64,000 bases of DNA, from positions 36,899 to 100,898 of the forward strand of contig JAHLWZ010000682.1 of the NCBI GenBank assembly GCA_020536535.1, given 5' to 3'. The stretch is from Pelomyxa schiedti (Eukaryota; Protista; Evosea). This document shows positions 1 to 64,000 of this stretch, one piece after another. Made by a program: the position numbers and the translations under genes. A model generated the notes under the pieces. The model made no database searches. It had not been told where the DNA came from and saw nothing but the letters and a program-made list of their open reading frames with translations. Position 1 is the first letter of the stretch, and every line of letters starts with the position of its first letter.

Positions 1-3000
1 CACGGTTTTTGAGTCTATTGAGGAAAGCTTGGTTAGATTGCACCCCAAGTGATTTGAAAGTCCTAACGTGAAATCAGGAAGAATTCGAGCTAGTCTTTTG
101 GACCAGTGGAAAACCTATGCGGGTTGGAGTCAAAACGCAAGAGAAGGGAATGATACTTTGCAGTCTCCTACAGAAACTAGCATGCACATCCATTTAAAGG
201 GTATCTTTTCCGACTTTTTCTTCACAATAACCTTTGCAGGAGAGGATATTACTCCAGATGCTCTAAGGCTCCCGAGTCTTGGAGCACTCCTGTTGGGATT
301 TTCGTTATGGGAGGGTTTTAGGAGCAAGGGGAACATACGTGTGAAGTACTTTTGGGGAAGGCAGAAAAGTGTTTGACAAGGCATGCCCAAGGTTTACTGT
401 ACAGGAACTGGCAACCTGAGAAACCTCATCAAGACATACTACGGGGGCTGATATTTCTTCCGCTCTAAATACAATCCCAGCAAGGATAGTGGTTGACCCA
501 ATGGCTTCAGTTCTAGGGATTGTAAAAAATTTGGGGAAAATGTATACATCATCCTACGTATTATCTTGGAAGTGAGAACCAAAAATAGATCGATTCGCAT
601 GCGCCAGGGCCCTGAGTAACATCTTGCCAAGTTCTTTTACAGTTTTTACATTTCTAGGATGGGAGGATATTAAGTAGCTGTAGTGCCTACAGAATCTACC
701 TGCAGTATGTTTTGGAAAATTCTACAAAATTGTTGACAGCATTAGAAGCTGCGTTCTTAGGTTTATCGCCCCAATTGCCTTTAAAAAGTTTCAAGGCTAG
801 TTTGAGTTACAAGACTTACATCCATCTGCTAATGCAAAAATAATTTTATCTGTTGCCAGGGATACAGAGTATTGATCACAAATGGGGTCTCCCACCTTGG
901 GAAAACCAAAATTATGGGGAAAAAGCCGTGAATAGAATGGACTACCTGCTTTCCAGGTGTTGTGCTTGGTGGGTATGTTGAGATGACATTTGCACAAAAC
1001 GAGGGCAGTAGACATTGCAAACCAGAAATCGAGCTATCAAAATTCCCAATAATTGCGGATTTGGGTGCATGGGCTATTGGTATCTATGGCTCCGTGAGTG
1101 CAATAAAAAGAGCCATCGAGTTACTTCAGGGAGGCTGGATATATGCTGGTACAATGGAAAAATAATATCCGTTTTTGAAGTCAACTCGACCCTTGAGGTT
1201 TGGTGTTATGTTGTGTGTATGTAGTTTTCTGGCATACCAGACAAAAAGGGTAGACATAGTTGGTTGGTCATCATCATGACCAACCATTTGTATTACACGA
1301 TAGCCAGTTTGCATACAATTGACGGGAAGAGCATAATGTGCTATCTGAGCAATACTTCCTGTGATATTTCTTACGCCAAGGCTTATGTATCGTTAAGAGG
1401 AACAATAGCTTCTCCTTATTGTTAAGAGAAAAACCTAAAAACGAGTACGTCAAGAGAGCTATTTTCAAGAGGAGCTTCAAACACTTGATCCCACTGGGGG
1501 TTGAATGTGCCCCCCTCTGCTCATAAGGTTGGAAAACTCAACAAACAGGAGACTACTTTGTGGTTTAAATCGCTGGGATCTTGTGGCATCAGGCCCCAGG
1601 ATTTTGACTTCCAGTGTGATTTCCAGTGGCTCAGAAATTTTTGATAACCCCCTGGCACTAGAAATCTAGAATACACTAAACAAATAAAGAGCAGTAAATA
1701 GCTAGGTTACCTTAATATGCACATAGGTGTAAACATTGGAATTTGCTGTACTAGGAATAGTATTCTCGAAAACACAGGGATCCTTTGTCATAAACCAAGG
1801 TTTACGAACATAACCAGATGACCCATTCTGTGTGAAAAATCCTAGTGGGAATAAGTTGGGATACCTTAAATCAAAGAATAACCATCATTTGCCCAGTGTT
1901 CGGGAGTGTTCTTATTGGGGAAGAAAGGCACGATTTGTGTGCCATGTGACCACCAGGATATGCTGCGAGGGAAATCAATATATTGAAGAACTGGAGGAGG
2001 TTGCAAACGGGTCACTGTCCGTTATAGACTTCGATGGCAGAATTGCTGTTAGGCCTGTAAAGTTGCGACTTGGAGAGGTGAGGAAAGCATAAGCAGCTTT
2101 TCTTTTGATAAAGGAGAATTACTGTGCAAGTCCAGCCCATTCAATCCGCCCAAGTTGTTTTTCTTTGAGAACAAGAACATCCCAAGCTTTCACTGTTTTC
2201 CAACATCAAACTGTGTAAATAGAAAAATAATGATACTGTTCTCTGGCATATTAGGCAGATAGTGCCCATGGAGATAGAATAAATTTTGAAGGTCTGGGTG
2301 GGTATCTTGTGGGTGCCCCTAGCTGTTTTGTAAGAAGTAGAAGAAACAAAGAGAAGAAGAACCAGGAGAATAATTTTTCTTTGCAAAGACATAGGAGAAG
2401 GAAGAACAAGAAGTTTGGTTGGTCGTTTGGCTAAAAGATGGCCAAGTTTTTCTTGAAGTATAGTGGCCGCACCTGCCTTGTTTGACTCAACAAAGATATA
2501 ATGTGGCCAAATTAAGCCTACCTGTTGCTCCTCTGTAGCACCTCTCAAACAAATGTAGATGATAACAGGCCATCTGATGTGAAAACGCACAATAAATGAC
2601 AAAAGGAAATAAATCCAATAGGAAAAGTGTACTGTGTGGTTTTGAAGGCATGGTCTTGGAGAAGTGTGACAAAGTGTTCAAACAAACAACACTGGGTCAT
2701 AGGTTGCTTGTCTTTGCCTTCCACAAGACAAACTGAAATAAGTAAGAGTAGCAGCAAGCGAAAAACATGAAATCATAACCTTGGAAGAACTTGACACATC
2801 CTTTGGACAAGGCAGAAGAATACGATTCCAAGGAGCTGTGCCTTGCACTAGAATTGATAAAGTACTGGGAAAGAGGTGCACTCATATCCTAGAGTTTTCT
2901 TATTTTCCACAAGTGGTTATTTGTATTTTTGAGAATTGTGATGGCAATTTTACTTGGTTAAGCTTATGCTGAAGTGGAGCAAAAATTGAGTTTTCTGAAG

Positions 3001-4799
3001 AAATGAGATATTGTTCAAATCCATCCAATTGAAGGGATCCTTCATCCCCATAGGCACCAATGATCTCTCGAGCATCACTAATAGATGATCCCTTTTCCTG
3101 AAGAACCAGTGAAAGTGAGAAACTGATACACATGGTTTACATTTTGGTGGTCCCGCAAGAAAGATACAAGGGAAATTTCGGACAGACTTTCACCTGGGCA
3201 AATTTGCTCAAATAAATTCACGATCTCATCTCTTCTTAAAAGCTCATAAAGTAAAATATTGAACTTTGTGAAATCAAGCCCTGGCTTATTTGCTGCCATA
3301 TCCTATAAAGGACATCACAACCCATAACAAATGAAAAGAAGAGAGTAATAACATCATATAATGTCTTCAGAAGAGCCTTTGTCACTTTGACATCCCTTCA
3401 GGAAATAAATTCAAAGAAGTTAGGGAGTGTATTAGCACATACAGTGTTTTTAAAAGCTCCTTAACTTGCTGTCTGGTCACTAGGGCATCGTCTTGATTAG
3501 ACGTAAGTGAGCACCAGGCAGTTTGAAGTAGCCTAAGTAATGTTGTGGGAAGGGGAAATAGGGTAGTTTATCCCCCCAAACCTACTCTTTGTAAAAATTA
3601 TCAACTTGGAATGTATTTACTCTGATATATTCAAAAGCTTCCACCCATTTGTCCCTCAATTCGGAACTAGAGGCAATAAAATCATGTATGGCCCTGAAGG
3701 TGGGATAAGAACATTGTGCAGGTTAGGCAAAGAACCCTTCACGTGTAACGATGCTGAAGGATTTTGCAATAGAAGCTTCTGCTGCCATTTTGCATCTCAT
3801 GAATGTGTGAGTGACTTGACCTTTATGGCATTCGGAAATCATTGTACCATAAAATGTTACACTTCCTAAACACTTGCAGTCAGCAGGAGTGGTGTGACGA
3901 AACTTCATTACATGAAAGAGTAGTGAAAAACTGTCATATGGGACTTCACATACCCCATAGATGAACTCCGCTGTTTGACCCTGGGAAGCGGAAGAATCTG
4001 TGTTTTTGGTCTGACTCTGGCGTCGTTGGTGGTGTGATTATAATGCACCGCCTGTTGTTACTGTCCACTTTCACTTCGCCCATAACAGGCACCATCTTGC
4101 GACGCCACCGCATTTGAAGGGTCATATCTGTCATCTACATATTGTTAGCCATTCCAGGCCAAAAAATACAAATTACATTACCAATGAAGGTGCACTAAGT
4201 GAAGAAGGTTTTGAATTTGATCTCCTCAGTAAGGCAGCAACCGAACCCTTTCTTCCCTATGTTGTTTTTTTTTTCCCCTGTAAAAAAGAAGAAGAAGAAG
4301 AAGAAAGAGAATGACAAGGGCATTGCAGGCAAATTTATACCCGCGTAATGATGTCATCACCAGAGGTGGTCAACACAGCTGTGGCAGTAGCCAGACCCGA
4401 CGATGCCTTGGCCCCACTGCCGCCCTCGACTACACCCACGTTTGTAGTTCCACTATTGCTGCTGCTGCTGCTACTACTACTACTACTACTAGTACACGAT
4501 GACGACGACGCTGTTGTGCTTGCTGTGCTTGTTGTGGCCGAGGATGATGATGATGAGGTGGTGGTGAAGGACGAGGACGGCAGAGACGACATGACGGCTC
4601 GTGGCGGGGGCGAGGTGCCTGTCCTGGTGCCCTTGCTGCTGCCTGACGAGCCAAACGAGGAGGTGGTGGAGGAGGATGAGGAGGAGGAAGGAGGGGGGGA
4701 AGGGGGGCTGTGGGAGGAGGAGGAGGTTGTGGTGGGTGTGGTGGCTGGGGATGACACTGGGCCCGAGCTGCACAGCCGTGAGGTTCGGCGGGTAGACAT
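1..4799 (-). CDS. Multi-exon fusion: S/T-rich N-terminus, PH, EF-hand region, degenerate PI-PLC X and Y boxes, C2, and TipA/CG9801-type PP2C-like domain; 3' end runs off the window
   Basis: Spliced translation gives PH end (HDFIASSSELRDKWVEAF), X box (QDMSAPLSQYFINSS), Y box (WWSHGTQIV...FFTQNGSSGYVRKP), C2 (GTFNPQWDQVFE; YALPVNCMQTGYRVI), then ISTYP...GDPICDQY...FALADGCNWG...VSVGDCK. ATG at 4799. Confidence 0.85.
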
Positions 4800-4986
4800 G
4801 GGGTTTTTTCCTTTCTTCTTCTTTTGGTTTTTTCTGATTTTTTTTGTTGGTTTTAAAGGTCTTTTTGTTTGGTGGAGGTTGTGATGTTTCTCCCCCCTCT
4901 CGGTTTTTTTCGAGCACAGCAACGCAGACGAAAAGAAATCTTTTCGTCAAACCCTCAAAGCCTATGATTACAACCAGGACCGAGCA

Positions 4987-6889
4987 TTAGGTTACGTCGT
5001 GGGGCTCAGTTGTTTCCAGTGCCGTGCGCTTCTTCTTGGAACAGATTCCAAAGATCCCATAAGCCACATCCACGATAACCACCACAGCATATATTACTCC
5101 ACCAGTGAGGTAGGCAACAAATAATCCACAGCACGACCAACCTGGAACCATCAAAAAACTCATGGAAAACCCTGTGAAAGTTGTGGTTGGTATGAAGATA
5201 GAGGATTAAAAAAAAAATTACCAAGAAAAAGTGAAGTGCAATGTAGGCCAAAGACATTCTCAGAGTCTTGAAAACTCCTGACACCTTTCTTTTTTTGTAT
5301 GTCCACAATAGTATTAAAATACCTGGTTCAAAAGGTCAACTATATCCGCGCTAAGAGGTGGTACTCATACATGACAAAAGGTGGCAGGAACCCCATTTGC
5401 AAAATTGTAGCGTAAACTGCATAGCAGAATGCAAATCCTATCGGATCCGTGATGTTGACAAGTACCAGAGATAGTAGGATAGTGCCAAACCCAAGTATGA
5501 CCATAGAGGGAATAACAAACCAGTGCCACTTGTCAAGAAGTTTTCCTAGGCATAACGTCCCGGCAATATTGAGAAGAAAACCGGCTGAAAAGACTGTACC
5601 AATAGCACCAGAACTGGTTTTTGTTGTTAGGAAGATAGTTCCGCAAAGAAAAGTGTGGTAATGCTCACTTGTATCCTAGCTCGTCTGTCATATAGAGGGG
5701 AATAGCTTCATACGTGAACCCAAAAAACATAAACGCTGCAGCAAGGTCAGCAAATGCACACCATGTTCCCGGATGTTTGGCCATGTCGAATAGTGTCACA
5801 CGGTCATGACCGATAAGCTTTCTTTCCTCATCTGGGGCACTGTTCTTGACTTCGTCAACTTGTTCCTTTTGTGGGATTTGAGCCACAGGATCCGTTCCTT
5901 CTACAGGGGGCTCACTGATAACGTCCTCTGTGAACACTTCAATTTCTTTCTTGAATGATGGTAGTGCAAGGTTCAGCAAAGTAACGAAGAAACTGATTAT
6001 TGCAGCTACAATGCAAGGCAGAAAGACATCATCATTAACTTCATACAACCAACCCGAGAGAACAGGAGCAATGAGGGGGCCAAAGAAAGCCATGCTCTAC
6101 ATGAAATCCGTAAGTATACAGTAAATTCAAGTGGCTCATACCTGAGATATTCCAAGTGCCCAAGGAAAGTTGTTAGAGTAAGGGTACACCAAGTAAGCTG
6201 TGCACACAGTCCAGGAAATACCAGAACCAATTCTACAGGATATTAAGGATGGAAAGAGAAATGACAAACGCACCCTTGAAATACTCTGGAAACCATAAGT
6301 CCTGTATAAGTTGTAGCAAATGAAAATCCAAGCAAAGATACAGATAGCACAGCAGCAGAACCAGCCATCCATCTTTCAAGAAGGTCAAATTTACACAACG
6401 CAAGAATCAAACCCACATGTTATAGTGCTGAGTGAGACTTGCAAAGTATCCAGTCGGGATCGCAGTGACCAATCCTGCAACCGCCCATATTGCCATAAAT
6501 CCCCCCACTTGTGTTGTGCTCAGACTAAGTAAACAATTTCAATCGACAATCACATATATATTATTAACTATTAAATAGTCCTACCCCAAGTCAGTCTGAT
6601 ACGCCGGCAACAGTGGTGTTATCAGGTCGAACACACCAAAGTCCAGGATTAGTTGCACACACGTGATCCACAGGGCCCTCTCCTTCTTCCCAGCGACCAG
6701 CCTGGCGCCCCTTCGCGCCCCCCTGCACACACACTCCCACGGAGACGCCCTGGCCTCCTGCGAGTGTGTCACTGTGTTGTCACCGTCTCCCTCGGCCTGC
6801 TGTTGTGAGGATATTGAGGTGGTAGGCGTAGGCGCAGGCGCAGACGCCGACGTGGGTGGTGGGGGTGACAAAGGTGATGTATCTCGCAT
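4987..6889 (-). CDS. Major facilitator superfamily transporter (DHA1/SLC18-like), multi-exon
   Basis: LWITCVQLILDFGVFDLITPLLPAY; GPLIAPVLSGWLYE; many hydrophobic helices around a central acidic loop; stop TAA at 4987-4989. Confidence 0.85.
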
Positions 6890-7157
6890 TGTTGGCTAAC
6901 CCTCCTGAGGATCAGTGGGGCAACGTGCCGTCGGAGTAAACGCACAAAAAAACAAAAAAAACGGATTGGGTCAATGAATGCCCTGAAGGAGAACACATTT
7001 TTTCGTGCAGTGGAAGTATTGCTGGAAGCGGCGAAAAGGATCCAAACAACCGGGCGAACGAACAACTTGGGGGGACGGAAGAGAAAAACTGCAGGGCTGA
7101 TTTATTGTAATTTATTTCGGCCACTTTTCGTTGATGAATTGCATGGAGGCTGCGACC

Positions 7158-9028
7158 CTAGAGTTTTTGCTTAGTAAGAACGTAGACTGATGTGGATATG
7201 CCGGAGTTGTCAACCTTCAGGGTTGCGTTGTAAGTGCTGTTTGTTGCTTAAAGGAAAGTGAGATGGATACCTTGAATTCTGATACAAGCCGCACAATGGG
7301 CCCAAGAGAGTCCAGAACGGACTTGACAAGGGCTCTTTCTGAGGTCAAAAAAATAACTCTTCCTTCTGGTCTTACAACCCGGATAAATTCCCGAATGACA
7401 GCAGGATATAGCTTTCTGTTGATCCGGTTGTTCCCTTATGCATTTTAGGATTTTGGTTGGATTTTACTTTTTCGCGTACCACATCTCACTCCATATGGCA
7501 TGTCAGATAAAACAATGTCAAGTGAGCCTGTTCGAAGGGGTATTCTTGTTGCATCCCTGGGCCGTTTTGAGTGGTTTTCAATTAGCAGCTTGCATATACC
7601 ATCGTGCAATCTCCAGGTTATGTGAGGTGATAGCTCTCAAATTGGCTTGATTTTCGGCTGCTTTTTCCACAGATAGCCCTTCTATATCTGCCCCAAGGAA
7701 AACAGTGCGTGGCCATTGAATTGCTCCCTCTGTTGTCAATTGTAAAGGCTCAAATATTTGTTTCATTTCTCATACCAATGGGTATAGTACCACACCCACA
7801 CATGGGGTCACACACAAAGTCTCCATCAGTAATACTTGCAGCTCTTAACATACCATAGGCAATGCTGGGCTTGAGAGATGTTCGCCCTAAAGCCACTCTG
7901 TTTCTTTTGAATAGGGCTTTTCTTCCTCGGTGTGTTAATGAAAGGCCAATCCATGCATATGCTTGAATCACATGAGTGTATACTGTTTTTTGGGGTATGG
8001 GCTTAAGATGTGGCTTCCATTGAGTTTATAAACCTTCCACATCAAAAAATTTCAAGTTGACCTTGAAATTTGTTCATTAAAAAGTCGATAGTAAAGGTGG
8101 AAACATACTTTCCACTTAACAGAAGCTATAACACCAGCCCCAACGTTTGCTGCAATCTGTTTAGTTAGATGCATTCTACAACAAGTCTTGGGTGGCTCCT
8201 ACTTGGGTGGATGTATAATTGTGGGTGCCCTCTCTGACACAAGTCCCACGAAATGAAAGTGAAGTTGGATTGTGAAGCACTTGGGGTGGACTAAGGTGTT
8301 CAAGTGAGCTTGCTGTGACGTTGGAGTCGGCTACTATTGCTCCACTGTTATCTTGTGATGGTGGGGAAGTAGAAAGGCTCAAAGGAATTGTTTGCTTGGT
8401 AGGTGTTGATGAATCAGCCTGTGGCTTGGGTGGAACCAGAGCCTCCGCTTTCTTTGGCAAGTTACATTTTAGAGTAATTATAGAGACACACCTTCCACAA
8501 TTCAACTGCGAATTCCCATGCTCTCACAGGGAATGCCCCAACAACATTTTCGAAGTATGGCAAACCCTCATCTACTTTCTCAGGTACATCTTAAAAAGCA
8601 AGCAAATAAGCTCCCAAAATGAGGAGAAAAGGAAAATGAACCAGATAATAAAGCTACAAATGCAAACACGTTATCTGCACACCTAGTTTGTGGGATTTAG
8701 AGAGTAAGAAAGTGACATAAATAAAAAAAAAAAAAAAAAAGCCAACCTGAGCTTGTAGACGAGCTCTATCGGCGAATCAGAAGGAACGTGGAAAATAACC
8801 GCCCCTGGTGTCTCTTCAACCGTCGCGCTGGTCGAAACAGCACGAAATACTACGGCTGAGGGGATAATCTCACTCAATTCGCGCTCCGCTATAAACTCGA
8901 GGCCTGTGGGTGCACCAAAGTGAATTGGGGGACAGGTCAACCAACACAACGAAAGTGGGCACACCAGCAGGGCACGTCAAAAAGAACCAGTCACGTGCTG
9001 CCTGGTTCGTTCCAAATGTCACGGACAT
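7158..9028 (-). CDS. THUMP-domain SAM-dependent RNA (m2G) methyltransferase, THUMPD2/THUMPD3/Trm14 family
   Basis: FFLTCPAGLEFIAEREL; THUMP SFRGTCVREG; SLKPSIAYGML; motif I DPMCGCGTIPIE; motif IV SDMPYG. Confidence 0.9.
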
Positions 9029-10300
9029 TCGATGAGAATGATGAAAGTGTGTTTCTGAGAAGGGAGTGGATGATGGTGGTATGTACAACATCGTCCTCGA
9101 AGCTCCTTGATTCCCTCCACCCACTCCCTTCCTAGGTACCCTGCACCCCAATCTCCGCCGCTACACTGGAGTTTGGTACCCCTGCACATATCATTTCCGT
9201 AGTTGGACAAATTCATCATCCATCAAGGGCCAGTAACTGACCCGGTACTCTAATATAGCAATCAAACTTGCCCGAGGAAGGAAGGGACGGATTACTCTAA
9301 GGTGTATTTTGTGCCCAAGGCAACAAAAATAATCAAACCACCAATAGCAGGGAAGTGTCGTTCAGGAAAAAAAAGACGACAACAACCCACCCATACAGTG
9401 AGTTGTTTGTTTGTTTTCTTCTTCATTTTTTTAAATGTCTGTGGTGGTGCACACACTTCGAAAAAATGCTTTTTATTTTTTTTTTGTTTTACACTGACAT
9501 TTTTTCCCACACAAGTAACGTGATGAGGCCAAATACTGGTACAAGTAGGCAGTCAAGCTTTATAGTAAAAAGAACTCAATTCAACGAAACAAACGAGTTT
9601 GAAAGAAGGGAGAACTGGCGTAAGGTAGCTCTCTATCGATTGTATTTGTTTGAATCGGCGCCGATGTGTTAGTGCTATCCTCTATGATGTTTAGTCGGGA
9701 TACAGATTGAAGTGCGGAGTCAGGAAATCATTACTATCTGTGATGGCGCTGTGGACAATCCATCCGGAACAGTAGACTCTGTCAGTAAAATAAAAACGGC
9801 AGCAAACACAATACAGGTTCTGGCCGACAACATCGCTGTAAACGAGGGTGGCTCTACGGTAACTGCATAATTCCTCACTCCATAGCGGCATTCTAATTCC
9901 CGCTTGACAGAAACGGCGCAGGAAGTCCATGCCTCAACCTCTTACAGAAGACCCCCCACAGATTGTGCCACACCCTCCAGGGGACCCTCCACCTGCTGTG
10001 TCTACTGTCACCGTCACCCTCACCCCCACCCCCACTACCACTGCTACTACTACTACATCTGCTACCTCCAATTTCAACTATTCCAACATAGCCACCACAA
10101 CTTTAACTGAATCACAGCGCAATAGACATCATCACCAACACTCCACTTCACTTCCTCCACAATCTGCCATTGATGCCGTAGTACGAGGAGGGAATCAAGC
10201 TGATCAAAGAACCGCCGATTCCCCCGGTACCGTTCCTGTTGATGTGCCTGTAATAGGTTCTCCCAATCAAACAAAATCCAATCAGCCTCAACAGTCGTGA
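9016..10300 (+). CDS. Hypothetical multi-exon protein with T/P/Q-rich C-terminus; 5' exons uncertain
   Basis: A GT-AG spliced path links IQIEVRSQEIITICDG, VLADNIAVNEGGST and KRRRKSMPQPLTED... to the stop at 10300; no recognisable domain. Confidence 0.35.
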
Positions 10301-10540
10301 CCTTTTCGAGTGTGGTTTGTAAGGAACCTTCTTTCAACGTTGCCTTCGCAACGAAATTAAAAAAAAAAAAATAAAAAAAAAAAAAATAACAATAAAAGAA
10401 GTTGCCTTCAGAGTTGTTATGGTTATTCTTATTCCATCACCACCCCAAATCCCCTATCAAAAGGAGAAGAGAAGAAAGAAAGAAAAAAAAGCCACACATT
10501 CCCAGAGAAGGGACAGACATTGAAGCACCCATAACTTGGT

Positions 10541-10771
10541 CAGGCCCTACTGCCCGGTCCAGATGGCCGTTGGCAATTTTCTATCAAGGCTATCCGGCAC
10601 CGACATAAACAGGGTGACGCCACTGCCCTTTGCTCCTTCGTAGTCCCCGGATCTCGGAGCGGGATGTGCGTCACTACCGTCAATGGTGACACGCCCTGCT
10701 TTTTTTGTGCTGGGGTTGATCACGCAACAGACGTGGTAAACATCAACGGCTAAAATGGAAGGCAGGGCCTG
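10541..10771. ncRNA. Candidate structured RNA or imperfect fold-back element (rod-like, about 230 nt), family unidentified
   Basis: Collinear nested complementary segments: 10541-48/10764-71, 10564-73/10743-52, 10583-87/10716-20, 10593-600/10707-14, 10610-16/10692-98, 10632-36/10656-60. Lies between identified genes. Confidence 0.4.
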
Positions 10772-11014
10772 GGACATGCAAGAAACGGAAAACAATGTAC
10801 ACCGAGAAATTATCCACTAATCAACCGGAGCGAACCACCAACTTCCAGGTTTGTGCCCCGGATGTCCATCTCAGCCCATCACGACTCGAAAAAGAGCACA
10901 AGAGCCAACCCGTTTAAAGGCCACCACTAGTGATGTGTTGATTTGCAAAACATTGTTGTTCTTTTTCTTTTCCCAAACGAAATACAGTGTATGCTGTTGT
11001 TATTTATGGGTGGT

Positions 11015-11659
11015 TTATAGTGTTGATGAGGTTTGGTAACCCTGGTAGGTAGTGGTTGTTGTGCTTGTATTCTGTGGAATTGTCTCGCCAATAATAATTG
11101 GCGCCTCGGCAACTACGAAACAAAAGTCAACAAGAGTCACAAAATGGGGGAATATGGCAAGTGGGAGTAGAGCGGGGAACAACCTGTCACTGCAGGAACA
11201 ACCGTTGGAACAGGCGCGGGGGCATGCTGGACCTCATTGCGTGTTAAGATAGTGTCACGAAGCTCAAACAATGACATGCAGACTTCAAGCACCAGCCTCA
11301 TCATCAAGATAAAGGCGATGCCGTAGACGAGGCCAGACACGGTTCCGAGGATGGCACCACCCGCCCCGTTTGTGAGGGAACCCCTGTAGATTCTGTTCAC
11401 AAGGAACATGATGCTAACAAGGAATGAGCAGTAGTACATCCATTGTGCCAAAGCTGTGCCCTAGTATATCATGTAATGTATAGTGATTTAGGGGAGGGGT
11501 TCATAAAGTTATGTGCGAGTACAACAAGAGAGAATGCAGAAAAGAGGGTGTTACGATGCGCACCTGGTAAATGCGGAAAAAAACAAGCTCAGCAGGTGCC
11601 AAGTGCCCGTTGGGTATTATAGAGAACCGGTCGCCGCCCATTGGTGCATAAGACGTCAT
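11015..11659 (-). CDS. Small membrane protein, DUF4282-like, 3 exons
   Basis: AQWMYYCSFLVSIMFLV...GIAFILMMRLVLEVCMSLFELRDTI fits the recalled DUF4282 pattern (Y...TM...R-x3-E-x4-F-x-I); two GT-AG introns. Confidence 0.6.
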
Positions 11660-11880
11660 GATCTCCGCTCCGTCCTTTGTCGTATTTTCTTTACAGTTTT
11701 CTTGAGATCTTGAGATCTTCACCTACCGTTCCTCTGGACCCAGAGAGCCATACTTGAAGGATTAAATACCCACAGTGTACGTGGCAGATTGTTTTTTTTC
11801 TCTCCGCAGGTAACTTATGCCAAGAGCCCAACCTTCGAGCAAATCTCGAAACAACATTTCGTACGTGGCCTTTCAAGGCG

Positions 11881-13519
11881 ATGCTTATGGATGCCACGTT
11901 GCCCGCAGCGATGCACGCGTCTGCCGTCGCCGCGGCGGTGGCGGAGAGCTCAGCAGTAGCCGCGGCGGTCTCGGCCGCGGCGGCCTCCGTCCCGCCGTGC
12001 CGCCCCGCCTCGCCCGACGTCCCGCCCCTGACCCCCGAGGAGATCGAGCACGAGATCGCCGCCGAGACCGAGATGCTCTCCGCCGCCACGCAGCGCGGCC
12101 GCCCCCTCGCCGCGGGCCCGGCCGCGGGCAGGGCAGGGGCGGCCGCGGGGGGCGGGGGCGCCGCGGCGGCCCGGGTGGGGGTGCTTGCGGCGGTGGGGGT
12201 GGCGCTGTGGGCGGTGTTCGGGCCGGTGGTGAGCCGGGTCCTGCGGACGCTGCAGTGGCTGGTGATCAGGGCCGCGAGGGTGGGGCCCGTGCCGCGCCAC
12301 GTGGCTTTCATAATGGACGGGAACAGGAGGTTCGCGAGGAAGCACCACATGCCTAGCAAGGCGGGGCACGCGGAGGGGTACATTGCCTTATTGCGCGTAA
12401 CCTTCCTTTTCTTCTTTATCTTTGGCCGTCCCTCTCCCTCCCCTTCTCTCTCTTTTTTAAGTGTGAAGAAGTTTTTTTTTTTTTTTCCCCAAAAACAAGT
12501 GCTACACTCTTTGTTTTTGGTTTGTAAAGTATTTACGTATTTGTATTTAGACAATGCAATGGTGCTTGGACTTGGGGATTAAAACTATCACGGTGTATGG
12601 ATTTAGCATTGAGAACTTCAATAGACCCCCAGAAGAAGTGGCTGTTATAATGGATCTTGCTGAGCAGAAACTGCGTCAATTCTTAGCTTCTGGACTTGAG
12701 TATGTGTAAATAACAACTTAGAACCGCAATAAAGGTTCCTTATATTCAATTTATAACAATATTAAGGTAAACAACTCATCTTACCCATCGTCAGTATTCG
12801 TGCAAGGAAAATGGGTGCTTCTCTAAAATTCATTGGCGATCTTTCACGCCTTTCATTGCCCCTACAGGAGCTAATAAAACAAGCGGAATCAAAACTTGAT
12901 CGCCATGAGTGAGTTACTTCGCTTTTTTTTAAAAACATAAGGAAATGGAAATTAAAGGCCTCAGAAGCAATAAGATTAACATACCCACCCCCTCTTGACA
13001 GGTTGCAGTTAAATATCTGCTTTTCTTATACTTCTACCTACGAGATAACAAATGCAATAAAACAAGCTGTAGATGGTGTTCAACAGGGCCACTTTACTGT
13101 AAAGTTTGTGCCTCCTCGCGAGATGAGTATTAACAACCCAAAAACTAGTGATATTACACAAGACACAATCGAGCAGCGACTTCTGCTTCAGAGTTCACCA
13201 TCACTCATTGTCCGTACAAGTGGCGAAATGAGGCTCAGTGACTTCTTGCTATGGCAGGTAAATCCAACCCTAACCCTAAGTCCAACTTAAATTCTCCTAG
13301 GGTATAAATTCATATTTCCATGTGACAAAGACATACTGGCCAGAGTTTTCCTTTTTTGAAATGATGAAAGCACTCTTCTGTTACCAAATTCATTGGCCAG
13401 AACTATCGGTTTCGCTTCTCTCCCTACAACACACTCCTTTTTGTCTAACTAAAAAGAAAACAGAGAAGAGAGCAACAAGCCCTTTCCTATCATGAGTCTC
13501 AACACACAAAGACCGAATA
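11881..13519 (+). CDS. DHDDS: cis-prenyltransferase (dehydrodolichyl diphosphate synthase catalytic subunit)
   Basis: [63 protein letters not shown]. Last exon boundary approximate. Confidence 0.93.
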
Positions 13520-13635
13520 AAGGGAAAGAAAAAAAGTTTTTTGCTATGAACTGTTAGGCTAAGAAAATATACACCCACAAAACAACTGTAGTGGAGGGAC
13601 AAAAGAAATTGGCTAAGTGGAAATGTACAGTTTTT

Positions 13636-23813
<10,178 letters not shown>

Positions 23814-24106
23814 GATTTTTTTGTTTTCTTTTACCCCCTTTTGGGTGTTCACAGAAGGAAAGGATGGTGATCCTCACACACCCGAAGTTATTTTTCTTAA
23901 ATGATATGCCAGCTTCGTTGTGCCTGCCCAACCACTGAGAGTGACATCTGATCCGGGGAATGATGTATGCAGAAAAGTGAAGAATTTGGCAAATGACTCG
24001 GCGATCAGACAGTATTTTTTTTCGAGTGGTTATTGAGGCTGCGTGAGATCCATTGCGGAATAGCAATAACCATCGCTAAAGTAGTTGACGAGGGCAGTGA
24101 GAGGCC

Positions 24107-27100
24107 ATGTTCGAATGGTTGGTGAGTGACATTTTACTCCGTTTTGTTGGCGATTACGTGAGGCACTTGAACGCTGATCAACTGCGTCTAGATGTCTTAT
24201 CTGGTGCGCCTTCCTTCGTGCCCTTTTTTTTTTTTTCCCCTACTTCTCCCCAATTGCACTAGGTCTTGTTGTGCTCAAGGACTTGGAGTTAAAGGCAGAT
24301 GCACTGGCGAAGTTTTCTGACTTGCCTGTTTTTGTGAAACAAGGTTTCTTCGTGGGCTTGTTCTTGTCTTATCTTTTTAGGCTACTTGAAGTCACTTGAA
24401 CTAAAACTCCCATGGAAGAGTCTTGGGTCTCAACCTGTCGAAATTAAGATTGATGGTGTTTACCTTGTTGTAGAAAGGGTTAAAGCAACAACCACGACAT
24501 CTCCTCAATTTGATTTGGAATCTCTTCATTCCCTTAAAATGAAGAGATTGGCAGCTTATGAAGAAGCTCGCAGCAAACGGACAAATAAACCAAGTTACTT
24601 GATTACCCCATTTGTCCTCTCTGAACAAGTTCAGGTGTTGAACCTTCAAAACAGTCAGGTAGCACCTTTGGTCAAAGAATTTTGGCAAAAGTGTTGGCAA
24701 ACCTTCAAATCACTCTCACCAATATTCACGTGAGGTACTGTCTTTCCCTGTTGAAGGCTTCGATTTTCACTTTCTACTTTCCTTCAGATATGAAGACACT
24801 AATGAGCGAGGGGAGTCTTTTGCGATTGGAGTAGCCATTCGTGCAGTGAGAGCTGGTAAGCCCTCACCCTCTCCTTTGTAAGAATAACCTCAGCCAGAAT
24901 CAACCAACTCAAACTGGGAGCCTTGCTTTATCAATACTGATACCCAACTGGATCTTATTTTCAATGTTTGGCTTCATTACTATTCAATAATTTCACCTCT
25001 AAAAGATGGTTACAATTGATAGTTTCTCTGTCTACTGGGACACAGGCTGTACCCATATTGATTCAGATATTAACCTTTTTTCAGAACAGATGACGGCCTT
25101 GGTGATTACTATTTGTTGTTTCAGCATTTACTAACTGCTATTCAGATACCCCCATGCAGTTATCCACATTCATTCATTCTAGAGCCTATATCAGGAAAAA
25201 TGAAACTCACTGTGAATAATGCTCAATCTGTGTCAACAACTGCTCCAACACCTAAATACACTGCCAGTATCAATTTCGACAATATATCCATTGAGCTCCA
25301 CCACCAGCAATATGTCAATGGCCTAGAATTGGCCAATACTTTTCACGCACAACGAAAGGCCTTCATAAAGGTTAGGTGCCTACTATCTGTTGATTTGCCC
25401 ATTAAACTCTTGACAGCAACGGAAAGGCAGACCAAGTGTTGAAGTTCATGGGAATGCCAAACTTTGGTGGAAATATGTGCTGAATCGTGTTACAGAAGAT
25501 GTTAGGAAACACAAAACATTTAATTGGAGGTTTCTGTCACATAGAAAAGAGCTGAGGTTGAAATATGTGGCACTGTACACCAAAATCATGGATTCTCAGG
25601 TAGCAGAAAAGTTATCAAAAATAATTCTTAGTCTTTACATGGGCTTCACATACAGGCAACTGCTGAAGACAAGCTTGCCCTTGATGCACTAGATAGAGAA
25701 TTAAGCTTTGAAGATATCATTTTCTTTCGCTCTCTTGCAACAATTCAGTTGAAGCCAAAACCCACCCCAGAACCCACTGCAGCACCCCAACCACAACCAA
25801 CGGCAGTTCAACAACGTGGATGGGTATCCTGGCTGACAATGGGCATGTGGGGAGCTCCTCAAGTCCAAACTACACCACATTTATCTTCAACTACAACAGC
25901 CCCAACACCGACAGCAGCTACCCCACAAAGAATTCTCAATGCAGAGCAACGTCTGGAATTACTAGAAATTTTTGGCTATGATGCAGTTAAGCATGACTTC
26001 ATGCAGGATGGTGCACCCCCAATGCACATACGCATATTTTTTGAACTTGGGGCACTTCATATAGATTTGCGCGGGAAAACCAATACAAAAGTTGCCGAGT
26101 TTTGTGTCCAGCGTACTACTGTTCAGTGGAATTCCACCCCTTCCCACTTTGATGTTAAGGCCACTGTTGGAGGAATTTCTGTGGATGACCTACAAGCTGC
26201 AAATAGGGGAGAACTGTTTCCCAGAGTTGTGTCTGTTCGCCAGTTGCCACCAACAGCATGCCCGACAAGGGAAATCACTGGTTTACCAGACCAAACCTCT
26301 CCACAAGCCATGTTTGAATTTTCATTGGAGAACAGGCCTCCTGAAAGTGATGCTGATTATGTTCTTTCGATGCGTTTGCTCCCACTGGAAGTGATAGTGT
26401 CACCTTCAACTATTCATCGGGTAGGTAGTGGCACAAAATGCAGCACATCTAATTTGACCATTTGGCAGGTGTGCTCTTTCTTTTATGTTCCCAAGAATGT
26501 CCATATCGATACTGTGACTGGTGGAGTAAATGAGTGGTTATCACAAAAAACTACAGTGAACTGGCGTGAAGCACTGGAGAACCACATTAAAGTTCGGCCC
26601 CTCACTGCTCCCCCTTTTTTCATGCAGTCTTTCTCAATAATTGACAGGTTGACATGGATGTAGATTTACATGCCCCAGTGTTGATTATTCCACAAAATAA
26701 CACTGCAGGCACACCTCTACTAATCTTGGACCTTGGTAGACTTCGTATAAAGGTGTGGCCTAGATAGTGTGCAACTAATAAATTTTTGTAGAGCGAACTT
26801 GGCTCAAAAAGTGAACCCTTGGAACACTTAGAGACAACTGCATATGACCACTACAACCTCCAAGCCTCTGATATACACACGTTGCTCATGTATTCGTCTG
26901 ATGGAGACTGGCGTAACCAAGTTTCTGCCAATGCCTTTCCTCTCATCCCACCCTTCGCCATCAACCTCAGATTGAGCCAATTTGTTCTGGATACCAACGA
27001 AACCCATTATAAACTGAAAGCCGCCGGTTCAATTCCTGACTTGCATGTGAAGCTATCTGGGGAAATTGTTCAAATAGTGAAGAATATTTTGGAAAGCTCT

Positions 27101-30100
27101 GCTGCAGCAGCCACTGTTACTGATTTAACAGAGTCTCAGATGAATTTCCTTGACGTCAAGTCTCTGGTCCTGACTGAAGACCAAGTACCCATAATAGCAA
27201 TTGACGATAGGGAAGAAATGGACTCCAAACAAATGGATGTTAGTTCAATTGATCTGGATCTTGTTCAACGGCTTTCCCAAAATCGTAACCGAAAGTTGTT
27301 ACATGCTTCATTTTCTGTTCAGAACCTTGTTGTTCACTTAGTCACATCAGCACAAGCTTCACCTAAAGGGCTTATTGATATTGAGTGTGGTGGTGCTATT
27401 GCTGTGTGTATGTCACTGTTAGTTTACCAATTGAATCACTTCAAGTAGACACAAAAACTCCTGTTTGTCAAGAGATACACCTTGATATGCAGTCTCTCAC
27501 AGTGCGCGACAACTGGATAGAATATAGAAACCCAGAGCTTCATTATATGATCTCCTCAGGCACTGAGAAGTTAGTTTCTATCAATATACTGATAAATGAG
27601 GGTTCAGTTCCCCAAGTCCAGGTAGAGTACCGAAAAGTTTGACACGAATTTCACAGCACATAGGTAGCTGCCAATAATGTCAAAGTTCAGGCGAATTTGG
27701 CCACAGTAGCAGAGCTAATGAGGTTTTTTGATGTGGGAGTCAGTGCCCCACAGCACAATCCAACTCCTACCCAACGTGAAGGCAGCAAACTTTTGAATCT
27801 CACTTTGGAATTAAAGCAGCTTACCTTGATTCTAAATAGCAACAATGGTGTTGATAGTAAAGCTATGGCACATGCTTTTGTTGTTGGTGTCACATCTGTC
27901 GTAGAAATACGTAAACGAACTTTATCTGTAAGGGGTGGAATGAACGGGATTACCTTATGCGACCTGACAGCAGCAGATTTTGCCACCTCTATAGATCCCA
28001 CTCCCACAAGAAGCCACTATTCTACTGTGCTGTACTCAAACGAATGTGGGGGAGAAATAGTGAACTTTACCTTGAATGTATACAGTGCAGTAGAAAGAAC
28101 ATATCCTGGTTTTGACACACTCCTCTTGATTCGCACCAAGGGCATACACCTTGTGTTTACATATAGATTTGTAAGCCTATTGCTGTCATATGTGTCGGAC
28201 TTTCAAGAAATGCGTTCTCTGCTCATACAACAACTTCATAACATGTTACCTGCTCCCGATTCCAAATTCAAACTTGATATCTCAATGCAAAATACAAAGA
28301 TAGTAATGCCCAAGAACAGTGCAGCTCCCATTTCATGTGTAGCTGATGTCAACCAGTTCTCTGTTTCAAACACGTTGTTACAAAAGGAATAATTTTGCAG
28401 TATTGACCACACCCCAGATTCAACGACGGCGTGGAGGACATGCTTGTGGAAGTAGATAAAATGCAATTGAGTCAGTGCGTAACGAAAACGAATTGCGTAG
28501 AATTGCAGCCATGCAGCTGCAACCTACCTCCTCTTGAAACAGTTGGTGTAATTGCATCAGATGGTATTTTTCTCATTTCTTAGTTAGACTTTTACACCTG
28601 TTTAGTTACTATGAAGACACATTACAAAAGACCTTTTTCTATGTTCCATGGAGTTCTTCCCGAAATGGATTTGTCTTTCGAATTTCCAGAAGTTTCTGTG
28701 TGTTACAATATTTCTATTTCTCTTCTTAACATTTCCACAGTTAGTCCTCACTGAATCCCAATACCATCTCATTGTTGGCATATTATTTGAGAATATGGAT
28801 GAAACCCCTTATCCAATTGTCAATACTGGCCAGATTCAAAGATCCACATCTCCCTCACCTGCAGTGCCGACAAGCTCAGATACAATTCCATTAACACCCT
28901 GGCGTGTAATTAGTATAGCTGTTCCAAAGTTCGAAGTCAGCACTGTACATAATGACGCAGTGTCAAAGTTCTGTACCTTATGTTTCGATGATTTTACTTT
29001 CAAACAAGTTCAAAAGGTAGTCACTTTTTAGTCATTAAACCGTTAATTGTTGAATTAAACTTAGGGTTCAGTCCTACATATTGGTATAACTGTAAGAGGT
29101 ATGGTATGCAGAGATTTCATGCAGACTGGAGGTCCGGATGCAAATATTCTTTTAGCACACGAACAAGTTCCTGGAGATATGACTAATGGTAACTGGTTTG
29201 CCATTCATTTTCCTTACTTTATACAGCGTTGATAAAGTTTGACTACGAAAAAAATGTGAAAGAGTTGGCAACATCACAGTCCTTTGTTATCATATTCAAC
29301 CGACTTTATGGCAGTTTCAATGAAGGGACTATTTTGGCACTCCAAAAGTTCTTCACCCCTCCACCCACATCTCCAAAAGAAGTCCAACCAATAGATACCA
29401 CTCCCACACCTACACAAAATATCAAGACCGCCGATCAGTATAAGATGTCAGTATCCATACAGCATTTAACATTTGGACTTATGCTCCAGTCACAAAAATT
29501 TGGTGTGTTATCCGTAGAAAATGGTCAAATGGATATGTTTGTGGACAGTTCACAAGAAAAAACAGAATATGTAAACCTTCCAACCTCTTTCACATTTCAC
29601 TGAAACTCACCTTACAGTCCGGGTGTCTTGGGAGTGTTACTCTTACAAATGTTGAGAGCGGAAAAGACGCGCTCCGCTTTGCTCAAGGAGGTGACGGTCT
29701 GGTTCGCTTTCGTGTGGCTTTATCCAAGCAGGAATCTGCTGTTCATGTTCAGATGCACCAAGCTTTGATCCTTGTTGAACCTCTTTTTATCAACAAGCTC
29801 ATCGAGCACAGCTCCCAACTGACACAGACTACTGCGTACGCAAAAACGAAAGCAGAGAAGGCAATAGAAACTGTTATTGCACCTCCTTTGCTCTCTGTCG
29901 ATGCCACGCTAGACGGCCCAACTCTAGTATTACCAGACTCAGGAGGAACAAATTGCCTGGTATGGAATATGGGCACGTTTATTGTCAAGTCCGGAATTGA
30001 GCAACTACCACAGGGTGGGAAAAATGTACCATGTAGTGTATACAGAGTGAGTGTACGAGAATCCTGTGCATTTGCGAACATGAACGAGGCAGCTCCCCGC

Positions 30101-33100
30101 TGTCTAGTAGATAAAGTTGGATTTGACTTGCAGTATTCGGAATCTGGGCCCAACATTGGATTAGCACTCCATGTGACGCCAATAGTTGTCAGTTTACACA
30201 GATCAGAGTATCAAATGGCCTTGAGTGTGGCAAACAATATCGCCACCGTGGGAAGCAAGAGAACTGATGCTCCCCTGCAAAGAGAAACAGCACTGAACGG
30301 AAGCAACCAGACGGAAAAAGAAACAACTCAACCTGAAAGACCAAGTACACCATCCATCAAGCTCCACCGCAGACAGACGGAAGAAGAAAAAGTCTATAAA
30401 ATTGTATTGAAATTGGACCAAATGAAACTTCAGCTGGAGAACGTAGCCAACTGCATGCTAACCTCAATACTCCTTGAAGCCTCCATTCAGGAGATCGGAA
30501 TCTCAATGCACCTGCAACTAGATTCCATTCAACTCAACGAGCTTCTTCCAAATAGCACAAGCAAGTTCAAGAAAATTATTAAAAACCGGAAAAAAGCTCC
30601 AACTCAACTGTCACCAATTCCTACAGCTGCTTCATTTTCCCTCTACAGTGCTGATAGCAAATTTATGGACCTCGATTCTGACATCACCCCCCTGCTTGTT
30701 GCCGATTACGAGCAGATCAAAGGGACTTCCCCTGATTTTCCACAGCACAAAATTGTCTTGGTTCTTTCAAACCCCGGGGGATGTCTTGCTCCAAATGTTA
30801 TTATGACTGTATTGAATTTCTTCAGTTCTGATCAAACACCTGCTGCAGTACATGATAACTTAGGCCAAGGAACCACCATCCCTCTATCACCTGCTTCCAG
30901 TAATGGGCCCACAGATGGCGCGTTACCCAATGCCAGTGCTCCACAGCGAAGCCTCTTACGGCAATCTTCATCCCTGGCACTAAAGACAAATACTGATGAA
31001 TCTAAAAGTAAATGGAGCAACATTCTCAATGCTTTAGATTTGACCCTCCGCATAACACACCCGGAGTTCTTGGCCATAGAGGACCGTTCATCAGCAAGCT
31101 CCCAAGCAATTGCTCTGCGTCTGCAAGGTATCCATTTTCGGTTAAAGACAAGCAATGACTCTCTTGATGCCAAAGTGGAACTCCACAAATTTCGGGTATT
31201 TTCTTGCCGCTGTGATCAAAGAAAACAACGCCATATAATTTTGAATCCTTGCATGCTAGACTGTTCGTTTCAGCGTAACGGAAACGAATTAGCCTTTAAT
31301 CTGAAGGCTTCAGAATGGAGTGCAAGTGTATCATATAATGACCTGCGTGTGACTTTACTTGTGGTACTCCAATTTTTGGGCGCTATGAGTGACAGTAACT
31401 CTGCCCTAACATCTCCAACACAAGCACCCCCGACTACCTCTATTGTATCGTCAGCCCTTGCCACTGCCCATACAATTCGACCTCTTCACCACACCACTGC
31501 TACTCCAGTGGCTTCCTCTGAGCTTGCCATTTCCCCTCCGCTTTCCTCTTTGCTTGGCAACCGCCACCTCACTGCACATGTATCTATTCCATTTCTCACC
31601 TTAGTTCTTGTAAATGACCGCAATTGGCAAAGTCTTCCAGTTATTGAAGTTGTAGCTTCATCTATACTGCTTGAAAGCAATGACAACTGCAAAGTAAATT
31701 CGTTGCAGCTCACACTCAAGGGGAACTACTTTAATGAGCTCATCTCAATGTGGGAGCCTCTTATAGAACCCTTTTCTCTCTCAACCTCATTGACCTACAC
31801 ACCCCCTCACCCACAGCTTACAGTTTCTGGGACACCCACTTCCTCAATAACCTCCGTTTCATCAGCTCCAACTGTGACAACTTCATCTGCTGCCACCAGT
31901 TCGCCTTCAGCCCCAACTTCGTCACCAGCACCTTCAATTGAAATTACTATTACTGCCGCCCTTGTTTCTTCATTACTTTCAGTGTATCAAACCTGGATGA
32001 ATGACTATAAAATGCTAATGCAAAATCCCAATGTGTCTGCACGTGTCGAATTTAAGCCGTACCGTATTGTTTGTCTTCCATCTTTCTATTGAACTGAACT
32101 AACTAACCGCAAAACCAACAAGGAAAATGAAACTGGCCTCACAGTGAAATTAGCAGTAAGAAATGTGATAGCTGAGTTAAGTCCAGGCAAGGTGGCTGAT
32201 CTGAAGCTGTCACGTGAAGAGACTCAGTCCGTTGTAATGATGAAGTTTCACCCAGAGCAAAGTATAGAGACACCCGTTTTCCCAGTCAACAAGATACAAA
32301 CAGTTGCATTTTCAGTTTCACCTTTTGCGCGGACTGTACTTCCCCCAGGATCAATATCCACAAGTAAACGGCTGGCAAGCAAATTTGGTTCCAAGGCAAC
32401 ACCACAAACTGTCTCTCGTGCTCTCCTTGTGAACATATCCCTGGAAAACGGTGCCAAAGTCATATCTTTGCAGTCACGTGTGCAGTTTGTAAATTCTTGT
32501 GCCTTTGCTTTGGAAGTTTTCTTTCAGACTCCTCCTGCCACTCCTCTGTTGCCTCCCAGTAATTTATGCATGTCAGTTGCTCAAGGAAAGCCGCTCTTTT
32601 TCCCGCTTCTGTTCACAGATGAATCTTGTGGTCGGTCCATCTGCGCATTTCGGCCGGATGGATTCGAATGCCACTGGACAAGGCCCTTCTGTTGGAGTGA
32701 ATTGCATGAGAATGACTCCTTAATGGTCTCATCGAATGTGGCCATTGGTGAGGAGGCACACTCCTATAGCTCCTTACTGTATTGTGTTACATTGAAAAAA
32801 AAGCAGCGAGTGAAAAAAGACAGCACTATCCCAGAAAGTATATCATGTAACGTGTATTCTGTTGTTGTCTGTGCTCCCATGCAGATCCGCAACATGCTAC
32901 CCTACAAATTCAAGTACAAAGTGATTGATTGCGATAGAATGATTTATGTCCAAGGTGAAGTCGCCCCAACTGAAACAGCACAGCTTCATCAGATAGGTAT
33001 GATCTTGTGTAAATTGTCTTGTCACTCACGGAAAGAAAGATATGAGCCATAAATTAACGATGTCTATATGTCTAGTGGACCACCCTGGGCTTGATTCATG

Positions 33101-36100
33101 GAGTCAGGATGCCATTATTTACACAAATACTATTGACAAGGTATTGGTCAAGCCTTTTTTTTAGCTTTCTAACAAGGAAAAAGAAAGGTGTGGTTGTTCA
33201 AGAAGTCTCAGATAGCATTACACTGACCGACCCAAGACTTGGTTCAATCTCCCTTCCACTGAAATATAGAATGAAAAAAGGCACAAATGATGGCCCACAC
33301 ATAGTGTGTGTGTGTTGCCCATACTGGGTTTACAACCGCACAAGCTTTGAGCTGACGTTTATGCCGAACTACGTTGTTCTCCCAAGTGCAACTTCTCCAG
33401 CTTTGTATTGTTCCAAAGGAGAAAAAACCCACGTTAGAATCGGTGCCTCATTCTGGAGCAAGGCCGTTCCAGTTGATGCAACAGGAACAAGTGGTGTTGT
33501 TAGCATTACAGGGGACACTGTCTATGATGTATACGAACTAGCAGTAAGTATAACACGCCCACCTGCCCCATATGACAGGTTCACAAAATGCATTACATTT
33601 GCTCCCCGATTCACAATTGTGAACAAAACGCCTGTGGAGCTATCTTACCGAGTTCCTGATATTCTCGTAATGGTTGTTAAGCCTACAGAATCTCTTCCAG
33701 TCTACTGTGGGCTCTCAAAACAAATTCAAGTACTTGCCTGAAGGTTTCCATTGAGTTGAGTTGTGCACAGATAAAATTTCCTGGATTTCATTGGAGTGGA
33801 TTCCTGGAAGTTGACGCTCTTGAAGAATACCCTGTAAGATTGCACTCGGAGGAGGGAAACCATATCTACATTGCATCTGTGGTTTGCTTTTTTTTTTTTT
33901 GCACCCATCCAGATTAACTTTAGTTTAACTTTTGTTCACAGGAAATAACGAACAACAAAGCAGAAATCACCATGGCCATTTGGCCCGATATTGGTATTGG
34001 GCAATTTGTGATTGAAAATCACACCCGGTACTCACTGACAGTGGCTCAAGCTGGCGCACAAAGATATGCTGAAACCATCCCTTCAGGCTGTGCTGTGGAC
34101 TTTGCATGGGGTAAAAATCCCTAATATTTCATTTATTCTTATCTTCTCTTTCAAAAGATGCCCCTTCACAACAGCGTTTATTGTCTATAAACCACAATGT
34201 CGACTCACTTGCCGATATAACTGCCCTTGGAAAAAGTGCCCCCATCGACCTTGAGGCTACAAACTCTACACCCAAGCACACCATTTCTCTTAACGTGATT
34301 GCAAATGGTCCAACCAGGGTTGTTCAGGTTCGCGTAACCTAGTACTGTAGGACACTCTCACGTGAAGATAGATCAATGAAAAACACAAACTGAAGAAGTC
34401 CGACGAACCTAAGAAGACTGAGCTGCCTGAATTTTCGGCCGTTATTACATTACCACAAATTTGCATTTCTGTGTATGAGCCCAAATTTAATTCACATCTC
34501 ACTGATGGATGGGCAGAGTTGATGGGAAGCCAAGAGAGCTTCTTTATTTCAGCTTAGAACAAGTTAATATTGATTACATAGCTTCTAGTCAAACAGTGGC
34601 GTTTATGTTGAATATACAGAACATTCAGATTGATTGCCAAGTTTAAACCCTTCATTTCACGGACTATTCTAACTACAAGGTGCAGTCCCACAAAGCCCTA
34701 TTCCCAGTACTTCTTGCAGCAAATTCTCCAAAAAGTGGTATCCCCATGCTGCATTTCTCAACTGTACGGTCCCTTCTGAACCGCACAATTGATCAGTACA
34801 ATGTGATTGATATTCTTCTACAAGAATTTGATTTCCAAATTGAAGGTAAAAACCACGTTAATTTGAAATTCATTCACCCTTTTTTCAAGAGTCCACCATC
34901 ACAAGATTGATACATATGTACGAGTTCATTTCTCAAACAACAACGACTCCAGGTAGTAACACATCTGCGGCAGCAACTCCCACAGCAAGCCAGCAATGTA
35001 TAACCCTCATATTGGATAAGCCTTCAGCTAACAAACCATAGCTGACAAAACCCGCAGAGTTTACATTGACACTCTTATGCTGCAGCCTATTATCTTTAAT
35101 GCCTCGTTTTCTCCCACCTTCACCTCGTACCTAGTCCTCTTTCTTTTTTCCCCTTAAAAAAAAAACAGGGATGGTGATGAGGATCAACCTGCTGGCGAAT
35201 TACAGGAAGCCACAGGTTTGGTACATCTAGCTGGAGTCAATTTGGGGAAGATAACACGGTCCCCAATACATTTCCCCCCCTTGCTGTGCAATAGTGTGTT
35301 ATATAAGGTTTTTTGGAAAAAATTTTGCTCAACGTAACAGACATATTTATTACCTGGGATCTTTTAATGGAGAGATGTGTCAAGCATTATAGCGACAATG
35401 CCATGAGGCAGGTATTGGTCTTGGCAGGAAGTGCTGAAACATTGGGAAACACGGGTATGGGTTTCACAATTGTTTGCTTCTAAACGGTTATAGTTTCCCT
35501 GTTTCATAATATCAAAACCGGAGTAAGAGATTTCATGTATACCACTTCTATCACTTAAGAATAATGACCAAGAAAAAGATTCAAGCCATACGAAGGCTTT
35601 ATGATAAGCCCCAAACAGTTTGGTGCCGGGATCGGCAAAGGAAGTCTCAGTCTAGCTCGCCACAGCCTAACAGGCCTCCTTAGTATCGCTGGTTCAATGA
35701 CCTCAAGATTTGGCTCGGAGATTGCCTCTCTCTCCGGCGACGATAAATGTGTGTAAGACTTAATTTTCACGGCTCTCCCATGAAGTGCAGATATTGAGGA
35801 ACACCAACGATTGATGAGCGAGCAGCCCACAACACTTAGTGAAGGCTTAAAGAAGGTTTCTTTCCTTAATTAATTATTTTACTTAACACACCCACCAGGG
35901 AGGAACGGGATTACGAATGGGGTTGTTCTATGGCTTCACTGGTGTTGTCTCTCAACCAGTGCGAGGTGCTAAAGATGGCCCACTTGGCTTTATTGAGGGG
36001 GTCTATGGAGGTGTTGTTGGTGCTGTGGCCAAGCCAGTGTCAGGTTTTTCTCTTAGAGTGTATCTTTGCCTTACATAGTAAAGGGGTTGTTGACCTGGCT

Positions 36101-36802
36101 GTATGTGCTGTTGAAGGCATCCGTAACACAACAAGTGGAGAAGTTATTGTTGCCAAGCGGAGAAGAGACCCACGGGAAATAAGTGCTGACAAGCTTGTTG
36201 TTAAATTTTCGCAACACAGAGCTCATGGATTGGCTATATGGCGTGCCTGCATTGTAGTGTTACTAATTTCTGAAAGTCTCTCATGTTTAATGCAGGACAT
36301 TGACACGCACATATATGGTCAGTACGTTGACCACATCGAGTCCGTTGTTGAGGGAAAGGGTATTTGCACATTACTGCTGACCGAGATGCAACTTGTGTAT
36401 ACTCTAAGCGAAACTAAAACTTCAACTCCAAAAATCATCTGGACTATCTTCTCTTCAGATATTTTGGCAGTTGTACGTTTCCCAAATTTTCCAGGCCATT
36501 CACTAACGCACACAAACAAAAACATCCAGGAACAACAAAAGAGCACCAAAAACAACAAGTGCGCAGTGAAAGTTCGCGGAACCGGTGGAAAGCCAATAGT
36601 TTTCCACTGGGCACCACACTCCTGGCCATCACTGGTAGCCTGGGTGGACAAAAACCTCCACCCCGGCGTGGCACCAACAACAGCAGTTTCACTCCCCGCC
36701 CACACACCCACACCACCCCCACCCTCATCACTCTCCATGACTGCAAGTGCTACTTCTTCACCCCCTACTTTACTGCAAATAGCCAAACCCCACAACCTAT
36801 AA
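24107..36802 (+). CDS. VPS13: VPS13-family bridge-like lipid transfer protein, many exons
   Basis: Chorein_N start MFEWLVSDILLRFVGDYVRHLNADQL; LPWKSLGSQPVEIKIDGVYLV; GWVSW; NYFNELISMWEPLIEPF; VAB repeats (PYWVYNRT, FAPRFTIVNKT); Gly-rich ATG2_C helices; RDPREI. Confidence 0.96.
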
Positions 36803-36885
36803 TTTAAAATTTTGAGTTTGTCAATACTATCAACCCATTGTGCAAATTGAATTTTTTTTTTGACTTGTGATGGCACAAAATTACA

Positions 36886-38790
36886 TCAAGAGTGTCGTTT
36901 CATGGGGTCACTGAATTCCTGAGGTACAGTATTTACCAGTAGATGACCGTCATAGGATAGAGAAGCAAAGTTCCAGGAGGAATTGGTGCATGCACTCCAT
37001 GCAAGCCCGTACACACTATCTTCATGATCATCATACACTTTGATTGCAGAATCCGGTGGTGGTCTGAATTAAATGTGTTGGGAGGGAAGGTAGTGACTGG
37101 ATATTTGTTTGACCTGTATACATCTTCGCCTTCTTTGCGTTCTTTCAGTGCGTTGGACATCCTGAAAGACAAGGATGCAACACTCCACAATATCACTTTG
37201 CAATCAGACCCAGAACTAACCAGCATGTCATCGTGAAACGGATTGTATTTCACATTCCAAACCCTGAGTACAGGTGAATACCCAGAATCATATGCATTCG
37301 AAAGGGAATTGTTCGGCAAACCAATGAGAGTGGCCCGTCATTTCCTTCAAGGCCTTGGGCTTTCTGGTGTCCCAAAACTTAACTTGATTGTTATTTGGCA
37401 TTAATGTCGTGCAATGAAGCGTGCAATGCAGGTAATTTAACGCGAAAAAATGCAAAGGTGGAAAGGTGCTGGAAAACACCTTTGCAATCATCACCGCCCG
37501 TGGCGAAAGAATACAAAGCGTTGGGATTGAAGTCCAGAGCGCGAATATAACCATCTGAATGAGCTCGTTCAATCACAAAAGTAGAGTCCCTAAACTTACA
37601 ATGTGAACATATTGAGGCTTTAGAGTATAAATCATATATAAAAGGAATGGCAGTATTGTACCTACTGCGCAAATCAAAGCCACGAATCGAGGTCTCGTGT
37701 GTTACCACAACCAAATTTGGAAGTAATGGACACCATTGGCCAGTTGTAATTTTGTAGGATGGACCAATGGGGATAGTAGTTTTTGTCTAAGTGTAGATTT
37801 ACACTTGCAATATATTGAAGAGGAGGAATACCACAGGTGCACTTAGGGAATCCAGTGAAACGTGATGGATTTTGCCACTGTCAATCATAACTAAGGATTT
37901 TGGATCTTTAATATTCCATAGAAGCCTAGGAAAGTGAGGGGACGATTCAAAAAGAGGGAAACAACGATTTAACAATCCCTTCATGGCCCTCAATATTGCA
38001 CTGTTGAAACATTGTATTCCCACCCTGTGGTGGCAACCTCCACAAGGTCACTCTTGGCACAGCATCAGTTTCCCCAACTATTCAATAGGTAAATCAAAGT
38101 CAATTGAACCATATGAAATCCATCCAAACACACACAACTCTCCACCATACTATTACAAATTCAATGGCCTGCAAATTTAAAAAAAAAAAAAAAAAAAAAA
38201 CTGTAGCATCCAAAAAACATACTACAGTTGTATGAAGTAGCCAGCAATGACGTATCCGTAGGGCACGACGACATGGCCCACACCTCCCCAGCCGTGTAAG
38301 TCCCCCCGTCCGGAGTCACGCCCCCATGAGGGAAAACCGCCACGAGCCGGACCGCCGAGCCCTCCCCCCCGTGGCCCCCTCCCCCTCCGCTGCCTCCCCC
38401 TCCTCCCCCTCCCCCTCCACCCCCGCCCACGCTGGCCGAGCCTCCCCCGGGCTCGTCGCAGAACTCCACCAGGTGGATCTCGTTCTCGTCGTCGCGGGGC
38501 GCAAGGGTGGCGACGAAGAACCTGCTGCGGTAGTCGCCGGTCTGCGGGGCGATGCAGCGGGCGGGGAAGTGCAGCCCGTGGTACTGCTCGCTGACGAAGC
38601 CGCCCGAGGAGGCGCTGCAGGTGACGGAGGGGGAGGACAGCGAGCCCGAGGAGGAGAGCAGGGAGGAAAGGGAGGGGGAGGTCGACGGGGACGAGGACAG
38701 GGGCACCTGCGGCGGGGGCGACGGGCCCGACGTGAGGTTGCCCCCGCCCGCCGAGCTGCTCCTTCGGTGTGTGGGCAGAAACATCGACAT
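36886..38790 (-). CDS. EIPR1: EARP/GARP-interacting WD40 protein
   Basis: YHGLHFPARCIAPQ, NEIHLVEF, AGEVWAMSSCP, HSHWVWNVKYNPFHD, EDSVYGLAWS, FASLSYDG. Confidence 0.9.
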
Positions 38791-38980
38791 TTGTTTGTGT
38801 ACTAGACGAAGCACAACACCACGGCGCTTGATTGTCGATTCCTCGCTTTTTTTTTTTCTTTTCTTCTTCTTTTTGGGCTCTTTCCTTTTTTTTTTCGTGC
38901 TTTTGATTGCCGCGATTATTAGGGATAGCGAAGTGCCGCGACAATCCGCATCCCACAATTGCCACCACCTTGCTGCCGCG

Positions 38981-41900
38981 ATGAACTTCACCTCTCTCAC
39001 AAGTACGGCGCCGCGTGCCCCAGCAGCCAGCAGCACCCCGGGGGGGCTGATGCCCCCTCCCGCCACGCCTCTCATGCCTCCGCCCACTCCCGTAGCTACG
39101 CACTCGATTGCCACATCGACGGTGCGCCAGACGGCATCGTCCACGTCCACTGCCTCGTCAGCTACTACCACTACCACCACGACCTCCTCGTCGTCAGGGG
39201 GAGGGGGTGACGAAGGACTCGGGCGGATGCTGAATTTGGCAAATGCCACACTTGACAGAGCCATGAACGAAATTTCTATACTGCCTATGCCTCGTGTGCT
39301 CTTTTTTTTTTTTTTTTTTTTTTTTCTAAATGTGCACTAATAATAATGCACCTGTAGCAGTAAAAATGTTTTTCTGACTTCATACTCTTTTTTTTTTTCC
39401 CCCTATTTGCTTTGGAGCAGAATCACCGAGTGTATTTACACAGTCAGTACCCCCCATAATGGTACACTTATTTTCCCTCGCCATTGACTATTCAAGCAGT
39501 GCTTACAATATCTCAGCGCGATGTTCACCAGTTGCATACATCCTTACAAAAGATGATGGAAAAAAAAGCCTCTCAACCAAGTCTAGCCCCTGCTAGTGAT
39601 TCTAGAGCAAAATTGTTCGACCCTCTCCTCATACCCCATTAATCTTCTATGAATAGGTGTGAAATTGTTTCAAACCAAGATAGAAATCTGATACTTTCCA
39701 TGGAAGACCGTTTGAATTCAGCAGCACTTAATGTACAACCTTACTGGATTTTGGTTACCTTTACCATACAAAGGTTCAAATGGAACCTGTAGGAATAGTA
39801 GGTGTGATTGATATTGATGCAGCAGAAACGAGGTGGCAGAAGCAAGTACAGGAGGATACCTTAAAGAGTGTCTGGATGGTTTCATTCCATTAAATACACT
39901 TCCCCTCTAACTCTCCATTTTAGACAGGGGATGATTTTTTGAACACACTTTATGAAGGTAGTGTTAGTGAATGGGCCACAGAAAGAAGAAGTTTGCAAGA
40001 GAAATGGTGCACAAGAGCAAAGACAGGAACGGCCTACACCTCTGCACCCACTTCCATTTTATCACCATCTGGAGTAGCAATCACAGATCCTTATCAGGCG
40101 TATGCTGTGAAGGCAAAAAAAAAAATTTACAGTCACCCTTCAACAGAAATCTGATTGCGAAGGCCAATACATATTCAAATGCTATAACAGTTATTTCAAG
40201 CAGAGAAGCCTCCATCCTTGATAATCTCCAGTACATGAAACAATGTGTCGAGTCATTTGACAGCCGTGATGGTGTATGTGGACTCCCAGATTCTTATCCC
40301 CCAACAGTCGTACAGAATCAAGTTGATCTTGTAGATACATGGACTCTTTTGTGCAACCTTGCAGCAACAATCCCGCAGACACCCAAAATCCCAACCCCAC
40401 AAACTGAAGCTCCCAACACGAGGGCCTTATTCATGGAAGGCTCTCTGACGTTTCTTGGTCAACAGTAAGTTTCTTGTGAGTGTTAAAGTACATAAAATTT
40501 ATGCTTTGGTATTATTGCTACTATTTATCATGAAACACATAATTCATAAGAGTTCATCCCAAATAGGTTTGAAAGCTTCTTGGAAAGCACGGTAAGAGCC
40601 TCCCTTCCAAAAGCAGGACTCGGAGGAACCCCGGGATTCATAGCACGGGTTGAGGGATTTATAAGAATCAGATATGAAGTTTTAGCAAAAAGAGGATGGC
40701 CCGCCACCTGGGTAGATACTGCCCATTACATTTTCTCCTCAATTCTTTATTTATTAATGTCAAACCGAACATAAGGAATTGCACCAAGGAAAGCCGCATT
40801 GGGCAATTTTATACTATCTGTTAAGGTGCAATAAACGCACCGATGCCACACAGTTTATCAACCAGACTGCTTTCGATCCTATTGCACGAAAATCTTTATC
40901 TCAGTTCATTTCTACCGGGCAGTGCGTTTCCCCGTGTAATCATCATGTGGTTTACAACTGCCCACTAGGGTCGATGCTGCCCAGCAGCAGTACTTCGGGG
41001 ACCACTTTAAAACAAGAGATTTTCTTAAGAAGGACCCTTACAAGGTTAATTTACTGACGTTTCGTGGCTGACTCACGCTTTTTTTTTAGGCTGTGATTTA
41101 TAATCTTCTGAGCTGCCATGACACAAATCACACTAGCTTTACAAGCGTATTCTCTGCCCAAGATTATATCTGGTTCAAGGTTTAATACCCCATCTTTGTT
41201 CAATTCTAAAATTTGATTGCAGTTGAATTTGGTACGAAATTTCAACGCGCACACTGACTTCACGCTTCCTGCACTTCAGAAAGAAACCATCAAAGCCTTT
41301 CGTATTACATAACTTTCCCCTTAATCTACTAATGAGTAATGACTTCAAGCGGCTCTGAAAAAAAATATTCTTGTTGGTGTCCAAATCCTCATCATGTGCC
41401 AACTGTTTGATAAAGTACGTTTTAACTACTTCCCACAATGTTTATAAATTCAGGCCGTGAGTACTCTGTTTGAACATGACGAACTATTTGTTGAGACAGT
41501 TCATATATCTTTGATGATGTATCTAGGGAAATTCATTTCATTACCAACAGTGACCGGGGAAAGCCAGAGGGGAATTTTGGATGAAAACGGTGTGAGCCGT
41601 TATGGCTGTTGTTTGCTTTGAGCTAAACAAATAATTTCAGTCTTCCCTGACAGTGAAGGGTCGTGGGTTAACATTCCTCGACTCTTGAATAATTACCTGA
41701 ACTTTATAAAACTTGGTATTCCTATCCGGTTTTTCTCGTGGTAACATTAGAATAGATATTGTACCCAGTCTAAACTACTACTCTCTAGTAGAAGCACCTT
41801 ACCGTTTTGACTGTTATAGTCAACTCCTAATCGATTCGAGGAACTACCAACAGCTTCTTGGTGAAGGTTTGAGGACTGTAGCTTTCAGCAATCAACTTTA

Positions 41901-42783
41901 TGTAGGGCAGACAACTGGTTTGCTGGCACATTTCGTACCCAACAAGCAGCAGCTGGACCACGTAATCTCCCAAGCTGCTATGCACTTTGAGCAGGCAGGG
42001 TATCCTTATGATGCACTTTATTTGTGGAACAAAATTCGAGTAGGCTATTTTGAAGTGTTCCCTTTCCTCTAACTTGGGAATTTAGAACTATCAAAGTGTA
42101 ATAAAAGTAATGGCCAACCAGTTATCAAAGGTTCTCATGTCAGGTGCTTCAAAGGAGCAGAGAGGTTGGGCCAAATACTTTAATGATGATTCTTATATGA
42201 ATGTTCTGCAGAAGAAGCACTCAAGAAGGCCCAGGAAGTGCATAACCAACTGTCACGCATTCATACTAACCTTCCATTGTGGCCTGTGTTTACACTTTTA
42301 CTCAATTTGGGAAATTTTTTCTACCTTTGCGATAAGGGTTTAATTCACAATGCTTTGCAGGCAGAGTTATTTCATTTCTTTACCCAGCTAACTCACTCAG
42401 GCATTAAATGAAATTCAAATTCTGCCCTCGTCACCACAACCAACCCAAATTATCTTACTTGCCTCCAAATACCAGGCAAATCGAATTTTTAACAAAAAAC
42501 CTGCTGAAAGCCTTGTTACAGAAAATGGACCACCTTGTAAAGAGGTTGATGCCCGACATACTTAGGACAACAATAGACTGTCTAAAGAAGTTGTGGAACC
42601 TCAATCACTCTGCTCCTGATAGCAATCAGGTTACAAAAAAAAAAGTTCCCTGTGTCTCAATGTATTCAGGTCCTGCAAATCAAATCGTGGACAGCCGGCC
42701 TGATTGCATTCTGTAATGCTACGCCGGATATGCCCCCTCAAATACGGCAACAAGTTGTTCAGCTGGACACTGAACTCATGTAG
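38981..42783 (+). CDS. NUP93: Nucleoporin Nup93/Nic96
   Basis: AGLGGTPGFIARVEGFI, GKPHWAILYYLLRC, DPYK, QDYIWFKL, VETVHI; C-terminus LIAFC...VVQLDTELM*. Confidence 0.88.
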
Positions 42784-43041
42784 AGAGGGAATGAGATAGA
42801 CACTAGTAGAATCTTTCCTATTTCCGCAGTACACAACTGTTCTAGCCATAGAGCTATTATCACTGGTCGGTAAAAAAAAACAACTTCCTAAACAACACAA
42901 AGCATAGCAAACAAAAAAAAGTTGGGCTCAAACGAGCCCATGTTTTTTCATTTGGACTTTTTGGCTTTTATGGCTGTTTTTAGTGGGTAGTTATTAGCAT
43001 AGTCTCTCCCTATCATTACATGCAAGAGGCCTTGTTTCTTG

Positions 43042-46000
43042 TTATGAACGTTCCGTTTTATTTGCGCGTTTGTCGGCTGCGGCGTTAATAGCCAAGAACC
43101 AGCCTTGTTTTGAAGCAGCATCTGATGCTTCAAACGTGACACTGATATTCTTTGATTTTTCCCATACTCTCAAACAGAGATCGGGTGTTGACCCCTTGGG
43201 GAGGTCTTGCCATGCAAGCTAATATGATGTTAGATAGCATCGCGGAGAAATGAAATTCTCTAGACCTGAGAAAGAAGGGCAACAGAATCAAGTGGAATGA
43301 CGTGCTTCAAGTGGTATTTCATCTTACCCTTCAATTTGGAGAAGAGTATCAAGTCGTCACACAGGTGGAGAACTGCTGGTCTCCACTTGCCTGAACGTTC
43401 CAACTTCACAAATCCTTCGCGCACAAAAAGCCTACAATGAGTGAGCTAAAGACAGGAATGCAGGATTTTTGTGTACCTTCCAGGGACGTTGATATCGGGT
43501 TTATGCCTTCCATAGACAGCCTCCTGAATTTCGTGCAGCTTAGCTGTGGACTCAGCTTCCCTTTTTTTCTCGTTAAGGTAGTCTCCAGTGGCTTTCAAGG
43601 CCTGGATTGCCAATAGTATATTTTGGTTATCAGGGTGACTGGAGGGGGTATTGCGGTGCAAATCAGTAAGAAGCAGAATGTAGCGTGGTATTCTTTGAAC
43701 TGGATAAATAAGTGTTGCTGTCAAGGAAAGTAGGTGTGTTCTCTCCACTCTTTGCAAGAAGTCTTTGAATTTCTTGTTAGTCTTCCTGTGGTGATTATTT
43801 GTTACTTTGCATGCAGAAAAACAAGAACTTACAATAATTCTGAAATGGTGGCAAGGCAGTGGTCATAGTTGTTGATATACTCAACGTAACACCGAAGGTG
43901 GGTGGCACTACTTATAAATAAATCCCCAATCAATGCAGTGTCAGTCCAGCTCTTAAAAGTTAGATTAGATCGGAATGGTTTAAAGTGAAGAGCACCTTGA
44001 CTCTCACAGTTATACCCTCAAGTAACATGGTGTGATAAGAGACAATAGTGTCAAGGTTGCTGAAAATTGCAGTAATTTCTTCTGGAGTTAGGATTGCGGA
44101 GGTTGTGCCACAGGCAGCTAACATGGAACGCTCATAATCCCATATCAGTCGATTAAGGGCTTCTATGTAGGTCTTCTCTGTGGTGTATATCTCTGTGACA
44201 ATGTTTTGTCGACTAAGAAGTTGTTAAAAAATGGATAACTTGTACTGACACACCGATGATTAGATGCAGAAATCTTCGCAGCCTCTGCAGCTTCTTTTTG
44301 AGCCTTCTCCTCGAGTATTCTTGCTTGTTCCATTGCCTCTGTTTTAGATTGTTCCTCTTTCTCTCTAGCTAATTCTTCGGCTGCGAGTCGGGCTTTTTCC
44401 TCTTCAGCAGCTTTTCTCTTGGCCATTCTTTCTTGTCTTCTTCGTTCTTTGGCTGCTTTTCTTGCTGTAATCTCACAGTGAGATTTTTTTCTCCCTCCAA
44501 GAAACTTACAAGCAAGTGCTTCCTTCAGTCTGGCTTCTTCCTCGAGGATTTTATTCTGGGCTTCTTCCAATAGTTCCCTGAGTGGAGGTTTTTTAGAACT
44601 TGGTACTTGTTGTAAAATAGTTTGAGTACTGTTCTTTCTCTTGTCGCCTTTGCTCTCTTATCAACTTATTCTTTTTCCGTATTTCTTGTTTTCTTTTTCG
44701 TTCAATTGCCTGCTGTTTCGCTTGAAGTGCAGCTGAATGGAGTCAAAATTATTAAGAGGTTGGGCACATCACCATTGATTCGCAATTGTTCAATCTGTTT
44801 TTGTTTTTCTTCCATCTGGCGTTCAAGCTGCTCTAGCTCTTGCTTCATTTTATCCTGTGCCGACTTCACTTCTTCTGCCTTGGCATGCGCTCTTAAGGCC
44901 ATTAGTATGGTAACCTCAAACCTTATGGCGCGCGACTTACAATTGTTGGTCAAGTCGTTCTCTTTCCATTCTTTCATTTTCTACGAGCTGGGCCTTTTCT
45001 TCCTCCTTAGAATGTTGCCTAGACAAAATTAACAAAATCTTTGATGTAGAACAAGTTACATGGCCTCCAGCTGTTCCTCTAACAATTTCTGCTCTGCCAC
45101 TCTCAGTTCTTCTTCTTCCTGTTTCCTCTTTTCTTCTTTTTCTGCTCGCTTTTTCTTTTTAATTTCTGCTTGTCTGTTTTTTTTGTTAGCTACATTATAC
45201 TTAGTTTAGGCAGAATAAAAAGTTGCCATGAGGTACAATTCTTCGTCGGCTGCTGCAGCTCTTGCAATTTCAATGGCGAGTCTCAGTTCTTCTTCTTTTA
45301 GATTTTCAGCTTCCGAGTCAGAGGAACTATCCACGTCATCCTCATATGAACGGTAGCGTGGAGAGAGTAACTTCCGGTAGGGAGAGAGCCCGTCAAGTGA
45401 TGCTTCAGATTTCGGCAGATGTGGGCTCTCCGCCAAAGTATAACTTGCAGGTTCTTCATTGACTTGGTCTAGACTGTCATTGGACAGACTCGGCTTCGGT
45501 TGCAAGTCAATGATAGGCTCTGTAGTTCCCACAGCAGATTCAATTAGAGGTTGTGAGTTGGAAAGTGGGTGTAGCCCAGACACGGTTTGTGAGGTGGAAA
45601 CTTCTGTTTCTGAGGTTTTGACTAAGAGCACTGGAACCTCAGTGCATGTTTGGATTTGAAGTTCGGTTTCCACCAGTTCTTTGGATTCTTGGATTTCTGG
45701 AGTTGGAATTTGGGCACTTGGTGGCTCTGGGATTTCAACTTGAGTCTGTGTGGGTTCTGGTACTTCAACTTGTGATTGCGTGGGCTCCGGTACTTCAACT
45801 TGAGCTTGTGTAGGCGCTGGTATTTGGGTTTCATGTTGGACTTCTGGTGTGCTTTCTCTTTCTGGCACTTCAACTTGGGTTTCTGTGGGTGCTGGCACTT
45901 CAACCTGAGTTTGTATAGGTTCTGGTATTTGGATTTCAGGTTGGGTTTCTGCTGCCTTTTCTATGTCGGTTTGCACTTGGGATTCTGGGATTTGGTTCTG

Positions 46001-48904
46001 TTGAATTTGGGGTTGGTTTACTGGTGTGGTAAGTGTTTCAGTTGTTTGCACTGACTCTTGTGTCGGTGGTAGGATTTGGTGTTCAGATAATTGACAAGAT
46101 TGGGTTGGAGTTTCTGTAATTTGAATCTGAGAATGAATGTCTGAACAATGACCCTTTTCAGTGGCTGTTTCTACAGAGGGGCTTGAAACTTGGGTTTCCA
46201 AAAGTTGTACTTGTGTTTGGTGTTGGGTCTCTTCAGAGGGAGTGTCAGGTTGCGGAGCTTGGTGATTGTGAGTGTGCATTTGATTACAAGGTGTAAGACT
46301 TTGCGAGCTGGTATTACTTTGGGTGGGAGGAAGGGAATCTGCACCCTGATGTTGCTCAGGGTGAGAATCGGGTAATACATTATTATTGCTTAAAATGGAA
46401 GAGGGCTCCTGTGATGTAGTTACAGGAGCTTGTGGGTTAGGAAAAAAAAATGCCTGCAAACTTTCACTAGACGAGGTCTCTGGACATTTTCCTGCAACTG
46501 GAATGTCTTTAACACCCAGAATAAAGTGCATCTACACAAAGAACAGGTAAACTTCGGCAGATTTTGTGGAATATTACCGAGGTTTGAACATTAAGGTCAT
46601 TATTTGACTCCAGTGCTAGTAGTGGTCCTAGTTCTAGTGGGTTGTCTCTAAGCCATGTCCTTGCAGTGCCTCCAAGTTTATGACGAACGATAAATTATGA
46701 GGTGAATGGTACCATCAGTAATTAAGTTGGCGACAACTCTGAGAACACCAACAACAGTTTCATTATCAGGAGCAGTGAGTGCCGTGAGTAGTGGTTTCAA
46801 TCCAACTTGTTGTACTACCAACGATCTCGTTTGATCTTAAGAATGTCAAGAGCGTGAAGGGTGTGGAATTTATACCATTAAAAGTGAGGTTTGAAAAGGC
46901 AGATGCGGTTATTGCTCGCAATTTTGGATCAGAGGAGGAAAACAGAGACACGAGTACTGGTAAGACTTTGTTGTCTGAGACTAAATCCACAGCTTTATTG
47001 TGTGCTAATAGTAAAGGACTTTACAATAACAGACTTCTATTTTGTAATGTATAATTGAATTGGATATAGCACAACCCAAGGTTTGTCATAGATCTGACTG
47101 CCTGGTAACGTGACTCATCGTCCCCCTCGAGGAGGAGTTTCTGTATTGCGGCATGAGCTCCACTGTTATACATGGCAACTCGATATTTATCTGTGAGGCA
47201 TTACATTATGATATCTTTGTTTGGGAATAACCATTCACTAACGTGAGATTTGCCACGCCACGGGCAGCATGTGTAGCTGCCTTTGGAGATTGTGACATAA
47301 GATGAATTAGATATGTTGCACAGCCAGTATCAAAAAAATCTTCATGGATATCATCTTGTTCAAGTGTTTGTAAACTTTGAAGGATTGGGGGAAAAAAAAT
47401 ACCATAAGCTGCCAAGTTGCTCAACAATGCAGCTAAGCAATCTTGAGTGAGGGAATCGGTGACTTGGTCAAGGATTGGTGCCAGTAATCCACAGCCATTG
47501 TGTTTTTTGAATAAATGAAAATGTTGCTACAGTGACTGAGGACTTGAAAAGCTAATTGAGAGTCACACCTCATTGTGAACGATTTTGGACAGAAACTTGA
47601 TTGCTTGAAGCACAACCTGATCAGAGGGGGGGAAGGCCGCCAACTAGGGGGAATTTAATATTCATTGCAATCTTGTGGAAGGGAAAAAAAGAAACCATGT
47701 CAAGTGTGCAAGGAATGATATTATTGCATTCTGAAATCTGTTGCCTTCCACTGTCCTCAGTGGTTAAGTTGGACAAAACCTGCAGCAGAATTTAGAGTAG
47801 ATACCATTAAGACCAAATTAAATACCCGTAAAACTTTGAAAACTGTGTCTGATTTCTCAAGAACTTCAAGACTGGTGGCTATTTTCATGTGTATGCCAGA
47901 GCTTAGAAATAGAGCTGCAAATCACAGATTTTTGGTTTTGAGATCAAAGTATTCACTGATGTATACCTCTTCCTTCAGCTGTCTGTGTTACTTGTATCAT
48001 TAGAGTAACTGCTTGTGTCCCCAATGTCCCTGGAATAACTAACAATTCCATCAGAACATCAAGACCTTTGATGGAAGCAAAGACAGAGAGATCCTCTTGC
48101 TGCAACTTGGATATGACCACCAAACATATCTGTGTGGTTTGATCAGGTCATTTGCTCAAAAATAGGTTTTCTCCTCACAGATGCATTTGTGAAACTATCA
48201 GAAGGTTCAGGGGCAGCCTTAAGAGAACGCAGGAGAGATGCCACATTAGTGTAAACGCCACTGGAATGCAGCTGAGTGATGTGGTTCTTAGTTGTAAGGT
48301 TGAGTATGGTCCGCAGAATGAGGCCAAGTGGTTTACCAACAACAATTCCCAGTAGGCGCAATAAGGATGGAAAACCTGAAAGTGGTAAGACCTTCCAGTA
48401 TAAAATAAACAGAAAAACCAACACAATTAAGAGGGGAATCAAGTACAAGTGTCACTGATTATAGATTCCCTGAGAGCAGAATTGTCACTCATTACCATGA
48501 TTGCACTTGCAGCCGTGTTAAGTGACTGGGGGTGAGAGCTATTGCAGGAAAGGAAAGCGAGTATTTCCCGTATGCAATTACAAGGAATAACACCTAATGA
48601 GTTAGTTTTATCCTGGGCAACTGCACAGTACAGTGCAAATGCCTGTGCCTTTGCTCTAAAACAAAGAAAAAAAAAAACAAATCGAGAAAGAAAAATTAGG
48701 TGTGCGTCCCTATGCCAGAAAGAAAAAGGGGGAACTCTACTGAGGATGGGGGCAGGACATGAGTGCAAGCAATTTTTCAGGGTCGGATTTTGTGGCATGC
48801 GATGCGGGGATCAATCGGGCACCTTGCTTCAGCAAGCTGGCCACGTGCGTAGTCACGCTGGGTGGTACCCTGAGCGATGTACTTGGCGGTGGTGAAGACG
48901 ACAT
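43042..48904 (-). CDS. Armadillo-repeat, low-complexity linker, coiled-coil, DH-PH RhoGEF (architecture like Dictyostelium GxcC)
   Basis: ARM-like repeats (AARGVANLT, TASAFSNLT); DH (EIYTTEKTY, IFSNL, YVEYINNY, PVQRIPRYILLL); PH end (FEASDAASKQGWFLAI). Confidence 0.88.
45715..45935 (-). repeat. Degenerate 30-bp coding tandem repeat (QVEVPEPTQT-like decapeptide)
   Basis: QIPEPIQT-QVEVPAPTET-QVEVPE...QIPAPTQA-QVEVPEPTQS-QVEVPEPTQT-QVEIPEP. Confidence 0.85.
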
Positions 48905-49229
48905 ATTGGGCGACCAGTTTGTTTTGTTTAAATGGTTGCACTCCTGTATTATTTGCGGGTGGTGTGACAACGCAGGGAACTAATGTCAACGCTTCTGCGG
49001 GAGCCCTTTTGAACGACGCCGAAGAACGAAGATTTCCAGATCGCAAGATGGCCGAATAAGCTGGCCTGCATTGCCAGACCGGAGTCTCCTCCCACTCTCT
49101 CTCCCAGTCTCAGGAACCACTTTTTTGGTTGGTGGAGGAAGGTCCCCAGCAAGAGTGGGATGTGATGTTCTCATAGACCGTCTTCGCGGAACCACCATTT
49201 TTCGGGACAAATTAAACAACCAAAGTTTC

Positions 49230-52200
49230 ATGGCCAATTTGGCGTTGGTTACGGCCGGCGTGCTGCTTTTGGGGCTCCGCTACGTCGTTCTCGTTCGCGC
49301 CGCGTCGGCCTACGGCGGGGCCGGCAGCGTCCCGACGTGCATCGGCCTCAATGCCGTCGCCGACGTCAACCAAAGGGACTACCCGGGCTACTCCGTCGTC
49401 TTAGTGATCAACGGCACCGTCCAGGACGGCTTCGCGATCGACGTCACCTCGTCGTCGTACCCGCCGCCGCCGCTCGGCGATTCGGGCCTGGACCGATCCG
49501 CCACCGTCTCGTTCTGGTTCGACCTGTCGCGCTGCGCCGGCGCCGACGCGTCGTCGTCGCGCGTGCGGTGGGCCGTGGCCCAGTCGGCCTCGGTCGCGCC
49601 CGACGACGACGACCCGGCGACGGCCGCGACGCAGACGTACGACGAGGCCACCCTCAGGGACACAACCGAATTGAGCGTCGCGGGGATCGATCCGGCGGGC
49701 GGCAGCTTGCTCGCCGGCGAGGTGTCATCTTTCGACGTGGAGTTCGAGTGCAACTCGAGCTACGTCGTCTCGGCGGAATTCACGTTCGCGTTCTGGCCCG
49801 AGTTTTCCGCCGGCGACGCCGACGGCGACGGGCAGAGGGACCCCGTTGCAATTGTGGGATTCGCCATCCGCTGGAGGTGTCACCACCAGGGCTGCCCTGA
49901 CTACTGTGAAATGCATGGAATGTGTGATGAACTGGGCGGACTTTGCATTTGTTACGGTGATTACTCGGGTGATGGCTGTGAAGCAGTTCTGGATGTGCCG
50001 GAAGAAATATGTCCTTATGAGCCCTTGATGATGTCCTGGTATATACCGTATGGTTTTCCACTCCTCTACCTTTTCTTTTCTTTTCTCCGAAAAATGCAGT
50101 AAATAACACAACTTCCTCCATGAAACTTATTGAACAAACAGAGCTAACATGGCAGGCCTTGACCGTCCTTTATCAACGTTGTGGTTTGGCCTAGAGGCTG
50201 TAGAAGGAAGAGAAGCCACTCCAACTATCATAGAATGGCGATATATTCTAACATGGTCAAGTGACACTCCTTCTGAAGATGACCCTCGCATCGATGAAGA
50301 TAATTCTGGTGAGGGCTATATATATACACCACTTCAACCATCAGTCTATAAGCTATATTTTGCCACTGATCTGGATTATACCCTCTATGTTGAACACTAC
50401 ATAACAGTTTTGGAATATGGCCTCTGTGGTATCGATGGCCAATGTTACAATAGTTCTTCTAGTAATACCTGTAATTTTGAGCGGAACTATGGTGTATGTG
50501 AAGATAACTATTGCCACTGCCAACCTGGGCACTATATGTATGACTGTTCTCGTGGTTGCTCAGCCTTTACAAGCTACAATGAATCTTTGGGAGTAATATA
50601 CAGTGACACGCCATCTACTTCTCCTGAAGACATGAGGTATGCGGCATTGTCAAACTGTAAATGGTTGGTCTCCATGAAGGACACTAAGTTCGACATCATC
50701 GAGCTCAATTTCACTTTTGTTGAAATTGATAGTGCTGACGCTATCACATTATTTTACACGGATGGGGAGGGAAATATTGCGGACTCATTCACCTCAATAA
50801 CTTCCCCAGTTTTAGTTGAAGTCAAAGCAAACCAGGTCATTGTACAGCTTAAAACTGGGGGATCAACCTCTGATCCTGGATTTGTAGTTGAATTCAAGGG
50901 AAAGAGACAACCGCTCGCTGCTGTTGTTGTGGGATTTATCATTGTTGTGTGTATCCTTGCAGTCATATGTGCAGTTATTGCATCCATCTTTGGTATTGCT
51001 TTTGCAATTCGTAGACACCGTAGACATCTAAGAGCTGCCCAAAATGCACCAGCTAAGTTACTACCTCATGATCTTGATCACGAGAGCATGGCAGCTGCCC
51101 ATAATCCCAGCACAACCATAGAAATATCAGAACAAATTCTTGTGGAAAACCATTTAAGAGCAGACAAGTTGCAATTGGACTTCGGCCTCAAAGTAGGTGA
51201 TGCCTTTCCTGTGGATAGCCCACTTACTGATACGCTTTCTCTGAACAACCTTGGGAGCCATCCTGTTCCTTACTGCTTCTATGTGCCTGACCAGCCACAT
51301 CTCATGCAACTACAGATTTATCCTGGTGAAGGTGTAATCCCATCTCAAGGATCTGTCAATCTTCGCGTCACATTTGCACTGCTGTATACTGCTCACATTG
51401 AGCACAGTATTAGACTACAGATTGGAGAGTCTGGGATTTACCTCCCGTTACGCTTTGAAGGTGCCGTATCCCAAAAGATAGATCCAGAAGAAATTATGCT
51501 GGATCCTGTCCCACTTGCTGCAGGTTCATTTGGGTACTTTCTTTTCAACTCCTTCCTGTTTACTAATAATGAAGTGCTCATGTTTATGCATGCTTTTTAG
51601 GTCAGTTTTCAAAGGAGTTTACCGATCTCAACTGGTGGCAGTGAAGATTCTTAAGCATCAGGAAGCTTTCAGGGAGTCAGGTATTTAATATACATTATCT
51701 CTGTCCCCGTCGTGTATTCTATGCTTGTCTGTTTTCTGATAATATCTCCTTACAGAACGCAGAGATTTTCAAGAGGAGTGCAATTTAATGCGCCAGCTGC
51801 GCCACCCATACATTGTCAACTTTATTGGTGCTTCTTTTGTTGCAGGTGTCGCCATTTAGTTCTGCCTACCTGGCATCCCTTACATATACAGGCAAGTATT
51901 GTATATGTACAGAATTCATTGATCACGGGAGTCTGGACAGTTTGTTACAGACAGATGAAGATATACCTTACCTTCTTGTGCTTAACTTTGCAACAAATAT
52001 TTCTGAGGCGATGCAATTTTTGCATGAAAGCCGGATTCTTTATCGTGTGGCTCTCAACTGAAGAGAAGAAATTCCCACTTAACTCACCCCAAGGGGATCT
52101 CAAATGTTCCAATGTGCTGTTAGTATCCACCTCAACAACCGCCCACGTGAATTGCAAGCTTGCAGGTGAGATACACCAATCTACCATGACTAACAATACC

Positions 52201-53000
52201 CTAAGATTTTGGTACTGCCAGAAATGTAGAAAACCCAGATGAGGTAATGCACTACACATGTGGGATGGGAACCCCGATATACATGGCTCCTGAGATGATA
52301 GCATCAAAGCCTTACAATTATAAGGTGTCTTTAATTTTACATCCTGAAATCAATTGCCCAAATATCCCTAGTCACAACTATTAACATAATCAAGCTTGAT
52401 GTATTCAGCTTTGGTATGGCCTTGTGGGAAATGTGGTGCCGAGAAGAGCCTTGGGCTGATATTCCATCATGGGATGTACCAGGAAAAGTTCTCACAGGAC
52501 AAAGGCCGGATATACCCAGTGACTGCCCGCGAAACTACGCAAAGCTAATAAAGAAGTGTTGGAACCAAGAACCAGAAGGCAGACTGGACTTTCTGGAAAT
52601 ATCAGAAGTACTTGAGGGGATGAAGAAAGATGTAACCGAGTCGATGAGCAACAAGCGCAGGAGTAGAAGGATATCAATGATGGTGGAGAAGAAAGAGGAT
52701 AACGTATGGAAACGGAAAAAGATCAAAAAGCAGGCCAAAGGCCATGACATAGAGATGGATGTACTTCAAGAATCCACTACAACAAAGCAACACAAAAAGA
52801 ACACCAAACCCAACAACAAGAAGAAAAGCAAACACAACAGCAAGCACCACTCCAGCACAGAACATGAGCATGAAGATGAAGATGAAGACAATGCACCCAA
52901 GCAGCCACAACCAACTACAGTACACCCACACAAAAAGAGAACTGGAGGAGGCAGCATCAAACAGAATTCCAGTGAAACACCTTCAGGCACAACAGAATGA
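49230..53000 (+). CDS. Single-pass receptor kinase: signal peptide, EGF-like, CUB, TM, Ig/MSP-like juxtamembrane domain, TKL kinase (Entamoeba TMK-like)
   Basis: MANLALVTAGVLLLG; CPDYCEMHGMC...CICYGDYSGDGC; CUB (NCKWLV, SDPGFVVEF); TM; GSFGSVF, VAVK, YRDLKCSN, DFG, GTPIYMAPE, DVFSFG. Confidence 0.92.
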
Positions 53001-53170
53001 GAGAAAAGTTTAAGAAACCAATGTAAAAACCAAAAAAAGCACTCACGAAATGAGTTTCTGTTGCATGTGTTTTACAGATTCTGTAGGTTAAAAAGCATTG
53101 AGCAAGGGTTTGCCGCAAGTACGGCACTGAGGCTGGGGAAATGAATCAGCAGCCACGAGTCGATATCCAA

Positions 53171-54496
53171 TCAGGGGATACAACAGGGAGAGGTAACCCC
53201 ATGGTAGTCGGCAGCCGGGAGTGTGGCTTGGAGGACGACCGACTGCGTGAATGGCTCCACCACCACAACGAGGGCATCATCATCATCACCACCACCCCCT
53301 TGCTGCAAAAAGAGGAGCCCTGCCTCTGCTGCCACCAGCTTGGGTCTCCTTTTCGAACGCACTCGGTTGTTCTGGCGATGCACACTGTGAATGGGTCCAC
53401 GGGACAGGTCATTGCAGTCCCAGATGCCACACAACTGCTCACTTGCGGCGGTGGAAATGGCGAACAGCGAGTCACTGAGGCTTGATACCTGCAAATTGTA
53501 CTTGGCTGGCAGAATGAAGCAGCCGCCACTGTCACCCCTCTCATGGAACCCCATGCATTTGTACGTGTGTGTTTCATAAGAGAGCATTTTCGTGATGAAG
53601 CACCTGGTTTTATCTCTCTTTGTCAGTGCAATGGCAGACACAATGAGCTGCTCAGTAACCTCACAAATGGTTTCACTGACCATACACAGAGACTTGGTGG
53701 CAAAGGTGCCCTCCGCATCAATCACCACGAATGAGTACAGGTGGTCGTCAAGCAAAGTGCCTTTTGAAACAACTGCAATGATCTCGTTTGGGTGTGACCT
53801 CTGGAAAATGAACGACCTGACCCTGTGCTCACCACACTGGTGCCTGAGCCTGACAACAACGGCTGTGGCAGCAGGCAGAGGGTCCGACAGACTCGCGAGG
53901 GTCACGCCCAGCAAGCCACCTCGCTGGAAATCAGTGTGGCCCCCGCTTGACACAAACCACCTGGAATTCACGCCACACGCAACCTTCCCCCTCTCAGGCA
54001 GTGCCGATGCTGCTGCTGCTGTTGTTGGTGGTGGAGCTGGGGCCACGAGCAACACATTTTCACCAGTGACCTGGTTGTGAACGCGAAACACGGGCTTCTT
54101 CTCCAAACGGCGCGTGCTGTCAACCCACCTCACTTTGTGCTTGGGGTTCTCTCGCGCAACCACAGGCTCTGACGTGACGCCGAGCAGCAGGGGCGACACC
54201 CCAAACGACAGCACCCAGAACTTCTCTGAGCTCCCGTAGTCGTCGTCGCTGTCGCCGTCGTCGTCGTGATCACCCTCGTCGCCGCTGTGGATCCACTCGG
54301 CCCAGAGACCGACGGCGAACAACCTCTGGGTTTCCATGACAAACTCCCACACCAACCTGACTACCAACCCCCTCGACCGACACCACAACGACCCACCCCC
54401 CTCGCCACCACCACCACACCTGAGGTGGTCAATCAAGCACAGCGCTGCAAATTGGTCCGTGGCCCGGACCGTCACCGAGACAACTGGGTCCACCAT
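53171..54496 (-). CDS. Intronless hypothetical protein, probably from a lineage-specific family
   Basis: Uninterrupted ORF of about 440 codons from the ATG at 54496; N-terminal motif RATDQFAALCLIDHLRCG...LVWEFV followed by a beta-rich body. Confidence 0.7.
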   Translation of the reverse strand: MVDPVVSVTVRATDQFAALCLIDHLRCGGGGEGGGSLWCRSRGLVVRLVWEFVMETQRLFAVGLWAEWIHSGDEGDHDDDGDSDDDYGSSEKFWVLSFGVSPLLLGVTSEPVVARENPKHKVRWVDSTRRLEKKPVFRVHNQVTGENVLLVAPAPPPTTAAAASALPERGKVACGVNSRWFVSSGGHTDFQRGGLLGVTLASLSDPLPAATAVVVRLRHQCGEHRVRSFIFQRSHPNEIIAVVSKGTLLDDHLYSFVVIDAEGTFATKSLCMVSETICEVTEQLIVSAIALTKRDKTRCFITKMLSYETHTYKCMGFHERGDSGGCFILPAKYNLQVSSLSDSLFAISTAASEQLCGIWDCNDLSRGPIHSVHRQNNRVRSKRRPKLVAAEAGLLFLQQGGGGDDDDALVVVVEPFTQSVVLQATLPAADYHGVTSPCCIP

Positions 54497-54649
54497 GACA
54501 CCAACCCCAACCCCCTCTGAGAAAGATTTTCCCCCGAAGTGTGATCGCTTTTTTACTCGTGGCCCTCTAACCGTACGGCCGCGCGCAACACCCACCCAAC
54601 CGCAGCACCAACACTATTATTTTTTCAAGAGATTATTCTGTTCACCCAC

Positions 54650-57344
54650 ATGGGTAACAACAGCACAACCAGTAACAGTACGGGCGCCAATAGGCAACAA
54701 GGGGCTCTTTGGTACCAACATGATACACTCAACACGGCGTTACGGCAACGTGACCAGTTCTTCGAGAACTTGGCTTTGTCTGCGGCGCAAAGGGACTTGA
54801 CCACTACAACCACTAGTGTCATTGTCTCCAATAACTTCAAGCTGGTCAGGTGTATCACCCACGGCTGTAATGGTGATTCTAACCCCCAGTGTGTCTTCTT
54901 CATTTCGCGCTTCTCAAAAACCAAGGTATCATTTATGAAGTGAAGTGCATTGGAACCGGGCACCCCGTTTTCTTCCAAGACCAGTCATATGTACTCAAAG
55001 TGCCGTTTAATTTCGGCCAGGAAACTTCTACAATTTTGAAGAGAAATCCCTTTGAAGTACGTTTTCCTCTCATTAAAAAGAATATTTCATACACTTAAAC
55101 CTGAGAGCTAACTTCTTACATTATACTACTTTTTCCTGCACCTCTGGGGGAAAAAAAAAGAACGAGTTCCTGATTTCGTCAAGCATTGAGGAACATCCCA
55201 ACATCAACCGATATTTCTGTCACTTTACAGATCGGCTATCAAAAGAGTATTTCGTGCACTTTCCCCAAGCTTTGAAAGACTTGGCATTCAACGTGGAGAG
55301 GAATAAGTTTCACCCATTTGTGTGGATTGTTTTTGAACACCACAAAGAGACCTTGAAAACTTTCCTACCAAGTGTTCCAACACCAACGCCATGGAGTATT
55401 GTTTACAAGTATTCCAGAGATATCAGTGCAGCCCTTGCTGCTCTCTTTGCGAACCAAATAGTCCATTTTGATGTTAAGACAGACAACATTGTCTTATCAT
55501 CTGTATGTAATTTCTCAAGATCAAAAAATATCATTTGTAACAATCCAACTTAAAAGGATAAAGAACGGATAATCCTTATTGACCTGGGGTGTGCTTTGCG
55601 TTTCAACAGTTATTTGTTTGAAAAGGATACTGGGTCTCTTTTCTATGGAAACCAACAACACATTGCTCCTGACATTCTGAATGGAAAAGCACAGTTTACT
55701 GCCAACCCTCGTGCAAATGCAATCATGAAATGTGATAAAGTAGCAATCTTTGAATCCATAGAATTGCTCACATAATGCCAGCAACCATCATTTGAATTGG
55801 GTTGCATTCTATTCGAGCTTGCCATGCACCAACACCCATTTGGTGAGTACCCAACTGTATGTGGCCCATCAGGGCGCATACATTACTCATTTGAAAATCA
55901 AAGCTCATTTCCTTTGCAACCACCTGCATTCCCATCTGAGTTCTGCTCCATTGTTCAAGGATTACTTCAATTTGAACCTTCTAAGAGGACCTCACTTTTG
56001 ACTGCTTCTAAGGCTTTGCAGAATATGAGTCCTCCTGCTGCATTGGAACAGGTGAAATTCTACACATACATCTCAAGCCCACCTGAAGTTGGTGTGTGAA
56101 ATAAATAATGCCTAGATACAGACAGTAATATGGGTGCAAAACAAAACAAAAAAAGGTGCCAGGGCTGTGCACTTCACAATGAAGGCAATGTGCCACCTGC
56201 AATGTGATGATGGAGACATCACTGCAGGTCTGTCGGCGGTTTATGAAGCTCTGAAAGTGGAACCATTTTTCTCACCAGCACTGCTGCTATTGATGCATCT
56301 TTTTCTTGACCGCTCCAAACATACAGACCTCCCTGGTCAACTTGTTTTGACTTCACAAGAGAAAGATGCCATTAACTCCATTCTCTCTGGGAAACCCAAG
56401 TTCACACCGGCAGATATATCTTTGCTGAGCTGCATTTACCACAAGACCACAATACCCGACATGTTGTTGAGACTACTGCTTATGAAACACATCTTTAAAG
56501 CTGATATCTTAGATGACCTCAACAACCTTTCAAGGCATTTACATGAACCATCACTGTTGGCAGCAATGTTACATTCCTTGAGAAACTCCTCATTTTCTGT
56601 TGAGATCCCAAGTGTTATTGTGCCCACCACACTCAATGACCATGCCAGTGGTGAAGTATATGTGAAAGTATGTGTAGTGAATGAAGAATATGCAGGGAAA
56701 ACAGCCTTAGTTGGTCGGTTTGTAACAGGGAAATTTTTTGATACAGAAGCCACTCTTGGTGTAGCATTTTCCTCAAAACAAGTAGACATTCATGGGATAA
56801 ACTGTGTGCTTCAAATTTATGGTACACAACCCTCTCAAGTCATGTAAACCTTGTGTTTATCTTTTTCAAGATACAGCTGGGCATCGTAGGTACAGAGAGA
56901 GTGTAAGATTTACTTCATGATTTATTTCCCTCCAACTTGCTAGTAGAATAAAATCTATGCTCAGCATTGCTCTGTGTTAATCTTTGTTTATAGTACCACT
57001 TCAATTGCAGAATTTAGAGCTATACCAGAAGTTGTAGAAGCATATCACACACATTGCCCAGGTGCACAGGTGTGTTCTGCATGCCTTCTTACATACATAA
57101 TACACATTGTGTTGTACAGGTGATCCTTTGTGGCACTAAAATGGATTTGAAATCACAAAGACAAGTGGAACAACAAGATGGCAGGGATATGGCCACAGCC
57201 ATTGGTGCTTCTGCCTGGATTGAAACTTCAGCCTACACTGGTGAGAATGTAGACCAGTTGTTCCACCTTGCTGCACTTTGTGGCCTTCAGGTTTTGAAAG
57301 ATAAAAGGGATATAGGTGCACCCAAATCCTCCAAGACAAGCTAA
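54650..57344 (+). CDS. Kinase with PINK1-like motifs and a predicted N-myristoylation site, fused via a helical/TPR-like linker to a C-terminal Rab-like GTPase domain; 9 exons
   Basis: MGNNST; ITHGCNGIIYE; VLKVPFNF; HPNINRYFCHFTD; VHFDVKTDNI; DLGCAL; GNQQHIAPD; then NEEYAGKT, ATLGVAF, YDTAGH, GTKMD, ETSA. Confidence 0.88.
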
Positions 57345-57555
57345 AGAAAAATAGCTTTAAATACACCAATACTAATGCTCTTTTTATTCTTATGTATCCC
57401 ATGTCTTTATTTGTTTAGCAAAGAACCCTAAAAATGGGTAGATGAATGCAAAAGAGCAAGAAAAACCATCTCCTTGGTGAAAAGTAATGTTGTTTTGACA
57501 AGAACAAGTGGACTCTGTTGGTTGGTTGGTAGAAAAGGGTTTGGGTCTGGTCTCA

Positions 57556-57800
57556 TCACATCAAGATGGCTGATGTCGTGGCACTTCCTTGCAGCCTTTC
57601 CTTCCTTGCAGGCCACGCGCAGAGCGGTTCTGCCGCGGCACCAAGAGCCTCCCGTGTGGTTCCTTGGGCGACTCGAGCACGGCGGCCATGGCCTGGAGGC
57701 GGCCGTCGCGTGCAGCGGGTAGTCGAGAACGGGGCCAGCAGCTGCTTGACCAGGTCCAGGTGCCCGTAGCCGCACGCGATGACCATGCATGAGCATTCGT
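57556..57800 (-). pseudogene. Ankyrin-repeat remnant, frameshifted
   Basis: IACGYGHLDLVKQLL in one frame and RTALRVACKEG in another; local duplication of CTGCAAGGAAG; no intact gene model. Confidence 0.5.
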
Positions 57801-57946
57801 GTAATCTGCAGACACAAGTACACTAGTGTGTGAATTGTGGAGGTGTGCTTCACATGTTGTGTTGGTGTGCTTTGTATTGTACGTTCTTACACAAGCTTGT
57901 TTGGCTCATTCCAAAGGTAAGTCCGTGAGACCATTTATTTTTCAAT

Positions 57947-60268
57947 TCAGAAAACACCTGGATTGAACCCACACCTGTCATATTGCTCTAGTATTTCAGT
58001 TTGGATTGTGTTCACAATGTTGTGTGAAATGTTGTCATCCAGCAGGTAGTTGTGGGGTCCATCAAACCTGTGTTGTTTGGTGTAACAAATGTGAGGAATG
58101 ATGCGGGGTGCATACACAGTGGGGCCAATGAGAGGTTGTGTTGTGTGCTCTTGCCAGGCTGCCATGTTGGCCACTGTGAGGGTTTTATCTTGGCCGCCTA
58201 CAAATGCGTGTATTGGGCAGTTGAATGGTGTGGTTTCATCTTGCACATATTGAAACCTTTCATATGCAACATTGTCAGCCTTGACAACTAGGGGAAAATT
58301 AACAATTATGCCTCTCAAGAGTTTTATCAACTTGCCTGCAATTAACGTTGAAACAGCTTCAGGTTTTTCTGCAACAAGTTTCTTCAAGCTGTGGTCTTCA
58401 TACTTGGCCGACAATGCCAGAGCAAATTTCTTTTGACGATTAGAAATTAATTGCCACTGCCAGTTCATACCATTGGGTCATCAATGATGGATAGTCTCTT
58501 TTCTGGTCTCTTTGGATCTTTAAGGTGGGCCGCCTTCCTACCACTTAAAAATAGTGCCAGTGGTTCAACTAATTCAGGTTGAATGCGTTTCATCTGTCTG
58601 GAGACTTCAAATCCAAGCAGTGCTCCCATGCTTTGACCAAAAATGGCATAAGGCCTGTCAATATAATGTATTATGACTGTTGCAATTTCCTGCCAAAGTA
58701 AATACGTATGGAAAGAAACATGTGGGCAGAGGTACCTTCACAAGTTGATCGAAATCAGTTCTAAGTTGTTCTGTATATCTTGAAAAGTGTCCAGGAAGTT
58801 CAATAGAGCAAACCCGGATGTTGGAATCAAACCAGGCATCCCACTTTTTGAAGTCTGAAATGGCTTAAGACTAAAGCAAGCTAGGGTATTACCAGTGTAG
58901 TTTCCACCCCCTCCATGAAAGCAGAACAAGTACACTTGAGGATCATATTTTGGAGGCCCATCAAAGCTTCCTACCCAGGGAGGTCGGGGTTCAACATTTC
59001 CAGGGTACAGAGTTCCAGGGCTTCTAGTTGTAATTGGGAGACCAGCAGGTGTTTTAGGAATTGTCACAGGGGTATTTGGCATCGTGGAAGTAACTGCTGC
59101 TGTATCAGTGGCTATTGTAAGTTGGTCTGTTGAAATCACAAGTTTTTGTGATCTATCTTCATTTCCTGTCCTTCGTCTCTTTGGGTCGTTCATTTGCACT
59201 GAATCATCCTGTATTGTGACCTGTGTGCCACAAGAAGAAGGGAGATGTTCTGGATCGCCAGTGGAAAGTTTACGTTGCAGAACCCACTTCAAGGCTCCAG
59301 CCAAAGTTTCCTGTGCAGGTCCACTTGACTTTTCAGGATGGGTGCCAAAGAGTACAACTCTTCCAGCACCAATGCTTTCAGACACAATGGCACCAGTTCC
59401 AATCATTTTTGGGGCAACAGTTCTAGAAACTTCAGAAGTGAAGTTTCCAAGAATATCACATTTTGATGAACTGGAAGCAAAAAGAGGTCCATTCATGTAG
59501 TTCATTTGAAGTGACATGCCTTTAGACCCACCTTCACCCAGCAAGAGAGAACACCCTTGTGTGGTGAGGAGTACCTGTTACATTTTACTCAGGGCGAATA
59601 TCAGGAAGAATAGAAGTACCTCGACATCTCCTGAGCCTCTTTCCCAGTGGTCCTGGTCAACACATGTGCAATCAACAAGGCCCCAGAAAAGCTTTGAGGC
59701 AAGATATGCCCCAGCACAAATTCCAATGAATCCTCCTCCCCTCTCCACGAATTCTCGTATCTAATTTGTTTGGGAGTGTACTATTTGCTAAAAGGGGGGT
59801 ACCTTATCACGACCCTTGTCAAACTGCATGGACTTGGCATACTGTGGAGCCATTCCACCACACACAACAATGCAGTCATACCCAAGCAATCCCCCCAAAG
59901 AAGCAACTGTACTTGCACTCACTTGTTTGACCTTCCACAGGCCTTCCCCTGTTCCATGTAACATACCCCCCAAGTCAAATAATAATTACAACATATAACA
60001 TGACGCAGCAACACCTTCACGAAAGCGCACAAGCAAAAACAAAAAAAAAAAAAACGGCATGGGAGGAGGGAAGAAGAGCCACAGTTCTCTCTTGGAGCAC
60101 AGTACCCTTGCTGGTCAACAACTTTGTAGTGCGGTCCACGCTATCAACCTCCAAGGGCAGCCTCATCACTGGTCCGACAACACCAACAACAACAGCACGT
60201 TGTGGCACTTTCAGTGGTGGCGACGCCGACGAAGGCGAACAACAAGTCGATGATGCCGACATTACCAT
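57947..60268 (-). CDS. Fusion of a class I glutamine amidotransferase-like (BPL_N-type) domain and a type II thioesterase (GrsT/RifR/OLAH family)
   Basis: YDCIVVCGG, IREFVERGGGFIGICAGAYLA, YMNGP, GRVVLFGTHPE; then LFCFHGGGG, IELPGH, IFGQSMGALLGFE, FLSGR, VKAD, GGQD, FDGPHNYL. Confidence 0.9.
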
Positions 60269-60394
60269 GACGCCGGTCTGCCTATACCCGGGTTGCGTTT
60301 GACGAAAACCAAAAATAGAAAGACCTTTGAACATAGAAATGGCCCGAGACCAGCCTCCATGAAGGTATGGCATCACCTGGCAGTGCAAGACGCA

Positions 60395-61410
60395 GAAGGC
60401 TCTTCCCCATGCTCTTGGTTTTTTTTACTACTGAGGTTGTCATTCTATCAGAGACACTTGTGCCACCATGAACAAATGAAGGCAGGTTATTTGATGCTGT
60501 CTTGAAGCACACAGCTTTTTCCAGTATGCTTAAAGAATGTGTGGATCTCATCCAAAGGACCTGTGGTTGTGCACTCCCTCCTGAAAACATTGACCTAACA
60601 TTTTATCTTATTTTCTTTTTCTCTGACAACATCAGCATTGTTGACATCGGGTATCGGCGATAAAGGATACGATAATAGATGCGACTTTAAAGAAGGTGAA
60701 TGTTGTGTGTGTTGCTCACACTTATGAGCCTGCACATGGAAGGTGTAATTCAGTGTGGAAGGTTCAAGTCATGCTTCTCCAGGTGCATGTATGTGCAAAT
60801 AGGCTGAGGTGCAGTTGGTGGATGTCTGGCAAACTTCTCAATGTGGGAGGAAGTGGCTTAGGGGTTAGTCCAACTGTGGGCACTGTAAAAAAAAAAAAAA
60901 GCATGTTTACATTTGTGATTTTGTCTATGAGCAATTAAAAAAGCTTGCAATTTGTAAAAATGCCAAACCCAAATGCAACAACAGGAGATCTCTGTCAATT
61001 TTCCTCAATCTGTGCATTCCACAGTTATTGCTAATCACAAGTTTGGAACAACCAATGTCTCAACAGCCTCTGGATCCATGGCACAGCCTCAGAATGTTTA
61101 TTACACAGTTAACCAATGTTTCTGCCCTGTCTTCCATTGTTCCCTCACAGGCTCTTCAGCATCACCCACAGTGTCATCCTCCTGCTCTTCCTCCTCCACC
61201 TGCACTTCCTCAGTTTTTGGTTTGGGCACTCACCACCAGCGAAGCCACTGAATATTTTTTTTGTAGGATGGGATGTGCCCAGGCACCAACAACAGAAAAT
61301 AATAAGAAAAGACCTTTTTGCCTGCCTTTGGGGGTTGTGACCACACCCCAAGTGCTGGTTTTTCACATGGTTTTGACTGGATCTCCACCCACTGATCCAG
61401 AAAAACAAAG
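60395..61410 (-). pseudogene. Possible decayed gene relic
   Basis: Protein-like fragments (VPKPKTEEVQVEEEEQEDD) interrupted by stops, intron-like T-rich segments, and near absence of CpG. Confidence 0.3.
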
Positions 61411-61417
61411 ACTCTGT

Positions 61418-63964
61418 TCACAGAGCCACGTTGTCAAAGATGAAGAAGTCATGCTCTGTAGAAGAGGGCTGCTGGTCAACGACGAGGAGCTGGTTTGTTG
61501 ACGAGATCCACGATGTCAGCAGCACGGAGGTGCCGGAAGTCGGGAGTGTGTTTCTGTAAGTGCCATCATAAACACCAGTTGTGGTGTCATACACCCCATC
61601 GATCTCCCTGCTGTTGTGTGCCCTTCCAAAGTAGAACTTCCCACACACAACAAATGCAAAGCCTGTCTTCCTCTTGACACGTGGCACCACCCATGTCTGC
61701 AAGATCGCGAGGGAGTCGGGGTCCACCCTCGTGATGTGTATGTTGCCCTTGTTGGGTGGTGCATGCACCACAAACAGCACGCCCCCAGTGTCGACATGCC
61801 AGCAAATGTCCGTGTATCCACACCAGTTCCATGACGATTGGTCTGCGACACCGGCGTTGGGGAGTGGTGCAGTTGCCACTGTCGATCCATCACTCACACG
61901 CACCTTGGTCATGGTGGCGGCGACGCAAGGGTTGCAGTACACGTGGCCGTTGTGCACTGCCTGGTAGGTGCCGCCGGGGTTGTAGGGCAAGTCCTTGAGT
62001 GTGAATTGTCTTGGGTTGGTGTTGCTGATGAAGCTGGTCATGCTTTTGAATTCTGAGAGTTCCTGACGAAAGTAGGTGGAATCCCAGTACACTTTCCCGG
62101 TTGCGTTGTCAACAAACACCCTGAGTGCCTGGCGAGGTGTGATGGAGGGCACCACTGACGTGCCAAGCTGTTTGAGCGTCCTCGCCGTCGTTGTTGTGGG
62201 TGTTGTTGTCTTTGTTGTCACTGACATCAGTGAACTCGATGCTGAATTGTGAACAAGTTTTCCCAGCGAAGAGACTGCACCACAAACAGCAGCTGATTCA
62301 CACTCAAGGCTCACCTTTGGGTTGTTGTCATCAGACACGGTTTTTTTGGGGGATGAACGTTTTTAAAGAATTTCATTGCCAAACATGCCTTCAGTTTCTG
62401 TGGAGTTGCAAGATCATCACGGGATTTGCATGCATTCTCAATCTGTGCTGTGAGCGCTTGATTCACTGAAACAACCTCAACATCAGAGAACAGTGTCATT
62501 GCTTGATGTGCATATCCCTGTGCCTCTTGTGCGATCTTCAACCTCCGATCACATCCCTCGATGTGCTCTTGGAACGTCTTCAGAGTTATTTTTTTTTTGT
62601 TTTTTTGTTTTTTGGTGTCAGTGAAATTGAGAAAAAGGGCAAGTCTTGCCTTATTGGCGGCTTCATTGATTGTTTTCAGTTCAGAGAGCAGTTGTGCCTC
62701 TCTGGCATTGACGGCAGCAACGATCTTGGCAAATTCGGATCTTATATCTGCCCCGATTTTCTCTGTGGCTGCTTGTGCATTTTTGCGACACTCCTTTTTG
62801 TTTTTTTTTGGTTTTAATACCGATATCGTTTACTTGAACAGGGTTGATTGGGCTTCGCACAATTGCCGTGATTTTGGAATTTGTGACTTGCTCCAAGTGC
62901 GACGCCAAATTGGAACAGCTCGAGGCAATCTTCTCCTTGAACTTGGAGCTCAGGTCGGTGACAAAAACCAAGTCGTGGTTCTTGTGCTCAATCAGCCTGA
63001 TGATAAATTTTGGTTTTTTTTCAAAAAGATCGAAAGAGAGNNNNNNNNNNNNNNNNNNNNNNNNNNNNNNNNNNNNNNNNNNNNNNNNNNNNNNNNNNNN
63101 NNNNNNNNNNNNNNNNNNNNNNNNNNNNNNNNNNNNNNNNTCGAGGCAATCTTCTCCTTGAACTTGGAGCTCAGGTCGGTGACAAAAACCAAGTCGTGGT
63201 TCTTGTGCTCAATCAGCCTGATGATAAATTTTGGTTTTTTTTCAAAAAGATCGAAAGAGAGAGAGAGAGGCACGCACGCGCAGTCACGACAGATCAGTGC
63301 CTTGTCGGTATCGCAGTAAAGCTCCAGCTCCTTCTGTGTGTGCTTGGAACAAAGCGGTTGTTTGTGAACTATTGGTGCAGTTGCTTGGCTTCTGAGTTGG
63401 TCGACAGATACAACCTGCGTCGGCGTGAATTTGGTCATTTGGAGGGTGCGGGACCGCCGCAACGAGTGATGGGACTGGTTTGGTTTGGTTACCTTGTGCG
63501 AGGCGGTCTTGCGCGAGCGCGAGTGGTGTGCCTTGTCGTCGTCACACAAGAACATGCCGCACGACGCGCACCACCACGGGGCCTCGTGCCCCCCGCAGTC
63601 CTCGCACTCGGGCGGCGGCACGCCCGTCGCGGTGGTGCCTGGTGGTGGTGACCCACCAACAACAACAACAAGCGGGACCATCCCCAGCAGGCTGCTCTTC
63701 CAAACGTCGACGCTGAACCCTCCGCTGGGAACAGATGCCTGGAGTGTTGTGTTTGTTGTGTTGTGTTGTGTTGAGTTGTTGGTTGGAATGGTAGAATTCA
63801 AGGCAAGGCGGGGGGGGAGTGACACGGTACGGACCTGCGAGTGGCACGCCGGGCACCGAACAGTCGATGGAGAGGAGGACGCGGAGGCCTTGGAATTCGG
63901 GGACGCACCTGGTGCGCATTTTGGGATGCACTCGAGACACAACGTGTGCAAGCATGGAAGCAAC
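61418..63964 (-). CDS. TRIM-like E3 ligase (RING, B-box1, B-box2, coiled coil) with C-terminal olfactomedin domain; 5' end off-window
   Basis: LPCLHTLCLEC...CPAC; CEDC...WCASCGMFLC...H...H; CSKH...YCDTD...ICRDC...HKNH; OLF: LPNAG...WCGYTDICWHVD...GNIHITRVDPDSLAILQTW...FAFVVCGKFY...YDTTT. Confidence 0.88.
62920..63261. other. Scaffold gap (100 N) flanked by an identical ~120-bp overlap; probably an unmerged contig join
   Basis: 62920-63040 matches 63141-63261, and the overlap ends in a (GA)n microsatellite. Confidence 0.9.
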
Positions 63965-64000
63965 CTGTGTGGGTGTCATCACGTCAACGGCGAGGGGAAC

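Follow-up and report, generated by a model that had tools for sequence, protein, structure and literature searches.

A gene for a TRIM-like protein that ends in an olfactomedin (OLF) domain lies on the minus strand of the 64,000-nucleotide stretch of Pelomyxa schiedti (Archamoebae) DNA analysed here (the window). It has eight exons and a product of about 648 amino acids, in which a RING finger, a B-box1-like finger, a B-box2, a coiled coil of about 160 amino acids, a Thr-rich linker and the OLF domain follow one another in that order. The gene is real and transcribed, and we infer, with a probability of roughly 0.7, that it encodes a cytosolic TRIM-like RING E3 ubiquitin ligase with the OLF propeller as its target-binding module. 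Literature searches on the olfactomedin domain together with TRIM and B-box gave no paper, those on olfactomedin in Amoebozoa, or with BTB or ciliates, gave nothing relevant, and an OLF domain on a TRIM-type N-terminus appears not to have been described in any earlier paper that we found.

Gene structure and transcription

The exon lengths and phases give a single frame of 1947 nt (all exons and introns below are on the minus strand). The start codon and the RING's first CxxC (MEKRELIAQITCPCC...) belong to exon 1, which is outside the window and is found where contigs C1667 and C1348 end. Exon 2 (63835-63964) encodes the second half of the C3HC4 RING (LLPCLHTLCLEC...RCPACHSQ); exon 3 (63493-63738), a Pro/Gly-rich spacer and the B-box1-like zinc finger (CEDCGGHEAPWWCASCGMFLCDDDKAHHSRSRKTASHK), is kept in paralogs by tblastn; and exon 4 (63278-63414) contains the first part of B-box2 (CSKHTQKELELYCDTDKALICRDC) and has an above-cut-off match to Pfam PF00643. 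Exon 5 (62861-62996), present in an RNA contig of run X1 and in paralogs (tblastn), encodes the end of B-box2 (LIEHKNHD) and the start of the coiled coil, which continues through exon 6 (62650-62793) and exon 7 (62389-62577) and is thus spread over three exons; window-exact RNA contigs cover exon 6 and, in the piece 62388-62579, exon 7. Exon 8 (61418-62314) encodes a conserved Cys motif (LECESAAVCGAVSSLGKLV), the Thr-rich linker, the OLF propeller and the stop codon, and the five-bladed propeller proper is placed by its AF2 model and Foldseek at 61421-62179 (exon 8 residues ~46-298).

The splices from exon 4 through exon 5 to exon 6 and from exon 7 to exon 8 are present in RNA contigs. An RNA contig that covers 62874-62996 continues directly into 63278-63301, giving the in-frame joint CRDCA/LIEHKNH across the GT-AG intron 4 (62997-63277 as written in the window), and the joint of exons 5 and 6 across the GT-AG intron 5 (62794-62860) is likewise found in RNA. 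The first-pass annotation had placed the TRIM part and the propeller in one gene and had named 62310-62390 as the junction to be checked in RNA. This coiled coil-to-OLF joint is real: RNA contigs of two runs (X1 and X3) skip 62314-62387 with a 4-nt ambiguity that resolves to a GC-AG, phase 0 intron 7 of 74 nt at 62315-62388, so that exon 7 (coiled coil) and exon 8 (OLF) are continuous in spliced RNA and belong to a single gene. Intron 6 (62578-62649, GC-AG, 72 nt, in frame) is a predicted intron: two RNA contigs end on either side of it, at ~62579 and 62650, the segment is absent from the deposited paralog proteins, and the paralogs differ here by a non-homologous stretch of 41-78 nt, in most cases with a GC donor. 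None of the RNA contigs spans the gene from RING to OLF. Two alternative splice guesses were ruled out by RNA or frame: an intron 5 donor at a gtaaacg site and a GT donor at CCAAAG/gtgagc in place of intron 7. The junction RNA contigs are mosaics that combine the letters of the window copy with those of a twin copy that is 95.5% identical to it, and in one RNA contig the T-run at 62872-62875 is apparently 2 nt shorter.

RING, B-boxes and coiled coil

The window gene exons were searched separately, and the deposited paralog KAH3745893.1 (P0002, 644 amino acids), in which RING, B-box and OLF are present in one protein, was used as a full-length proxy. Of the RING-B-box1-B-box2-coiled coil module that had been read from the sequence, the RING ligands and B-box2 are borne out, and the first B-box stays below threshold in Pfam. 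All eight RING zinc ligands can be read, C12 and C15 in exon 1 (on C1667/C1348) and C-x-H-x2-C-x2-C...C-x2-C in exon 2, and the RING Pfam score is marginal (19 bits for the exon-2 ORF alone; 21.7 bits against a cut-off of 21 for zf-C3HC4 in P0002). The unspliced upstream ORF at 63142-63963 holds the second half of the RING and matches B-box PF00643 with 30.9 bits (cut-off 24.1), and B-box2 in the spliced paralogs P0001 and P0002 reaches 42.7 and 44.5 bits (E 6e-11 and 2e-11) over positions 2-40 of the 42 in the profile. The pattern of the B-box1-like finger, C-x2-C-x8-C-x2-C-x4-C-x2-D...H...H, was read directly from the sequence, and its Pfam matches are sub-threshold (zf-UBP, 17.5 bits, E 0.005; ANCHR-like_BBOX, 15 bits, E 0.027). 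The protein start has its RING from residue 12, with no hydrophobic leader and no signal peptide by eye, and such an N-terminus points most naturally to the cytosol or the nucleus.

Residues 165-350 of P0002 are predicted to form a homodimer with a score of 0.59 (best control 0.00), a pass that may reflect the predictor's memory of solved TRIM structures; in calibration the mark was reached by 21 of 30 proteins that pair as two copies of one chain and by none of 23 single-chain proteins. Three runs share at least 89% of their contacts with pLDDT of at least 84, and the predicted contacts are antiparallel (e.g., 274:263 and 296:238).

The OLF domain

The peptide GYTDICWHVDTGG...FAFVVCGKFY, which the first-pass annotation had aligned by eye with myocilin, is located in a 306-amino acid minus-strand ORF (61418-62338). 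The assignment of an OLF domain to the C-terminus is confirmed, since this ORF matches Pfam OLF PF02191 with 96.6 bits (cut-off 23.9, E 2.3e-27) and the solved OLF domains of noelin, myocilin and latrophilin with E values of 1e-22 to 1e-11. An AF2 model of the OLF exon, built on a 121-row alignment, has a pLDDT of 87.7 and a pTM of 0.83, and its block-mean pLDDT is above 70 from exon 8 residue 41 and above 85 from residue 61. The best 50 Foldseek matches in the PDB are all OLF domains (best noelin 6qm3, E 4.7e-19) with no NHL or Kelch propeller among them, which settles the fold in favour of OLF; the target-normalised TM scores are 0.72-0.84 for chains that hold an OLF domain alone, and identity to the matched animal structures is 19-25%.

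The Ca2+ site is absent: in the alignment the positions of myocilin D380, N428 and D478 are occupied by C, F and S. None of the 25 rows of the non-animal clade described below has the full set of Ca2+ ligands, and in the other 96 rows, which form the clade with the identified animal OLFs, the three residues are kept in 92, 70 and 63 rows, respectively. Judged by this alignment, the central Ca2+ site characterises animal OLFs and not the Pfam family as a whole. Of the two cysteines that form the intradomain disulfide of myocilin (C245-C433), the C433 position is a Cys in three of the four Pelomyxa rows, the window gene among them. About 45 residues upstream, before the Thr-rich insert, is a conserved VCG motif (pLDDT below 50) that is trimmed from most alignment rows.

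Paralogs in Pelomyxa

The same exon order is found by tblastn in at least 13 loci (the window, L023-L030, L032-L034 and, from exon 3 on, L004), and exon 2, with its RING half, is present in 11 loci other than the window. The family is tandem and fast-diverging; the 14 OLF exons that were compared are all intact, without stop codons, and their dN/dS values are 0.35-0.63. The automatic GenBank name of P0002 is "TRIM71". The Pelomyxa genome has at least 150 B-box matches, and in seven large B-box ORFs Pfam gave RING and B-boxes only, with no other C-terminal domain. A word-index protein search returned six Pelomyxa paralogs, one shark OLF and no new relatives, and an ESM Atlas look-up gave chordate OLF clusters only.

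OLF relatives in bacteria and other protists

The OLF tree, a check that had been proposed at the outset, groups the Pelomyxa OLFs in a clade of their own (support 100), which lies apart from the one with the identified animal OLFs. They belong to a non-animal clade, separated from the animal-containing one with support 98, whose other members come from bacteria (secreted OLFs), from Mataza (BTB-BACK-OLF proteins) and from ciliates (B-box-coiled-coil-OLF proteins). By its place in this tree the Pelomyxa OLF is a non-animal subtype, with secreted bacterial OLFs and OLFs on protist ligase scaffolds as nearest relatives, and on the same footing OLF is not restricted to animals. The first-pass annotation had described OLF domains as characterised mainly in extracellular animal proteins; its inference of a non-metazoan, intracellular role is supported, with the qualification that the OLF in question belongs to a clade shared with bacteria and other protists.

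The bacterial members (e.g., MSP62909.1 of a Myxococcales MAG and MCK4303180.1 of Candidatus Eisenbacteria) likewise have no Ca2+ ligands and share up to 44% identity and a common motif with Pelomyxa (GYSDICFYVD in bacteria and GYTDICWHVD in the window). They are secreted or surface proteins, MSP62909.1 with a Cys-rich Stig1 repeat and e.g. MCK4303180.1 with a PEP-CTERM sorting signal, and unlike the Pelomyxa protein they lack RING, B-box and coiled coil. The Mataza sp. D1 protein (EP00462 P024806, our P0017) has an OLF of this clade at the C-terminus of a ligase-type scaffold, with BTB-BACK (Cul3-adaptor type) where Pelomyxa has RING and B-box; P0021 (run ERR11260144), whose contig has no poly(A) tail, is also a BTB-BACK-OLF protein with an OLF of this clade. 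The ciliate protein P0124 (GCA_003202625.1) has two B-boxes and a helical region before its C-terminal OLF, and the ciliate genes of this kind have no RING and no introns and are on telomere-capped nanochromosomes. The P0124 branch in the OLF tree is long, and the ciliate, Mataza and Pelomyxa fusions may have had a single origin or more than one.

Assembly and alternative interpretations

The window gene is interrupted by an N gap (63041-63140), which is an assembly artefact because an exact direct duplicate of 121 nt borders it on both sides (62920-63040 is identical to 63141-63261), because it falls inside intron 4, which is a 60-nt GT-AG intron once the duplicate is collapsed, and because a spliced RNA contig crosses it. 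The same 121-nt overlap connects the window's contig end to C1667 and C1348. The twin copy (L022) ends at the same 121-mer with an N gap of its own, beyond which tblastn finds no TRIM exons, and exons 2-4 as written are probably a collapsed consensus of the window copy and this twin. It is possible, if doubtful, that the window gene is an assembly chimera in which the RING/B-box piece (63141-64000) comes from the twin or from a two-copy consensus, so that the exact protein is uncertain at this locus. The twin's abrupt end, the two alternative 5' contigs that overlap the window end and the blend of window and twin letters in RNA contigs all fit such a chimera. It would, however, alter the assignment of letters to copies and leave the architecture unaffected; the RNA contig with a window-exact exon 6 runs on through exon 5 into exon 4, and tblastn places TRIM and OLF exons together on uninterrupted DNA in no fewer than 11 further loci. 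Far less probable, indeed hardly credible, is that the OLF part belongs to a separate secreted animal-style olfactomedin gene beside a TRIM gene, or to contaminant DNA. Animal OLF domains are extracellular and often follow a coiled coil, and the assembly was made from single cells that carry bacteria, but the coiled-coil and OLF exons are joined in spliced RNA, no signal peptide is present, and the OLF exon has no suitably placed start codon of its own. The introns of the gene are spliceosomal, the amoeba scaffold that carries it is 100 kb long, there are fourteen paralogs, and the OLF tree places the Pelomyxa domains apart from the identified animal ones.

The architecture could also be real and the protein not a working ligase; the marginal RING scores, and the RING-less ciliate relatives, which indicate that the module can exist without a RING, would suit a dimeric scaffold or cargo receptor (in autophagy, or in vesicle or symbiont handling) whose RING and B-boxes are for assembly only. 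We consider this unlikely, given that all eight RING zinc ligands are kept and that the RING exon recurs in the other loci.

Proposed function

We favour a ligase in which, by analogy with TRIM proteins, the coiled coil would form an antiparallel dimer, the RING would recruit a ubiquitin-loaded E2, and the two OLF propellers would bind the target for ubiquitination, or a cargo or ligand. The OLF propeller would probably act intracellularly, as the part of the ligase that binds targets. Pelomyxa is a phagotroph with endosymbionts, and its tandem, fast-diverging family of these genes suggests, as a guess, recognition of variable targets. More speculatively, and with rather low expectation on our part, OLF may not have originated as an extracellular module of animals; it may instead be an older propeller for recognition that came from secreted bacterial OLFs, or is common to them and protists, and was recruited repeatedly to the target-binding end of protist ligase scaffolds. 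These scaffolds are a TRIM-like one in Pelomyxa, a B-box/coiled-coil one in a spirotrich ciliate and a BTB-BACK one in Mataza, and the Pelomyxa family would be a receptor repertoire against prey bacteria or endosymbionts. If so, this repertoire of at least 13 members would be cell-autonomous and analogous to the expanded vertebrate TRIM-SPRY families.

The molecular function of OLF propellers is poorly understood, and mutations in myocilin cause glaucoma. If the proposed function is correct, an intracellular OLF without a Ca2+ site as the receptor end of a ligase would be a tractable setting for finding what the fold binds, and the TRIM-type architecture would extend to a large lineage-specific amoebozoan family. 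OLF would then be found on three ligase-type scaffolds in three eukaryotic supergroups beside secreted bacterial relatives, a clean case for domain recruitment and possible gene transfer.

Comparison with animal olfactomedin and TRIM proteins

The Pelomyxa protein has the Pfam OLF domain and five-bladed propeller in common with the animal OLF proteins myocilin, noelin/OLFM1, latrophilin and gliomedin; its closest match by sequence is noelin (E 1e-22), and the Foldseek TM score reaches 0.84 among solved OLFs. A coiled coil precedes OLF in myocilin, noelin and Pelomyxa alike. It differs from the animal OLF proteins in having no signal peptide and no Ca2+ ligands and in the RING and B-boxes at its N-terminus.

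The order of RING, B-box1, B-box2, coiled coil and binding domain is that of the animal TRIM/RBCC proteins (e.g., TRIM71/LIN-41 and TRIM5; classes C-I to C-XI), whose long antiparallel coiled-coil dimer is predicted likewise for P0002. The classified C-termini of TRIM proteins (SPRY, NHL, filamin, COS-FN3, PHD-bromo, MATH, ARF and TM) are not known to include OLF. Reports from outside animals are of TRIM37-like genes only, and Dictyostelium has just one (PMC3503706, PMC5758549). The Pelomyxa protein differs from animal TRIMs in its C-terminal OLF and its amoebozoan host, and its likeness to them is one of architecture; the animal TRIM families and the Pelomyxa family are alike lineage-specific, tandemly arrayed and expanded.

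The gene, its exons and its introns

The TRIM-like gene is a multi-exon gene on the minus strand, carried on positions 61418–64000 of the window. Its 306 amino acid ORF at 61418–62338, which contains the peptide quoted in the first-pass annotation, matches the Pfam OLF family (PF02191) with an E value of 2.3e-27 and 96.6 bits (cut-off 23.9), and among PDB sequences the OLF exon is most similar to noelin (E 1.2e-22), myocilin (~3e-16) and latrophilin-3 (~1e-13). The ORF at 63142–63963 matches the B-box family PF00643 (30.9 bits against a cut-off of 24.1) and also holds the second half of a RING. RNA joints and exact string positions place exon 2 at 63835–63964, exon 3 at 63493–63738, exon 4 at 63278–63414, exon 5 at 62861–62996, exon 6 at 62650–62793, exon 7 at 62389–62577 and exon 8, stop codon included, at 61418–62314, all on the minus strand; exon 1 (MEKRELIAQITCPCCSSFLRDP plus 2 nt) lies outside the window, on contigs C1667 and C1348. 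By the sum of exon lengths and phases the coding total is 1947 nt, or 648 codons plus stop, and the Pfam matches, the RNA joints and this single coding total bear out the earlier claim that a RING/B-box module and an OLF domain belong to one gene. The window exons were searched one by one, with the deposited Pelomyxa paralog KAH3745893.1 (P0002) as full-length stand-in.

The splice that joins the coiled coil to the OLF domain, also claimed in the first-pass annotation, was seen directly: intron 7 (62315–62388, minus strand) has GC-AG ends and its joint is present in RNA contigs from two runs. We infer intron 6 (62578–62649, minus strand, also GC-AG) because two RNA contigs stop at ~62579 and ~62650, because the segment is absent from the deposited paralog proteins, and because the paralogs carry unrelated sequences of 41–78 nt at the same place, mostly with GC donors. 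Two of the seven introns of the gene thus have GC-AG ends; 1.59% of introns genome-wide do so in P. schiedti (PMC8887013), and GC donors recur at both of these sites in many of the paralogs (intron 6 in about 10 of 13, intron 7 in 4 of 13).

The assembly gap and the twin copy

An exact 121 nt direct duplicate flanks the run of Ns at 63041–63140 (62920–63040 is identical to 63141–63261), and the same overlap length recurs where the window ends together with its contig, C682, since 63880–64000 equals the final 121 nt of both C1667 and C1348. These duplicates look like unmerged overlaps between neighbouring assembly pieces, and so the gap would represent no missing sequence; when the duplicate is collapsed, the gap falls within a 60 nt GT-AG intron. 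An RNA contig (record 5 of run X1) reads 62874–62996 followed by 24 letters that match 63278–63301; it thus spans the gap and shows the flanking exons joined in frame (…CRDCA/LIEHKNH…), a joint that completes B-box2. The same record is exact to the window in exon 6, has two letters in exon 5 found in neither genomic copy (62909 and 62915), and has a T-run at 62872–62875 that is apparently shorter by 2 nt, a change that would put it out of frame; the contig may derive from a third allele or another paralog, or may contain an error.

The scaffold also holds, 66 kb upstream, a near-identical twin of the gene, L022 (C682:30300–35000), which is 95.5% identical in nucleotide sequence over exons 5–8. 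The twin is interrupted at the 121-mer that flanks the gap in the window, again by a run of Ns (1990–2089 of the locus), behind which no TRIM exons were found, the sequence there being unrelated. The shared break and the two alternative 5' contigs, C1667 and C1348, suggest that 63141–64000 is a consensus into which both copies were collapsed. Over 61385–62016, exon 7 and exon 6 there are RNA contigs identical to the window, and each of them has 2 to 16 positions at which the twin differs, which shows that the window copy is itself transcribed; both junction-spanning RNA contigs are mosaics of window and twin letters. The architecture is unaffected by these caveats, as at least 11 other loci have it on uninterrupted DNA.

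Fold of the OLF domain and the predicted dimer

An AlphaFold model of the OLF exon built with a 121-row alignment has a mean pLDDT of 87.7 and a pTM of 0.83, with pLDDT below 50 in the first 26 residues alone; it supersedes a single-sequence run (pLDDT 37.9). A Foldseek search of the PDB with this model gave nothing but OLF domains among its best 50 matches (noelin, myocilin, latrophilin and gliomedin), with E values down to 4.7e-19 and target-normalised TM scores of 0.72–0.84 for OLF-only chains. No NHL or Kelch propeller is among these 50, a better fit to either of which had been named beforehand as a finding that would overturn the OLF assignment.

Residues 165–350 of P0002 were predicted to form a homodimer with a score of 0.59 against 0.00 for the best control, although P0002 is a paralog and the score may stem from solved TRIM structures that the predictor had learned; in the calibration of the method, the mark was reached by 21 of 30 proteins solved as one-chain pairs and by none of 23 solved as single chains. 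Contact agreement between runs was at least 89% and pLDDT at least 84. The top contact pairs (274:263, 296:238 and 241:292) predict an antiparallel coiled coil, as in TRIM proteins.

The Pelomyxa gene family

The P. schiedti genome contains 23 OLF matches above the Pfam cut-off. By tblastn with the window exons, the same exon order (RING, B-box1, B-box2a, B-box2b, coiled coil, coiled coil, OLF) is found in at least 12 further loci, L023–L030, L032–L034 and, from exon 3 on, L004; the family includes a head-to-head pair on contig C1061 and four copies on C854. The OLF exons are open in all 14 compared, with pairwise dN/dS of 0.35–0.63, and the variation between them is concentrated in the linker and loops. 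P0002 (644 amino acids) carries RING, B-box and OLF within one protein and is automatically named "E3 ubiquitin-protein ligase TRIM71" in GenBank.

Partial OLF copies, or copies split between two frames, are among those at L029 (C575) 2348–3281, L034 (C143) 2235–3049, L035 (C4) and L037 (C867). On C4 and C867 no TRIM exons were seen ahead of the OLF match, and on C575 a second OLF region lies immediately behind a complete gene; some members of the family are apparently decaying or built differently. The 1061 amino acid protein P0003, whose OLF is 79% identical to that of the window, begins with the C-terminal 165 OLF residues and continues with DEP and RasGEF domains; it is probably two adjacent genes merged by annotation.

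Relatives of the OLF domain

Of 1.84 billion cluster representatives searched with HMMER, only 249 matched at E ≤0.001. In a tree of 121 OLF domains the four Pelomyxa rows form one clade (support 100) nested in a clade of 25 rows (support 98), and the identified animal OLFs lie among the other 96 rows. Besides Pelomyxa, the clade of 25 comprises a Myxococcales MAG protein that bears a Stig1 repeat, together with its metagenomic kin (at most 44% identical to the window OLF), PEP-CTERM OLFs, one of them from Candidatus Eisenbacteria, BTB-BACK-OLF proteins, one of them from the rhizarian Mataza sp. D1, and P0124, which has two B-boxes, a helical region and an OLF. At the positions of myocilin D380, N428 and D478, the Ca2+-binding residues of animal OLFs, the 96-row clade has D in 92, N in 70 and D in 63 of its rows; the window OLF has C, F and S instead, and the full ligand set is found nowhere in the 25-row clade. 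The window OLF retains a Cys aligned with myocilin C433, and its GYTDICWHVD resembles the Myxococcales-type motif GYSDICFYVD. A conserved LECxSxxVCG motif is followed by a Thr-rich insert, and might correspond to the C245 strand.

Bacterial OLFs (P0009, P0010, P0057, P0070, P0081, P0119, P0128 and P0134) occur in two secreted contexts, with Cys-rich Stig1 repeats (Myxococcales MAG MSP62909.1) and with a PEP-CTERM sorting signal (e.g. Candidatus Eisenbacteria MCK4303180.1); the full animal Ca2+ ligand set is absent from all eight. Among the 179 proteins fetched, B-boxes occur only in Pelomyxa and ciliate proteins. P0124 does not come from Pelomyxa, where its best match is 34% identical; its gene and a second one of this kind stand in tandem on the 4.2 kb contig QFZN01006693.1 of GCA_003202625.1, which opens with a C4A4 repeat (L018:116–4083 and L019; run SRR23300986; GC content 57%). 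Both genes are intronless and encode B-box, B-box, helical region and OLF, with no RING. A 2117 nt single-gene form has C4A4 at one end and G4T4 at the other, repeats that mark it as a nanochromosome of spirotrich-ciliate type.

Proposed function and comparison with known systems

Given the architecture, fold, splicing, family and placement among OLFs observed here, general knowledge of TRIM biology allows a mechanism to be proposed in which the coiled coil would form an antiparallel dimer, the RING would recruit an E2 and the C-terminal OLF domain would bind the target. No signal peptide was seen by eye at the N-terminus, which together with the N-terminal zinc finger domains argues for a cytosolic or nuclear product. 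The tandem expansion, and loops that differ between copies, would fit a putative role in recognition of variable targets. P. schiedti is described as harbouring several prokaryotic endosymbionts (PMC10579272); an immune-like role is a guess.

Our literature search found no paper uniting olfactomedin domain, TRIM and B-box, and for olfactomedin with Amoebozoa it returned one unrelated GPCR paper only. The automatic GenBank names ("TRIM71", "Olfactomedin-like domain") mean that a pipeline had recognised the pieces, not that they had been described. Marín (2012, PMC3503706) reported TRIM37-like genes from several eukaryotes other than animals. The BTB-BACK-OLF proteins P0017 (Mataza sp. D1, MMETSP/EukProt EP00462 P024806) and P0021 (L045, run ERR11260144), the only BTB proteins among the 179, have the layout of Kelch-like Cul3 adaptors, but with Kelch replaced by an OLF propeller; their OLFs share a 14-row tree group with those of Pelomyxa, within which the branching is not resolved. 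B-box genes as a whole are strongly expanded in P. schiedti (at least 150 scored matches above the Pfam cut-off, 309 candidates), and the large B-box ORFs sampled (e.g. L038:1851–4070 and L040:1283–3337) have RING, B-box1 and B-box2 with no C-terminal Pfam domain recognised; in Dictyostelium, by contrast, a single TRIM has been described (PMC5758549).
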